Assembly (NCBI GenBank): GCA_050951325.1
Contig: JBMNIW010000012.1
Location: 224,001-288,000, forward strand
Direction: 5' to 3'
DNA length: 64,000 nt
Source: Clostridia bacterium
GTDB taxonomy: Bacteria > Bacillota > Clostridia > UBA1212 > DUPL01
The notes beneath the pieces were generated by a model, which saw nothing but the letters and a program-made list of their open reading frames with translations, had not been told where the DNA came from and made no database searches. Position 1 is the first letter of the stretch; each line of letters begins with the position of its first letter. A program made the position numbers and the translations under genes. Shown in pieces: positions 1-64,000 of this stretch.

Positions 1-307
1 ACAATGTTCCATTCTCCACTTTTATGCCTATCATATTGTACTTTACAGCCAGGTCTTTTGGTATCTTGCTTACTGCCTCTATTTCTACGGGAAATGCGAT
101 AACATTTATAACAGGGAGGTTAAGACGCTGTCCCAATGCCTCAATAACCTGGGTTTCTGTAACAAAGCCAAGTTCAATAAGTATCTGTCCCAGTCTTTTT
201 TTTCTGTCCCTTTTCTGGGCCTCGAGAGCCTGGTTCAACTGGTCATCGTTGATATAATTGTATTCCTTTAGGACTTCGCCTATAGGAACATTCACAATGT
301 TGCTCAT
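1..307 (-). CDS. pilB: Type IV pilus assembly ATPase PilB/GspE, N-terminal part with MshEN domain (runs off the window edge)
   Basis: Not in the ORF track. Manual translation from ATG 307 gives MSNIVNVPIGEVLKEYNYINDDQLNQALEAQKRDRKKRLGQILIELGFVTETQVIEALGQRL..., a tandem RLGxxLxxxGxVxxxxxxxxL MshEN motif. Follows pilMNO. Confidence 0.85.
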   Translation of the reverse strand, partial: MSNIVNVPIGEVLKEYNYINDDQLNQALEAQKRDRKKRLGQILIELGFVTETQVIEALGQRLNLPVINVIAFPVEIEAVSKIPKDLAVKYNMIGIKVENGTL

Positions 308-318
308 AATCTCACCCA

Positions 319-954
319 TTACATTAGCAGTTCAAACAAATTGAATTTGCCTTCCTCGTGCATATATATCTCAAAAGTCATTACTATTCCAACATTTGAT
401 GCATCCTCTCCCAATGAGCCACCCTCTCCTGAAAGTATGTTACAGGTCTCTATCCTTATTGTCCCGGTTTCTGAAAACAAATCCAAAATATTTTCAAAAT
501 CCTCCATACTCCCTTCAAGACGTATGGAAATCCTCATAGCCTGAACGTTTACCGCTTCTTCCTTCTTATCGCTCTGCATGTATGGCAGTATCTCTTTGGT
601 AAAGGGGCCAGTTACGTTAAAGCTTTTAAGTACAATATTGTTTCTAATTGCAATTTCCGATACAAAAGCATCTATTTGCTGGTTGCTTAGCACAGGATTC
701 ATTCTGGAAAGAAGCTCGTCCACTTCTGTTTCAAGCTCCACAATCTCTTCCTTGTATCTTTCGTAATTGTTTATGCCGCTCCTTACCTCGAATTCCTTAA
801 GCTCAAGTTCAAAAAGTGTGTTTTCTAATTCGCTGTGCCTGTCAAAAAGGGGCTTTACTACAAACATTCCAATACCATAAAGGATAAGGATGACCAGCAG
901 GATGTATAATAGAACTTTTTCTCTTTTTGTGAGCTTTCTAAAAATCGTTGACAT
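319..954 (-). CDS. pilO: Type IV pilus alignment protein PilO-like
   Basis: N-terminal LTKREKVLL, TM helix, coiled coil, then ferredoxin-like C-terminus (ISIRLEGSMEDFENILD). Follows pilN. Confidence 0.7.
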   Translation of the reverse strand: MSTIFRKLTKREKVLLYILLVILILYGIGMFVVKPLFDRHSELENTLFELELKEFEVRSGINNYERYKEEIVELETEVDELLSRMNPVLSNQQIDAFVSEIAIRNNIVLKSFNVTGPFTKEILPYMQSDKKEEAVNVQAMRISIRLEGSMEDFENILDLFSETGTIRIETCNILSGEGGSLGEDASNVGIVMTFEIYMHEEGKFNLFELLM

Positions 955-1541
955 TATTCATGCACCCCTGCTTTCAATAGGCACGTAACCTTGAATGTAT
1001 ATTCATTCTCCCTGATTTGACTCCAACCATCATAATATACTTCCTCAAAAAGCTGCGTGGCGCTCAAATCCTGAGTGAATGTTGATGCCGCTTTAATGTC
1101 CGTTGTTGATACATGCAATACCATATATGCGCCGCCAACATTTGAACTGTAGGAAATGTCATGTATTACAATATCATCCTTCATGCATCCTTCTATCTTT
1201 TCAAACAGTTCCGAATTGAAAAATGGATATGAATTATAATTGTTTCTGAATTTTATCAATGCACTTTCTTTATCATTTAGTTCACTTTGCCTATCCTTTA
1301 TTTCAACTACTTCCTCATGTTTTTTTGATATCTCGGGATTGTTCAAATACTCGTTTATCTTGTCAATCTCACTGGAAAGCTCTTGATTCTTTACATAAAG
1401 CCAATATGACATTCCTCCCATTATCATTACGATTAATATGGGGAAAATCGCCAGAAGTACACCCGTTGGATTCTTCTCCTTCTTTACTTTTGATTTTTTT
1501 AGTGCCTTGTACAGATTAATATCTTTTGTCATATCGCCCAT
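954..1541 (-). CDS. pilN: Type IV pilus alignment protein PilN-like
   Basis: DINLY motif (PilN INLL-like), TM helix, coiled coil. Lies between pilM and pilO. Confidence 0.75.
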   Translation of the reverse strand: MGDMTKDINLYKALKKSKVKKEKNPTGVLLAIFPILIVMIMGGMSYWLYVKNQELSSEIDKINEYLNNPEISKKHEEVVEIKDRQSELNDKESALIKFRNNYNSYPFFNSELFEKIEGCMKDDIVIHDISYSSNVGGAYMVLHVSTTDIKAASTFTQDLSATQLFEEVYYDGWSQIRENEYTFKVTCLLKAGVHE

Positions 1542-1552
1542 CCTACCCCAAC

Positions 1553-2467
1553 TTATATCAGATTCCCACTTGCGTATATGTTGTCCGAAAGAATAAAGCC
1601 CTGTGCCTTTTTATGCACAAAGACCTCGGTTTCATTGTGCGGAAAAATCTGCGCTTTTATTCCAAGCGCACTGTTTATCTGGCTGTATAGAGCTTCCTCG
1701 TCTTTATATAGGCCGCAGAAATACACATTTTCAACATTATGACCACTGCGCTGCGTACTGGCAAACTGCAAAAAGTTTGATACATGCTGCGTAATTTCCA
1801 TAAATGACAGGTTCGTTCCCCTATCGTAAATAAGCCTGTATCTGCTGGATATGGAATACTTTCCGTTTACAAACAAATAGCTTGCAAAACTGCTTCCGTC
1901 CAGTGTAATGACTATGTAAGTCTTTTCCCTCAAGCTTCTTAAGAAATGTCCAATCTTGATCATGCTGTTTATACCAAGATTTATGTTTGTTATACGTATG
2001 CCATTGCTTTCAAACAAGTCCACATAGCTTTGAAGAAGGCTTTTCTGTACACTGCAAGCATAAATATCCATCCCGTATTTCTTCTGATCCTTTTTCTTTA
2101 TGTTGTCGTCTGCATGCAAAACCGCGTAATCCAGAACATTTTCGCCTTCTTGAGGAGACAACTCCCTATTAATAATCCGCAGTATCTTTTTGTGGGAAAC
2201 CAATGGAACCCTCATTACCTTTCCTACTACAGGTGCGTTATCTATAACGAGGCTGATGCCTTTGGTTGGAAACTTGTTGGTCTTCCATATGTCTCCAATC
2301 TCCTCCCTTAATGCCAGGGCATCCGTTATAACTCCATTTAACATGGAGCCATCAGGTGTGGGTGCATTAAGATATTCATATATATTGAATACACCAAACT
2401 TGGCATCACCATTCACTATATGAATTTTTTCATTTGATATGTGTACTGATATCATTCTACACCTCAA
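1553..2467 (-). CDS. pilM: Type IV pilus assembly protein PilM (actin-like fold)
   Basis: TPDGSMLNGVITD, DYAVL and VENVYFCG segments typical of PilM; operon context. Confidence 0.75.
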   Translation of the reverse strand: MRCRMISVHISNEKIHIVNGDAKFGVFNIYEYLNAPTPDGSMLNGVITDALALREEIGDIWKTNKFPTKGISLVIDNAPVVGKVMRVPLVSHKKILRIINRELSPQEGENVLDYAVLHADDNIKKKDQKKYGMDIYACSVQKSLLQSYVDLFESNGIRITNINLGINSMIKIGHFLRSLREKTYIVITLDGSSFASYLFVNGKYSISSRYRLIYDRGTNLSFMEITQHVSNFLQFASTQRSGHNVENVYFCGLYKDEEALYSQINSALGIKAQIFPHNETEVFVHKKAQGFILSDNIYASGNLI

Positions 2468-3645
2468 TACCTGTATCTGTATAAGTTCACCATGGGGAGC
2501 ATTACTGCCATAACTACAAATCCTATGACAACTGCCAGGAAAATTACCAATGCAGGAGCCAGATATGTAGTTATTCTCTGCATGGCTGCCTCCGCTTCGT
2601 ATTCCATCGAGTTTGCCGTTGCTTCAAGCATCTTGTCCAGTCGACCGGTTTCCTCTCCAACTGATATTGTTGATGATAGTTTAATGTCGAATCCGTCTAC
2701 CATGCCTATCGAAGTTGACAAGGAGTCACCACTTTTCACTCTTTCAATGACACGGTCAAACTGATCCGCTATAAATCTGTTTGTTATGGTATTTTTAGCA
2801 ATCGACAAACATTTTATCATAGGTATTCCACTGGAGTAAAGGGAGTTCAATGTTCTTGCAAATCTGGCAGTATGAATTATCCTTAGGAGTTTGCCTATTC
2901 TGGGTATTTTGAATTTTGCTTTGTCAAACAAAACCTGGAATTCCCGAAATCTCCATGCAATTGCAAACACAAAAATTATTGACATAAATATGATAAAAAC
3001 AGCCAGAAGGTTTCTTCTGAGCAGATTGCTTAATCCCAATATTATTTTAGTTGGCAGCGGCAATTCCATACCAGTAAATATATCGGAGAACCTGGGCATG
3101 ATAAATACGAAAATAATGAAGACACTTACAATTGTAAGTCCAAGCAAAATTATTGGATATACCGTACTTCCCAATATCTTCAGGCGAAGCTCTTCATCTT
3201 TTTCATAGTGGTCTGCAAGATTCATAGCGGTTTTATCAAGGGTGCCGCTTACTTCAGATGCTCTTATCATATTGACCATAAGTTCAGGGAATGACCCCTG
3301 TTCTTCCATTGCATCGGATAGAGACATTCCCTGCCTTATCTTCATGTTTATTTCGTTGTATATTTCTCTAATATGTTTCTTAACGTCCCTCTGACTTATT
3401 ATCTGCAAAGAGCGTGCAAGGTCTACTCCCGCACCCAGGAGACTTCCCAAATTGCGGCAGAAATCCGAAATCTCCATTGCCGTAAGCTTGTATTTCTTCT
3501 TTCTTTCCACATGTTCTTTACATGTCAAAAGAAACAAGCCCTCTGCCTTGAGCAGCTCGTGCAACTTTTCCTCATCTGAAGCTTCTCTCATCCCATATTC
3601 TTTTTTGCCTTGTATATTGGTTGCAGTATATTTGTATATAGGCAT
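2464..3645 (-). CDS. pilC: Type IV pilus platform protein PilC (T2SS F family)
   Basis: MPIYKYTA start and two T2SSF repeats (FCRNLGSLLGAGVDL...ASEVSGTLD; FARTLNSLYSSGIP...VGEETGRLD). Confidence 0.93.
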   Translation of the reverse strand: MPIYKYTATNIQGKKEYGMREASDEEKLHELLKAEGLFLLTCKEHVERKKKYKLTAMEISDFCRNLGSLLGAGVDLARSLQIISQRDVKKHIREIYNEINMKIRQGMSLSDAMEEQGSFPELMVNMIRASEVSGTLDKTAMNLADHYEKDEELRLKILGSTVYPIILLGLTIVSVFIIFVFIMPRFSDIFTGMELPLPTKIILGLSNLLRRNLLAVFIIFMSIIFVFAIAWRFREFQVLFDKAKFKIPRIGKLLRIIHTARFARTLNSLYSSGIPMIKCLSIAKNTITNRFIADQFDRVIERVKSGDSLSTSIGMVDGFDIKLSSTISVGEETGRLDKMLEATANSMEYEAEAAMQRITTYLAPALVIFLAVVIGFVVMAVMLPMVNLYRYRY

Positions 3646-3712
3646 ATTATCGTCTCATAACTATTAGCTCTTCCATATCGTCCAATTCAATTCTACCATG
3701 ATACATACTTTT

Positions 3713-3741
3713 AGAAAAGAGGACGGCATTTACGCCGCCCT
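3713..3741 (-). terminator. Intrinsic terminator after the pilin gene
   Basis: Minus strand AGGGCGGC-gtaaat-GCCGTCCT followed by CTTTTCT. Confidence 0.65.
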
Positions 3742-3760
3742 GTCAATACCTGAAGATTAA

Positions 3761-4168
3761 CTAGCTTGCCTGCGGTTGTGTTTCTGGTTCTTCAGTTGAA
3801 GTTGGTTCTGAAATTGTTACTCCTTTATATTCAACTTTAGTAACCTTGCCATTTGACACAACTAATTTCGTTATATCCTCAACTTTAACATCGGCCAGTT
3901 CAGCAACATCTTTAACAAACTCATTGTAATCATCATCTGGATCATCTGAATTTATATTAAAATCTTCATCTTTTGCATATTTCTCAGATGCCAGTGTCTG
4001 AGCAGCTAGATATACCGCTCTGGCTTCTGCAGCACTAGTTTTTTTATTTGCTTTGTCAATCCACCCGATCATCGTTGGCACCAATACTGCTGCCAAAATT
4101 GCCAATATTACCAATACAACGATAACCTCAACTAGAGTCATACCTTTTTTGTTGAATAATTTCTTCAT
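3761..4168 (-). CDS. pilA: Major type IV pilin
   Basis: Prepilin signal NKKG|MTLVEVIVVLVILAILAAVLVP with E at +5; GAGGTG RBS; own terminator. Confidence 0.9.
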   Translation of the reverse strand: MKKLFNKKGMTLVEVIVVLVILAILAAVLVPTMIGWIDKANKKTSAAEARAVYLAAQTLASEKYAKDEDFNINSDDPDDDYNEFVKDVAELADVKVEDITKLVVSNGKVTKVEYKGVTISEPTSTEEPETQPQAS

Positions 4169-4353
4169 AAGTTGACACCTCTTCTATATATTCTCTATTA
4201 TTTTTTTACTACAATACGCCTTTTATACAAGGTTTAGCACGTAGATGCTACCCGTCTTCCGTCATAAGGTACTAGTATAATCCGTAATTCCAAAATAGAT
4301 ATGCATTGTTATTAACTTATAAACCTTGGAAAACCTACATTTTATTTGTGTTT

Positions 4354-4409
4354 ACACCAGAAAAATCTGGTGTTTTTTTCTTGCAAAAAAATTTTATGCA
4401 TGATATAAT
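4354..4409 (+). promoter_or_regulatory. Insulating terminator-like hairpin and sigmaA promoter of the IS1634 transposase
   Basis: ACACCAGA-aaaa-TCTGGTGT + T-run (4354-4379), then TTGCAA(4381)-17 bp-TATAAT(4404) with extended -10 TG. Confidence 0.7.
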
Positions 4410-4447
4410 AATAGTACTTCATAGTACCCTGAAAACGGAGGATTAAC

Positions 4448-6205
4448 ATGGCATACTTTTTACGTAAAGATAAAAGAAAAAATGGTTTATATCTTCAAAT
4501 GTACGAAAATTATTGGGATAAGAATTTGAAACAGGCAAGAACAAGACATATTTGTTCCTTCGGATATGTTGAGGATCTTGTTTCCGACGATATTCCTGAT
4601 CCTATTGCATATTACACCGAGGTCGTTAGGCAGAAGGAAATTGAGCGTAAAAAAATGCTAAATGAGGATATGCGTCCAAGAGCATTTGGGGATTGTGTTG
4701 AAAAAAATGTTGGATATTTCCTGTTCCATTCCTTGATTGAGGAACTTGAGGTCAAGGAAGTAATAGATATTCTCGCCTCTGTCTGTAAGTTTCGTTTTAG
4801 TGTTTACGACCTGCTTACCCAACTTATCTATTCCAGGATCATATGTCCTTGCTCGAAATCCAAGACTGTTTCGGATGTTTTCCCACTCTTGTATCGGTAT
4901 TCTCCGATATCTGAAGACCAGGTTTATGACGGACTTTTCTTTATTGGCGGATCCTATAAGAAGTATATAGAGTTATTTAACAAACAATACGAGAAGTTCT
5001 ACAAAAGAAACTACAATAGAGCTTATTTTGATTGTACGAATTATTACTTCGAGATAGACTTTCCGAAGGATGACAAGCAGAAAGGTCCTTCAAAAGAAAA
5101 TAGCAAAAACCCCATCATTGGGCAGGCTATGCTTCTTGATTCGGACCTTGTTCCGATTAGTATGCAAATGTATCCGGGAAACGAGTCCGAGAAGCCATAT
5201 ATAAGGAAAATAATCGAAGAGATGAAGCAGAAATACAATGTGACCGGTAAGACTGTTCAAATTGCAGACAAGGGGCTTAACTGTGCCCGTAACATATATG
5301 CTGCCGTTGTAGAGGCTAATGACGGATACATCTTTTCAAAAGCCATTAAAGGCAGAAAACTAAGCAAGAAAGAGAAAAGTTGGATCCTGCTAGAGAATCA
5401 AGACAATGTATTTACCGATTATACAGATGCTAAGGGAAACTTGTTATACCGCCTGAAGAGCTGCGTTGATACTTTTGAATATTCCTTCGAAGAAACTGAT
5501 CCTGATACCGGCGAGAACAGGAAAATCACTTTCTCGGTAAAAGAAAAGCGCGTAGTTTCATACAATCCATGCCTTGCAAGGAAGCAGCAGGCTGAGATAA
5601 AAAAGATGGTAGACAAAACTCTCAACTACGTTACCCATAAACAGTTGGTAAAAGAAGAGATAGGAGATGCTTCAAAATATTTGAAAGTCACCAACAAAGA
5701 CAAACACGGCAGGAAAATTGAGCCTATAATTGAAATAGACACAGCCAAAGTTGAAGAGGACATGAAATTAGCCGGGTACAATCTTATTGTCACATCCGAA
5801 ATCGACATGACGCCGAATCAGATATACGAGGCATATCACGGACTATGGAAGATTGAAGAGAGCTTCCGAATCTCTAAATCCTATCTTGACGCAAGACCTG
5901 CTTATGTACAAAAGCAAGAAACAATTTACGGGCATTTTCTTATATGTTACCTTAGTTTGTTTCTTTTACGTATATTGGAAATTAAGTGTTTCAAAGACAA
6001 AGTTAATGCCTATGACATCATAACATTCATACGTGACTTCAGAGTCGTGAAGAAGGATGACAACACGTACATAAACCTTTCCCGCAATCGAAGTGCTAAT
6101 GAAAAGATTAAGTCTGTTACTGGGATCAATGTATTGGATGCTCTGTACTTAACAGAACGAGAACTTGACAATTTATTTGATTCTACTATCCTAATCGACT
6201 ACTAA
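4448..6205 (+). CDS. IS1634-family DDE transposase
   Basis: YFDCTNYYFE, GPSKE, YPGNESE, IADKGLN and YHGLWKIEESFRISKS...GHFLICYLS motifs; GGAGG RBS. Confidence 0.95.
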   Translation: MAYFLRKDKRKNGLYLQMYENYWDKNLKQARTRHICSFGYVEDLVSDDIPDPIAYYTEVVRQKEIERKKMLNEDMRPRAFGDCVEKNVGYFLFHSLIEELEVKEVIDILASVCKFRFSVYDLLTQLIYSRIICPCSKSKTVSDVFPLLYRYSPISEDQVYDGLFFIGGSYKKYIELFNKQYEKFYKRNYNRAYFDCTNYYFEIDFPKDDKQKGPSKENSKNPIIGQAMLLDSDLVPISMQMYPGNESEKPYIRKIIEEMKQKYNVTGKTVQIADKGLNCARNIYAAVVEANDGYIFSKAIKGRKLSKKEKSWILLENQDNVFTDYTDAKGNLLYRLKSCVDTFEYSFEETDPDTGENRKITFSVKEKRVVSYNPCLARKQQAEIKKMVDKTLNYVTHKQLVKEEIGDASKYLKVTNKDKHGRKIEPIIEIDTAKVEEDMKLAGYNLIVTSEIDMTPNQIYEAYHGLWKIEESFRISKSYLDARPAYVQKQETIYGHFLICYLSLFLLRILEIKCFKDKVNAYDIITFIRDFRVVKKDDNTYINLSRNRSANEKIKSVTGINVLDALYLTERELDNLFDSTILIDY

Positions 6206-6254
6206 GGTACTATGTTTTGAGTTGAACGACGGAAGTCAGGTGCTAAGTATAAAA

Positions 6255-6283
6255 ATAATAACGTATTTTTCCAGTGATGTCAA
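6255..6283 (-). promoter_or_regulatory. Orphaned sigmaA promoter of pilA
   Basis: Minus strand TTGACA (6283-6278)-17 bp-TATTAT (6260-6255). Removing the IS places the start site ~80 nt upstream of the pilA ATG. Confidence 0.75.
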
Positions 6284-6622
6284 TACTTCTTTTATAATCT
6301 TAGCAAAAAAATTTAACTAATTTTTCACAAAAAATATATTGTTTTTACGTTTTAATTGTTTTGTTGTTCACTTATACACAAGCAATATTAGTAAAACTGG
6401 CAAAAAAAATATATACATACCATAAAAACTATCATACCCACCATCCCGTAAACTGAGTCCGAGTTTATCTTTAACTTGGACTCGCTTGCTTTCTATAACA
6501 GGATGTCTGTTTAGGCTATCTTTAGTTAGCGTAAAGATTCTCTAGGTTTGTGACAAAAAAAGTAAAGCCCCTCAATATGTTATAATATATTTGTGAAAAT
6601 AAAACAAGGAGTGAGCTTTACT

Positions 6623-7960
6623 ATGTATAGTATAACACAAGCAGCAGAAAAATTACTAGAGGAAATTTTTAAAACTAATATTACCGAGGGATTAACGAGC
6701 TCTATTTATCATTTATATGCTTCATTCGATGAGTTTGTACGAACATTTTTGTCATCTAAATTGAATGAGTTGGATCAAGATATATTTAATAATCCTGATT
6801 GTCGAGAAGGCTGGAAAGTCGTCCATAAGGATGTCCCACGAACTATTCAGTGTAGGTTTGGACCATTATCATATAAAAGAAGGTACTATAGACATAAAGA
6901 AACAGGGGTAACACTGCACTTAGCGGATGTATTAGCTAAAATTGATAAAGGAGACAGAATAGAGAGAGGACTCGCGTTAACCCTTACAGAGTTAGCGACA
7001 GATAATTCATATGAAAAAAGCTCGAAAATAGCCTGTAACAATCATGTTTCACGGCAAAGTGTAATGAAAAAGACTAGAGCAGCGAAGAATTATGAGCTTG
7101 AGAAAGAACCTGAAAGAAGAGAAGTAAAAGAGATACATATTCAAGTTGATGAAGATCATGTTGCGATGCAAAACGGAAAGAGTTCAATTGTAAAACTGGC
7201 TGTTGTCCATGAGCCTAGAAAGCAAATTAAAAGCAAAGCCATTTTACCTAATAAGATGCATTTTGCTAGCCATAAAGATAAACCAGAAGATTTTTGGTGC
7301 AAAGTGTCAGAGGGCATTATTGAGCGATATGGCAACCGCGATGACTTGAAGGTATACATTCATGGCGATGGTGCATCCTGGATAAAAACAGGACTAGAAT
7401 GGATTCCTAATAGTGTCTTTATACTTGATCGGTTCCATGTACATAAATACATAAATAAACTTAACGACTTCAAATATATCAATCAAACATGGCAATATTT
7501 GCGTCGCGAAAACTACAATGATTTAAAAGTGTTTTTATACACGCTAGTTGCTAATGATGAGATAGATGAAAAGACAGGAAGCGAAATATATAGCTATTTA
7601 AGGAATAATAGAGAAGGGATTAAGAATTTATTGACTCTGCCACCTAATACTGTTAAATCATGTGCAGAAGGGTTAGTAAGCCATGTTTTGTCTGATAGGT
7701 TAAGTAGAAAACCGCTCGCATGGAGCGCAGAAGGATTAGAAACAATTACTCAGCTAAGGATGTATTTGCTTAACGGAGGAGCGCTCGAAGAAAAGCATTT
7801 TGTGCAGACAAACCCATCGGTAGAAAAGCATAAATCAAAGGTAATTGAGATGCGTAAGCGTCTAGCTCCGCCTACTTATTATATGAATTTTGATATAAAT
7901 AAATATATACCGCGAAAAAAAGACAATAAGTTCCTTAAATCGCTTGCACATATTTCTTAG
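6623..7960 (+). CDS. ISLre2-family transposase (UPF0236)
   Basis: RTIQCRFGPLSYKRRYY, IQVDEDHV, HGDGASWIK, LDRFHVHK and SCAEGLVSHVLSDRLSRKPLAWS motifs. ATG 6623 follows an AAGGAGTG RBS. Confidence 0.93.
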   Translation: MYSITQAAEKLLEEIFKTNITEGLTSSIYHLYASFDEFVRTFLSSKLNELDQDIFNNPDCREGWKVVHKDVPRTIQCRFGPLSYKRRYYRHKETGVTLHLADVLAKIDKGDRIERGLALTLTELATDNSYEKSSKIACNNHVSRQSVMKKTRAAKNYELEKEPERREVKEIHIQVDEDHVAMQNGKSSIVKLAVVHEPRKQIKSKAILPNKMHFASHKDKPEDFWCKVSEGIIERYGNRDDLKVYIHGDGASWIKTGLEWIPNSVFILDRFHVHKYINKLNDFKYINQTWQYLRRENYNDLKVFLYTLVANDEIDEKTGSEIYSYLRNNREGIKNLLTLPPNTVKSCAEGLVSHVLSDRLSRKPLAWSAEGLETITQLRMYLLNGGALEEKHFVQTNPSVEKHKSKVIEMRKRLAPPTYYMNFDINKYIPRKKDNKFLKSLAHIS

Positions 7961-8000
7961 TTGTCTTTAATGGAAATTTAAAACGTCCGAGTAAAGGCGA

Positions 8001-8445
8001 AAATGCTTATATTCAACGTCTGATTGCATTAAATAGATATCAAAATTTTGTTTGTCTTTATAGCCACTTCTATATGTGGTTATTTTGGGCTACCAAAATA
8101 ACAATTGGCTTTTTACAGCTCAGTACTTAAACTCGCTAAATTCCCTCTTTGTATCAATTTTTAGCAGATGCTCCGAGATTGAATCTCTTAGGCATAGGAT
8201 GAGGGCGGGGTCTGATGTGCTAAAATGTTAATTAAAGGGCTCTTGTGGTTTTATCCTTGTATCAATCTTCCCTTCAGCCCGTCGATGCTCTCGTTTAGCA
8301 TATCAGAAGAGCCAAGTCAAGAGAAGAAACGAAGTGGCTCTTGACTTGGCTCTACCAACCGGACTTGAAGTAATGCAATGAATATGCTCTTGCAGGTTAA
8401 TTTACATCGTGATATACTGTAAGCATCACAAAGTATTAAGCATAT
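8001..8445. ncRNA. Putative large structured non-coding RNA in the ISLre2 3' arm
   Basis: No ORF of 60 aa or more. Nested stems 8009-8031/8371-8385, 8079-8088/8093-8102, 8211-8224/8294-8307, and a perfect 16 bp stem 8308-8323/8338-8353. Motif TTGTATCAAT occurs twice. Confidence 0.45.
8390..8418 (+). promoter_or_regulatory. Outward-facing sigmaA promoter in the ISLre2 right end
   Basis: TTGCAG(8390)-17 bp-TATACT(8413) with extended -10 TG, pointing at the glycosyltransferase operon. Confidence 0.6.
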
Positions 8446-8602
8446 TTAAAGGGTCAAAAAAGCAGCTAATACTATATCCTTTAAACCTAGAAGAAAATGA
8501 CGCGGTCGTATTTACAAAAACGGTTGCTTGCATTAATATATATTAAACTGTGCTAATTCAAATATACATAAGATGTTTCACCATTTATCAGGAGGAAATT
8601 AA

Positions 8603-9727
8603 ATGACGATAGTACTTGTTATTGATGTTTTTGACCAAAAGAAAAATGGTACAACCATGTCGGCAAGGAGATTTACCGAGCTGTTAAGAGAAAGAGGACA
8701 CGAAGTAAGAGTAATATCGACGGGACAACCAGAAAAGGACAAATTCGTTGTTAAAACAGTAAGACCACCAATAATCAACACATTGTGTGAAAAACAAAGT
8801 TTTCAGTTTGCAAAAGCAGATAAAAAAGTTATTAGAGAAGCACTTAAAGGTGCGGATGTTGTTCACTTGTACATGGCTTTTCCATTGGAAATTAAAGCTT
8901 TAAGAGAAGCAAGGAAGATGGGAATACCCTGCACAGGAGCATTTCATATTCAGCCAGAGAATATAACGTACAATATTAATATGAAGAGAGCAGAGTGGCT
9001 GGCTTGGATTATTTATCGCCTGTTCAGACGATTCTACAATAAACTCGATCATGTGCACTGCCCATCGGAATTTATTGCAAGCCAGTTGAAAAAGCACAAA
9101 TACAAGGCAAAGCTGCACGTAATATCCAATGGAATAACAAAGGAGTTTGTGCCTGACAAGGAAGTCATGGAACAAAACAAAATCAAGAACAGAATTGACG
9201 TATTAATGATAGGAAGACTGTCACCCGAGAAAAGACAGGACCTGGCTATTGAGGCAGTAAAATTATCAAAATATTCTTCAAGAATTCATTTGCATTTTGC
9301 TGGTTTTGGTCCCATGGAAAAGGAGTATAAAAAGATGGCCTCCACTTTACATAATCCTGCCACCTTCAATTTCTACGACCAGAAGGATCTTATCAACCTC
9401 ATTCATAGCTGCGATTTGTATGTTCATACCTCTGAAATCGAGATAGAAGCCATTGCATGCATCGAAGCGATAAGCTGCGGACTTGTGCCTGTAATTGCAA
9501 ATTCCAAAAAATCAGCAGCAAAGCAGTTTGCACTGGACGAAAGAAGCTTGTTTGAGTCAGGCAATGCACAGGACCTGGCCGATAAAATAGATTATTGGAT
9601 AGAAAATCCTGATGAAAAGAAAAGAATGTCGGAAAAATATGTACTTTATTCGAGAAATTATGATATAAATAAGAGTATAGACAAAGCTGAAGCAATGTTT
9701 ATGGAGGCAATAAGAGATGCACGTTAA
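8603..9727 (+). CDS. GT4 glycosyltransferase (diacylglycerol glucosyltransferase-like)
   Basis: NGTTMSARRF, GRLSPEKRQD and EIEAIACIEAISCGL GT-B motifs; GGAGG RBS. Confidence 0.88.
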   Translation: MTIVLVIDVFDQKKNGTTMSARRFTELLRERGHEVRVISTGQPEKDKFVVKTVRPPIINTLCEKQSFQFAKADKKVIREALKGADVVHLYMAFPLEIKALREARKMGIPCTGAFHIQPENITYNINMKRAEWLAWIIYRLFRRFYNKLDHVHCPSEFIASQLKKHKYKAKLHVISNGITKEFVPDKEVMEQNKIKNRIDVLMIGRLSPEKRQDLAIEAVKLSKYSSRIHLHFAGFGPMEKEYKKMASTLHNPATFNFYDQKDLINLIHSCDLYVHTSEIEIEAIACIEAISCGLVPVIANSKKSAAKQFALDERSLFESGNAQDLADKIDYWIENPDEKKRMSEKYVLYSRNYDINKSIDKAEAMFMEAIRDAR

Positions 9728-10391
9728 GAAATGTATACACTTCATCCTTTACTATTTCATAGTCTTGCCATTACTCTATATCGTAAACTACATAGTTTTC
9801 GATCTTGAGGTGGAAGGAAGGGAAAATCTTAAGGGTATAAAAGGCGGGGTAGTTATTTGCAACCACATACATACTCTTGACTGTACGATGATAGGAATTG
9901 CTGCCTTTCCAAGAAGAGCAACACTGGTATCTCAAAAAGAAAACTTTGAAATACCTGTTGCAGGCTGGTTTGTAAAGCACTTAGGAAGTCTGTCTACAGG
10001 AAAGGGATACAGGGAAAAGAAGAGCTTTTACAAAAAAGCGATCAACACTTTGAAAAACGAAAAACTTGTTTGTATTTATCCTGAAGGAGAGCTTGAACCT
10101 TACTGCAAGTACATACGCGAATTCAAGAAAGGTGCCTTTTTGATAGCAGCAAAAACAAACAGCCCGATTATACCGATGCGCATCATGATGAGGCCTTGCA
10201 CAGGATTAAGAAGGATATACAGGAGAAAACCTTTGTTTAGCATACACATAGAAAAGCCTATCTATCCCAAAGGAAACACTATGTATGAAAAATCACAATA
10301 TCTGTATATTGAATCCTTAAAAGCCATGGACAAAATTGTTGAACAAAGCTATACCGCTGACAATCTCATAAGAGAAGAAAGACCCGTATGA
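9717..10391 (+). CDS. Lysophospholipid acyltransferase (PlsC family)
   Basis: NHIHTLD (HX4D), YPEG and FKKGAF motifs; overlaps the glycosyltransferase stop. Confidence 0.88.
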   Translation: MHVKKCIHFILYYFIVLPLLYIVNYIVFDLEVEGRENLKGIKGGVVICNHIHTLDCTMIGIAAFPRRATLVSQKENFEIPVAGWFVKHLGSLSTGKGYREKKSFYKKAINTLKNEKLVCIYPEGELEPYCKYIREFKKGAFLIAAKTNSPIIPMRIMMRPCTGLRRIYRRKPLFSIHIEKPIYPKGNTMYEKSQYLYIESLKAMDKIVEQSYTADNLIREERPV

Positions 10392-10416
10392 TTAAAAACT
10401 ATGGAGGGAACATGCA

Positions 10417-11733
10417 ATGAAATACAACGTGGTATTTGTGTTCTCGGATCAGCACAGGTTACAGGCAACAGGATATGCAGGAGATCCGAATGTAAACACA
10501 CCAAACATGGACAGGCTAAGGGAAATAGGAACCGACTTCCTCTATGCAATATCAAACTGTCCTGTATGCAGCCCAAATAGGGCCAGCCTGATAACCGGAC
10601 AGTATCCGCTAACCCATAGAGTGGTTTTTAACGATGTGACCTTGTCACCAGACGCTACAAGCATTGCTCATGCATTTAAAAATTCCGGCTATGATACTGC
10701 ATATATTGGAAAATGGCATCTAAACGGAAAAGGAAGAAGCTCATATATTCCACCGGAAGAAAGACTGGGTTTTGATTTCTGGAGAGTACTGGAATGTACC
10801 CATAACTACAACAACTCCTTCTTTTACGGAGATGACGATGTGAGAAGGAAATGGGAAGGCTATGACGTTTTTGCCCAGACCAATTGTGCAATTGAGTATA
10901 TAAAGGAACAGAGGAAAAAGGACAAACCTTTCTTCCTAATGCTGTCCTGGGGACCTCCCCACGACCCATATAATATAGCACCAAGTGAATACAGGAAAAG
11001 ATTCAAGGACAAGGAACTTGATTTAAGACCAAATGTGCCTGTGTATACAAAACCTTATGTGTTAAGAAATCTTCCTGGATACTATGCTCATGTTGAGGCT
11101 ATAGATGACGCTCTTGGCAAACTTATGGACGTTATTGATGACAACACCATTTTCGTTTATACCTCCGACCATGGCGACATGCTTGGCTCGCAGGGACTTG
11201 GTAAGAAGCAAAAGCCTTATGATGAAAGCATACGCATACCTTTCCTTATGAAACTACCGGGTGAAAGCATAAAAAGCTTTGATGAGATGTTCAATACCCC
11301 GGATATTGCACCTACTTTGCTTGGTTTGTGCGGTATTGAGGTACCCAAAACCATGGAAGGCAGAGACTTGTCGGAAGTAATTAGAGGAAGGAAGAAAGTA
11401 GAGGAAACAGCCGCATTTATTATGAACATTGCCCCTTTTGGTGAGTATGCAAGATGTTTTGGAGGAAGGGAATGGAGGGGGCTTAGGACAAAACGCCATA
11501 CCTATGTCATTTCAAAAGCAGGACCCTGGCTTTTGTTTGATAACAAAAAAGATCCATACCAGCTTAATAATTTGATTGAGAGCGAGGATTACAGACAAAT
11601 CAGGGAAGAGCTGCATGAGGAACTTCTAAAAGTTATGGAGGAAAGAAACGATGATTTTCTGTTTGGAGATGAATATGCAGAAATGTGGGGATACAATCTT
11701 GATGATAACGGCACTGTGATCTATAACTGGTAA
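10417..11733 (+). CDS. Cys-type sulfatase
   Basis: FSDQHR, CSPNRASLITG (CxPxR), GKWHL and TSDHGD motifs. Confidence 0.93.
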   Translation: MKYNVVFVFSDQHRLQATGYAGDPNVNTPNMDRLREIGTDFLYAISNCPVCSPNRASLITGQYPLTHRVVFNDVTLSPDATSIAHAFKNSGYDTAYIGKWHLNGKGRSSYIPPEERLGFDFWRVLECTHNYNNSFFYGDDDVRRKWEGYDVFAQTNCAIEYIKEQRKKDKPFFLMLSWGPPHDPYNIAPSEYRKRFKDKELDLRPNVPVYTKPYVLRNLPGYYAHVEAIDDALGKLMDVIDDNTIFVYTSDHGDMLGSQGLGKKQKPYDESIRIPFLMKLPGESIKSFDEMFNTPDIAPTLLGLCGIEVPKTMEGRDLSEVIRGRKKVEETAAFIMNIAPFGEYARCFGGREWRGLRTKRHTYVISKAGPWLLFDNKKDPYQLNNLIESEDYRQIREELHEELLKVMEERNDDFLFGDEYAEMWGYNLDDNGTVIYNW

Positions 11734-11753
11734 AAAAAATTTTTTAAACCCTA

Positions 11754-11812
11754 TTGACATTTGATAGGGTTTTATTTATACTAATTTTAGTTAATCACTC
11801 AACTAACTAACC
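11754..11812 (+). promoter_or_regulatory. sigmaA promoter with YtrA-type operator
   Basis: TTGACA-17 bp-TATACT followed by the dyad TTAGTTA-atcactcaac-TAACTAA, upstream of the GntR gene. Confidence 0.65.
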
Positions 11813-11843
11813 AGTATTCTAATGAGCCAGAAAGGAGGAACTT

Positions 11844-12215
11844 ATGTTTATCGAATTTTCAGATGAAAAGCCAATCTTTATACAGATAGCGGAGTGGATT
11901 GAGGATGCAATTCTTGCAGGCAGATACGAGGAAGAACAACAGATACCTTCAATCACGGAATTTTCAGTGGCATGCAAGATAAATCCAGCTACTGCATTGA
12001 AAGGTATAAACCTGTTGGTGGATGATGGAATTTTATACAAGAAAAGGGGGCTAGGCATGTTTGTTGCAAATGGAGCGCATGAAAAATTAAGAACAAAGCG
12101 CAAAGAACTGTTTTACGAAAACTATGTCATCAGCCTTGTTAAAGAGGCAAAGAGAATCAATATTGATAAAAACGATATAATGAAAATGATAGAAAGAGGG
12201 TTTGAAAATGATTGA
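11844..12215 (+). CDS. GntR/YtrA-family transcriptional regulator
   Basis: PIFIQIAEWIE, INPATALK and KRGLGMFV; short C-terminus; precedes ABC genes. Confidence 0.92.
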   Translation: MFIEFSDEKPIFIQIAEWIEDAILAGRYEEEQQIPSITEFSVACKINPATALKGINLLVDDGILYKKRGLGMFVANGAHEKLRTKRKELFYENYVISLVKEAKRINIDKNDIMKMIERGFEND

Positions 12216-13059
12216 GATTAAGAGTTTAACCAAAGATTATAAAAATGTAAGAGCTCTTGACAATGTTACATTGACATTTGAAGAGAACAAAATATATGGA
12301 CTTTTGGGAAGAAACGGAGTTGGCAAGTCCACACTGTTGAACATAATTACAGATAAAGTGTTTCCAAGCCAGGGAGAAGTATTGGTAGATGGGGAAAAAG
12401 TTTCAAACAACGACGAAGTTCTCGGAAAGATGTTCTTGATGAATGAAAAGAACTACTATCCAGAGAGCATGAAGGTGTATGAGATATTCAACTGGACGAA
12501 TGAGTTCTATCCTGACTTTGACTTGGTCAGTGCTTTTGAACTGGCAGACAAATTCAAGCTTAATACAAAAAGCAAGGTTAAAGCCCTCTCCACTGGATAC
12601 GCATCAATTTTCAAGGCAATAGTTGCTCTTTGCTCTAATACAAAATATATATTGCTTGACGAGCCGGTTTTGGGACTTGATGCAAACCACAGGGATTTAC
12701 TTTACAAAGTCATACTGGACAGATACGCAAACAACCCAAAAACAATAATCATTTCCACCCATTTAATTGAAGAAGTGTCCAGTGTTATTGAAGAGATCGT
12801 TATTATCCACAATGGAAAAGTCCTTTTGCAGGATTCCTGCGAAAATGTTCTATCCTCCGGATACACCATAACAGGAAAAATCCAGGACGTAGATGAGTAT
12901 ATAGATGGGAAGGATGTAATCAGCACTGAAACCTTTGGAGGTCTCAAGAATGCGTATGTTAAAGGAAAACCGCAAAATGTACCGAGCAGCCTGGAAGTTT
13001 CTAAACTTGACCTGCAAAAACTCTTCATCCAACTAACAAACGATAAGGAGGGAATCTAA
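12208..13059 (+). CDS. ABC transporter ATP-binding protein
   Basis: GRNGVGKST, LSTG, LLDEPVLGLD and STH motifs. Confidence 0.93.
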   Translation: MIEIKSLTKDYKNVRALDNVTLTFEENKIYGLLGRNGVGKSTLLNIITDKVFPSQGEVLVDGEKVSNNDEVLGKMFLMNEKNYYPESMKVYEIFNWTNEFYPDFDLVSAFELADKFKLNTKSKVKALSTGYASIFKAIVALCSNTKYILLDEPVLGLDANHRDLLYKVILDRYANNPKTIIISTHLIEEVSSVIEEIVIIHNGKVLLQDSCENVLSSGYTITGKIQDVDEYIDGKDVISTETFGGLKNAYVKGKPQNVPSSLEVSKLDLQKLFIQLTNDKEGI

Positions 13060-13803
13060 ATGAGAAACAAAACGAAAGCCGTTTACAAATACAATATTAC
13101 GACCAGTGCAAGACCCCTGGGCATTTATTATTTCATAGTACTTATGATTATCATATCCTTTGCAATTATCGCTCTTATTTCAAGCGGAAACACACATGTT
13201 TCAGGTATTGAGTTTGCAACAGTTATATTTTTGTTAGTCTTGGCACTGGCAGACTTTAGGGAGAATTTTGAAGCACTAAACCAATACGGTTTGAGCAGAA
13301 AGTCCATATATGTGGGAAAAGTGCTTGCCTTTGGTTCGCTTGCACTGGCTGCCGCTTTTATTGACAGACTTCTGGTAATTGCTGTGGAAAAAATAACTTC
13401 TCCAATGGAAAACTTTCTTTTTGGAAGCTTTTTCACCACAATGTATGAAACCAGCTTTGCCAAATTAAATTTTTGGTCCGAGAACCTGCTGGCACTCCTC
13501 CTGTCCTTCTCTGCATATCTTGCGCTATTGTCTTCCGGAACATTTATATCTGCAGTTTTCTACAGATCCAACCGTATCGGTAAAATTGCAATTGCTGCAG
13601 GAATACCCATATTTATCTTTGTAGCCGTACCGGTCATTGGAGCTTATATCTACACCTCCAAGTTGGCCAAAGTGTTTACGAAATTGTTGGAAATCTCGCT
13701 GTCGACTCCTGCAAGAGCTTCAGTTTCCTTTTTACTCGGTGCAATTATTTTCGGTGTAATAACCTATCCTATTGTTATGAGGACTACTTTGAAAGGAAAG
13801 TAA
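13060..13803 (+). CDS. ABC-2 type permease
   Basis: About 6 TM helices, GLSRK motif; translationally coupled to the ATPase. Confidence 0.8.
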   Translation: MRNKTKAVYKYNITTSARPLGIYYFIVLMIIISFAIIALISSGNTHVSGIEFATVIFLLVLALADFRENFEALNQYGLSRKSIYVGKVLAFGSLALAAAFIDRLLVIAVEKITSPMENFLFGSFFTTMYETSFAKLNFWSENLLALLLSFSAYLALLSSGTFISAVFYRSNRIGKIAIAAGIPIFIFVAVPVIGAYIYTSKLAKVFTKLLEISLSTPARASVSFLLGAIIFGVITYPIVMRTTLKGK

Positions 13804-13812
13804 CAGACATTC

Positions 13813-13841
13813 AAGCCGCGCATTGCGCGGCTTCTTCTTTT
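13813..13841 (+). terminator. Intrinsic terminator
   Basis: AAGCCGCGC-att-GCGCGGCTT + CTTCTTTT. Confidence 0.8.
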
Positions 13842-13909
13842 CATTGACAATATTCTGGAATTATCCTATTATTATTTGACCCGAAATATTTACATTGGAA
13901 GGTTTTATA

Positions 13910-14842
13910 ATGAAACACGTTAATCTAAATTCAACTGATCTGGTAGTATCAGACGTATGTCTTGGAACTGGAAAATTTGGCAACAGCCTCGATGTAACTT
14001 CTAGCAAGCATCAACTTTCTCATTTCTTTTATTCTGGGTACAATTTTATTGATACCGCCCGGGTTTACGGAAACAGCGAAAGAGTAATCGGAGAGTGGCT
14101 TAAGGAGACCAATCTGCGTTCTTCCATTGTCATTGCTTCAAAGGGTGCACACCCGGATGTTGAATGGAATTCCAGAATGACGAGGGAAGATATACTATAT
14201 GATATTGAGACTAGTCTGACCACTTTGGGGACCGATTACATAGATTTGTACTTTCTGCACAGGGATGACAGAAACGTGCCCGTTCGCGAAATTATTGACA
14301 TGCTGGAAGATCTTTGCAACAGCGGAAAAGTACGCTACTATGGTTGTTCTAACTGGACACTGGATAGAATAATCGAGGCACAACAATATGCGAAAAAATC
14401 AGGCAGCAAGGGTTTTGTCTGCAACCAGGTTATGCTTTCTTTGACAAAAGCAAACAAGAATGTTTTTGATAAGATGGACATGATTCAGGCAGACAAGGAT
14501 ATGGTGGAATACCATGAGAACACCAACCTCACACTTATGTCGTATATGACTCTTGCAGGCGGATATTTTATAAAACTGATGGAAAAATCAGAAATACACG
14601 AAAACTACAAGATAATGTATGATAACGAAGAAAACCGCAAAACATTAATAGTAATGAAGGATTTATGCAAAAAATACGGCTACAGTCCACTGGAGCTTTT
14701 GCTACAGTATGTACTCGCAAGACCTTTCTGCTCAATACCTGTCATTTCTTTTTCAAGTATTGGACAAATGGATGAGGTTTTAAGGTTCAGTGAAAGCAGT
14801 TTTCAAAAGGAACACATCGATATGCTAGTAAAAATATTTTAG
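13910..14842 (+). CDS. Aldo/keto reductase
   Basis: CLGTG, IDTARVYG, ASKG, YIDLYFLHRDD and GCSNW motifs. Confidence 0.9.
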   Translation: MKHVNLNSTDLVVSDVCLGTGKFGNSLDVTSSKHQLSHFFYSGYNFIDTARVYGNSERVIGEWLKETNLRSSIVIASKGAHPDVEWNSRMTREDILYDIETSLTTLGTDYIDLYFLHRDDRNVPVREIIDMLEDLCNSGKVRYYGCSNWTLDRIIEAQQYAKKSGSKGFVCNQVMLSLTKANKNVFDKMDMIQADKDMVEYHENTNLTLMSYMTLAGGYFIKLMEKSEIHENYKIMYDNEENRKTLIVMKDLCKKYGYSPLELLLQYVLARPFCSIPVISFSSIGQMDEVLRFSESSFQKEHIDMLVKIF

Positions 14843-14864
14843 GATGAAATAAAGAAGGGTTTTT

Positions 14865-15380
14865 ATGGAGTTCAACATAGATGTATTTACAGACTACCTC
14901 GCAAAGTACGGAGTCATAACCATATTTATTGTCGTTTTTCTAGAGTACTTGAATCTGCCAGGGTTTCCTGCAGGTGTCATTATGCCCCTTTCAGGAATCT
15001 GGATCTATCAAGGAGGCATTAACTTTTTCTTTGCATATTCCGTATCCATACTGGCAGGTCTTTGCGGAAGCTGGGTTCTATACCTGATAGGTTTTTATGG
15101 TGGCTCGTTGGTTATAACGAAATATACAAACAGGTTCCCAAAACATAAAGAAAGGATAGAGAAGGTTATACATTCCATTGAAAGGAAAGGCTATTTGGGA
15201 GTTTTTATTGGAAAGCTGATTCCTGTTGCAAGGACCCTTGTTTCACTTCCTGCAGGCGCTCTAAGGCTCAACTTTTATAAATACACCATGGCTTCAGGTT
15301 TTGGTATTGCAATCTGGAACTTCGTTTTTATTGGCGCTGGGTATCTGTTTGGACAACCTGTTATTAATTTTCTTTCCTAG
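14865..15380 (+). CDS. DedA-family membrane protein
   Basis: FLEYLNLPGFPAG and GKLIPVARTLVSLPAG motifs. Confidence 0.88.
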   Translation: MEFNIDVFTDYLAKYGVITIFIVVFLEYLNLPGFPAGVIMPLSGIWIYQGGINFFFAYSVSILAGLCGSWVLYLIGFYGGSLVITKYTNRFPKHKERIEKVIHSIERKGYLGVFIGKLIPVARTLVSLPAGALRLNFYKYTMASGFGIAIWNFVFIGAGYLFGQPVINFLS

Positions 15381-15434
15381 TGTAATAAGTCCCATGTGTG
15401 GTATAATCAAGAAAATAAAAAAGGGAGGGGTTTT

Positions 15435-16403
15435 ATGTTAAATATTGCTCTAATTGGCACTTGGCATGTTCACTTTGATCAGTATGCAAGAGAAATCAAG
15501 GAAAATCCAAACTGCGAGATTTACGGCATCTGGGATCCGGATAAAAGCAAGGCCGAGGAAAAAGCAAAAGAGTATGGAACTTTCGCATTTGATAATCTTG
15601 ATGATGCTTTGGAATCTGCTGATGTGGACGGTATCGTAATTTCCACCGCCACAAACATGCACACTGATATTATAATCAAGGCTGCCGAGAATAAGAAACA
15701 TATTTTTACTGAAAAAGTCTTGTGCTTTACCGTCGGAGAGGCGAAAAGAATTAGGGAAAGCGTAAAAAGAAACAACATAAAATTCTGTATTTCCTATCCA
15801 TGGCGCACACGCAGCGACTTTCTATGGATAAAAGAAGCTATGGATAATAAACTTATAGGGGATGTTACATATTTAAGGATAAGAAACTGCCATGATGGAG
15901 CTTCTACAGGATGGCTGCCTCCACATTTCTTTGACCTGGAAGAGTGCGGTGGCGGCGCAATGATGGACCTGGGTGCACATCCCATGTATCTCATCCGCTG
16001 GCTTTTGGGAAGACCAAAATCAATCACATCCACTTTTACAAAAGTAACAGGAAAAGAAGTGGAAGACAATGCAGTGTCAGTACTTGAGTATGAAGATGGC
16101 GCTATAGCTGTAAGCGAGACGGGATTCGTTTCATCCCACAATCCATTTTCATTTGAAGCCAGTGGTACAAAGGGAACAATATACGCAGGCGGTTACACGA
16201 ACAATTGCGTATACAACATTGGAGAGGGCTGGGTAGAACCCGAACTTAAAGAGCCTCTGCCCATACCTAGTACTATGTGGATTGATGGTATTATAGACGA
16301 CCTTGAGATTCCATTTGACATTGACAGTGCGTATGATCTGACCGAACTGATGGATTATGCATACAAGTCTTATGAAAGTGGTACCAAAGTTAATCTATAT
16401 TAA
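15435..16403 (+). CDS. Gfo/Idh/MocA oxidoreductase
   Basis: HIFTEK and GGGAMMDLGAH motifs; Rossmann N-terminus. Confidence 0.9.
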   Translation: MLNIALIGTWHVHFDQYAREIKENPNCEIYGIWDPDKSKAEEKAKEYGTFAFDNLDDALESADVDGIVISTATNMHTDIIIKAAENKKHIFTEKVLCFTVGEAKRIRESVKRNNIKFCISYPWRTRSDFLWIKEAMDNKLIGDVTYLRIRNCHDGASTGWLPPHFFDLEECGGGAMMDLGAHPMYLIRWLLGRPKSITSTFTKVTGKEVEDNAVSVLEYEDGAIAVSETGFVSSHNPFSFEASGTKGTIYAGGYTNNCVYNIGEGWVEPELKEPLPIPSTMWIDGIIDDLEIPFDIDSAYDLTELMDYAYKSYESGTKVNLY

Positions 16404-16466
16404 TGTACACAATGCATTAATTTGTAACTAATTTATTTTGTATTTACAAAGAGGAGGAATGTATTT

Positions 16467-16903
16467 ATGATATGCAATAATTGCGGCACCGCCAACAATG
16501 AAGACGCTAAGTTCTGTAAGAACTGCGGAAACAACCTGGCACAGGGCGAAACTACACAACCAGAACAAACAACCCAACAAGCCCACATCAAACTCAAACT
16601 CAAACTCAGCTCGAACAGCATATCCAGTATGTAACCCCAGAAAAAATGCCACGGGTGGAAAATTATCTGGTCTTCTCGATTCTCGTTACACTACTTTGCT
16701 GTCTGCCTTTAGGTATTGCAGCAATTATCAAGTCCAGCCAGGTGGATAAGGAACTTGCCATAGGTAACTACGAGGGAGCTTTGGCAGCATCCAAACAGGC
16801 AAAGACTTTCAACTTGATAGGAGTAATATCCGGAGGAGTGTTTGTACTTATATGGGTAGTTGTTACTTTTATATTGCCTTTATTACTGGCTTTTGGCCTC
16901 TAA
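16467..16903 (+). pseudogene. Zinc-ribbon + CD225/dispanin protein, copy 1, split by a 1-bp frameshift
   Basis: GAGGAGG RBS, then ATG 16467 MICNNCG...FCKNCG (stop 16632-16634). The alternative frame reads HQTQTQTQLEQHIQYVTPEK into MPRVENYLVFSILVTLLCCLPLGIAAIIKSSQV (CD225 CCLP motif). One base is missing near 16581-16588. Confidence 0.8.
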
Positions 16904-17039
16904 TTTCATATTTGTTTTTTGTATATTAAAACTAGCGGGTTTTACACCTTCTAGTTTTTAACTATTCATAATTGACTTTTTCTGTTATAACCTCTACAAT
17001 CAAGGATACATGTATATATATTTTTCAGGAGGACAAGAC

Positions 17040-17417
17040 ATGGTATGTAAAGCTTGTGGCCATATCAATCAAGACAATATGGCGAAATTTTGTTCAGCAT
17101 GCGGAAACGAACTTCAGCAAGAATCACAAAACACCGTTTATCAGGAAAGTGTATATTACCAGCCACCACCACAAAGAGTGCCAAACTATCTGATTTTTTC
17201 AATACTTACAACAGTATTTTGCTGTCTGCCCATAGGTATTGCAGCAATTATCAAATCAAGCCAGGTGGATAAGAAAGTAGCTATAGGTGAATACGATGAA
17301 GCAATAAAGATGTCCCAACAGGCAAAAACCTTGAGCATACTGTCCGTCATTCTTGGTGTAGTATTTGTCATTTTCTATATAATTATTATTGCAATAACAA
17401 GTACGGCATTAAGGTAA
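17040..17417 (+). CDS. Zinc-ribbon + CD225/dispanin (IFITM-like) protein, copy 2
   Basis: CKACG...FCSACG ribbon, Q/P linker, PNYLIFSILTTVFCCLPIGIAAIIKSSQV...GEYDEA; AGGAGG RBS. Confidence 0.9.
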   Translation: MVCKACGHINQDNMAKFCSACGNELQQESQNTVYQESVYYQPPPQRVPNYLIFSILTTVFCCLPIGIAAIIKSSQVDKKVAIGEYDEAIKMSQQAKTLSILSVILGVVFVIFYIIIIAITSTALR

Positions 17418-17423
17418 GCGAAA

Positions 17424-17834
17424 GTGATTTCCATAAAGAAAAGAACTGTCATAATACTTTTGACCTCCGCAGCAACAGCGTTCTTGGTTCTTCTATATTT
17501 CTTTGAACCTGTAAAAGGGGGAATATTTCCACCCTGTCCTTTCAATTACCTTACCGGTCTGTACTGCCCCGGATGCGGTTCATTGAGAGGACTCCACTCA
17601 TTACTACATGGAAATTTCCTGAAAGCCATGGATCACAACATTCTGATGGTGCTCTCTTTGCCATTGGTCTTTTATCTATATCTGATGGAGCTTGATCTGT
17701 ATATAAATGGAATGCCGCTTATAAAAAAGCGGCATTTTGGTAAAACCTTTTACACAATCATCATAACAGTAATTGTAGCTTATTGGATATTGAGAAATAT
17801 AAACGCTTACCCATTCATCATATTGGCACCGTGA
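17424..17834 (+). CDS. DUF2752 membrane protein
   Basis: PPCPFNYLTGLYCPGCGSLRGLHSLLHG...HN signature and WILRN. Confidence 0.88.
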   Translation: MISIKKRTVIILLTSAATAFLVLLYFFEPVKGGIFPPCPFNYLTGLYCPGCGSLRGLHSLLHGNFLKAMDHNILMVLSLPLVFYLYLMELDLYINGMPLIKKRHFGKTFYTIIITVIVAYWILRNINAYPFIILAP

Positions 17835-17845
17835 CAGGTACTTTT

Positions 17846-19573
17846 TTATGCACTTTGGGATTTTGATAATCTTCTATACAGACCATCCTGCTGCATGAGT
17901 TCTTCATGGGTTCCTCTCTGAACAATTCTACCTTCTTCAAGAACAAGTATCAAATCCGCATTCTGAATTGTGGACAGTCTGTGCGCAATTGCAATTATTG
18001 TTCTCTTTCCTGCCAGTGAGGCAATTGCCTTCTGAATTTCTCTTTCCGTTTCCACATCTACAGAGGCGGTTGCTTCGTCAAGAATAATGATGGGTGAGTT
18101 TCTAAGAATTGCTCTTGCAATGGCCACTCTCTGCTTCTGACCTCCGCTCAGTCTAAGACCCCTTTCCCCAACCTGTGTCTGGTATCCATCTGGCATCTCC
18201 ATAATGCTGTTATGTATCCTTGCCGCTTTCGCCGCATTTATAATCTCATCCATGGTGGCATCAGGTTTCGCATAAGCAATATTCTCCGCCACAGTTCCAT
18301 TGAACAGGAAAGTATCCTGCAATACCGGTGCTATATTATACCTCAGACTGTTTAGAGTTACATCCTTTACATCAACGCCGTCAATCAGTACTCGACCTTC
18401 AGTTGGATCGTAGAATCTTGAAATGAGCTGCGTCAATGTTGTCTTTCCAACTCCTGTAGGACCCACCAAGGCAATCATCTGTCCAGGCTTGGCGTCAAAG
18501 AATATGTCTCTCAAAACCATTCCGCCTGTCTGGTACTTGAAGGATACATCCTCAAAAGTAATTCTGCCTTTTACATCCTTAAGCACAACTGCATTTTTGG
18601 CTTCCTTGATTTCTGAAGGGGTATCCAGAACAGCCATTACTCTTTCAGCACCTGCATACGCCTGCTGCATTTCCTCTAGCACTCTGGCAAGTGATGATAT
18701 GGGTGCGTAGAACAGAGACAAATAGAGCAGAAACGCAATTATGTCCGAAACGGACAATCCCCATGCATGAGCGAACATTCCGCCTATACCTACAACAATT
18801 ATGGTTCCTGTTGATGACAGGAACTCAACTGATGGATGGAATATTCCGCTTAAGTTAAGAGCGTGAAGGTTTGCTTTAGTGTATTCCTTTGCTTTCTGTC
18901 TTACCTGGCTGGACTCATATTCCTGTTGGCAGAATGCTTGTATTTCGTGTATTCCTGAAAAGTTGTCCTGCAACTTCGCATTAATTTCAGCCTGGTATTT
19001 CTGTGCTGCCCTAAAATTCGGTCTTACCTTCTTTGCATACAACCAACCTGCAATCAGTATAAAAGGAATTGGAATAAAGGTTAAGAGCGCAAGTCTGTAA
19101 TTTATCGCAAGCAGCATTACCATTACGCCAATTACGGTCACTGCATTTGTTAGCATTTCAGGTATGATATGAGCGTATAATAGCTCAAAGGTCACAGTAT
19201 CATTAATAACCCGGCTCATCAGGTCTCCTGTCTGCTTATCGTGGAAAAAACTCATGGACAGCCCCTGTATATGGTCATATATTCTAACCCTTATATCCTC
19301 CACCAGCTGCCAGGCAGCCTTGTGCGCCAAAAAGTTTGCCAGGTATCTGAACAAGACTCTGAGCAGATACAAAGCAATCAGTATAAATGTTAGTTTTAGA
19401 ATCACATCAAAATAGTCCTTGCTTTCCCCGCTTTCAACTATGCCTGTCATCCTTGTAAGTATCTTTGGAGCGGCAAGGTTGATGATGGTCAGCGAAAAGG
19501 TAGAAAAAATGGCAATAAAATAAAGGCCTTTGTATCGTATAGCTTCTTTTCCTAGTCTCCAGAGAAGTTTCAT
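17846..19573 (-). CDS. ABC exporter, fused TMD-NBD
   Basis: TGDLMSR, GPTGVGKT, LSGGQKQR and ILDEATA motifs. Confidence 0.93.
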   Translation of the reverse strand: MKLLWRLGKEAIRYKGLYFIAIFSTFSLTIINLAAPKILTRMTGIVESGESKDYFDVILKLTFILIALYLLRVLFRYLANFLAHKAAWQLVEDIRVRIYDHIQGLSMSFFHDKQTGDLMSRVINDTVTFELLYAHIIPEMLTNAVTVIGVMVMLLAINYRLALLTFIPIPFILIAGWLYAKKVRPNFRAAQKYQAEINAKLQDNFSGIHEIQAFCQQEYESSQVRQKAKEYTKANLHALNLSGIFHPSVEFLSSTGTIIVVGIGGMFAHAWGLSVSDIIAFLLYLSLFYAPISSLARVLEEMQQAYAGAERVMAVLDTPSEIKEAKNAVVLKDVKGRITFEDVSFKYQTGGMVLRDIFFDAKPGQMIALVGPTGVGKTTLTQLISRFYDPTEGRVLIDGVDVKDVTLNSLRYNIAPVLQDTFLFNGTVAENIAYAKPDATMDEIINAAKAARIHNSIMEMPDGYQTQVGERGLRLSGGQKQRVAIARAILRNSPIIILDEATASVDVETEREIQKAIASLAGKRTIIAIAHRLSTIQNADLILVLEEGRIVQRGTHEELMQQDGLYRRLSKSQSA

Positions 19574-19671
19574 CCTTAGCCTCCTAAAATTCTGTGTTCA
19601 GTATATTTTATCAAAGTATTATGAAAAAATCATCACAGAATAAGAAACCCGGCCTCTGGCCGGGCTTTTAA

Positions 19672-20880
19672 CTACACCTTTTTATACCAGTCCGCATATT
19701 TTGATGAGCAGGGCAGAGTTGCTTTTCCGTTTTCATCAGGAAAAGGCGACAGATCGTCATTTCTGCACTTATCCCTCTCTGCCTTGTTCCTAAAATCCGG
19801 TATTTTATACTCCGCTCCTCTTTCAAGCGAGCTTCTCCATGCCAGAATTCCCACTGCAGACATGGAAACAGCCTTGTACACATCAAAGTATGGTTTGGTG
19901 CCTTCCTTGATATTATTCAGAAAATGATAGATCACCCAGAAGTCTCCTCCACCGTGACCTGCCTTTTCAGCAAGCTCCTTGTGGGAAGGCCATTCAGGCT
20001 GATATGTCCTTTCTGTCTCCTCTCCCTCTGGTGTGTTCCAGGGGTTGTACGCAAGCCTTACAAGATTTTGATTGCCCCTTATGGATTCTGCACCACCCTT
20101 TTCACAGGCAAGTCGATACCAGTTGCCATGCGGGCCAAAGCTAGCACTGCCGGTCACCCTGAACAAAGCACCATTATCCATTTCAACCAGCATAATGGAA
20201 ACCATGTCACTTACCTTTCTTATACCTGTCTTTACAAGCATTTCATCAAAAAGCTCCGAGTGAACACTTTTTGCATTGACATAAACAGGCATGGTATCCG
20301 TTATCATCATCAAAGGAGCAAGGGAATGGGTAAGATAATATGTGCGCGGCAGCCATGCCCTCCAATGCAGTGAATTTGGGGTCAGGTATTTTGCCTCATT
20401 TATGTTCATGGGATGAACATATTCGCCTTCAGCATAAATGACTTTGCCCAGCGTGCCGCCTTTGTAGATTCTTTCAAGCTCCTGGTTGCACAGCATGTAT
20501 GGATAGTTTTCTGCAAGAGCATAAATTGCACTTGAACGCTCCTGTGCTTCAACAAGCTCCACGCACTCCTTCAAAGTGCCTGCTGCAGTAGTTTCACTAA
20601 GTACATGGATTCCCTTGTCCAATGCCCTTACTGCATAGGGTGCATGTTCATGGAAGTAGTTGCACAAGATAACAGCATCCATTTCAAATTCAAAAAAATC
20701 ATCCACATCAGTGAAAAACCGGGTGTCTTCCTCACACCACTGCTTTACATGTTCCAGCATCTGTTCGTTCTTGTCGCATACTGCACAGCAATATGCCTCT
20801 TCCTTGAAATGCTTGAGAAGACTTATGAAAGACTGTCCTCTCCAGGCACCGAAAACACCTATCTTTATCCTCCTGTTCAT
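19672..20880 (-). CDS. Gfo/Idh/MocA oxidoreductase
   Basis: IGVFGAWRG, HVLSE, AENY, YAEGEYVH and GHGGGD motifs. Confidence 0.88.
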   Translation of the reverse strand: MNRRIKIGVFGAWRGQSFISLLKHFKEEAYCCAVCDKNEQMLEHVKQWCEEDTRFFTDVDDFFEFEMDAVILCNYFHEHAPYAVRALDKGIHVLSETTAAGTLKECVELVEAQERSSAIYALAENYPYMLCNQELERIYKGGTLGKVIYAEGEYVHPMNINEAKYLTPNSLHWRAWLPRTYYLTHSLAPLMMITDTMPVYVNAKSVHSELFDEMLVKTGIRKVSDMVSIMLVEMDNGALFRVTGSASFGPHGNWYRLACEKGGAESIRGNQNLVRLAYNPWNTPEGEETERTYQPEWPSHKELAEKAGHGGGDFWVIYHFLNNIKEGTKPYFDVYKAVSMSAVGILAWRSSLERGAEYKIPDFRNKAERDKCRNDDLSPFPDENGKATLPCSSKYADWYKKV

Positions 20881-20941
20881 TTGTATCCTCCTCGCATTTT
20901 TTTACATTATACATCACAAGACCCAAAATTCAAGTCGGTAA

Positions 20942-22096
20942 CTAATATCCTTCCTCCACAAGTCTTGGACATTCTTCAAGATTTCTATAAGCTTTTATGT
21001 ACTGCTTCATCCACAGATAATACTGATCCCCATGTCCGCCTTCCATTGGCTCAATATCACGGCTGTATTCCTGATTGTAGTTGTCAACGAATCTGGAGTT
21101 TCCAAATTCATCAAGAAACCTCTGTGCCGTCCACTCGTTCCACCATGTAATCGTGATGACCTTTGGCCTAAACTTGAATGCACGCTTCCATTGCTCATAG
21201 AAGAATATGCCATGATTTCTACCATGAGCCGTAGGCTCTGTCATATATGTCTCCTGGGTTGCCACACAAACGCACATTTGCTCAACATAGCCATCCTCGT
21301 CTTTCGATGGAACATTGGTTATATTCAAAAAACTCCATTCAGACACGCCAGGCATCGGGTTAAGTCCACCCATCTTCCTAATTGTAAATTCTGCAGGCAG
21401 GTCACCAGGTATTCCTGTAACTAGATGCAAAGGTTTTCCTTCCCAGTAAACCCAGCAATCCTTGTACGTTTCATCCTTGTAAAACTCCTCATAGGTGTAA
21501 TCCACCACACCCCATCCAATGTGTTCGTTTGCACCGCTCCAGAATACCATACAAGGGACTTTCTTTCCCTCTTTTCTCATCTCCTGCATTACTTCCAGGA
21601 TTGCCTTGCACGGTATGGAGACAAACAGTTCCCAGTCACCGCTCTCAACCCAACCGGGGTTTGCGTTCGTATTGTCGATGATTATAAAATCCACACCAGC
21701 TTCACCAAGCCAGACCATGTGCTGCCTGATGACATCCTTGTCATGACTTCTGTAGTAACCAAGAGCGGGCTTTCCCCAGTAGTGAAACTGGGTTACACCG
21801 CCCCACTCCTGCCTTCCTGCAAGTATTTCAGATATGTTGGGCGGATTCGGCTCATCATCACCCTGCCCTAGAATCTTCGTAAACCACGTCGAATAGCAGA
21901 TGGATATTACATCCACCTTTTTCGTTATGTCCAGTCCATACGGGACTTCCTTGTATCCTTTATACTTCTTCTTTAGGTGCTTTAACATTGCTTTTCTCAT
22001 TGCCTCATGACTGTCACTATCCTGTTGACATCCAAGAATGAACAAAACCATTACAACAACAAGTATAAGAGTTATTACTCTTAAGCCTCTTTTCAA
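20942..22096 (-). CDS. Lipoprotein glycoside hydrolase, GH99/GH71-like
   Basis: Lipobox FILGC; YWGKPALGYY, AGVDFIIID, WWNEW and SRDIEP motifs. TTG start follows GGAGTG. Confidence 0.65.
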   Translation of the reverse strand: MKRGLRVITLILVVVMVLFILGCQQDSDSHEAMRKAMLKHLKKKYKGYKEVPYGLDITKKVDVISICYSTWFTKILGQGDDEPNPPNISEILAGRQEWGGVTQFHYWGKPALGYYRSHDKDVIRQHMVWLGEAGVDFIIIDNTNANPGWVESGDWELFVSIPCKAILEVMQEMRKEGKKVPCMVFWSGANEHIGWGVVDYTYEEFYKDETYKDCWVYWEGKPLHLVTGIPGDLPAEFTIRKMGGLNPMPGVSEWSFLNITNVPSKDEDGYVEQMCVCVATQETYMTEPTAHGRNHGIFFYEQWKRAFKFRPKVITITWWNEWTAQRFLDEFGNSRFVDNYNQEYSRDIEPMEGGHGDQYYLWMKQYIKAYRNLEECPRLVEEGY

Positions 22097-22186
22097 GTTA
22101 ATCACTCCTATCGAAATCAATAACCCCTATGTCATATTATCATATTTAAACTCTTTAAAATCAAGATAATATTTTTTAAACAGGTA

Positions 22187-22217
22187 TTGACATTAACGTA
22201 GCGTAAAGGTGTAAACT
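22187..22217 (+). promoter_or_regulatory. MerR-type promoter/operator with 19-bp spacer
   Basis: TTGACA-ttaacgtagcgtaaaggtg(19 bp)-TAAACT. The long spacer with an internal dyad is typical of Mta/TipA autoregulation. Confidence 0.8.
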
Positions 22218-22248
22218 ATATTTGCACGGTACAAAGTGGGGTGATTTT

Positions 22249-23007
22249 ATGGAATATACCGTACAAAAACTTGGCCAGATGGCGGGAATCAGCTCAAGAA
22301 CCATAAGATACTATGATGAAATCGGGCTTTTGAAGCCAAAGAGAATAAATTCATCAGGTTACAGAATTTACGGAGAAAGGGAAGTTGACCAGCTGCAGCA
22401 AATCCTTTTCTACAGGGAATTGGGCTTTAGCCTTGAAAGCATAATGGAGATTTTGGAGTCGCCTGGTTTTGATGATTTGAAAGCTTTAAAAGAACACAGG
22501 GAAAGGCTTGTTGAAAAAAGAAACCAAATTGACCTGCTTATCAATAATGTGGAGAAAACAATTTACTCAAAAGAAAGGGGAGTTAAAATGAAAGACAAAG
22601 AGAAGTTTGATGGTTTCAAGAAAGACCTGGTAAACGAAAACGAAAGAAAGTATGGTAAGGAAGCAAGAGAAAAGTACGGAAATGAAACTGTGGACAAATC
22701 CAATCAGATGTTTCTGAATATGTCCCAGGAAGAGTACGAGAGGTTCCAAAAGCTTACTGAAGAGGTTCAAAACCTCTTTGAACAGGCGTATAAAGAAGGT
22801 GGTCCCGATTCGCCAATTGCCCAAAAAGCCTGCGAAAAACACAAGGAATGGCTTCTGTTCTCATGGCCAAGTTACTCAAAAGAAGCGCACAGAGGTGTTG
22901 CCCAGATGTATGTGGATGACGAAAGGTTTGCTGCGTACTATGAGAAGAATATAAAAGGGTTAGCAACCTTCATGAGGGACGCCATATTCATCTACACCAG
23001 CAAATAA
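22249..23007 (+). CDS. MerR-family regulator with TipAS domain (Mta/TipA-like)
   Basis: RTIRYYDEIGLL, GYRIY and C-terminal MYVDDERFAAYY. Confidence 0.92.
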   Translation: MEYTVQKLGQMAGISSRTIRYYDEIGLLKPKRINSSGYRIYGEREVDQLQQILFYRELGFSLESIMEILESPGFDDLKALKEHRERLVEKRNQIDLLINNVEKTIYSKERGVKMKDKEKFDGFKKDLVNENERKYGKEAREKYGNETVDKSNQMFLNMSQEEYERFQKLTEEVQNLFEQAYKEGGPDSPIAQKACEKHKEWLLFSWPSYSKEAHRGVAQMYVDDERFAAYYEKNIKGLATFMRDAIFIYTSK

Positions 23008-23013
23008 AACACA

Positions 23014-23038
23014 AATAGCGGACTTTACGTCCGCTATT
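23014..23038. terminator. Bidirectional terminator
   Basis: AATAGCGGAC-tttac-GTCCGCTATT between convergent genes. Confidence 0.75.
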
Positions 23039-23053
23039 CTGCTTCATCATTTA

Positions 23054-23677
23054 TTATCCACGTACTGGACTTCCACAATACTCGCACTCACTAACCACGC
23101 CTGCTGCAACAGCATTGTTCGCACCACAGCCAGAACAACGCACTGTTACTACGTTCCTTGCATTAACAGGACGTGCTCCTTGCCCCTGTGGTCTTTGATC
23201 TTTTGCTACAACTATACGTCTTATATGATTTATATAATAGCCATTAAGATACCCTTCGCTTATCATTTCCTGTAATTCTCTTATTACAACAACATAAGGG
23301 AGTCTTACAGTATTAGCAATAGCATCCACGTTGTAAACACTTTTGTTTTGTATAAGATCTATGTATTTAGTATATCTTGTAAATGCTTTCTTAACTTTGC
23401 GAACCTGATGCAATATTACAAAACCACCAACGAGAGTTGCAACAGCATATGGAAGTAAACCTATCTCATATTCACCCAACGGATTAGCAAAAAAGGCTAA
23501 AAAAGCAAGTAAGCCTATTATGATTAAAAACCATGCAAAAGCTGAATATACACCTGTTTTACCAGTCATCATTAATGATTTGTCATTCAGTTTCTTAATT
23601 AGCAAAACCAATCCCACAGGCCAAAAGCAAGCAAACCAGAATATAATCCAACCCCAACTTGTTCCTTTTTTGCTCAT
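23054..23677 (-). CDS. Membrane protein with PCI/winged-helix-like domain and C-terminal zinc ribbon
   Basis: 3 TM segments, VDAIANTVRLPYVVVIRELQEMISEGYL (wHTH-like), CSGCG...CEYCG. Confidence 0.65.
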   Translation of the reverse strand: MSKKGTSWGWIIFWFACFWPVGLVLLIKKLNDKSLMMTGKTGVYSAFAWFLIIIGLLAFLAFFANPLGEYEIGLLPYAVATLVGGFVILHQVRKVKKAFTRYTKYIDLIQNKSVYNVDAIANTVRLPYVVVIRELQEMISEGYLNGYYINHIRRIVVAKDQRPQGQGARPVNARNVVTVRCSGCGANNAVAAGVVSECEYCGSPVRG

Positions 23678-23679
23678 GT

Positions 23680-24138
23680 TCAGAATCCTCCCCTTTTAGG
23701 CCTGTCATATTCTCCACTATCCAACTTCTTCTGTGTTTCCACATTTTTGTTTCGAATATGTTCTGAAGCAAGAAATATTATTATTGCTGTAATGATAAAC
23801 AGCGAATGTATAATAACCTGAAGCAAAATAAAACCATTTAGATTTTTTTCAAAGGCCTTGCTGGCAATCAAACCGACAATAATAGCTGTTAAATATAACG
23901 TGGTTGCGGAAGAAAGACCAAATGAGTAAAAAACAGCATTCCTACGCTTCTTTGGTAATAGAATAGTAATCGCCGCCAGCATTGAAACTGCAAGCGAAAA
24001 CAACAATGACCCAAACCCCCAGTAACTAAGTGCAACCTTCTCAATATCTAATAGGAAAAAACCAGCAACTACAACCAAAACAACAATAGCAAAAATACAA
24101 ACAGTTAATAAAATACCCCTATTCATTATCATCACCAT
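23680..24138 (-). CDS. Four-TM hypothetical membrane protein
   Basis: Four hydrophobic helices; overlaps the end of the SPFH gene. Confidence 0.7.
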   Translation of the reverse strand: MVMIMNRGILLTVCIFAIVVLVVVAGFFLLDIEKVALSYWGFGSLLFSLAVSMLAAITILLPKKRRNAVFYSFGLSSATTLYLTAIIVGLIASKAFEKNLNGFILLQVIIHSLFIITAIIIFLASEHIRNKNVETQKKLDSGEYDRPKRGGF

Positions 24139-25342
24139 TCACTTTCCTACCACAATCAGGACAATACCTTAAGTTGTCATTTAGCTCAAAACCACAGGAA
24201 GAACATTTTTTTATCAGTACGTTACCACAATTGGTACAGAACCTTTGCTTGTCTTCAACCTTTTCGCCACATTTACTACAAAGCTTTATCAGCGTGTTTC
24301 CGCAATTACCACAGAACTTAATTCCCACGTTATTACTGGTTCCACATTTTGAACATTTAATCGTGTTCTTAGACGCACTTGTATCTTTGCCACAAGACGG
24401 GCAGAATCTATACTCAGTGTTGATTCGCTCGCGGCAATGAGGGCATTCCTTTGTTTCTTTTGTATTTATATTCTTGCCAATATCACCAAAGGCTCCACCA
24501 ACGTTGTTGCCAAGGCCAACGCCCATTCCCAGACCCAATCCCGCTCCCATCACGCTTGCCGATGTCGAGCCAGGATTAGTTGCAGCACCTTCCAATGTAT
24601 CGAAAGATCTCTCCTGTGTGTAGGAGTAACCGATTATATCCATTTCAGCTTTCTTGGCCAATGCATCCTTCAGTTTTATAACTGCTGAATCGTCCTCAGG
24701 AACACTAATGTCATTCACATAAAAGTTAACCAGTTCTATACCATAGTCATCAAACGTAGGTACTATGCTTCCCTTCAATGACTCGGATATTTCGCTAATA
24801 TATGCATTTATCTCCAGCGCCGATATTTTTTTCATTATAAGATATTCGGATATGCCGTCTTTAACTTCAGTCAGATAAGCGCCTCTGAAGTATCTTATCA
24901 TGTCTTTGGCAGTAAAGGTATGTAACGTTCCCACAAGTTTTTTAAGAAATTTCTTGGCGTCCGTTATTCTTATTCCAAATTGCCCATGTGCCCTGACAGG
25001 TATAAAAACATTGTATTTGGGATCTTGCAACTGAATAGGTGTAGGTGTTCCCCATTTAACATCAAGAGTGTTTACTTTGTTCACAAACCATACTTCGGCA
25101 GTGAATGGAGACTTGCCTTTAAAGGGTAGATTTACAAGTTTACTCAATAGTGGAATGTTCGCCGTTTCCAAGGTGTGCCTTCCAGGGCCGAACCAATCCA
25201 ATGCCTGTCCACCTTTGAACAAAATGGCTTCCTGCGATTCATTTACGATCAACTGAGTCCATGTGCCCAGCTCCGTATCCGGATATTTCCACGCATAAAT
25301 ATCCGGCGAACCATCATACTTAACAACTTTTGCTACTGCCAT
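24119..25342 (-). CDS. SPFH/Band-7 (YdjI-like) protein with four tandem zinc ribbons
   Basis: QLIVNESQEA, GPGRHTLETANIP, KWGTPTPI and GMGVGLG motifs; 8 CxxC motifs at the C-terminus. Confidence 0.88.
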   Translation of the reverse strand: MAVAKVVKYDGSPDIYAWKYPDTELGTWTQLIVNESQEAILFKGGQALDWFGPGRHTLETANIPLLSKLVNLPFKGKSPFTAEVWFVNKVNTLDVKWGTPTPIQLQDPKYNVFIPVRAHGQFGIRITDAKKFLKKLVGTLHTFTAKDMIRYFRGAYLTEVKDGISEYLIMKKISALEINAYISEISESLKGSIVPTFDDYGIELVNFYVNDISVPEDDSAVIKLKDALAKKAEMDIIGYSYTQERSFDTLEGAATNPGSTSASVMGAGLGLGMGVGLGNNVGGAFGDIGKNINTKETKECPHCRERINTEYRFCPSCGKDTSASKNTIKCSKCGTSNNVGIKFCGNCGNTLIKLCSKCGEKVEDKQRFCTNCGNVLIKKCSSCGFELNDNLRYCPDCGRKVNGDDNE

Positions 25343-25461
25343 TATTGCGTCACCTCTGCATCATATATTCTCTCATCTCTGTTGTCAGGATGATGACTGT
25401 TTACTTTACCCATACTAGCATAATATTAACAGGAACGCAATATATTGTTCATGGGATATCC

Positions 25462-27660
25462 TCAGTTTGTGCCAAATACTTTTAGCTCAAATATCGATAT
25501 CCCGTATGGAGTTGCAAAATCCAGGGAAGTTATTCTCGCATAGCGACCCCTTCCATTTACAGTTATATAATCAAGACCAGCTTTCGTATCCTTTCTCTCT
25601 GTAATTTTTGTCCACACCTCTCCATCATCCGACAATTCAATGATATAAGTATTGGGACATGCCGTCTCCCAGTAAACACAAACAGCATCTATATTGTAAC
25701 TATCCTCAAGGTCAACAATAACCCACTCCATTCCATTTGATCTGGCGGTGTCAACGCTTGCCCATCTTGTACTGCGTAAACCATCTACAATATGTGAAGC
25801 AGGCCAGATTTCTTCATCATATGCCGATGAGACTGTCACCTTTTTATTAAACGCCAGGTTGTCAGGCAGGAGTTCTCCGAAAACATTAATATCTGAGTGT
25901 TCTGTAATGTTATCTGCAAATATTCTCACAAACCTTGCAGGTTCGTTTTGCTCGGACCAATTTGTTGCATTTAATGAAAATTCCACCCTTCGAATTTTGG
26001 CTCCCGCTTCAACTCTGTCTATTTTATAAATCTGCCCCAGGTCTATTTCAACATACCCCTTATTATAATTCCTGCTTATATACTCAATCTTCTTGTAAAT
26101 ATCAATTTGAGTCTTTACTCCTGTATATCCTGGAGCATGGCCCACCATATTCATAATCTTTTTGAATTGTCCGTAGTATTCGACAATTCTTTCGGAACCC
26201 CAGTTCTTCTGAGCAAGAGCTCTGTAAATTGCATAAAGAGATGTGTAAAGTTCCTCTTCCGTTTCACTATCCGGCTTATCGCACCAAAGCTGTATCTTGG
26301 CACCCACATTCTTAGGTTCGTCCTTGAGCATTTCATAGTTGACAAATATATATGGGTCAAAGTTTTCATAAATATCGTCGGGTTTGGCACTTGCCCAGTC
26401 GACGCCTAGTACATAGTACAGTTTGCTTGTATTTGAGTTGCCTACTGTATAACCCATTTTGATAAGATTTGATGCAGAATAAGTTTTGGAATTGGTAAGC
26501 CATACATCCAGAACTATGTCTGTATCAACCTTTATAGTGCCGTACGGTCCCAGACCGTCATTCCAGATGCGCGTTGTTTTTCCATGCTTCTTTACTATCC
26601 CGTTTGCAAAGTTTATAAATCCGTAGTAAGCGTCTATTGCCTTTGCCTTGCTGCCGTATTTCTCTTTTGCGTAAGCTTCAAGTTTCGGATAGTTTGAATA
26701 CTCATCAATAGGTATGTACTCATCAGCCCCTATGTGAAAGTATTCTCCTTCAAACATGGGAACAAACTCATTCAGAAGATTTTCCACAAATTCATACACT
26801 TCAGGGTTGGTCAAATCTATTCTTGTATGATTGTAATTCCCGTTTTTATCTTCAAGCTGCCACTCAGGATAAACTTTTGTAACAGATGCCATGTGTCCGG
26901 GCATCTCAATCTCAGGTATCACAGTTATATTGTATCTTTTGGCAAACTCTATTATCTCCTTTATTTCTTTCTTGGTATAATGTTTGTCCGATACAATCTC
27001 AGGATAACTCTCGCACTCAATCCTGAAAGCTTCATTATCGGTAAGGTGAAGGTATAAATAATTGTATTTTAGATATGACAGCTCCCTTATATGGTTCATA
27101 ATATACTCCACAGAAAAGTACTTTCTTGCCACATCAATCATGGAGCTTCTTTCCCTGTATTCAGGATAATCTACAACTGTCATTTCCTTTAAAATATAGC
27201 CTTGGTTCAGCCACTGAAGCAAGGTGCGGGTTCCCCAGAACACTCCCTTTTCCGAGTTGCCGCATATCTTGATGTAATTCTTCCGAACTTCAATGACATA
27301 TCCTTCCTCTCCAATGTCGTCCCTGTCACAGTCAAGCGTCAGGAATATATTGCCTTTGCCCGGATGAGTTCCTGGTGCTGCCTGCATATAATATCCGCAC
27401 AGAAGCTCCAAATCTTCTGCAAATACCTTTGCCTTCTCCCTCAACTGCTTTTCATATTTCTTGTCAAAAACGACATCACAAAATGGAGTGAACTTATACT
27501 TCAATCCGGACTCGATATAGCCTATGTACTGAACACTAGGAATTGAATAGCATTTGCTTTCCATATCAACACGTTCATCCAATTTGAATACATATCTTAT
27601 TGGTACAAATATTGATAAAGATACAACAAAAAGCATCATGCTTGCAATTAATCTTTTCAT
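25462..27660 (-). CDS. Secreted GH20 beta-N-acetylhexosaminidase with C-terminal F5/8 (CBM32-like) domain
   Basis: MIDVARKYF, HLTDNE, PEIEMPGH and HIGADEY motifs; VDGLRSTRWAS...VDL. Start reassigned to MKRLIAS (27660). Confidence 0.9.
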   Translation of the reverse strand: MKRLIASMMLFVVSLSIFVPIRYVFKLDERVDMESKCYSIPSVQYIGYIESGLKYKFTPFCDVVFDKKYEKQLREKAKVFAEDLELLCGYYMQAAPGTHPGKGNIFLTLDCDRDDIGEEGYVIEVRKNYIKICGNSEKGVFWGTRTLLQWLNQGYILKEMTVVDYPEYRERSSMIDVARKYFSVEYIMNHIRELSYLKYNYLYLHLTDNEAFRIECESYPEIVSDKHYTKKEIKEIIEFAKRYNITVIPEIEMPGHMASVTKVYPEWQLEDKNGNYNHTRIDLTNPEVYEFVENLLNEFVPMFEGEYFHIGADEYIPIDEYSNYPKLEAYAKEKYGSKAKAIDAYYGFINFANGIVKKHGKTTRIWNDGLGPYGTIKVDTDIVLDVWLTNSKTYSASNLIKMGYTVGNSNTSKLYYVLGVDWASAKPDDIYENFDPYIFVNYEMLKDEPKNVGAKIQLWCDKPDSETEEELYTSLYAIYRALAQKNWGSERIVEYYGQFKKIMNMVGHAPGYTGVKTQIDIYKKIEYISRNYNKGYVEIDLGQIYKIDRVEAGAKIRRVEFSLNATNWSEQNEPARFVRIFADNITEHSDINVFGELLPDNLAFNKKVTVSSAYDEEIWPASHIVDGLRSTRWASVDTARSNGMEWVIVDLEDSYNIDAVCVYWETACPNTYIIELSDDGEVWTKITERKDTKAGLDYITVNGRGRYARITSLDFATPYGISIFELKVFGTN

Positions 27661-27786
27661 ATCAACAACCACCTGAGCGTATTTTATTGCATTAATTTTA
27701 TCACAAGACAAAATCATTGTATACTCAAGGCAAATATTGTATACTAGGAGCATAAGATACAGCAAAAGCGAACGGGAGTTGATGAC

Positions 27787-28269
27787 ATGGATATGCTGGA
27801 TTATGCAATCAATATGGAACTTGAGGGGAAGGAATACTATGAGAAGCAATCGGAGCTTAACAAAAACAACAGACTTAGTGTTGTGTTTAGATTCCTTGCA
27901 GAACAGGAGAGGCTTCATGCTGAAATTCTCATGAGAAGGAAAGAGAATAAAAAGGCGGTTCCTGAAGACAACGAGAAATTGGAAATTAATAGTCTGTTTT
28001 CTGATTTGGATGATTTCAAGGCTGAAGTGTCTGTTATCGGAAAGCAGCTTGACGTATACAGATTTGCTCTTGAGATTGAGGAAAAGAGCATAAAAGTGTA
28101 TGAAGAGATGTATGAAAAGGCTGACAACGATGAAGACAAAAAGCTTCTTGCTTTCTTAATTGACCAGGAGAAAGCACATTACGAGATGTTCAATCAGTTG
28201 GAAACCTTGGTAAGAAAGCCTGAGGAATGGATAGAATCTCCGGAATTTGGATTAAGGGAAGATTACTGA
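27787..28269 (+). CDS. Ferritin-like / rubrerythrin-family di-iron protein
   Basis: Two E...ExxH repeats (AINMELEG...EQERLH; ALEIEEKS...QEKAH). Confidence 0.85.
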   Translation: MDMLDYAINMELEGKEYYEKQSELNKNNRLSVVFRFLAEQERLHAEILMRRKENKKAVPEDNEKLEINSLFSDLDDFKAEVSVIGKQLDVYRFALEIEEKSIKVYEEMYEKADNDEDKKLLAFLIDQEKAHYEMFNQLETLVRKPEEWIESPEFGLREDY

Positions 28270-28287
28270 TTTTATACTGTTTAATAA

Positions 28288-28321
28288 CACCCCGCTGTCT
28301 GGTATAATAGATTGCGGGGTG
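28288..28321 (+). promoter_or_regulatory. Extended -10 promoter of jetABCD nested in an RBS-occluding inverted repeat
   Basis: CACCCCGC (28288-28295) / GCGGGGTG (28314-28321) flank TGgTATAAT (28300-28308). Confidence 0.6.
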
Positions 28322-28328
28322 ATTTTGT

Positions 28329-29738
28329 ATCAATCTTTTTAACATACTACCAGAAAGTTTTTTCAAACCTTTAAACAGCAAATACAAATCCATATATGTG
28401 GATTGTCTTATGATTATATACGACACATATCGTTCGGAATTATCTTTTGGTGTCGAAAGAGATGTTCTGGTTTTAAAACTGGAGCAATATTTTGATGATC
28501 AACTTGAATTTGAACAAGTTTTTGAAGAAGATGAAGAAACCGCAGTCAACTCCAAGGAAAAAGCAAACCTGGTGTTGAGAAAACTGAAAGATTGCGGCTG
28601 GATTGAATACGAAACCGCATCTGATTACAAAACCATGGTTAATCTAAAGGACTATGCCTCCACTATGATTGAATCCTTTATTAAAATTACAAGGCAGGAT
28701 GAACTTGAGTATCAAAGCCTTATATCGCAGATTCATGCAACTCTTCTCAACCAGGATGCCTATGTTAAACCCTACGAATATATTATCAAAAGGGTTCATG
28801 AGAATACGGAAGAACTTATTGTCGGCCTGAAAAAGCTAAACACAAATATAAAACAATACATTGAAAAACTGACCAATGACAAACCAGTTAACGAAGTTCT
28901 TGATGATCTTTTCAAATATCAGAACGAAATAGGATCCAAATCTTTTCACAGAATAAAAACCAGCGACCATATCTCAAGATTTAGAATTTCCATAAGAGAA
29001 AACCTAAGCCGAATACTGAATGATGAGAATATCTTCCGAAAAGCAGTTAAAGGCTACATGGAAATTGAAATGGGAGATAAAAAGGATGAGTTGGCTGCTG
29101 AGCAGAATCTAAGACAGATGGTTCTTGGTGTACTTAGAGCTTTTGAAAACTACGATGACATTGTTAAAGAGATAGAGGAAAAACATAAAAAATACTGGCA
29201 GAGTTCGGTGGCCAGGGCAAAATTCCTGATATCCAACACAAACAATGCAGAGGGAAAGATAATTACCATCCTCAAGTACATGGCACAAAAGTTTAACATG
29301 GATGAAGAAACCAACATGTACGATGAAATGGATGAAGAGTTTCATGAGTTGTTCAGGATGTTTCCCCAAAGCTGGCTTGGTCACGAATCAGTGTACACTG
29401 AAAGAATTACAAGGGAAGTGTCACCACCTTCCAAGCTGGCTGCCGGTATTGACTTTTCTGATGAAGAAAGACAAGAGATAAAAAACAGACTCGTGGAAAA
29501 ACAAAAGAACAAGCTGTCAAGAAAGAACATCAATGAATATGTGGCAAAGCTTCTTGAAGACAAGCAGTCTGTAGTCGCCTCAAGCCTTCCTCTTGAGACA
29601 AAAAGGGATTTTATCAAGCTCATTCTTATTTACCTTTACGGGAAAGGACCTGCAGCAAAATACAGATCTGTAGACATGGACAAACGAGTTGTTGTCAACA
29701 AATTTGAATTTAAAGATTTTCTTATTGAAAGGAGATAA
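28329..29738 (+). CDS. jetA: Wadjet JetA (DUF5716-like)
   Basis: First of four coupled genes. The N-terminus xNLFNILPESFFKPLNSKYKSIYVDCL extends 23 codons upstream of the ORF-track GTG to an ATC placed 6 nt after GGGGTGA. LRKLKDCGWI wHTH motif. Confidence 0.82.
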   Translation: MNLFNILPESFFKPLNSKYKSIYVDCLMIIYDTYRSELSFGVERDVLVLKLEQYFDDQLEFEQVFEEDEETAVNSKEKANLVLRKLKDCGWIEYETASDYKTMVNLKDYASTMIESFIKITRQDELEYQSLISQIHATLLNQDAYVKPYEYIIKRVHENTEELIVGLKKLNTNIKQYIEKLTNDKPVNEVLDDLFKYQNEIGSKSFHRIKTSDHISRFRISIRENLSRILNDENIFRKAVKGYMEIEMGDKKDELAAEQNLRQMVLGVLRAFENYDDIVKEIEEKHKKYWQSSVARAKFLISNTNNAEGKIITILKYMAQKFNMDEETNMYDEMDEEFHELFRMFPQSWLGHESVYTERITREVSPPSKLAAGIDFSDEERQEIKNRLVEKQKNKLSRKNINEYVAKLLEDKQSVVASSLPLETKRDFIKLILIYLYGKGPAAKYRSVDMDKRVVVNKFEFKDFLIERR

Positions 29739-29743
29739 ATCAG

Positions 29744-30376
29744 GTGGATATATTCAGCGAAAGCACTGCACAAAAAGAAAAATTCAGAACTTGCGCCAAC
29801 AAGCTTCTAAACAGTTGCTTTATACTCAAACGCAAAGAAGATACCAGGAACGACTATATATACCTTCTGCAGAACAAGGACTATTTTATACAATACTTTG
29901 ATTTGCTGGGATATCAGCTGGACATAAACGAAACATATGGCGTTGTTTCCCTGATAAGTACAAGCGGCACAGGCAGAATCAGACTCAAAAAGAACGAGAG
30001 CATACTCCTTCTCATTTTGAGACTTCTATATATCGAAAAGGCAAAGGAACTGCGCCTTGTTGACGATGTGGTGGCAAGAATAGAAGAGATTCATGAAAAA
30101 TATGACATGCTGAATATTAATTCAAAGCAGAAACTTGACAGAACATCATTAAAAAGCGTTTTTTCCACTTTTAAGAGATACAACCTTATTCAAACGATGG
30201 ACAGGGACATAACCGCATACGATGCAAGGATCATCATATATCCATCGATACTGTTTGCAATTACCCATGACAGCCTTGATGCAATGTACAATGCGGTAAT
30301 GGACAAATTGGATTCATACAACATGAGGGGTGAAGATGAAGATGAGGAAGATGAAGAAGACATTATGCAGGATTAG
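29744..30376 (+). CDS. jetB: Wadjet JetB (DUF4194)
   Basis: ESILLLILRLLY, FKRYNLI and IYPSIL motifs; lies between jetA and the SMC gene. Confidence 0.87.
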   Translation: MDIFSESTAQKEKFRTCANKLLNSCFILKRKEDTRNDYIYLLQNKDYFIQYFDLLGYQLDINETYGVVSLISTSGTGRIRLKKNESILLLILRLLYIEKAKELRLVDDVVARIEEIHEKYDMLNINSKQKLDRTSLKSVFSTFKRYNLIQTMDRDITAYDARIIIYPSILFAITHDSLDAMYNAVMDKLDSYNMRGEDEDEEDEEDIMQD

Positions 30377-33300
30377 ACTAATAAACTGGCATTACTTTGT
30401 GAATGAAACAGTATCGGTAAAAGGATCCTGCCTCATAACCGGAGAGAACACTTCAGGAAAATCTACCATACTGGATGCCCTTCAATTTGTCCTGACTACA
30501 AGTCAGAGAAACTTCAACAAGGCAGCAAATGAAAAAAGCAACAGGGCATTGAAAGGGTATGTAAGATGCAAAACCGGAGACGAAGGATCCATCTATCTAA
30601 GAAAAGGCAATGTAATATCCTACGTTGCTCTGGAGTTCTTTGAAGAAAAGACAAGCAAGTACTTTGTGCTGGGTGCAAAAATTGAATCCCCTGATGAAGA
30701 CAGCAATCTCGATATAAAATGGTTTAGGGAAGAGTGCAGACTTGAAAATTTGTCTTTCATAAACCAAGGCAGTCCTTCAACGGATGAAGAATTTAGGAGA
30801 GGCGACAAAAAAGTGACTTTAATTAGGCAGGCAAAAGAAGCAAGAGCAAGATTTGCCCAAAGGCTTGGAAACCTGGATGACAGGTTTTTTGACATCATCC
30901 CAAAATCCCTGGCATTCAAACCCATAGACAGAGTCAAGGACTTCATAACCAATTTCATACTACCTGAAAGAAACATAGAGGTGGATGCATTAAGAACCCA
31001 GATAGCCACTTTGGATGAACTTGGCAAGCTGATGAAAACAACAAAGACGAAAATTGCCATGCTTGAGGAAATATTGAAAAAGTACGAGGATATTACGGCA
31101 AAAGAAAAAGAAATCAAGATAAATAATTTTATGATAAACAAAGCTCTACTTGAAAGCTATCGTGAAGACGTTTCAAAGCATGAGCGGGATATTGAGATAA
31201 ATACCCAGAAAATCAAAATCGAGGAAGAGAAGAAAAGCAATCTTGAGGAAGAACTTGAAAGAGCACGATCCAGAAAAACAAGCTTGGAAGTTGCTCTTGG
31301 ACAAAATGAAACTACAAGACTTATTAATGAAACCGAACAAACCATAAGAATGCTTGAAAAGGATATTGAATCAGAAAAGAAAAGGCTTGCAAATCTTAAG
31401 AATGCTCTTGAAAAGCTGTACAAGGCTCTGTATGCCCTGGCCAATGAAGGTGTCGTTATTCTCTCAAAAGAGCAGCTTGATGGATTTATTAAACCAAGTG
31501 TAATTGAAGACGATAAAATTCATCAACTGACAATACTGCAAGAAGAGTTTACTAGAATGCTTGAGGACAGCAGAAAGAAAAGATATGAACTGCAGCAACA
31601 GAAAGATACTCTTGAGAAAAAAAGGATTGATTTGCAAAAGGAGATCGAAAAGCTGGAAAACAAAAAGCTTACATTTCCTGAAAACACCGAAAGACTTATG
31701 GCGGAAATCGAAAAAGAGTTTACTCATCTTGGAATTGATGCAGAGGTCAGAGTCTTTTCTGATTTGCTGGAGATAACGGACCACTCCTGGCAGAATGCAG
31801 TAGAGGGCTACCTAAACACCCAGCGTTTTTACATCATTGTGGAGCCAAAATACTACCAAACAGCCCTGCATGTATATTACCGGGTAAGGAACAAAGTGCA
31901 CACAGTTGGACTTGTTAATACACAAAAGCTGGATACCAATGTTGAAGTGGATGTTGATTCCCTTGCATATGTGGTAGAAAGCAAAAATAGATACGCCAGA
32001 GCGTATGCCAATTATCTGTTAAACAGGGTAAAGCGCTGCAAGAATGTGGATGAACTTAAGAATCACACTCTGGCAATAACAAAGGAATGCATGCTGTACA
32101 CAAATTATGCAGTCAGGAAGATAGATCCGAAGATATATGAAACTCCATATATAGGTGCACACGCTATTGAAGTGCAGCTAAGGAGTAAAAAAGGAGAGCT
32201 GGACAAGGTATTAAAGGATTTGGATCAATGCAAAACCGAACTGCAAAAGACAGAAGATCTAATATCCAAGTTGGAAGCTGTAAGTTTTGAAACTATAAAA
32301 GAGAATTTTAATGCTCCTTCCATGCTTGCACTCCATGAGGAAAATCTCAAAAAAGAAAAAGCAGAGCTTGAAAAAGCAAAGAGCGATCCTTCATACATGG
32401 AAATCCAGATGCAGATGAATGAAGCAGAAAAAGAAATAAATAGCCTAAAAGAAAAGGTAAACAATAGCATTAGTTTGATTAGTGATATTCAGTTTAATAT
32501 TAGGGTTGCAAATCAAACCATTTTGGACACCAAACTAAAAATCAAAGCGCAGGAAGAAATCCTTGAGCGAATGTATGAAGAGGATGCAACATCTGCAAAT
32601 GAAGGGCTTGCAAAATACAATGAGCAGAGAAAAACAAAAAGCAATGAAATAATTGTGCAAAACTTCTCGCCAATGAAAGTTGGTCTTGAAAATGCAAGGA
32701 ATCGTTTTGTTAAAGAGTTGATGGAACTGCAGACGGAATACAAAAATGCTCATCAGATTGATCTTGGCATTGGAGTTGAGCAGATAAATGAATATATAAA
32801 CGAGCATCACAAGCTGAGATCATCTGAAATAGTGAAATATGAGGAGGAACTTAGAGAGGCAAAAGAAAAGTGCGAGCTGGAATTTCGGGAAAACTTCCTT
32901 GCCCGCCTGCGAGAGAATATTGAAAATGCAAGAATAGAATTCAAGAATCTCAACTATGCTCTTAAGGATATTTACTATGGAGAAGACAGCTATAGATTTG
33001 TTCTTGAACCGAGCAAGGAGAAGAAACATATATACGATATGATAATGTCTGATCACAATATTGCAGGACATAATCTGTTTTCTTTGAGTTTTGAGGAGCA
33101 ATACAAGGAAGAAATGGAAGACCTTTTTACAAAACTGATTGTATCCGATGACATGGGAGACAAAGTCGTTAAAGAGTATACGGATTACAGAAATTATCTG
33201 AATTATGACATAGAAGTGGTAAAGAAAGACGGAAGCAAGCAAAAGTTTTCAAAGATATATGGGGAGAAAAGTGGAGGCGAAACCCAGACCCCATATTACG

Positions 33301-33560
33301 TTGCAATTGCTGCATCCTTTGCCCAGCTGTACAATCATGGCGACACTACCCGGATCCTACTGTTTGATGAAGCTTTTGACAAGATGGATGACAATAGAAT
33401 AAGTTCAATGATGGACTTTTTAAACAGTCAGGACTTCCAGATAATATTGGCTACACCAACCAACAAGATGGATGTCATTGGGGAAAAGGTTAAGAGCATT
33501 CTGCTTGTTTACAGAGAAGGACACAACAGCATCATACAGGAGTTTGAAGAAAATGAGTAA
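30351..33560 (+). CDS. jetC: Wadjet JetC, SMC-like ATPase
   Basis: RLINWHYF, Walker A GENTSGKST, FNKAA, long coiled coils with hinge, KSGGETQ signature, Walker B LFDEAF. Confidence 0.92.
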   Translation: MKKTLCRIRLINWHYFVNETVSVKGSCLITGENTSGKSTILDALQFVLTTSQRNFNKAANEKSNRALKGYVRCKTGDEGSIYLRKGNVISYVALEFFEEKTSKYFVLGAKIESPDEDSNLDIKWFREECRLENLSFINQGSPSTDEEFRRGDKKVTLIRQAKEARARFAQRLGNLDDRFFDIIPKSLAFKPIDRVKDFITNFILPERNIEVDALRTQIATLDELGKLMKTTKTKIAMLEEILKKYEDITAKEKEIKINNFMINKALLESYREDVSKHERDIEINTQKIKIEEEKKSNLEEELERARSRKTSLEVALGQNETTRLINETEQTIRMLEKDIESEKKRLANLKNALEKLYKALYALANEGVVILSKEQLDGFIKPSVIEDDKIHQLTILQEEFTRMLEDSRKKRYELQQQKDTLEKKRIDLQKEIEKLENKKLTFPENTERLMAEIEKEFTHLGIDAEVRVFSDLLEITDHSWQNAVEGYLNTQRFYIIVEPKYYQTALHVYYRVRNKVHTVGLVNTQKLDTNVEVDVDSLAYVVESKNRYARAYANYLLNRVKRCKNVDELKNHTLAITKECMLYTNYAVRKIDPKIYETPYIGAHAIEVQLRSKKGELDKVLKDLDQCKTELQKTEDLISKLEAVSFETIKENFNAPSMLALHEENLKKEKAELEKAKSDPSYMEIQMQMNEAEKEINSLKEKVNNSISLISDIQFNIRVANQTILDTKLKIKAQEEILERMYEEDATSANEGLAKYNEQRKTKSNEIIVQNFSPMKVGLENARNRFVKELMELQTEYKNAHQIDLGIGVEQINEYINEHHKLRSSEIVKYEEELREAKEKCELEFRENFLARLRENIENARIEFKNLNYALKDIYYGEDSYRFVLEPSKEKKHIYDMIMSDHNIAGHNLFSLSFEEQYKEEMEDLFTKLIVSDDMGDKVVKEYTDYRNYLNYDIEVVKKDGSKQKFSKIYGEKSGGETQTPYYVAIAASFAQLYNHGDTTRILLFDEAFDKMDDNRISSMMDFLNSQDFQIILATPTNKMDVIGEKVKSILLVYREGHNSIIQEFEENE

Positions 33561-34719
33561 TGAGAAGAAAATCCTGAATCATTTAATTGACAAGTATGAA
33601 AACAGCAAAAGCTTTACCAATACCAACAAGGTAAACCAGCGCTTTCGTGTCAAAATAACCCGGCTGTTTCCAAAATATGCGGATCAGTCTGACTATGAAA
33701 CCTTCAGCAGTATCAACGAAAGCATATCTTTTCTTGAAAGAAAAGGGTATGTCAAAGCAGAAATAAAGCGTGCTAATGTTTGTGAATCGGTCTGTCTGAA
33801 CACAGACATGCTTGATGAGGTTTATGAGTATTTGGGAAGGATACCAAAAAAGGATATAAATAATGAGCTTCTTTTGCTTCTTGAAAAGTACAAGAACAAG
33901 AATGAAGTGCTTGCAAATTTCTGTACCGAGCAAATCGAAAGAATCAAAGACAACAGGAATGTGCAGTTTTTCTCAAATGATATTGGGGAGTTTGAAAATG
34001 TCTTGAAAGCTGTATATGCCCTCTATATGGTGGAAAAGGAAACGTATTTAAGGGACTTTTCCATTCAGGTGTTCCGAGACTCAAAAACCTTTGAGCAAAT
34101 ATCTTCAAAAGTCACCAGTTTGCTTTTTGATTACGGGGATTTTCCAGAAAGGGAAAGTATTCTGGAGAGCTTGAATATTGTAAAGAACCCTACATATGTT
34201 AACTTCAAAGGACAAGGAGTTGTTACAATAAACGGGCAGACAATTGATTTTTCAAAGCTTGACGGAGATATTGCCATCTCCTCACCCCTCATAGATTCCA
34301 TAGAGGATGTGAAGGTAACCGGAAAAGGCGTAATGACTATTGAAAACTTAACAAGTTTCAATACCTTTGATGACAAGTCTTTCTTTGTCATCTATCTTGG
34401 AGGCTTTCACAACACTACAAGGCGCAACTTTATAAAACTGATACACAAAAACAATCCAGATACATCCTTCTATCACTTTGGAGATATAGACGCAGGCGGC
34501 TTTTATATCCTCTCCCATCTCAGGCGCATGACAAACATACTTTTCATACCGTATAAAATGGACAAGCACACGCTCATAAAATATGCGGAGTTTACAAAGA
34601 AGTTGACTCAAAACGATAAAGAGAGACTCAAAAGGATTAATGAGCCGGATTTTAAGGAGACAATAGAATACATGCTTGAAAACAATTGCAAACTTGAGCA
34701 GGAGGCAGTGAAAGATTAA
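33553..34719 (+). CDS. jetD: Wadjet JetD, Toprim nuclease (DUF3322/DUF2220-like)
   Basis: TIENLTSF, YLGGF, HFGDIDAGG and C-terminal KLEQE motifs. Confidence 0.92.
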   Translation: MSNEKKILNHLIDKYENSKSFTNTNKVNQRFRVKITRLFPKYADQSDYETFSSINESISFLERKGYVKAEIKRANVCESVCLNTDMLDEVYEYLGRIPKKDINNELLLLLEKYKNKNEVLANFCTEQIERIKDNRNVQFFSNDIGEFENVLKAVYALYMVEKETYLRDFSIQVFRDSKTFEQISSKVTSLLFDYGDFPERESILESLNIVKNPTYVNFKGQGVVTINGQTIDFSKLDGDIAISSPLIDSIEDVKVTGKGVMTIENLTSFNTFDDKSFFVIYLGGFHNTTRRNFIKLIHKNNPDTSFYHFGDIDAGGFYILSHLRRMTNILFIPYKMDKHTLIKYAEFTKKLTQNDKERLKRINEPDFKETIEYMLENNCKLEQEAVKD

Positions 34720-34775
34720 CAGTTAATCTTTTTTTACATATTTATATACTAAAACGGTTGAAAGAAGGTGTTAAT

Positions 34776-34970
34776 TTGTTTTTTACAGCCCTCATTCCCG
34801 TTTGCACGGTTCCTACCGCAACTCCCACTCCAACCAGTGGTGAGTCAAATGAGATGCTTGTTTTTGCAATATTGCTTGTAGTGTTTTTCCTCCTTGGCTT
34901 TGCGCTGGGATATGCATTCAAATACAAAACGGGTTGTAGAAAGAAGAGGAAATACAACTATATGACATAG
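34776..34970 (+). CDS. Small single-pass membrane protein with PT-rich segment
   Basis: GAAGGTG RBS then TTG; PTATPTPT, TM helix, basic tail; followed by hairpin 34975-34995. Confidence 0.5.
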   Translation: MFFTALIPVCTVPTATPTPTSGESNEMLVFAILLVVFFLLGFALGYAFKYKTGCRKKRKYNYMT

Positions 34971-35059
34971 ATTCAGTCCCGCTTAATGCGGGACTTCATA
35001 TTGTCCAATCACGGGCATGATTTTCAATTCATATACTGTGGTGAGAGTATATTAAACAG

Positions 35060-35656
35060 GTGACGCAGATGAGAAGAGCATTTTGCCTGTGCTTGGGATT
35101 CCTATGCATATTCATACTGGCAACACCAAAGGTTGTGGAGTTTAAAAACTATTATACCGGCGATGCAGCACAGCTCTATTCTCCACCACCAGGTTGTGTC
35201 CTTTACATAATACCGGATATCAGCAATACAGGCACCATAACAGAAAGAATTGGAGGAAGGAACGAAACCACCATCAGTATAGTTATAGGTGAAGATAATA
35301 AAATATCATGGAACAGCAACTTTCCTGTCCGGGCAATCATAGTCCAGAGTACAAAAGGGTACTATCTGTACGAATACAACCAGGCAACCCTGAACGGAGA
35401 GTTTGTTCCTTCTGACGTCGATGATCTGAAATATGTTGCCGTTGTGTACGGAGAACCCGAGAGCACTCTGGGTGAAACCCTGGCACCAACTGGAAGTACA
35501 CAAACGCCAGGCACATCGGTTGTTCCTTCGCCGACTGACGACATACCGATTACTGCAGATAGCAGAATTGGTTTTATTTACACAGGGGTTATTCTTTTGC
35601 TCGGTGCAACGATTTGCGCTGCGGTTCTAGGATTTGTGAAAAACAGGACGAAATAG
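35060..35656 (+). CDS. Secreted/surface protein with sortase-like sorting signal
   Basis: Signal peptide, P/T/S linker, IPITAD, TM helix, KNRTK tail. Confidence 0.6.
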   Translation: MTQMRRAFCLCLGFLCIFILATPKVVEFKNYYTGDAAQLYSPPPGCVLYIIPDISNTGTITERIGGRNETTISIVIGEDNKISWNSNFPVRAIIVQSTKGYYLYEYNQATLNGEFVPSDVDDLKYVAVVYGEPESTLGETLAPTGSTQTPGTSVVPSPTDDIPITADSRIGFIYTGVILLLGATICAAVLGFVKNRTK

Positions 35657-35764
35657 CACCTTCCTAACACAAGGAATTATGTATTTCTTGACATGCATGG
35701 ATGAATTGTGTTTAAATAAAGATGTCTAGCCTTACAAATTTAATTTTATTAGGGAGGAAATACT

Positions 35765-36394
35765 ATGGAAAAACAAGTACTGCTTCAAGCAGAAGAGCGT
35801 ACTGAATTGAAAACTAGAGCAAGCAAGAGATTGAGAAAAGAAGGTTTTGTGCCTGCGATCATATACGGAAAGAATATTGACTCAGTACCCATAAAGGTAA
35901 GGAGTGACGAACTTAGAAGAGTTGTTAAAGAGCATGGCAGAAACGCAATTATTACAATTCAACTTAATGGAGACAAGTCCTACAATGCAATTATCAAGAA
36001 TATCTTCTTCGAAAAAATGAAGAACGATCTTCAACATGTAGACTTTCAACATGTTTCCATGGACGAGGAAATCAAAGCCGTTGCCCCAATCAGAATAGTT
36101 GGAAGAGAAGCACTTGAATCAAGAAGACTTGTATTGATTAGACAAATTGATGAAGTTAAAATCGTAGGTCTTCCACAAGATATTCCAGAGCATGTGGAAA
36201 TTGATGTATCTGATATGGAAGCAGGAGATACTGTCACCATCGGGGATATAAAGTATCCGGATGGAATTACTCCTGACGAAGATACTGACGGTGTCGTTCT
36301 TACTGTCAGCGAACCTAAGGAAGAAGCTGAAAGCACAGACGATGAGGTCAAGGAACCCGAATTGGTTGACAAAGAAGATGGAGAAGATGAATAA
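35765..36394 (+). CDS. rplY: 50S ribosomal protein L25 / Ctc
   Basis: SKRLRKEGFVPAIIYG, HVDF and IPEHVEIDVSDM motifs. Confidence 0.95.
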   Translation: MEKQVLLQAEERTELKTRASKRLRKEGFVPAIIYGKNIDSVPIKVRSDELRRVVKEHGRNAIITIQLNGDKSYNAIIKNIFFEKMKNDLQHVDFQHVSMDEEIKAVAPIRIVGREALESRRLVLIRQIDEVKIVGLPQDIPEHVEIDVSDMEAGDTVTIGDIKYPDGITPDEDTDGVVLTVSEPKEEAESTDDEVKEPELVDKEDGEDE

Positions 36395-37103
36395 CAAAAG
36401 GGATTTTCTTGCCGAAATCATTAAAGATAGCGATAATATTGTTTTCTTCGGAGGTGCTGGTGTTTCCACTAAAAGTGGAATACCAGACTTCAGAAGTGCC
36501 GATGGTTTGTTTTCTTCAAAATACAAATATCCACCTGAAGTAATGTTGTCGCATACCTTTTTCATGAATCATACAGAAGACTTTTACCACTTTTACAGAG
36601 AAAAAATGATTTATCGCGACGCCAGACCGAACAAAGCTCATATAAAGCTGGCAGAGCTTGAGCAGGAAGGAAAGCTGAAAGCTGTAGTTACGCAAAACAT
36701 AGACGGTCTTCACCAGCTGGCAGGAAGCAAAAACGTGCTTGAGCTGCACGGTTCCGTTCATAGGAATTACTGCATGAAATGTAGAAAGAGATACTCGCTT
36801 GATTATATTCTCGATACACAAGGCATTCCAAGATGCGAATGCAAGGGCATAATAAAGCCGGATGTGGTTCTTTATGAGGAAAGCCTTGATAATCATGTTT
36901 TGTTCAAATCAATCAGTTATATTAGCAACGCCGACGTACTTATTGTAGGCGGAACCTCTCTGAATGTATATCCTGCTGCCGGTTTGGTGGATTATTATAA
37001 TGGTGACAAACTCGTACTTATAAACAAATCAGAAACTCCAATGGATTATAAAGCAAACCTTATCATACACGACAGTATTGATGAAGTTTTAGGTGACATT
37101 TGA
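36387..37103 (+). CDS. cobB: NAD-dependent protein deacylase (sirtuin)
   Basis: GAGVSTKSGIPDFR, TQNIDGLH, LHGS, CxxC...CxC and GTSL motifs. Confidence 0.93.
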   Translation: MNNKRDFLAEIIKDSDNIVFFGGAGVSTKSGIPDFRSADGLFSSKYKYPPEVMLSHTFFMNHTEDFYHFYREKMIYRDARPNKAHIKLAELEQEGKLKAVVTQNIDGLHQLAGSKNVLELHGSVHRNYCMKCRKRYSLDYILDTQGIPRCECKGIIKPDVVLYEESLDNHVLFKSISYISNADVLIVGGTSLNVYPAAGLVDYYNGDKLVLINKSETPMDYKANLIIHDSIDEVLGDI

Positions 37104-37138
37104 CCTCCCGTTTGCTACAATGTAAAAAAACGGGAGGT
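37093..37138 (+). promoter_or_regulatory. sigmaA promoter nested in an RBS-occluding inverted repeat
   Basis: GTGACA(37093)-17 bp-TACAAT(37116); ACCTCCCGTTT (37103-37113) / AAACGGGAGGT (37128-37138). Confidence 0.65.
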
Positions 37139-37144
37139 ATTATT

Positions 37145-38356
37145 ATGAAATACCCTATTTGTTTCTGGAACACCAACACTCTGGAAAACTGTGTGCCAAA
37201 TCTTGTTGAAACATGGCATGATTTAGGCATAACCGTTGCCATGTCCCCAAGCTACAAAAGAGACGACAAGTATAAAATGCTGAAAATTCTTGATGAGGCT
37301 CAGGACTTTGGCATCAAGGTTATTTTGTGCGACTATAGGACCCATTGGAAGGTCCTTACAAGCAATGGACAGGATGAGTACAGACTTCTTGCAGAAGAAG
37401 CTCATGCGGATTACGGTCATCACCCTGCCGTTTTTGGTTTTTTTATCGGAGACGAGCCTGAGGCACATCAGATTGATGACGCATTATGTGCAATGCGCAT
37501 TCACCAGGAAATTTCCCCGGATTTGACAGCGTATCTAAATCTTCTTCCCTGGTTTGACTGGATAGGCGAAAGGATGGGAACGGACGCACTGGCTCCATAT
37601 CTTGACAGAGTTAAGAATGAAGGCAATGCAAAACTTCTATCCTATGACTGCTACACCCAAATGTGGGAAGGCGAAAGAGGTTACGATGATTATTTCAACA
37701 ACTTGAGGGAGTACTACCTGGCAACAAAAAGACTCAATACCCCTTATTGGAACATAGTTCTTGCCACCGGCCATTATTACTATCGTTGCCCTTCAAAGAT
37801 TGATATGATGTGGCAGTTCAATACGTCAGTTGCTCATGGTGCTTCTGGTGTATCCTGGTTCTATATTCACCAGACGGACCTGTGGGATAATTACCGTAAT
37901 GCAGCAATAAATCCCCTTGGTGAAAGAACACAAACCTTTTATGATCTCTCAGAAGTAAATAGAATGTTCAACGCATACTGCGGATATGTAATTACAAAGC
38001 TCAAAATTGATAAATGCTTTCATGTGGAAAAGGCCTATGGCGGCAACGAGCTGTTCACACCTTTTGACAATGTATTGTCGGTATCTTCTGAGAACAAAAC
38101 CCCACTGATTTTCTCCAGCTTCAAGGATGAAGAGGGCAGAACCTACTATATTGTTTGCTGCAACTCTATTAAAAACAACACTCTAGCAACCATAAAAGTC
38201 AAAGATACTGTTAGACTGGAGAAATGTTTGATGGGAGGAAGGTTCGTACCGATTAGACCTCATACGGATCCAATAGGCCATAGGGAAGGACAGAGCGCTC
38301 ACTCAGTCAATATCTGGCTGGCACCAGGTCAGCTTGTTTTGTTAAGGGAGGCGTAA
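37145..38356 (+). CDS. Uncharacterised TIM-barrel glycoside hydrolase-like protein (clan GH-A-like)
   Basis: LDEAQDFGIKVIL, HHPAVFGFFIGDEP, LSYDCY and AHGASGVSWF; no signal peptide. Confidence 0.55.
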   Translation: MKYPICFWNTNTLENCVPNLVETWHDLGITVAMSPSYKRDDKYKMLKILDEAQDFGIKVILCDYRTHWKVLTSNGQDEYRLLAEEAHADYGHHPAVFGFFIGDEPEAHQIDDALCAMRIHQEISPDLTAYLNLLPWFDWIGERMGTDALAPYLDRVKNEGNAKLLSYDCYTQMWEGERGYDDYFNNLREYYLATKRLNTPYWNIVLATGHYYYRCPSKIDMMWQFNTSVAHGASGVSWFYIHQTDLWDNYRNAAINPLGERTQTFYDLSEVNRMFNAYCGYVITKLKIDKCFHVEKAYGGNELFTPFDNVLSVSSENKTPLIFSSFKDEEGRTYYIVCCNSIKNNTLATIKVKDTVRLEKCLMGGRFVPIRPHTDPIGHREGQSAHSVNIWLAPGQLVLLREA

Positions 38357-38359
38357 TTA

Positions 38360-38545
38360 ATGCCGGAGAAAATAAAAAAGTTACTCAAAAAAACACCAGT
38401 ATTGCCTGAGCGAGCCAGAGAAAAACTTGTTCATGGCAGATACATATATTATGGAAGTCAACAACGGAGGTTTTGATCAGTACTTATTAAATACTGATGG
38501 CAAATATGCCAGTGACACACTTTCCTTCCTTGAAAAGGTTGAACC
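38360..38545 (+). pseudogene. Truncated DUF4375/DMP19-like gene fragment
   Basis: MEVNNGGFDQYLLN motif. The upstream ATG is out of frame across an A7 run, and similarity ends at the hairpin 38546-38570. Confidence 0.55.
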
Positions 38546-38570
38546 AATGGAGGCACTTTTTGCCTCCATT
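38546..38570. terminator. Terminator hairpin between convergent genes
   Basis: AATGGAGGCA-ctttt-TGCCTCCATT. Confidence 0.6.
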
Positions 38571-39289
38571 CATTTATACCTTGACTCAATATCCTTCCAC
38601 TTCTTGTCCTCGAAAAACTGTTGGACCACCATTGGTATGGACAGATTATCTATGCAAACGTCCATAAAGTCTACTCCAATAGCTTGTCCTTCCGTTTTGA
38701 GCTTTTCCAGGGCAGTGCCTTCCAGAGATCTGTATGAGTTTATTATATCAGCCACACCCAGTCCTGCTTCCTGCATGCTCTCTCCCACTGCCCTTGCCAC
38801 ATAGCCGCTTAAATGCACCATTATGTTGCAGGTAAAGTATTTTTTCTTTTTTACAAAAACTTCAGACACAAACTTGTATGCGTCCTCTATTCTAAATGAG
38901 AACTTGCCAAATGCTCTTAATTGTACATGCTTTAAATTATTGTCCTTTATTGAAACTGCCTCCTTGTTGGACCAGGACTTGCTTGCAAAAGGTTTTTGAT
39001 TCAGTATATAGAGGTCTATATCTACAACCGATTTGAGCCCTTTGGTAAAACACTCTTTCAATTCAGGGAAAACATCCGGCAGAAGATAATATGTACCTGG
39101 TCTCAGTACAGAATATAATACATCATCCTTGACTATGAAAGCACTTTGATTTTTCCGGATACGAATTTTGGTTCCTTTCCTAATATATGTTCCGGGTTTG
39201 TTGTGCTTAAACAAGATAATGTTGTCTCCAATATTTCTATGCTCTATAGTATCTCCTATTAGTTTGTACACGGTCTTTCTAAAGTTCAA
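38570..39289 (-). CDS. SPFH/Band-7 (YdjI-like) domain protein
   Basis: GTKIRIRKNQSAF, LRPGTYYL, VQLRAFGKFSFRI and IDNLSIP; divergent paralog of 24119-25342. Confidence 0.72.
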   Translation of the reverse strand: MNFRKTVYKLIGDTIEHRNIGDNIILFKHNKPGTYIRKGTKIRIRKNQSAFIVKDDVLYSVLRPGTYYLLPDVFPELKECFTKGLKSVVDIDLYILNQKPFASKSWSNKEAVSIKDNNLKHVQLRAFGKFSFRIEDAYKFVSEVFVKKKKYFTCNIMVHLSGYVARAVGESMQEAGLGVADIINSYRSLEGTALEKLKTEGQAIGVDFMDVCIDNLSIPMVVQQFFEDKKWKDIESRYK

Positions 39290-39496
39290 GTTTCCGCCCT
39301 CCCCGAACCTTTTCTTTCATTATATATAATTCGTAAAATTTTTCAATATCTTGATAAAACGCTACAAAATCAATAAAATAATACAAAATTAAATAAATGT
39401 GATATAATACTTATTAAACATAACCTCTATGTACGAATGACATTTCTCAATATATTATTGTTTGATATATTTTTACTTAAGGAGTTAGTTTGAATT

Positions 39497-41581
39497 ATGG
39501 AGAATAAGAAGGGCCTCTTGATAATAACTACAATATCGATGCTGATACTGCTTACAGTCGCCATATTATTTCCCAGGAAACCTGCTGAAGCTGAAAACAT
39601 ACAATATATAAATGCCATGGAAAAAATATCGGACACCCAGTTGGGCAAGCTTTCTCCCACAGCCCAGGTGGACATGTCTGTTTTTTTGGATACAGCAATA
39701 CCCTATCTAACATTTGAACACGGAGAAGATGCAAGCAAGGTAGCTTTAAAACATGGATATGTAAAAAGTATTGGAAAAGAAGTATTAAGAAGGAACGATG
39801 CGCTGGACATTCTCTTCAAGATAACAGGAGTAAAACTTCCCAAAAATGCAGACTTGTTGGATATTGCCAAAAGACTTGAGATAATAACCGACAAGGACAA
39901 GTCGTTGCATGAAAACAACAAATTGTCTGCCAGCGAAGCCTGCTATCTTATAGTCAACACCAAAAAAGCATGGCATAACACACTTGAAAGCGACACAAGC
40001 AAGAAAGATATAGATGTATTAAATTTCTATTTCACTGCTTCTGATTTCATATTCTCCGAAGACGGCAGGATACTTTGGTACAATGACGAAGGCGGTGCAT
40101 TGAATGCATTAAACACTCAGGACGGTTCCTTTTCAGTTATAACCAAACCGGAGGATCCAGAACTGGAAACCTATCCGGAAGGCAACAATACGAAGATTGT
40201 AAACATATATGACAACAATGGCGTTTTAAGAGCAGTCCAGGTTGAAGAGTATCTTAAACCCGGCTACATTGTGGACAAATATATTCTCTACAGGGCTAAT
40301 GAAAATGATGAGTTTAGAAAAATTGTTGAGTTTGACCTGAGCACGAACAAACGATATGAGATTATCGGCTTCTCGGAAGACAACACTAAGCTTTTTGTTA
40401 AAACAAACTTTTATGACAACTACATAACCATCTATGAAATTGACCCCGGTTCGGAGTCAAGGCAGGTTGTGTATAAAAACAGGAATGCAGACATAGTGGA
40501 CAGCGTAATTGCACACAGCATAGGCTTTGTCTCCACCGACATATTTCACCCTGTGACAAAGAAACTTCTTTCAACCATATATATTGATGACAAGCCCCGT
40601 CTGGTAACCCTGGACGATGAATTTGAAAAGATAATGGCAAATGTAAGGGAAGATTTTGATACCAATACTTTTCCAGTAACGGTCTCGTTCGACCTTAACT
40701 ACATGGTGCTGATGCACAGAGACCACCGTGACCTTGGAACGTATTACCTTTACAACACAAAAACCAGGTCATCCAAGGTTTTGGCTTCTCCTCAAATAGA
40801 TGCCGAATCCCTGGGAATAACCCTTCCAATATCCTTCAAGGCATCAGACGGAGAGACAATTTATGGCTATCTGACTTTACCAAAGGGAAAGAAGCCTGAT
40901 AACCTTCCCTTGATGGTAAATGTGCACAGCGGTCCCTCATCAAGGTTTGGCTGGACACCTTCGGTGGAAACCATCTTGGCATCAGACGCAGGTTACGCAG
41001 TTCTGTCAGTAAACAGCAGGATATCCACCGGTTATGGAAATGAGTACATTGACTTTGCAGTAAAAGACCTTCTTTTGCCTCAGAAAGACATACGAGAGGC
41101 TGTGGACTGGGCAATAGAAACAGGAATTGCAGACAGTAAAAATATAAGCATAATGGGGCATTCCTACGGAGGATTCTCTGCCCTTTATCAGGCAGGAGTG
41201 TATCCCAGCATGTACAAGTCTGTAATTGCCATGATGGGTGTCTGGGATTGGACGGACTTAGGTAATGAGCTGGCCGAAGAAGAAGAACTTCCTGTTTGGT
41301 ACAAGAGATTTGCACCCGTTCCTGAATCCGAACTAGCCACCGTATTGTCACCGTCAACTTATGTAGACAGAATCAAGATGCCCATATTTATAGTATACTC
41401 AGGCAAGGATGAGGTTGTTTATCCATCCCAGAACATAAGGGCGATACTTGAACTTTCAGCAAACGGCAATACTCCTGAAAGCCTTTATCTTACTGAAGAA
41501 GGTCATTTTCCGGAGAATATAAGCAGTCGCAAGATGATAATAAGTCACTTGAGTGAGTTTTTGAATAAAAATATTAATTGA
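39497..41581 (+). CDS. Membrane-anchored S9-family peptidase
   Basis: N-terminal TM helix, IYGYLTLP, VHSGP, GHSYGG nucleophile, D-x-x-V and EGH motifs. Confidence 0.88.
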   Translation: MENKKGLLIITTISMLILLTVAILFPRKPAEAENIQYINAMEKISDTQLGKLSPTAQVDMSVFLDTAIPYLTFEHGEDASKVALKHGYVKSIGKEVLRRNDALDILFKITGVKLPKNADLLDIAKRLEIITDKDKSLHENNKLSASEACYLIVNTKKAWHNTLESDTSKKDIDVLNFYFTASDFIFSEDGRILWYNDEGGALNALNTQDGSFSVITKPEDPELETYPEGNNTKIVNIYDNNGVLRAVQVEEYLKPGYIVDKYILYRANENDEFRKIVEFDLSTNKRYEIIGFSEDNTKLFVKTNFYDNYITIYEIDPGSESRQVVYKNRNADIVDSVIAHSIGFVSTDIFHPVTKKLLSTIYIDDKPRLVTLDDEFEKIMANVREDFDTNTFPVTVSFDLNYMVLMHRDHRDLGTYYLYNTKTRSSKVLASPQIDAESLGITLPISFKASDGETIYGYLTLPKGKKPDNLPLMVNVHSGPSSRFGWTPSVETILASDAGYAVLSVNSRISTGYGNEYIDFAVKDLLLPQKDIREAVDWAIETGIADSKNISIMGHSYGGFSALYQAGVYPSMYKSVIAMMGVWDWTDLGNELAEEEELPVWYKRFAPVPESELATVLSPSTYVDRIKMPIFIVYSGKDEVVYPSQNIRAILELSANGNTPESLYLTEEGHFPENISSRKMIISHLSEFLNKNIN

Positions 41582-41605
41582 CGCAAGGGGTACGATAGTG
41601 TAGAA

Positions 41606-42922
41606 ATGCAAAAAAGACTAAAAAACTTCAAATTCCTGCTATTAAGTTTTGTAGTAGGTACGATAGTTCTCATCTACATAGTTGTATATCTGCCTGTTCA
41701 CAGTGAACTGGCCGTCATGTTTAATAAAACCTTTTGGCAATCTTCGCAGGATTATGGCTCAATGATAAACCATACCCTGGAAGACTGCATAAGGGATGCT
41801 GCGTATTTGTCCAGCAACCACACCATGCTTACTCAGATAGAAGACTACGAAGCAAATAACATATCCTTCGAAGCGTTAAAAGAACAACTACAACAGGTAT
41901 ATGGAAACTTTGCTATTAAAATTGACAGACTGACAAGTGCCGCAAGGTATCTTGGCAATTATGTTGTCTGCTCATACAATGACGGGACCAGTTATGATAT
42001 TTCGCCAGACAATGATTTTCTTTTTAATGGCAACAACACCTACTTCAAGGTATATTCTCCAATTTACTCAAACAACAAGCAAATTGGTTTTGATATTATA
42101 ATATTTGACATAACAGGTATGTTAAGAACCAGAACACATGTATCAAAAATAACAAGCCCTGAAGCAGTGAAGAAAATTGTTGACAACAAAACAATATATC
42201 AAACAAGTAACAAAACATTATATTATGACAGAAACGGAATCATATACACAGAAGAAATAACTGGTATGGAGTATTACCTCTATATAACAGCCGACAACGA
42301 GACTCTTTACAAGCCCTTAAGAAGTATTGCCATATACTTTTTCATTGGCCTTGCTGCATCCTTGTCGTTAATTGCCCTGCTTACAAACTTCCTTGTTGTA
42401 AAAAGGGCAGGAAGAATGATTGCCATTAGTGAAAAAAGAGGAGAAATGTACAAAAAAGATTCCATGCTGGATCCACTTTCAGGGGCGTATTCAAGACGAT
42501 TCTTTGAGGAGTGGATTAAGAAGGAGTCAATAAGCAACTCTAAGGAAAATTTCCACTACACAATGGTGCTGCTTGACGTGGACCGTTTCAAGCAGATCAA
42601 CGACTCCTGCGGACATTTAAGTGGAGACGAGGCAATAAAAATTGTGGGTTCGGCTTTGTTTTCCTGCGTCCGTACTACGGATTATGTTATTCGCTATGGA
42701 GGAGACGAGTTTATGCTTCTTTTGAATGAATGCAGCGAATCCCAAGCAGAGGACATCATGTACAGAGTTTGTGACAAATTAAGAAAAATTGATACTGTTC
42801 CGTTTGAAATATCGATTTCCTATGGGATTCAGGAAATCAAATCAAGAAATGACATATTAAAGGCCATGAATCAGGCAGATAAGAAAATGTACGAAGCGAA
42901 AAAGACAAAAAACATCTCATAG
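41606..42922 (+). CDS. Sensor diguanylate cyclase
   Basis: Two TM helices around an extracellular domain; DPLSG, DVDRFKQIND, RTTD I-site and RYGGDEF. Confidence 0.92.
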   Translation: MQKRLKNFKFLLLSFVVGTIVLIYIVVYLPVHSELAVMFNKTFWQSSQDYGSMINHTLEDCIRDAAYLSSNHTMLTQIEDYEANNISFEALKEQLQQVYGNFAIKIDRLTSAARYLGNYVVCSYNDGTSYDISPDNDFLFNGNNTYFKVYSPIYSNNKQIGFDIIIFDITGMLRTRTHVSKITSPEAVKKIVDNKTIYQTSNKTLYYDRNGIIYTEEITGMEYYLYITADNETLYKPLRSIAIYFFIGLAASLSLIALLTNFLVVKRAGRMIAISEKRGEMYKKDSMLDPLSGAYSRRFFEEWIKKESISNSKENFHYTMVLLDVDRFKQINDSCGHLSGDEAIKIVGSALFSCVRTTDYVIRYGGDEFMLLLNECSESQAEDIMYRVCDKLRKIDTVPFEISISYGIQEIKSRNDILKAMNQADKKMYEAKKTKNIS

Positions 42923-42956
42923 AAAAAACCATATCTCCAAGAGATACGGTTTTTTA
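42922..42956. terminator. Bidirectional terminator
   Basis: AAAAAACCATATCTC-caa-GAGATACGGTTTTTT. Confidence 0.7.
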
Positions 42957-42962
42957 TTTATA

Positions 42963-43199
42963 TCAAGTTTCGCCTCTTTCACGAGCCAGAGCCTCATCCC
43001 TGATTTCCTCCCTCATGCCTTCAAGGGCATGACGCCTTCTTTCATTCTTCTCTATAAGTGCCTGTTTCAGATTCTCATCGGAGGATTTTGCAATCAACTC
43101 ATCAGCAAGCTCCATGTTCTGTATGGTTCTGTTAATGTTGTACTGGATTTTTTCCACATTATCGCTTCTGTCATCCGGTTTAGGCTTCTTTTTTGACAT
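42963..43199 (-). CDS. tlp: Small acid-soluble spore protein Tlp
   Basis: KPDDRSDNVEKIQ...TIQNM...KNERR...MREEIRDE signature. Confidence 0.92.
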   Translation of the reverse strand: MSKKKPKPDDRSDNVEKIQYNINRTIQNMELADELIAKSSDENLKQALIEKNERRRHALEGMREEIRDEALARERGET

Positions 43200-43310
43200 T
43201 TCATCCCCTCCTTTTACTTGTTCTTTTAATATTTTTTCAAGATGAATAGAAAAATATTTGTGAAAGATTATGTTAATAAAAAACCAGGAGGCAATACTCC
43301 TGGTTCTCCA

Positions 43311-43604
43311 TTAATCCCTTTTTATTTTCCTTCTTGTCAATGATATTCCTCCAAATCCGGATATAATTGCTATATAAAAGCCGAAGTCATACCACCAGCC
43401 TGTATTTGCCACCTCATACACCCTTAAATCCTTGTTGAATATACCACCAATCAGAGATATTGGCGCAATCCAGCCGTGCCATACTCCCCAGAAAAAGCCT
43501 GCCTTGTTTTCCTCATTATGCTTGCCATCTCCAGGAATGCAGCCTGCCAGCATCACCATTAGAATCAAGGACATCAAAACAATCAACACTATCTTTCTTT
43601 TCAA
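43311..43604 (-). CDS. Small membrane lipoprotein, conserved hypothetical
   Basis: AAGGGGA RBS + TTG, lipobox LAGC, GFFWGVWHGWIAP and NTGWWYDFGF; followed by terminator 43279-43308. Confidence 0.7.
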   Translation of the reverse strand: MKRKIVLIVLMSLILMVMLAGCIPGDGKHNEENKAGFFWGVWHGWIAPISLIGGIFNKDLRVYEVANTGWWYDFGFYIAIISGFGGISLTRRKIKRD

Positions 43605-43626
43605 ATTAATTCCCCTTTTCCATATG

Positions 43627-44871
43627 TTATCTAAACTGCTTGGGCGTATAACCCGTATATCTCTTAAAAATTTTGGTAAAGTAGCTTTGGCTCTCAAAGC
43701 CTGTAGCTATTGCAATATCTATAATTGAGTAATCGGTGTTTGAAAGAAGTCTTTTGCTTTCTTCCACTCTTATCATATTCAGATACTCCTTGAAAGTAGA
43801 CCCGGTACATTCCTTGAACAGTGTTGAGAAATAGGAGGAACTCAAGTGTACAACTGAAGCAACCTCCTCAAGGGTAATCTGTCTCGAAAAGTTCTTTGTA
43901 ATATATTTGATTGCATTCTTGATAACCTCGCTGTTCTTTGAAGGAATCTGATGGAACATGGCTTCTGTAAACTCAATAACCACTTCCTGCAGTCTGTAGC
44001 ACAAATCTTCCAGATTGTTTATCTGCTGTATTGTTCTAAGGAAATAATTATTCATTTTTAGAATCCTGTCCGTGGCGGCTCCTCCTTCAATTGCAGCACG
44101 GGATAAAAGCGAGCTAAGTTCAACAGCTCTGGTCTTTATGGCGTCAAGATTGTTTCCTTCTGAGAAAAATACATATCCCAACAGGTCATTCAAAATACCC
44201 TTCGCATCCGCTATGTTGCCCAGTTTTACCTTTGTTATTAGTTCCTTTTCCTTTTCATAAGGATAGTTTGAACCTTCACTCTCGATATCCTTATACATCT
44301 GTATGGATTCGCCTATTCTCGCCTGCTGGTGTAACTTTATCTGCTTTATATTTGGCTTTTTCTTCTTTTCCGTAAGGTCATGGCACAAATAATTAAGGAG
44401 CCTTGCAGCATGGGTGACATGCGTAGGCGGCATTATTTTCACATTTGACAATTCATCATACATGTCAAATTGCGCATTCGTCGGTATATTGTATTTCTTC
44501 CCAATATCCTGTATCAATGTGGAATCAGGCTTGTCAAGCAAAAAGGGCCCTGCAAGTATTGAACCTACAACAGTTCCATTGTTCAAAAGAGGAAGTATTA
44601 TATGATTAAGGTTGCCATTGCAGGTAAAGATATATGACTCTCCCAGATTTTTTGCGAGATCGCTTGCACGAGTGTAGGTTTTTTCGCACAAACCCTCAGG
44701 TTGATACTTTTTTATGGTCTTACAGTATCTGCATGTGTCTCCATAATACTTTACCCGAATCCCTTCCTTGTCAAGAAGGGCTATGGGAAGATCTATGCAT
44801 ATGTAAAAGGATTCAAGTATTTCGTTAACCTGCTCCCGGTCCACGAATTCGTAAATTGAATGGGTTGACAT
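43627..44871 (-). CDS. PocR sensor-domain AraC-family regulator
   Basis: N-terminal PocR (CRYC...C...YIFTCNGNL...GPFL); C-terminal AraC HTH (GFESQSYFTKIFKRYTGYTP). Confidence 0.9.
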   Translation of the reverse strand: MSTHSIYEFVDREQVNEILESFYICIDLPIALLDKEGIRVKYYGDTCRYCKTIKKYQPEGLCEKTYTRASDLAKNLGESYIFTCNGNLNHIILPLLNNGTVVGSILAGPFLLDKPDSTLIQDIGKKYNIPTNAQFDMYDELSNVKIMPPTHVTHAARLLNYLCHDLTEKKKKPNIKQIKLHQQARIGESIQMYKDIESEGSNYPYEKEKELITKVKLGNIADAKGILNDLLGYVFFSEGNNLDAIKTRAVELSSLLSRAAIEGGAATDRILKMNNYFLRTIQQINNLEDLCYRLQEVVIEFTEAMFHQIPSKNSEVIKNAIKYITKNFSRQITLEEVASVVHLSSSYFSTLFKECTGSTFKEYLNMIRVEESKRLLSNTDYSIIDIAIATGFESQSYFTKIFKRYTGYTPKQFR

Positions 44872-45026
44872 GCTTTCGTCCTCCAGTACATTTTAATGAA
44901 TATATTATATCATAAAATATTACAAAAAAACTACATTCATAAAATCGTTATATAAATAAAAAAATAATACAAAAAGCCAGAATGCCCAAAGAATATAATA
45001 TACTCTGCAAAGGTTAAGGTGATTTT

Positions 45027-45974
45027 ATGAAAGACAAAATAGATCTGTACATAGTATCCGGTTTTTTGGGAAGTGGCAAGACCACCTTTCTGAAAAACAT
45101 GCTTTTTAATTTTGATAAAAAGAAAACAGGAGTTCTTGTAAATGAGTTCGGAGCAGTAAATATTGACTCTGTACGTTTGTCCGGTGACACCATAAAAATG
45201 GTGGAGATAAACAACGGCTCCATATTCTGCAGCTGCTTAAAAGGCGATTTTATAAAAGCGCTCATAGCCTTTTCGAATGAGGACATTGAATACTTATTTA
45301 TTGAAAACTCAGGTCTTGCAGACCCTTCAAACATGAGACAAATACTTAAGGAAATCAGCGAAAAGACAAACAAGACATACGAGTACAAAGGAGCCATATG
45401 TGTTGTTGATGCTACATCCTTTTTGAAACATGTAGCTGTTCTTCCTCCCGTTCAAAACCAGGTTGCCCATTCAAGCTTCATTGTTTTGAGCAAAACCGAC
45501 AGAGTTAACAAAGAGCAAATAACTGATGTTACGAATAAACTAAAGGAGATAAACCCTCATGCATACGTGTATGAGACCATCTATGCGGAAGTCCCTCTTT
45601 CCGTTTTGGATGAGAAGCTGACAGTTACAACCCATGAAGGAGAAACATCAAACAAGCCATGGAACAGAATAAGCACATATGCGCTTGAAACTGAGGAAGA
45701 CGTATCCATTGAGGAATTAACCAGGTTTGTTGAAGAAATAAAGGATTTTGCATACAGAATAAAAGGTTATGTAAAGGATAAGAAAAAATGGATTTCAGTG
45801 GATGTTACCGAATTGGATGTCAGAATCAACGAAACATCTTTAACCAGAAGAGATATCCTAAAACATACAAGATTGGTTGTCATATCAAAAAGTACTGAGT
45901 GTATTTTAGATAAAATTAAAGAAACAACAAAAAATACAATGCCAACGAAAAGCATTGAGATATATGAAGGTTAG
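45027..45974 (+). CDS. CobW/COG0523-family GTPase metallochaperone
   Basis: GFLGSGKTT, NEFG, GSIFCSC, ENSGLADP and SKTD motifs. Confidence 0.92.
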   Translation: MKDKIDLYIVSGFLGSGKTTFLKNMLFNFDKKKTGVLVNEFGAVNIDSVRLSGDTIKMVEINNGSIFCSCLKGDFIKALIAFSNEDIEYLFIENSGLADPSNMRQILKEISEKTNKTYEYKGAICVVDATSFLKHVAVLPPVQNQVAHSSFIVLSKTDRVNKEQITDVTNKLKEINPHAYVYETIYAEVPLSVLDEKLTVTTHEGETSNKPWNRISTYALETEEDVSIEELTRFVEEIKDFAYRIKGYVKDKKKWISVDVTELDVRINETSLTRRDILKHTRLVVISKSTECILDKIKETTKNTMPTKSIEIYEG

Positions 45975-45985
45975 GAGAGTAGAAA

Positions 45986-47349
45986 ATGAATAAAAAACAA
46001 CTTGTGCTGGACAGCATACATAACAAGGAAACCGAAAGAGTGCCATGGGTGCCTTTTGTCGGATGCCATGCGGCAAGTCTGATTGGTGTAACCGCAGATG
46101 AATATTTCATTGATGCAGATTTGATTGTAAAGGGTGTTAAGAAAGCGTACGAGGAATATGATCCGGACGGTCTGCCAGTTCTTTTTGACCTGCAGGTGGA
46201 GGCGGAGGCTTTGGGCTGTGAACTGGTTTACGCCAAAGACAATCCACCTGCAGTAAGGACTCACGTCCTGGAAGAAGGCAAAGAACTGTCCGATCTAAAA
46301 ATTCCTACAGAGAAGGATGGCAGATTTCCCATCGTATTGGACGCAACAAGGAGAATAGTAAAGGAACTGGGGGACAAGATAGCTCTTTACGGCCTTGTGA
46401 CAGGACCATTCACACTGGCTCTTCACTTGAAAGGCACGGATATCTTCTACGACATGCTGGATGATCCGGATGAAGTTCATGCCGTAATGGAATTCTGTAA
46501 AGAAGTGTGCATCAAAACTTCTAAAATGTATATGGATGCAGGCGTTGACATTATAGCTTTGGTTGATCCCATGACCAGTCAGATTTCTTCCGATAGCTTT
46601 GAGGAATTTGTATCTCCATACGCAACGGGAATATTTGACTTTGTAAGACAGTCAGGCAAAAGCTCCAGCTTCTTTGTGTGCGGAAATGCAAAAAGGAACA
46701 TAGAAGCAATGTGCAAAACAAAGCCTGACAACGTATCAATAGATGAAAACATTCCTCTTGACTATGTAATAGACATTTGCAAATCCTATGGAATATCCGT
46801 TGGTGGAAACATAAAACTTACACTGACCATGCTTTTTGGAACACCAATGGATAATGTAAATGATGCAAGAACATGCATGGAAATAGGCGGTAAGAAAGGA
46901 TACATTCTTTCACCTGGATGCGATATGCCGTTTGCTACACCTCCTGAGAATGTAAAAGCAATAACAAGCTACGTTCACGGCAACATTACCGAGATGTTTG
47001 AAAGCGAGGATGTTATGGAGGGCGTGGATTACGTTCTGCCTGATTACGAGAAGGAGGATAAGGTTATAATTGATGTAATAACGCTCGACTCGGAAAGCTG
47101 CGCTCCCTGCCAGTACACCATGGAAGCAGTCATACTGGCTGCAGAGCCGATTAAGGACAAGGTCAACAATTGTTGAGCACAAAATCAAGAACAAGGAAGG
47201 CGTTGCCTGCATGTTGAAAGCTTGGCGCAAGCAACATTCCAACCATTTGCGTTGACGGCAGGATTGAATATGTAAGTATCTTGCCCGACAACAATGAACT
47301 TACCAAATGTTTTATGAACAGGGCTATAGAAAAAGGACTTATCAGTTAA
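45986..47349 (+). CDS. UROD/MtaA-CmuA-family methyltransferase with C-terminal thioredoxin-like domain (two +1 insertions near the 3' end)
   Basis: EAEALGC, GPFTLA, DPMTSQIS, GGNI and SPGCD motifs, then SESCAPCQY. Removing extra A bases at ~47165 and ~47218 restores KVTIVEHKIKNKEGVACMLKLGASNIPTICVDG...KGLIS-stop (47347-47349). Confidence 0.82.
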
Positions 47350-47366
47350 TATATCACTTCTTTTGG

Positions 47367-47397
47367 TAAAAGAGAGGCGGTTCCGCCTCTCTTTTTA
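47367..47397. terminator. Bidirectional terminator
   Basis: AAAAGAGAGGCGG-tt-CCGCCTCTCTTTTT. Confidence 0.75.
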
Positions 47398-48135
47398 TGT
47401 TCCCGGATCTGATAATGGTCCATACTTTTTGTTAGGTGTTTTTGTGTATCCGATTGAAAACTGTGCCACACCTTCCTCGTATACGATACCCACCACTGAT
47501 AGAACCTCTGCATGTCGTTTTCCTCCTTTGATATCCAAATACCCACATGATTTGCATTAGCATATGTTCACAACATCCACCAGATATTCGCCATCCTCAT
47601 ACTCCTGGCCAAGTTGCACTTCCAGCCAGTATATTGTCCGGATAGTCCGCATACTGGTTTGTAGAAAAGCAGGATCCTGCCAGAAGGGTCGTCATCGTAG
47701 CTTCCCATCCATCTGTACAGGGCTATCTCTATCTTCATGACCGCTCTGCCTGCGTCCAGGTACACAATCTGACATGAATTCGGTCAAATGTGGTGGTCGG
47801 GAAAAACTGAATGCTCGCAGAGGAAGCCGGATCAATGTGAAGTCCGGCAAGTGATTGCAGGATCTTCCTTGTCCAGATAGAACATGTTATTCCATTGTTT
47901 CTCATCCAACAATTCCTTCTGCATACTTGCCTGTTCCTGGCTCTATTGTAGGTGGTGGCGTTGGCTTCTCCGTAGGCTCAGGACTAGGTGTCGGTTCCGG
48001 AGTTGCAGTAGGTTCTGCCGTTACAACCGGTGTGACTTCCGGAGTTTTGTCCGCATCGTCTCCAACCTTTTTACAGGAAGCCAGTGACAAAACAAGAACA
48101 ATACATAGAATAAACACAATTAACTTGGTACGCAT
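47395..48135 (-). pseudogene. Lipoprotein with PT/PE linker, fragmented by multiple 1-bp insertions (probably sequencing error)
   Basis: Lipobox LASC, TPEPTPSPEPT linker. The downstream domain can be read across ~10 frame switches to ...GYTKTPNKKYGPLSDPGT-stop. Confidence 0.65.
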
Positions 48136-48151
48136 AAATCAACCCCCCAGT

Positions 48152-50884
48152 TTAAGTATTATTTTTCTTCTTTCTAAATACTATGGAAAGAATCACAGCA
48201 GCTGCAACAACTACCACACCTGCAGCGATTGCAATTATCAACCATGTATTTGAAGACCCTGGCAATACTTCAATAGCTATGGTTACAGGTTCCGAATATA
48301 CCGTATATGAATTGTTTTCATCAATCTCATGAGTATACTCAAGGGCATATACAACAGTTCCGTATTTCTTAAATGTAAGGACTCCGTCATTCACGGTAAC
48401 AAGTTCTTCTCCTTCCAGGAAGATTATCCTTACATCTTCTGATGCATCAATTTCTTCCCTGCCATACGTGGTTCTTGTGGCTTCAATCTTAAGATTGTCG
48501 CCCGGCTCTAATTTATGCTCTAATTTCTTTGCATTCAAGAACTTTGTAAAGGGTGCAAGTATCTGACATGTGTCGGTTGTGATACCGTTGGCTCCAGCAA
48601 GGAAATATGTAATCACAACCTCATTGTTAATCGTCCATGGCCATGTAGTGATGCCTCTCATGTTGGCCTTTGTGAAGAAGTCCTTTGAATGGTAATTGTA
48701 TGACGGGTTGTATGTAGTGCCATAGGGTTGTATTATGCCGAGAACGCTTCTTGTCTGAAGATCGCTGGTGGCTCCTGTTGCACTTGCTCCCATCAAATAT
48801 CCAACAGACATTTCAGGAAACTCCCTGTTCATGTTTGTTATGTTTGACGTATGGAAGGTAATGACCGATATTCTGTCAGTCATATCGTGCTTCAAAGTTG
48901 CTTCCCTTAGAGCCGTTACCAGTTCTTTCTCGGTGGACTTTAATTCTACAAATACAAACACGTCCAAATCCTTTATTGCCTCATAGAACTCCTCCAGGGT
49001 AGGAATTTTTATCTCGCCGAAATCCGTCCTTCCGCTGTTTGCATTTAGCTCTTTTAACTGTTCCACTGTTGAATTTCTGACCTCACGGCTGACACCGTTG
49101 CATGTTCTCGCAGTGTTTGCATCATGAATTATAACGGGGACACCGTCCTTGGTAAGGTGAATGTCAATTTCAATTACATCCGCACCATTTTCATATGCAA
49201 GCAAAGCTCCTTCTATGGTGTTTTCAGGAGCAAGGGAAGGCACTCCCCTGTGACCTACATTCAATGGAACTCTGAGAAGTTTGCTTCCGCTCATTAACAT
49301 TGCTGTTTCATAAACAAGGTGCGTATTGTCTGAAATAATGCCGTGGGCTCCGGTTATGAGCAGGCTGTAAGCATCTTTTTTCTGTGTAAGATCATTCACT
49401 GCATTAACCCAAACGGATACCAATCTGTCATATAGGAATTTTACATTGACCCTGTTAGCAATATTCGATGGAATTACACATACAGAAGCCATGTTGGAAT
49501 TAACAATACCTCTGATTTCCATAAGATCATCTTTCGATACCGATTCTTTGTCCTTGTACTTCTCAGTAAAATCTATTACTCCTCTTGACATCCTTGCTTT
49601 CTTACGAACAATCTGAACAAGCTCTGGATTGCCGCTCATTACAAAGCAGTCTTCCAACTTGTTGTCTTTTAAAAAGTCACCCAGATTGTTTGCTGCATGC
49701 TCGTCATTTATGTAAAAGGTAGGAGTCATAACTCCCATAAGACTCATAATCGCATCCTCAATACCCATGTATGGATTTGAGTAAGTGTTGTCAGTTACAT
49801 TAAGTTCCTTGTCAATATAAAAAATTACATTTGCAGGCTTCATACCAAGCTCGGCTATCCTTGTCAGATCATCCTGATTCTCTACAAACTCGGACAATCC
49901 CATACCCCCTATAATCCCCATATCAGGCTGCACAATCTCAAAGAACGTGTATCCAGCCTTGCCAGGTTTGCCTGCAACATACTTAACCTTTAAACTGTCT
50001 ATTTTAAAGGTCGAGTTGTTGGCCTGCAAACCAATACCGCCCTTGATATATCCCTCCAGTTTTCCAGAAAGCACTTTTTCGCTGTTAATATAGTAGTTTA
50101 TTTCAGGACCTTCTGCATGAACCTTGAAGGTGTACATCTTGTCGGAAGATATCGCTTCTTTATATGACGCAGTTTTATGAACAGTCCATCCGCCAGTGTT
50201 CTCAGCTATTTCAATACCATTGTTGGCAGTTGCTCCCTTTCTTATACACATTTGCAGATACTGCGCATTATTATTCTGGCTACGATACATGATGGAGGAC
50301 CATCTGGTTTGTTCTGCAGCATCGGTAATAGTGCCGACCACTTCAATCTCATAATCTCCAAAATCATCAAGAAACTCAGGCAGTAAAAGCCTTGGTGACC
50401 GAAGAGTGTTGCCCTTCAGGAATAGAAAGCCATTTTCAACATAAACGTCGCTGGAAAAACCCTCGACACGCCTGTACCCATCCAACAGCTCTGCTTCAAA
50501 TTCATCAAAGAACAACACAAAATCGCCATCTGCACTTGCCCTTGCAACCACATATACTGTTTTCACAATATTGTTTTTTTCAACCATGATGATATGTAGC
50601 CCTTCTTCACTTGCGGTTAGTTTTCCATTCTCTATCTTTAATGTATCCTTGCTGTCATCCGTAACCGTAATGTTGACATCCGAAGCTCTGAAGTATACAT
50701 TGGAAGAAAACTCAACCATCACATCTTCAAGATTAATGGCCTCTCCTACCGTGACAGGTATTGCAGGCGAAGACGTTGTTGCATATATTTTGTCTTCAGC
50801 ATGAATACTTTCAAATTGAAATATGTTCAGTGACAAAACCATGGCTACAGCCAGCACCATGCAAATAAATCTCGAGGTCTTCAT
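48152..50884 (-). CDS. Surface-anchored glycerophosphodiester phosphodiesterase with DUF1080-like beta-sandwich
   Basis: Signal peptide, GGIGLQ beta-sandwich, GHRGVPSLAPENT, EIDIHLTKDG, HD and VELK motifs; C-terminal TM + RKKK. Confidence 0.85.
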   Translation of the reverse strand: MKTSRFICMVLAVAMVLSLNIFQFESIHAEDKIYATTSSPAIPVTVGEAINLEDVMVEFSSNVYFRASDVNITVTDDSKDTLKIENGKLTASEEGLHIIMVEKNNIVKTVYVVARASADGDFVLFFDEFEAELLDGYRRVEGFSSDVYVENGFLFLKGNTLRSPRLLLPEFLDDFGDYEIEVVGTITDAAEQTRWSSIMYRSQNNNAQYLQMCIRKGATANNGIEIAENTGGWTVHKTASYKEAISSDKMYTFKVHAEGPEINYYINSEKVLSGKLEGYIKGGIGLQANNSTFKIDSLKVKYVAGKPGKAGYTFFEIVQPDMGIIGGMGLSEFVENQDDLTRIAELGMKPANVIFYIDKELNVTDNTYSNPYMGIEDAIMSLMGVMTPTFYINDEHAANNLGDFLKDNKLEDCFVMSGNPELVQIVRKKARMSRGVIDFTEKYKDKESVSKDDLMEIRGIVNSNMASVCVIPSNIANRVNVKFLYDRLVSVWVNAVNDLTQKKDAYSLLITGAHGIISDNTHLVYETAMLMSGSKLLRVPLNVGHRGVPSLAPENTIEGALLAYENGADVIEIDIHLTKDGVPVIIHDANTARTCNGVSREVRNSTVEQLKELNANSGRTDFGEIKIPTLEEFYEAIKDLDVFVFVELKSTEKELVTALREATLKHDMTDRISVITFHTSNITNMNREFPEMSVGYLMGASATGATSDLQTRSVLGIIQPYGTTYNPSYNYHSKDFFTKANMRGITTWPWTINNEVVITYFLAGANGITTDTCQILAPFTKFLNAKKLEHKLEPGDNLKIEATRTTYGREEIDASEDVRIIFLEGEELVTVNDGVLTFKKYGTVVYALEYTHEIDENNSYTVYSEPVTIAIEVLPGSSNTWLIIAIAAGVVVVAAAVILSIVFRKKKNNT

Positions 50885-51099
50885 ACTATCATCCTTTTTT
50901 CGTTATTTCCATATTATCTTACCATACTTAATTTTGATTTTCCATGGAAACAACTTGCTTGCATATTAAATTATATCCTACATGAACAAACTCGCTATGT
51001 ACATTTAAGACATATTTTATTGACTTAATCCAACATAAAACATTGCCTCAAGCAATATTTAGTGTATAATACACCCAAAAGGAAAGGATGGGTGCTAAT

Positions 51100-51930
51100 A
51101 TGCATAACATTGAGCTCAATAACGGAGTAATGATACCCGGCATAGGGTTTGGGACATACAAAACAGACTATACTACGATAAAGCTGGCCATTGATTGCGG
51201 TTACAGATACTTTGACACTGCCTCCAAATATGAAAATGAGGAACACGTTGGATATGCCATAAAAGACAGTGGTATTCCCAGGCAAGAGTTTTTTGTTGCT
51301 ACAAAGGCTTGGCGCGATGAATTGGGATACCATGAAGCAAAGAAGGCTTTTAACAGTTCCCTTGAAAGACTTCAAATGGATTATGTGGATTTGTACATTA
51401 TCCACTGGCCAAAACCAACTCATGATTACGAAGGATGGGCGGAACTCGTCATGGAGACCTGGCAGGCTTTTGAAGAAATATACAAGGAAAAGAAGGCAAG
51501 GGCTATAGGTCTTAGCAATTTCCTTCCTCATCATCTGGATGTTATTCTTGAAAGCTGCGAAATTAAACCAATGACTAACCAGCTGGAAGTACATCCTGGT
51601 TATTCACAGGATTATGCGCTTGCCTACTGTAAGGAAAACAATATACTGGTACAGGGCTGGAGTCCACTGGGAAGAGAAAGGGTTTTAAATCACCCTCTGA
51701 TTCTTGAACTGGCAAGCAAATACAAGGTAACCAGTGCACAAATTTGCATAAGGTATTCAATACAAAGAGGAGTAGTGCCAATACCCAAGGCATCATCTGT
51801 TGAAAGAATGAAAAACAATCTTGATGTATTCACCTTTGAGATAGATAAAAGCGACATGGACAGGCTAATAACTCTTCCGCAAACAGGATGGTCGGGAGAG
51901 CATCCTGATTTTGAAAGAGTGCCCGTTTGA
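51100..51930 (+). CDS. Aldo/keto reductase (2,5-DKG reductase-like)
   Basis: LNNG...GFGT, DTASKYENE, DLYIIHWP, IGLSNF and IPKAS motifs. Confidence 0.92.
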   Translation: MHNIELNNGVMIPGIGFGTYKTDYTTIKLAIDCGYRYFDTASKYENEEHVGYAIKDSGIPRQEFFVATKAWRDELGYHEAKKAFNSSLERLQMDYVDLYIIHWPKPTHDYEGWAELVMETWQAFEEIYKEKKARAIGLSNFLPHHLDVILESCEIKPMTNQLEVHPGYSQDYALAYCKENNILVQGWSPLGRERVLNHPLILELASKYKVTSAQICIRYSIQRGVVPIPKASSVERMKNNLDVFTFEIDKSDMDRLITLPQTGWSGEHPDFERVPV

Positions 51931-51989
51931 GGTTGTATATATTAAAAATAATAGTATAATAAGTTAAGCTTGATTATTAAGGAGGAAAT

Positions 51990-54464
51990 TTGATGGAACT
52001 GTTTGTAAACAAGTTGAAGGAACCTATCAATATTGATGTGAATCCTGTCTTTGGCTGGACATTGGATGCAGAGGACTTTTATCAGAAAGCGTACCAGGTA
52101 AAAGTTTATTCCGGTGATGAAACGGTTTGGGACAGTGGTAAAACTTTGAGCGACAATTCCGTTTGTGTTGAGTACGAAGGCAATAAATTGAAAAGCAATT
52201 CTGAATACCGTGTGGAAGTGACAGTATGGGACACAAAAGGTAATGAGTATAAAGGGGAGACAAGGTTTGAAAGTGCTCTTCTATCCCAGTCCGACTGGCA
52301 CGGAAACTGGATTGGCATGGGAGACAAATATATTTCAAGCTGGGCATTCCAACTAAGAAAAGAAGTTGAATTGGAAGACAAGAAGATAAGAAGGGCTAAA
52401 GCTTTTGTTGTTGGTCTTGGATATTATGAACTTAGACTAAACGGCGAAAAAGTAGGAGACCATATGCTTGATACTGCCCAGACCGAATACGACGAAACGG
52501 TATTCTACGCTACCTATGACATAACCGATAAACTTAAGAAAAATAACTGCTTTGGTATAATTGTAGGGGATGGCTGGTACCACCAGTCCCAGCTTATGAA
52601 TGGTGCCGGCATTTATGGAAAACCATGCGCAATAATGCAAGTGAACATAGAATACGAAGATGGTACCACAAGTGAAGTTGTTACTGATTGGACTTGGAAA
52701 GTTGACTACTCCCCAATCTCAAGAAACAACGTTTATACGGGCGAAACGTATGATGCAAGGCTTGAGCAGGAAGGCTGGGACGAGCCTGGCTTTGATGATT
52801 CAAAATGGTTTGAAGTTGTTGAAGACACCAGACCGAAAGGCAAACTAATATCACAGTTGATGCCGCCAATTAGGGTGGTCAAGGAAATTAAGCCTGTATC
52901 TATAACTCATCCTCAAAGAGGTGTTACAGTCTTTGACTTGGGTGAGAACTTTGCAGGTCTTGTCAGGCTTAAAACAATAGGTTTTCCAGGCAACGAAATA
53001 GTTATGAGGTTTGCAGAAAGTCTTGATGAAACCGGAATGATTGATGTAACCAGCTCCGGTGTGTTTCATATAAGGGGTGTGCAGACAATAAGATACATAG
53101 TTGGCAAACAGGGAGAATTTACTTATACACCAAAGTTTACCTACCATGGCTTTAGGTATGTAGAACTTACCGGTGATTTTGCCAGCCAGACTGTTGAAAC
53201 AATAACCGGACTCAAGATGAACACGGATTTGAGGCAGACAGGCCACTTCGAGTGTGACATGCCTATTCTAAACACACTGCACCAACTTCTTTACAATGCT
53301 TTTACCTCAAATGCGTACGGAATTCCCACCGACTGCCCTGCAAGAGAGAAATGCGGCTGGACAGGAGATGCCAATGTTATTGCTGATACATCAATGATTA
53401 TATGGGATTCTTTCCACTTCTGGGACAAATACATGATGGATACAAGGGATTCCAAGAAGGTATACGGCATATGGCAGAATGTAATGCCCGGAAAGAGAGG
53501 ATGCCTTGATACGGTTCCTGCCTGGGGTTGTGCAATGATTAATATCCCATGGTATACATACCTTACTTATGGTGATAAGGGCATATTGGAAAGAAACATT
53601 GAGCAGATGATTGCATACCACAAGTACATACACGAAAACACCACAGACCTTATACACAACGACCATAAGTATCCTCTTGCCGACTGGGCGGCTCCTTATG
53701 GTTACAACTCAAAAGAGCATTTCAAGCAAACATCAACAGCCTTCTTCTATATGGCAACTGTAATTATTGCTGAAACCTTGAAGGTACTCGAGAAAAAAGA
53801 AGATGTTGTCGAGTATGAAAAACTGGCTGAAAGAATTAAGAAGAAGTTTATTGAAACCTTCTATGATTTTGAAAACCATACATACGGTACACAAACACTA
53901 AACAGTTTTTGCATAGAGCTGGGTTTGTATGACGAAGGTGAAGATGTGAAAATGTGCAAGTGGATTGTAGATGACATAAAGAAACATGACGGACATCTGA
54001 CCTGTGGACATTTGGGGCTTAGATACATCTTCAATGTATTAACCAAATACGGATACAATGAGGTTATAAAAGAGTTCTTTGAAAAGGACGATTATCCTTC
54101 CTTTGGGGAGCAGATTAAGCACGGTGCCACAACCTTGTACGAAAACTGGGGAGTCAGCAACAACCAGTCCTACAATCACCACTTCAAGGGTGCTTTCGGT
54201 TACTGGCTGTATAATGATGTGCTTGGTATTAAGAATACAGGTATTGCATACAAGACCTTTGATGTAAAGCCAATGACGATTGATATTATTAAAAAAGCAA
54301 AGGGTTCTATTGATACGGTTTACGGAAGGATTGAAGTTGACTACTCTGTAGGAGAATACTTCAAGGTAAAAATACCGGCCAATACCACAGCTACAGTTTA
54401 TGTACCAAACAAAGATCTGACATATGTAAAACATGTACTGTCAAGCGGAACTTACAGCTTCTAA
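51990..54464 (+). CDS. GH78 alpha-L-rhamnosidase
   Basis: GLGYYE, DLGENFAG, FTYHGFRYVE, PTDCPAREKCGWTGD, GATTLYENW and SYNH motifs. Confidence 0.92.
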   Translation: MMELFVNKLKEPINIDVNPVFGWTLDAEDFYQKAYQVKVYSGDETVWDSGKTLSDNSVCVEYEGNKLKSNSEYRVEVTVWDTKGNEYKGETRFESALLSQSDWHGNWIGMGDKYISSWAFQLRKEVELEDKKIRRAKAFVVGLGYYELRLNGEKVGDHMLDTAQTEYDETVFYATYDITDKLKKNNCFGIIVGDGWYHQSQLMNGAGIYGKPCAIMQVNIEYEDGTTSEVVTDWTWKVDYSPISRNNVYTGETYDARLEQEGWDEPGFDDSKWFEVVEDTRPKGKLISQLMPPIRVVKEIKPVSITHPQRGVTVFDLGENFAGLVRLKTIGFPGNEIVMRFAESLDETGMIDVTSSGVFHIRGVQTIRYIVGKQGEFTYTPKFTYHGFRYVELTGDFASQTVETITGLKMNTDLRQTGHFECDMPILNTLHQLLYNAFTSNAYGIPTDCPAREKCGWTGDANVIADTSMIIWDSFHFWDKYMMDTRDSKKVYGIWQNVMPGKRGCLDTVPAWGCAMINIPWYTYLTYGDKGILERNIEQMIAYHKYIHENTTDLIHNDHKYPLADWAAPYGYNSKEHFKQTSTAFFYMATVIIAETLKVLEKKEDVVEYEKLAERIKKKFIETFYDFENHTYGTQTLNSFCIELGLYDEGEDVKMCKWIVDDIKKHDGHLTCGHLGLRYIFNVLTKYGYNEVIKEFFEKDDYPSFGEQIKHGATTLYENWGVSNNQSYNHHFKGAFGYWLYNDVLGIKNTGIAYKTFDVKPMTIDIIKKAKGSIDTVYGRIEVDYSVGEYFKVKIPANTTATVYVPNKDLTYVKHVLSSGTYSF

Positions 54465-54465
54465 G

Positions 54466-54502
54466 AAAAAGCCCCACAAGGCAAACTCCTTGTGGGTTTT
54501 TT
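54466..54502. terminator. Bidirectional terminator
   Basis: AAAAAGcCCCACAAGG-caaact-CCTTGTGGGTTTTTT. Confidence 0.75.
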
Positions 54503-55416
54503 CATTTCATTAATGCAAGATAGACGGCACCCGAAACAGCATCACATTCATTCTTCACTATCTTGCACTGTTTAAAATTCTCCTGCATCCTCTTTATTAA
54601 TTCATTCCTTACTATCATGGATTTTTTTAAAACCGACCCGCTTGCGACCACGCCAAATTCATAATCGTCATTAAAATTAAGATTTTTAGCGGCATCATAA
54701 CACATATCATACAGCTTGCCTGCAGCATCATAAAGTATGCGTAATGCAATTTTGTCGCCTTTTTCAGCACAGTCGTTTACCACTTCAGCCAATGAGGCCA
54801 ATACAGTCTTGTTGGTATTTTCATCATACACAAACGTAAGCAAATCATTATAATCCTTTGAGCTGGTAGCCTTTAAAAACTCCGAATATATTAGTGCGCT
54901 GCCATTCCTATTGTCAACATAACCGTAAATATATCTTAATGCATTAATAGCAATATCGAACGCTGAGCCTTCATCGGAGAATATATGTCCCCAGCCACCG
55001 CATGTTACAATTTTGCCTTCACTGTTTTTTCCAATGCAAATAGAGCCAGTTCCTGAAATTATAGATATACCCGGCATATCCCCCAAATACCCATAGAGAG
55101 ATATATGTGCATCAGTGAGGGCTATTACATCGTTGCAGTTGCATATATTCTGAAGAGAAGAAACATAAAATTTACTTGCATCCTCTCCCACCAACCCAGC
55201 TGTTCCTATGCACACACGAACAATGTCAGGTTTAAAATCAACTTTGCTTACTATTTTATTGTATAAATCCTTAAGATTATTGAAGACGCTTTCCCTGCCA
55301 ATAATATATATATTAAGGCAATCCCCATGAGAATCAGCTATCGTATTGCCATGCATGTCTGAAAGTCTCATGACGGACTTTGTGCCTCCACCCTCAATCC
55401 CAATAACACATTTCAT
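54502..55416 (-). CDS. murK: BadF/BadG-family N-acetylhexosamine (MurNAc/GlcNAc) kinase
   Basis: GIEGGGTK, ISGTGS and GGWGHIFSDEGS motifs; coupled to murQ. Confidence 0.72.
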   Translation of the reverse strand: MKCVIGIEGGGTKSVMRLSDMHGNTIADSHGDCLNIYIIGRESVFNNLKDLYNKIVSKVDFKPDIVRVCIGTAGLVGEDASKFYVSSLQNICNCNDVIALTDAHISLYGYLGDMPGISIISGTGSICIGKNSEGKIVTCGGWGHIFSDEGSAFDIAINALRYIYGYVDNRNGSALIYSEFLKATSSKDYNDLLTFVYDENTNKTVLASLAEVVNDCAEKGDKIALRILYDAAGKLYDMCYDAAKNLNFNDDYEFGVVASGSVLKKSMIVRNELIKRMQENFKQCKIVKNECDAVSGAVYLALMK

Positions 55417-56234
55417 TTAACATCCCCATTTTCAATTAGTTTTACTGCTTCTCTTATGTTGTATTCACAAGCAGATAGCGCTTTTCTTGCTGTATCCTTA
55501 TTTGTACCAGTCAGATTGCAAACAATATTTTCAGCCCGACCATAAAGCTTTTCGTTGTTTGCATCCAGATCAATCATTATATTCCCACAAGTCCTTCCCA
55601 GTTTTACCATGACCCCTGTAGATATCATGTTAAGAATCATCTTCTGAGCAGTCCCTGCTTTCATTCTTGTAGAACCTTGGATAACTTCAGGACCTGTTAT
55701 TGCAGCAATTGTAATATCAGCAATCCTTGACAGCTCAGTATCCGGATTGTTGCATATTCCTATGGTCAATGCGCCCATGCTTTTTGCATGATTTATCGCT
55801 CCAATTACATAAGGAGTTCTTCCGCTTGCAGTAATTCCAACTACTACGTCTTTTTTGTTTACACCCTCTTTTTGCAAGTCCTTCATCCCTGCTTCATGGC
55901 TGTCTTCATCGCCGTTGGCCGCATTGGTAATACCCTCGATACCACCTGCCAGTATTGCCTTCACCATTTCTTCAGAAACACCATAGGTAGGGGGGCATTC
56001 ACTTGCGTCCAACACTCCTATTCTGCCACTGGTGCCCGTACCAACGTAAAACATGCGTCCGCCATTTTGCAGGCTGAGCGCTGCCTTGTCAATTGCCAAA
56101 GCTATGTTCTGGAGTTCTTTTTCAACCGCAAAGGCAACGCTCTTGTCTTCGTCATTTATCATACGGACCATTTCAATGGTTTCACATTTATCAATATCAT
56201 TGGTCCTTTTATTTATGCTCTCAGTTATTCGCAT
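55413..56234 (-). CDS. murQ: N-acetylmuramic acid 6-phosphate etherase
   Basis: GTGTSGRIGVLDASECPPTYG, ASGRTPYV and GSTRMKAGTAQK motifs. Confidence 0.95.
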   Translation of the reverse strand: MRITESINKRTNDIDKCETIEMVRMINDEDKSVAFAVEKELQNIALAIDKAALSLQNGGRMFYVGTGTSGRIGVLDASECPPTYGVSEEMVKAILAGGIEGITNAANGDEDSHEAGMKDLQKEGVNKKDVVVGITASGRTPYVIGAINHAKSMGALTIGICNNPDTELSRIADITIAAITGPEVIQGSTRMKAGTAQKMILNMISTGVMVKLGRTCGNIMIDLDANNEKLYGRAENIVCNLTGTNKDTARKALSACEYNIREAVKLIENGDVK

Positions 56235-57726
56235 TTACCAATATCCTTTCCAATAGAGCATCAAGCTTCTCATATGACTCATAAAAGTCTTTTGAATCCA
56301 TGTCGCTGTCCTCATCCCACGTCTTTACTGCCAGGGCAGGAATACGGGCTCGAATAAATTCAAACTCTTCCTTCGCCGCCTTGTCTCCACTATCGTAGCC
56401 GGCAAGAACATCTCCCCAGGCGCAAACCATTCCACCAATTACATTGTCCACTTTGCCCACGTCAATTCCATCAGGATAGGCCATTGACTTTTCCCACCAG
56501 TGTTGCCACTTGTACTTGCTCCAGGCAAGTATCTCTTCAGGCAGCCATGATGTGCTCGGTGCAACTATGTACAATGGCTTCCAGGACGCATTGACAACGG
56601 TGAAACCTGCTTCCACCAGGTCTTTGGGATTTTGGTAATACGACTCCCATGCAATAACTATTACATCCTTTGAAATTTTGTCATTACCTTTCTTGGAAAA
56701 ACCCTCCCAAACAACTGGTGTTCTCCCATGTTTGAATATGATATCTGTAACGCGAGCCACAAAATCAGTATACAGGTCATCAATGAATTTCAAGCCCCTG
56801 TCATTCATGTACTGCCTGCAACCCGGACAGTTTCTCCAGTTTGTTATAGCGGCCTCATCCCCACCCATGTGTATGTATGGAGAGTATGGAAACATCTCAC
56901 ATACTTCACCAAAAAGCTTCTCCAGAGCCTGAAATGTCTTTTCTTCGGCGCATATAATGCCATTGTTTCCAAAAATCTCCGGGTACTTCATGTTGAACTG
57001 TGCACAATGACCCGGAACCTCCACCTCCGGCACTAGTACTACACCTCGGTCGTTTGCATACTCTACCAAATCCCTTATCTGCTCTTTTGTATAATGTCTG
57101 TTTTCAGTTGGGAGGAACGGGTATGTGTCGCTTGGCAACGTATAGCTTTGATCATCGGTAAAGTGGAATTGCAGTCTGTTTATTTTATACAAATAACAAA
57201 GGTCCACATATTTATACAAATACTCATAAGGATGCCACTGTCTTGCAAGGTCTACCAGAAGTGCCCGATAGGAGCTGTCTGGCTTGTCATAAACAGTTAT
57301 ATCTGGAAACAATATTTTGTCATCCTTTGTCTGAATTAGCTGAAGGACAGTGGATAATGCATAATTCAGTCCCTCCTTCGAGGATGCATATATATTCACC
57401 GTGTTGTTGCACTCAATACGGTATGCGTCCTCATCCAACTCTTTTTCTCTAAGAATGCGTATTCCCTTATTACCGTTCTTCAGCTTCAAGCCACAACTTC
57501 TTTCCACATACTGATAGAAAGCATTTATCGAGCTTTCCCATTCCTCAACATTGCAAGATATTTCAGCCTCATAGCTGTATCCGGTACGATCCTTATTATT
57601 GTACTTAAACTCCCTTGGCACGGGCAGTAAATTCGCTTTTTCCATAATATGTTCTTCCCTTCTCCCATCACAGGATACCAATGTTATTAACAACATCACA
57701 CATAAAACTACTAATATCCTTCTCAT
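56221..57726 (-). CDS. Lipoprotein GH20 beta-N-acetylhexosaminidase
   Basis: Lipobox LVSC; VDLARQW, HFTDDQS, PEVEVPGH and HMGGDEA motifs. Confidence 0.92.
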   Translation of the reverse strand: MRRILVVLCVMLLITLVSCDGRREEHIMEKANLLPVPREFKYNNKDRTGYSYEAEISCNVEEWESSINAFYQYVERSCGLKLKNGNKGIRILREKELDEDAYRIECNNTVNIYASSKEGLNYALSTVLQLIQTKDDKILFPDITVYDKPDSSYRALLVDLARQWHPYEYLYKYVDLCYLYKINRLQFHFTDDQSYTLPSDTYPFLPTENRHYTKEQIRDLVEYANDRGVVLVPEVEVPGHCAQFNMKYPEIFGNNGIICAEEKTFQALEKLFGEVCEMFPYSPYIHMGGDEAAITNWRNCPGCRQYMNDRGLKFIDDLYTDFVARVTDIIFKHGRTPVVWEGFSKKGNDKISKDVIVIAWESYYQNPKDLVEAGFTVVNASWKPLYIVAPSTSWLPEEILAWSKYKWQHWWEKSMAYPDGIDVGKVDNVIGGMVCAWGDVLAGYDSGDKAAKEEFEFIRARIPALAVKTWDEDSDMDSKDFYESYEKLDALLERILVNANN

Positions 57727-58943
57727 ATTCCCTTGTCCTTTGCTTTCTTTTTAATGGAAATTACAACAATTATTGCAGCAACCACCAAAGCAGCAGCAAC
57801 TATTATAATATAAATTTTGGTGTTGTCTTGCTCGTCTTCATTTTTCGAAGAACCGGTCTTTTCAGGAGTGTCAGTAGGAACTGCTGTAGGAGTTGGTTCA
57901 GGGGTAGGTGCGGGCGTTGGAGTTGCAAATATCTCATCCACATTGGTACTTCTGCCCAATGCCGCATTGCCCCATACGCAGCAATCTATACCAATACCAT
58001 CACCAGCTGGAGATGTATACAACTTTAGCCTTTTTGCCCCAGTTATATCCACCACCAAAAGTTCCGGATCATCTCCCATCTTTAAAATACCGCTCCGAGC
58101 TTTTTCTTCTCCATCAACCTCCACTATGAATTGGGCATTTGATTCTATCAGATTTGGCACGGTTTTGTCATCAAGACCTACATAGGAAGCAAATGTTGTA
58201 AAGCCCAGCCCTTCTATGTCTATTTCAACAAAAACCGCCCCTTCATAATGCCCGCTTGTCATGCCCAAACCTTTGTCATAAACAGTTCCAGCTACCTGTA
58301 ATGGCTCAAAAAGATAATTTCTGTCCGTATGCACGCTGAAAGTGCTCTCCTGATTATGGCATGAAGAGTTTACCCATTTCAGATCGCTAAGAAATACATT
58401 ATTCAAGTTCTTAACGTCCTCATCCTGCTTGCCATCCTCAGGTTTTGGCACATCCTCTTCATTGTATATGACCTCGAAATAGTCAATATTTACACTTCCA
58501 GTAGCAATCATGGTAACTTTGGAACCCTCTGGTATGTAAAAGCCTACAGCAGATGCTTCAAGTTCATCTCCACCATATGGATACCAATCACCGGAAGGCG
58601 GAAAATATATTGAACCAACTGCTATGTTTCGACCGTTCTCTTCCACATAAACTACAACATCCCCCATACCAGGTGTCGCATAAATCATTTTTATCTCGGT
58701 ACATTTTGGTGCGTTTTCATAAACCAGATAGTATTGGATATTGTTTTCATTATCTAATGTATGGTCAACTCCAATAAATCTTCCACCACTTGCACCTGCA
58801 TCATCTACTGTGACATATTGGCCGGTTGCATTTTCTGCTTCAAGTTTGACAATTTCTGCTTTATCTTCCGCAAAACCAATGATTAGCGACAAACATAATA
58901 ACACGCATACGATTAGTACAGTAAAAATCAGCTTTATTCGCAT
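57723..58943 (-). CDS. Membrane-anchored non-catalytic protein: CBM6/35-like + NPCBM (CBM51-like) + PT linker
   Basis: KLEAE...ASGG...VNIDYFE; FLSDLKW...YDKGLG...FASYVGLDD...VDITGAKRLKL...WGNA; C-terminal TM + KKK. Confidence 0.8.
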   Translation of the reverse strand: MRIKLIFTVLIVCVLLCLSLIIGFAEDKAEIVKLEAENATGQYVTVDDAGASGGRFIGVDHTLDNENNIQYYLVYENAPKCTEIKMIYATPGMGDVVVYVEENGRNIAVGSIYFPPSGDWYPYGGDELEASAVGFYIPEGSKVTMIATGSVNIDYFEVIYNEEDVPKPEDGKQDEDVKNLNNVFLSDLKWVNSSCHNQESTFSVHTDRNYLFEPLQVAGTVYDKGLGMTSGHYEGAVFVEIDIEGLGFTTFASYVGLDDKTVPNLIESNAQFIVEVDGEEKARSGILKMGDDPELLVVDITGAKRLKLYTSPAGDGIGIDCCVWGNAALGRSTNVDEIFATPTPAPTPEPTPTAVPTDTPEKTGSSKNEDEQDNTKIYIIIVAAALVVAAIIVVISIKKKAKDKGI

Positions 58944-58948
58944 TCAAT

Positions 58949-59539
58949 TCACCTCGCTATACAAGCCAAAGGATGCTTTTTTCTAAAAACAACCAGGCAT
59001 GAAACAACCATGACAGAAGCAGCAATCATTTCTAATGTGTCACTGGTTTTGGGATTGGTACTTTCAGCAACAACAAATTCAAAATAGTCAATGTTTACAC
59101 TCATGGTGGCTTTCATAACAATTGTTGACCCTTCCTCAATAGTTAAGTCTTCTGCCACTGAAACAAGCATGCTTTCGCCAAAAGGATCCCATCCACCTGT
59201 GGATTCAAACGCAAGAGCTCCAACCTCTTTCTCCTGTTCGCCTTCCAAAATGTAAATTTTCACTTCACCACCAACAACTGAACCTGTCCCATAAACCATT
59301 TTTATAGCTGTTGTGGCAGGCATGTCTTTGAAGATTAAATAATAGTTGTTTTCATTGTTTTCGTCCAAGGTATGGTCGATTCCAATGTATTTGCCCGCAC
59401 TAGCTTCCTGTGCCTCAACAACAACGTATTTGCCTTCTGTATCTTCCGCTTCCATTTTTAAAGTAGTCTGTTCTGCAAATGAAAGCAGAAAACTAGTTAC
59501 TATGAAGAAAGCAACAAAAACGAATACTCTTTTTCTCAT
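58949..59539 (-). CDS. Sortase-anchored CBM6/35-like protein
   Basis: Signal peptide; KMEAE...ASAG...STGGW...VNIDYFEF; NPKTSD + TM + RKK; paralog of the next gene's N-domain. Confidence 0.75.
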   Translation of the reverse strand: MRKRVFVFVAFFIVTSFLLSFAEQTTLKMEAEDTEGKYVVVEAQEASAGKYIGIDHTLDENNENNYYLIFKDMPATTAIKMVYGTGSVVGGEVKIYILEGEQEKEVGALAFESTGGWDPFGESMLVSVAEDLTIEEGSTIVMKATMSVNIDYFEFVVAESTNPKTSDTLEMIAASVMVVSCLVVFRKKHPLACIAR

Positions 59540-59612
59540 ATGAATTCCTCCTGCTTTTTTTAGAATCATATTGAATCCAAGTATTCAATATCAATAGTTT
59601 TGATTTAACAAA

Positions 59613-59640
59613 TCGATTTACAGAAACTTAATGTCGATTT
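59613..59640 (-). promoter_or_regulatory. Candidate AraC-type operator (direct repeats with 21-bp period)
   Basis: TCGATTT at 59613 and 59634 (plus strand), upstream of the CBM-GH20-murQK operon. Confidence 0.45.
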
Positions 59641-60522
59641 TCAGTTATCAAAAGGTGTTTTTGTTCGGTATTCACCAGGCGCAGCGCCTTTAAAAGATTT
59701 GAACTGTGATATAAAGCTGCTTTCAGACTTGTAGCCTATCTCCATGCTTATCTGTTTAACTGACATATTGGTGAAAGATAGTAAGTCGCATGCTTTAAGA
59801 AGCCTGTAGTTCTTTAAATAGTTGTATGGTGTAAAACCTGTCTCCTTTTTGAAAACCCTTATTAAATGATCTGGAGAAACATGCACCACCCTGGCCATGT
59901 CTTTTATTGTTATGTCTTTTTTGTAGTTGTCTCTAATGAATTTTATTACCCGGTCCACCGTTCCCTGCTCTTTGCTTGCTGATGTATTAAGATTGGTATT
60001 TTCCAAAAGATCGTATATTAACTGTGATATTGCCCTTGATGAATCCAGGTCGTTTGAATAACCCGTCAGCAATTGCTCTATTCTAGCAGTTATTGTTTCA
60101 GTATTATTTATGGTGAACACATAACCTTTATTTTCAATCATGTAATTGATTAACCCAAGATTGTTTGCACCAACTATATGTATCCAGTAAAACTCCCACA
60201 TTTTATTACCTGGGGTAAAATATTCGCATGGCTGGCCGGCAGGAACAATACACGCCATGTGGTGTTTTAAAACATACCTGTTTTTATTAAATATCAAGAC
60301 ACCTTCCCCACCCACGGTAAACATCATCAGTATGCCCGAATTTCCTTGTGGCTTGTTGATGCGATAAAGACTGTTGCAGTTGTGCCATCCCACTGAAAGA
60401 TAGTAATCAAGAACTCCTTTGTTTGCATGGGGAATCATGTTTCTAATTATTCTGACTTGTCCAAAATCTCCAGATACATCGTACATAATACACACCCTTG
60501 TTGCTTGTTTTACTCGGACCAT
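59641..60522 (-). CDS. AraC-family regulator
   Basis: Cupin domain (WEFYWIH) and HTH (GYKSESSFISQFKSFKGAAPGEYR). Confidence 0.9.
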   Translation of the reverse strand: MVRVKQATRVCIMYDVSGDFGQVRIIRNMIPHANKGVLDYYLSVGWHNCNSLYRINKPQGNSGILMMFTVGGEGVLIFNKNRYVLKHHMACIVPAGQPCEYFTPGNKMWEFYWIHIVGANNLGLINYMIENKGYVFTINNTETITARIEQLLTGYSNDLDSSRAISQLIYDLLENTNLNTSASKEQGTVDRVIKFIRDNYKKDITIKDMARVVHVSPDHLIRVFKKETGFTPYNYLKNYRLLKACDLLSFTNMSVKQISMEIGYKSESSFISQFKSFKGAAPGEYRTKTPFDN

Positions 60523-60602
60523 TTTGTTTCACGTACATTATATCACACACTTGTTGACAAGTCAGGGAATCGAACAGGTGGAATTGCTTAAACGATAGTA
60601 AT

Positions 60603-61307
60603 TTATGTTCCGAATATAGCAACCTGCTGTCTGGTTAGTTTGAATTCGCCGTTCCTCCATGAAAGAGTATTGTTTATATATCCAAGCCTGTCGGCATGAT
60701 ACCTTCCTGATATCCCTTGAAAACCAAACAGCTCATACTTTCCATCCGATTCAAAATCAATAGGAAACAAACCGCTCAATGGATCTACAAAGCCTTCTAT
60801 GGGTTCTTTTAATCTACCCGCCTCATCATAGATCTCGCTCAAATAGTCAATTCCTCTGTTTGATATGTCAATTAAGTACCTCTCGTTATTATACAGACTG
60901 GTTACCTCAACTTTATAATAATCCAGGTATATGACAGTATACTTGTATTTCTCGTCATATTCCTCAAAGTCAAACATGAGTCTGGGCATGAAGTTCATGA
61001 AGGAATATACGTAATAGAATATGATGCCTCCGGAACCGCCTGATGCGATACTTATAAGGATATCAGGCACTCCATTTCCCATAAAATCAAATAATGTTAT
61101 AGTCGGACCAAATCCTGAATCAACCCTAAGAGGTACATTTCTAATGGCTCCTGTCATTCCATCCTGCACAGACAAGGTTATGTTCCTTAGATATATGCTG
61201 TCCTGCGTAAATACTCCAACCAAAGATATAGTATCCAAAATACCGTCTCCCGTAACATCTCCTTTTACGGTTGTAATTATCCCAGTATTTGTTGAAAAGC
61301 CGTTCAC
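60603..61307 (-). CDS. VCBS/FG-GAP-repeat protein (clostridial spore-coat-associated type)
   Basis: GDVTGDGILD, DFMGNGVPD, SGGSGG and DFESDGKYE repeats; GGAGG + GTG start; upstream AC-N17-CATATAATA SigK-like promoter. Confidence 0.7.
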   Translation of the reverse strand: MNGFSTNTGIITTVKGDVTGDGILDTISLVGVFTQDSIYLRNITLSVQDGMTGAIRNVPLRVDSGFGPTITLFDFMGNGVPDILISIASGGSGGIIFYYVYSFMNFMPRLMFDFEEYDEKYKYTVIYLDYYKVEVTSLYNNERYLIDISNRGIDYLSEIYDEAGRLKEPIEGFVDPLSGLFPIDFESDGKYELFGFQGISGRYHADRLGYINNTLSWRNGEFKLTRQQVAIFGT

Positions 61308-61373
61308 TATGCTTCCTCCAAAAGACAACTATCATATCTATTATATGTTTCCGCCTCTTTTTTTGTTCATATG

Positions 61374-61460
61374 AAAAAAGGTAACTGCTTTTTACGCTGC
61401 ACCACTCTCATAAGGGGAAGAGTGTTAAATTTATGATGCAGCATAACCGACAGTTACCAT
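61374..61460 (-). ncRNA. Putative small RNA or structured leader ending in a U6 tract
   Basis: Three nested stems (61380-87/61451-58; 61392-402/61436-46; 61403-08/61419-24). Mismatches become G-U only on the minus strand. Confidence 0.45.
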
Positions 61461-61667
61461 TTTGGCAAAATTTAAGTGCATAAATAGCTTATGATAAACA
61501 ATACCCTAAATCAACATATAAAATTGTCTAAAATTAAATATTAGTTGTCTGTTATGAAAAAATTCCATACATTGAACAAAATTGTGCGTTGCAAAGTATC
61601 TGCAAGTCATGCTATACTCATAAATAGAACAATTATCCAATGTATTTCAATATTTTTCGAGGTGACT

Positions 61668-62591
61668 TTGTTGCAGCTTTATACAATTGGCAGAGAATTC
61701 AGTGCAGGTAAAATAGTGCCTGTTAAATGTGTGTGCAGCGACAGTTTGGAAAGGATAAATATAAAAGACAAAAGCTTTTTGCTGGTCATACTGGAGGAAG
61801 GTTCCCTGACTTTTGAAATTAAGGACAAAATATATGATGCAAAGGGACCTTGCTTTCTATGCTTTGATGAAACTGCAAATCCTTATGTATTAAAAAGGAA
61901 AAACATAAAAGCAAGAAGTATTTACTTCCATCCTCAGTTCATTAACATAAACATGAGGCTGGATTTCATTAGAAGCCAGGGATACTTTGATTTTGCTTTC
62001 AACCATGACTTGTTTCTCCTGGAACCCTTCATGAGCGATACATATGTAATTCCCTTGCATATTGAATATCTTGAAAGAATCAATGAATGCTACCTAAGAA
62101 TCAAAGAAAATTTAGAGATGCAAAGAGACATTCTCTGGTCCTGCCGTGCCAGATCCTACTTCATGGAGGTAATCATTGTAATTGAAAGGTTGTATGATGT
62201 AATTAGAAATTTGGAATCCAGCGAGCCTGAGTACCATGAATTCGTAAAAAAAGCATTGACCTTCATAGAAAACCACTATGGTGAAGACATCTCCTTAAGT
62301 GACATCATAAAAGCCAGCGAATCGAACCATACAACTCTGGGAAAGCTCTTTGGCGAGGAACTCAATATGACGCCTATGAAATACCTATGGTACTACAGAA
62401 TCCTCATAGCAAAGAAGCATCTGTCTTTTACCGATATTCCTTTAAAGGAAATAGCCTTCAGGTGTGGTTTCAAAACCGTTTCCCACTTCTCCAGGGTCTT
62501 TAAGGAACACACAGGAAAATCGCCTCTTATGTATCGAAAATCTGCTGTTGAAGAAAGAAAAGCATCAATGGCAAACAATGTCTATTCATAG
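61668..62591 (+). CDS. AraC-family regulator
   Basis: WSCRARSYF and C-terminal HTH (CGFKTVSHFSRVFKEHTGKSPLMYR); GAGGTG RBS + TTG. Confidence 0.87.
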   Translation: MLQLYTIGREFSAGKIVPVKCVCSDSLERINIKDKSFLLVILEEGSLTFEIKDKIYDAKGPCFLCFDETANPYVLKRKNIKARSIYFHPQFININMRLDFIRSQGYFDFAFNHDLFLLEPFMSDTYVIPLHIEYLERINECYLRIKENLEMQRDILWSCRARSYFMEVIIVIERLYDVIRNLESSEPEYHEFVKKALTFIENHYGEDISLSDIIKASESNHTTLGKLFGEELNMTPMKYLWYYRILIAKKHLSFTDIPLKEIAFRCGFKTVSHFSRVFKEHTGKSPLMYRKSAVEERKASMANNVYS

Positions 62592-63370
62592 ATTTCGTCA
62601 TGATCTTTCAAGTAGTTTAGCGTTTCATTTACAATTATTTTAAAAGACTCTTCTTTTTCCATGTCCGTTTCACCTGGAAACAAATCATAATAGTTGGTAA
62701 TAAACTGAGTTTTTAAACTTTCAGCATTTGGTGCTTCATCAAACATTCTTGCATAAAGAAGGCATGCACCAGCCAGTCCTCCCACAGGTGTTGTATGCAT
62801 ATATCTGTCATTTATGCTCAAATGCTCACTTGTGAAGTTGTATCGGAACCTTAACCTGTTTAAATAACCCTGCCAATTGGCACAGTTGAGCATGTAATAG
62901 CCCACTGCGTTTCTTACACCATTTACATATTCATTGTCAGCAGGAAAAAGAATTATATCAGTATCGATCTCTTTAAACCTCTCAAGAAGATCGGATATTA
63001 TAGAAACATCATCATCCGTATATATTGTTGATAGAACAAGAATATCGTAATACCCTTCCCTCAATTTTATATGCTCGGGCAGAGTGCCAGAACCATCAAC
63101 ATATGTATTGGAATAGAGGCTCTTTACACTGGTCGTAAATATGGCATCGACCTCTATATCTGTTTTTCCATTCTCTATTAGAATTTTCTTGAAAGTTTCG
63201 ATAACCTCGCTGGTTGAGAAAAAACTGTTTCCAACAGCAAGTATTTTTAAATCCTTCTCTTTGGAGTAATTTTTGGGCTGGTGGGGATTTTCCTCTTTTT
63301 CTGTACTGTTGCACCCAACAGCGCTCATAAGAATAACCACGGCCATAACAATGCATGCAATTCTTTTCAC
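62582..63370 (-). CDS. Lipoprotein, SGNH-hydrolase-like
   Basis: Lipobox AVGC; ILAVGNSF and DRYMHTTPVG (D..H) motifs. Confidence 0.65.
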   Translation of the reverse strand: MKRIACIVMAVVILMSAVGCNSTEKEENPHQPKNYSKEKDLKILAVGNSFFSTSEVIETFKKILIENGKTDIEVDAIFTTSVKSLYSNTYVDGSGTLPEHIKLREGYYDILVLSTIYTDDDVSIISDLLERFKEIDTDIILFPADNEYVNGVRNAVGYYMLNCANWQGYLNRLRFRYNFTSEHLSINDRYMHTTPVGGLAGACLLYARMFDEAPNAESLKTQFITNYYDLFPGETDMEKEESFKIIVNETLNYLKDHDEIYE

Positions 63371-63475
63371 AACTATCACCCTGATTCTTGATAAATAAAT
63401 CATATATAAAAAGAAATACCAAATCAATATGGCTTTTTATCCAAGATGAAATAAAGTTTGTCTGATTTTAAATTG

Positions 63476-63886
63476 TCATTTACATGCAGGACAATAACCG
63501 TAAATGGCAAGCTTATGTCCTTCTATTGAAAAATCAGTCTCTCTTTCCAGAGTTTCCTGATACTCCTTTATCGGACACTTGTCAATGACCGTTTTCTTTC
63601 TACACCTCAAACATACAAGATAGTGTCTGTGCCCTTTCCTTATGGATTCAAACAAGGCAGAATCCTCTCCGGTAAAACTTAGTTTTCTAACAAAGTCAAG
63701 TGCCACAAGCTTGTCCAGAGTTCTGTAGACTGTGGATAAACTTATTCTTACCTTGTCCTCCTTTAGCCTTTCATATATATCCTGTGCCGATACTGGAACT
63801 TCATAACTTTCCAAAACTTCCATAATCCTTGTTCTATGAGGCGTGTTCTTAAGTCCGTTTTTCCTTAACTCCTTTTCAAACTCCAT
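63476..63886 (-). CDS. zur: Fur-family regulator, probably Zur
   Basis: TPHR, STVYRTL, HRHYLVCLRC and YGYCPAC motifs; overlapped by a ZnuB-like permease gene. Confidence 0.75.
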   Translation of the reverse strand: MEFEKELRKNGLKNTPHRTRIMEVLESYEVPVSAQDIYERLKEDKVRISLSTVYRTLDKLVALDFVRKLSFTGEDSALFESIRKGHRHYLVCLRCRKKTVIDKCPIKEYQETLERETDFSIEGHKLAIYGYCPACK

Positions 63887-64000
63887 CTTTCAACACTTCC
63901 TGATTTTAATATATATTTTACTGCGTATATTATGAAATACAGTCCAACACTCATTATTACTATCACACTACCTGGAGCCAGGTTGATATTATACGAAATC
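63865..64000 (-). CDS. Metal ABC transporter permease (ZnuB-like), C-terminal fragment
   Basis: Manual translation ISYNINLAPGSVIVIMSVGLYFIIYAVK..., matching the ABC-3 C-terminal SY...PG..IV pattern. Confidence 0.65.
   Translation of the reverse strand, partial: ISYNINLAPGSVIVIMSVGLYFIIYAVKYILKSGSVERWSLKRS

Follow-up and report, generated by a model that had tools for sequence, protein, structure and literature searches.

Insertion sequences are usually viewed as a transposase gene lying between two short ends. In the DNA analysed here (a stretch of 64,000 nucleotides, henceforth the window), the transposase gene of an ISLre2-family element is followed by a 547-nt tail (7961-8507) whose longest overlapping ORFs are of 51, 45, 39 and 35 aa, and the question raised by the locus is what this tail might be. 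A first-pass annotation had described it as a densely paired arm with a duplicated loop motif and had proposed an undescribed RNA encoded by ISLre2 elements, with a role as a guide among the possibilities. Our answer is that the tail contains, at window 8147-8365, a copy of a folded module of ~230 bases, conserved and specific to one strand, which is a portable accessory found inside the inverted repeats of elements from five unrelated transposase families and is kept under structural selection. Action as RNA and action as single-stranded DNA are both considered below, with the likelihood of each.

The carrier was identified by its transposase, which scored 244.5 bits against NCBIfam NF033529 (cut-off 200) and 222 bits against Pfam UPF0236. 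Since the inverted repeats of the window element were missed by an ungapped blind scan, the family end sequence was learnt from three multi-copy ISLre2 relatives, G206 (1543 bp, with 69 nt after the transposase stop), G048 (1776 bp, 211 nt) and G230 (1878 bp, 339 nt). The anatomy given by the first-pass annotation (transposase stop at 7960, an arm without any ORF of at least 60 aa, right inverted repeat ending at 8507) stands. Contigs from four metatranscriptome runs start at 6523-6525 and stop at 8507-8509, mostly at exactly 6525 and 8507, and have different flanks, so that the 1983-bp unit, arm included, must be present at several sites. No clean target duplication was found around the window element, the flanks of which differ; its relatives have duplications of 9-10 bp. 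A second copy in the same genome (L002, C12:747545-749054, corresponding to window 6976-8485) lacks both ends, beginning within the transposase gene and stopping precisely where the right repeat would begin, and its arm (C12:748530-749054) is 99.8% identical to that of the window. Just upstream of the element there is an IS1634-family transposase gene (window 4448-6270; NF033559, 300 bits), and window 6200-6270, which has an 86% match on contig C1, is probably the right end of that IS1634-family element. A terminator-like hairpin also lies upstream of the ISLre2 element, at window 6454-6484 and ~40 nt from its left end, and the element may have inserted directly behind a terminator.

Features of the ISLre2-family element and of the module in its 3' arm. 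Positions are those of the window; P1 to P4 are the helices of the structural model.
Feature	Position	Strand	Basis or remark
Complete ISLre2-family insertion sequence	6525..8507	+	1983 bp; ends from family terminal repeat and contig breaks
Left inverted repeat	6525..6546	+	resembles left ends of relatives in G206, G230 and G048
ISLre2-family transposase gene	6623..7960	+	445 aa; NCBIfam NF033529, Pfam UPF0236
Non-coding 3' arm	7961..8485	+	no ORF of at least 60 aa
5' half of basal stem (partner 8371-8385)	8009..8031	+	fold of this copy only; not kept in ISNCY copy L003
Stretch homologous to 3' arm of same-genome ISNCY element	8060..8385	+	74% over BLAST core
10-bp terminator-like hairpin	8079..8102	+	consensus scan; not conserved
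Core module common to IS21, IS256, ISNCY, ISLre2 and IS30 elements of other organisms	8147..8365	+	nhmmer and covariance-model matches
Loop motif copy 1 (TTGTATCAAT)	8149..8158	+	exact repeat
Conserved block, unit 1 (T-run, AGCAGATGCTCCGAG)	8158..8177	+	near-invariant in alignment A4 and distant members
P2 5' strand (pairs with 8297-8307)	8211..8221	+	11 pairs, 96.8% paired, 3 changed on both sides
P3 5' strand (pairs with 8270-8274), tentative	8235..8239	+	93% paired, no double-sided change
Loop motif copy 2 (TTGTATCAAT), in P3 loop	8257..8266	+	exact repeat
Conserved block, unit 2 (CTTCCCTTCAGCCCGTCGA)	8267..8285	+	alignment conservation
P2 3' strand	8297..8307	+	covariation analysis
P4 hairpin, 16 bp, 14-nt loop	8308..8353	+	double-sided changes at the five outer pairs, in 6-9 of 23 sequences
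Right inverted repeat	8486..8507	+	reverse complement fits family end sequence

The arm has a counterpart in the same genome. An ISNCY element (NF033594, 364 bits), with copies at C11:3574-5437 and on C3, carries the shared stretch between its stop codon and its right end, in the same orientation and in the same place relative to the gene, and retains both loop motifs, the 14-bp stem and the 16-bp hairpin. The latter two had been picked out from the letters alone: the perfect hairpin at 8308-8353 is present and conserved as P4, and the stem arms at 8211-8224 and 8294-8307 are present and 93% complementary. The ISLre2 and ISNCY versions of the arm are separated by indels of 1, 2, 7 and 19 nt; none of these lengths is divisible by three, which excludes a coding remnant, and a decayed gene, which the first-pass annotation had named as a possible trivial origin, is ruled out, no ORF reaching 60 aa. 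The ISNCY copy on C3 (L064 / L004) has an in-frame TAG in its transposase gene and is therefore probably inactive. Homologous ISLre2 transposases were found in 40 of 398 genomes of the class, at 36% identity or less, and homologous ISNCY transposases in 24 of the same 398, and nhmmer found no module in these ISLre2 and ISNCY transposase loci.

The module reappeared in metagenomes, where a scan for the hairpin stem gave at least 119 contigs. Among those listed, nhmmer located the module in 36 (32 at 40 bits or more, 27 distinct sequences), most low-scoring model hits in the metagenome loci being the hairpin alone, as guaranteed by the search pattern. Six of the matches listed are near-identical to the window or ISNCY types and 26 are diverged. 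Directly upstream of the module, on the same strand, 23 of these 26 diverged loci have an istB-sized ORF, usually preceded by an ORF of 500-546 aa, and NCBIfam confirmed IstA and IstB in all five loci tested. Of the other three diverged loci listed, one is at the start of a contig, one is a truncated copy, and one is a derivative that has lost istAB but retains the module. In the metagenome IS21 elements the module is situated 127-318 nt inside the right end. Two side observations concern the same family: L092, an IS21 derivative without istA and istB, keeps its left end, module and right end, much like a non-autonomous element, and in six distinct IS21 copies (L122, L150, L108, L149, L166 and L154) a conserved ORF of 41 aa, provided with a strong ribosome-binding site, is found ~55 nt beyond P4; this ORF has no Pfam match and does not occur in the genome studied here.

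To resolve the structure we aligned 23 sequences, namely the window, the ISNCY copy and 21 IS21 copies. The layout consists of a closing stem P1, an 11-bp P2 that encloses hairpin P3, and the long hairpin P4, in all 41 pairs. Both sides have changed at 14 pairs (71 cells), and the covariation score is 0.246 vs 0.108 in shuffles, none of 500 reaching it, while slid partners give 0.083 at most. Covariation across homologues, a check proposed by the first-pass annotation, is thus found, and the claim of an undescribed structured element with a duplicated loop motif is supported by it. Double changes affect five of the seven P1 pairs, three of the 11 in P2 and the five outer pairs of P4, and none in P3, one G-U pair of which is retained in 19 of the 23 sequences. 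Invariance of the inner 10 bp of P4 in this alignment is imposed by the pattern with which the sequences were collected and is uninformative; in a copy found by the covariance model (G072) the inner stem does vary, with compensation. The fold is also strand-specific: G-T wobbles number 57 on the + (transposase-sense) strand vs 10 on the - strand, and 883 of 939 cells (94.0%) are paired on the former vs 836 of 939 (89.0%) on the latter. When 8130-8390 is folded as DNA, neither strand has the advantage (z = -2.9 and -3.0).

Within this framework the sequence is organized as two pseudo-repeated units, in each of which the shared motif of 9-10 nt precedes an invariant block that is single-stranded (a T-run, AGCWGAT and CCYGAG in unit 1; CCCTTCA and then CCCTCGG in unit 2). 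P4 keeps a TCAAGG/CCTTGA-like core and exists in short, medium and long forms. Two further contacts were considered and discarded, a pairing of CCGAGG (unit 1) with CCTCGG (unit 2), which is conserved but shows no compensation and is broken in the window, and a K-turn in the P4 loop, rejected by eye.

The arm is densely paired, as the first-pass annotation had it, and folds better than chance, the + strand of 7961-8490 folding at z = -5.1 (0 of 100 shuffles as good) and the - strand at z = -2.6. Several of the helices it had drawn are nevertheless particular to this copy. Both of its 'modules', the 8079-8102 hairpin of 10 bp and the basal stem (8009-8031 with 8371-8385) do appear in the RNA minimum-free-energy fold, but homologues have not retained the basal stem (in the variants of runs X18 and X16 one side alone is altered, stretches of the element uncovered in X16 being uninformative), the hairpin is absent from the ISNCY copy and the GCTAAA/TTTAGC stem is likewise lost among homologues. 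An inward promoter suggested on the minus strand is not confirmed, being neither listed by a consensus scan nor conserved. Natural variants of the element touch the core lightly: L002 carries 8217 G>A, by which a G-T pair of P2 becomes A-T, and a variant from run X18 with 24 letter differences and 11 gaps, almost all of them at 7837-8151 (from the gene end to the start of the core module), has a single core change, at 8217.

Distant members, missed by sequence-only nhmmer, were recovered with a covariance model that runs from P1 to P1 (168 positions with 41 pairs) and that matched in 6 of 149 other genomes of a class sample and in 23 of 149 genomes from the order of one class-sample hit. In the class sample the carriers are IS21 (G164 and G188), IS256 (G170, module 58 nt after the stop), ISLre2 (G105, twice) and an IS30-like element (G048, three copies, module ~115 nt upstream of the start codon); in G072 (L204, G072:C3) two diverged modules, inverted, flank two small ORFs (92 and 94 aa). 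Searches of Pfam and NCBIfam gave no match for the small ORFs beside the G072 and L228 copies. The 23 loci of the order sample comprise nine IS256, seven IS21, two ISLre2, two IS30 (module 5' of the gene) and one ISNCY, with two to which no family was assigned. Representative transposases scored as follows against curated cut-offs (in brackets): IS30 96.7 and 99.1 (80), ISLre2 260 (200), ISNCY 418 (250) and IS256 362 (150). The module is placed in the 3' arm in IS21, IS256, ISNCY and ISLre2 and in the 5' arm in IS30, and its orientation is that of the transposase wherever one could be assigned. In IS256 ~60 nt separate it from the stop codon, and in most IS21 copies ~30 nt or less.

It follows that the structure is not a feature of ISLre2, as had first been thought. 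The model matched in only 1 of 29 ISLre2 loci (~19 of which have downstream sequence sufficient to judge) and in 0 of 28 ISNCY loci from the other genomes of the class sample; these elements therefore transpose without the module, which is not a family trait. The main carriers are IS21 and IS256, with ISNCY and IS30 in addition. The forms of P4 do not track the transposase family (all three occur in IS21, two in IS256), and the sharing of hairpin variants by several families means that the module was exchanged between them and moved more than once. A nested MITE, the other trivial origin considered at the outset, was rejected: the arm has no terminal repeats or duplication of its own and no IS21 termini, the basal stem is restricted to the window, and no solo copies were seen among 32 metagenome loci. 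A blastn search with the window's module gave no match in plasmids, phages or 60 relatives, and a pattern scan of viral sequences gave 0 hits. The pattern made from the window's variant had two hits in a genome collection, both in high-GC contigs and with no other similarity, which we attribute to chance.

One part of the module does have plasmid relatives: in the long form of P4, the 65-75 nt at the apex are 74-83% identical to elements on 12 plasmid records, and with a Burkholderia copy as query the number rises to 101 records, all unannotated stretches of proteobacterial plasmids. The plasmid element, situated upstream of methyltransferase, DUF932 and similar genes, is the tip of a longer hairpin, the base of which covaries between two Burkholderia plasmids, and conserved T-G wobbles favour the same strand. 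Seven plasmid loci were inspected, and in all six that are annotated every adjacent gene is opposite to the folding strand; the adjoining genes code for a DNA methyltransferase (71-100 nt away), DUF932, ParB-like and antirestriction proteins, a DNA-binding protein with an exonuclease, and a replication function. The same gene-strand geometry characterizes the single-stranded promoters or priming sites (Frpo/ssi) of leading regions, as described in parts of PMC7736820 and PMC11541004. F-like plasmids were absent among the hits in 72,556 plasmid records, so the plasmid element is not of the F-plasmid type. A TTGAY box is conserved on the 3' arm of P4, with no -10 at the right spacing by eye, and Rfam 15 gave no match for five of the plasmid loci (E up to 1). 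The short P4 form of the window is devoid of the plasmid-like domain.

The duplicated loop motif noticed in the first-pass annotation is real. Within an element the two copies are near-identical, with a median longest shared word of 10 nt (range 4-16, 32 distinct elements) vs a median of 5 in pairs with different motifs, an imperfect control. Across lineages the motif varies, being TTGTATCAAT in the window, CTGTATCAC in most IS21 copies and CCGGCCTGC, AAGCTTGCT, GGATTTGCT or AACACTTAC elsewhere. Twin loops that are alike within an element and lineage-specific could in principle pair with a target or with the element ends, as in bridge RNA or omega RNA, yet we hold this guide role to be very improbable. 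Allowing one mismatch, the elements and ends of the ISNCY, IS256, two ISLre2 and IS30 copies contain no complement of the motif, only the motif copies themselves, and allowing two, the window element has only partial complements at chance level. The flanks in the four metatranscriptome runs contain none, the IS21 termini are unrelated to the motif, and the sole exact complement, at an IS256 locus, lies 37 nt outside the left end. The loops are thus without link to insertion targets or element ends, and an identical motif accompanies IS256, IS30, ISLre2 and IS21 transposases. The encoded neighbours are DDE transposases, with no recombinase or nuclease of the guided type. Pairing of the motif with the sequence after each unit was also considered; it suits IS256 and some ISLre2 and IS21 copies, fails in others and was set aside.

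Among the ways in which such a module could work we favour, with about even confidence, action as RNA, transcribed with the transposase gene and exerted via a host factor. The module would be a 3' untranslated domain in IS21, IS256, ISNCY and ISLre2 and a 5' leader in IS30, the host factor would recognise the invariant blocks, and the transposase transcript might thereby be controlled in its stability, processing or translation, or the module might be released as a stable RNA. This is suggested by the 41-pair structure, the covariation score of which was reached by 0 of 500 shuffles, by the wobble bias towards the sense strand (57 vs 10, with the G-U pair kept in 19 of 23), and by the invariable sense orientation adjoining the gene together with the 5'-leader position in IS30; presence of the module in contigs of six RNA libraries points weakly in the same direction, these being assembled contigs in which the strand is not resolved and DNA could be the source. 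Of the original proposal of an RNA encoded by the insertion sequence, the conserved, covarying structure is firm and the RNA nature is interpretation. Some facts sit awkwardly with an RNA: in the window the terminator-like hairpin 8079-8102 intervenes between gene and core, the consensus scan found no promoter or terminator belonging to the module, and the folding strand of the plasmid relatives is the template strand of the neighbouring genes in the six annotated loci, a placement more in keeping with a signal in single-stranded DNA than with an mRNA domain. Taken together, readings other than RNA and single-stranded DNA appear unlikely. Quite improbable in its own right is that the module is a passenger, selfish or neutral, or a site bound by protein as double-stranded DNA, spread between insertion sequences by recombination with no action of the folded strand; its presence in only 1 of 29 ISLre2 and 0 of 28 ISNCY loci of the other class-sample genomes and the hairpin variants common to several families would suit it, but compensatory changes in three helices and a strand asymmetry of wobbles are not expected of a duplex site, nor do the lack of solo copies (32 metagenome loci) and of ends or duplications of its own, or the IS21 derivative that kept the module when istAB was deleted, speak for it.

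Folded single-stranded DNA is a reading that we entertain tentatively. On this view the module would prime the lagging strand in the manner of sso/ssi/Frpo signals, recognised by host RNA polymerase or primase, and it would help to convert the sense strand to duplex when the element transposes replicatively ('copy-out') or when it has entered by conjugation or transformation. The kinship of the long-P4 apical domain with elements on 12 and then 101 plasmid records, the plasmid genes running opposite to the folding strand in Frpo/ssi geometry, and the T-G wobbles that favour the same strand all argue for it, as do the independence of the module from the transposase family and its cassette-like exchange. 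IS21, IS30 and IS256 form circles or tandem junctions, which would also agree with such a role. One difficulty is that in insertion sequences the folding strand is always transposase-sense, the reverse of the plasmid arrangement, so transcription or priming from the module would run antisense to the gene or, in IS30, out of the left end. Moreover, inspection of the stems by eye gave no place for a -35/-10 pair, the short form of the window lacks the plasmid-like domain, 8130-8390 folds equally as DNA on both strands, and blastn gave no similarity to other plasmids. A more ambitious version, entertained with the same reserve, is that of a portable single-strand-active module with a tip related to the T-strand signals of conjugative plasmids, which would prime or programme second-strand synthesis with a specificity set by the lineage-specific twin loops.

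Conserved, common to at least four other unrelated families and without a match among catalogued RNAs, the module looks like a new accessory part of mobile DNA, undescribed as far as our searches reach. A structured element of 230-330 nt, evidently exchanged, is here present in five transposase families of anaerobic-digester and related bacteria of the class Clostridia. If RNA, it would be a new class of transposon-borne RNA that is not bound to one enzyme; if single-stranded DNA, it would connect transposition to the biology of plasmid replication and entry, and should single-strand priming be true, no earlier signal for the lagging strand or for entry would be known in insertion sequences, and transposition would be tied to conjugative establishment. 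The twin loops and invariant blocks provide a testable handle on how mobile elements use host machinery, and for annotators the module is a marker of element boundaries.

Among known systems we consulted Rfam 15, as the first-pass annotation had advised, in which the window has no relevant match at E up to 10, nor seven IS21 loci and five long-form loci any match at E up to 1. Our full-text searches gave no description of such an element, the closest item in them being Ssr9, a small RNA downstream of the ISPpu9 transposase, as presented in part of PMC12288879. A Rho-independent terminator or 3' stabilising hairpin resembles the module in offering a long perfect hairpin soon after a gene; P4 itself is not a terminator because no T-run follows it (the consensus scan lists none there), and a ~220-nt multi-helix fold with invariant single-stranded blocks is unlike one. 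With the bridge RNA of IS110, the omega RNA of IS200/605 and Ssr9 it has in common that a structured non-coding element of an insertion sequence adjoins the transposase gene. The two loops of the module, of element-specific sequence, are reminiscent of the two loops of bridge RNA. Unlike bridge and omega RNA, the module occurs in five DDE transposase families with no IS110 recombinase or TnpB/IscB alongside, and its loops are identical to each other and without complement in ends or targets. Its resemblance to the single-strand origins (sso) of rolling-circle plasmids and ICEBs1 extends to a non-coding nature, imperfect hairpins specific to one strand, unpaired blocks that are conserved, and a cassette-like exchange, in their case from one replicon to another, unrelated one. 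From Frpo, in turn, it differs in having no detectable similarity to the F-type plasmids that bear it (72,556 records), the window copy being without the shared domain. Unlike Frpo/ssi as these are described in parts of PMC7736820 and PMC11541004, it resides within insertion sequences and on the transposase-sense strand, the template-strand placement being seen only in its plasmid relatives. With Frpo/ssi, to judge from the same parts of those papers, it shares a non-coding span of 150-330 nt, strand-specific imperfect hairpins and conserved unpaired blocks; the strand specificity is evident in its wobbles (57 vs 10 G-T) and pairing (94.0% vs 89.0%), and its long-form domain is similar in sequence to plasmid elements that are placed like Frpo/ssi.
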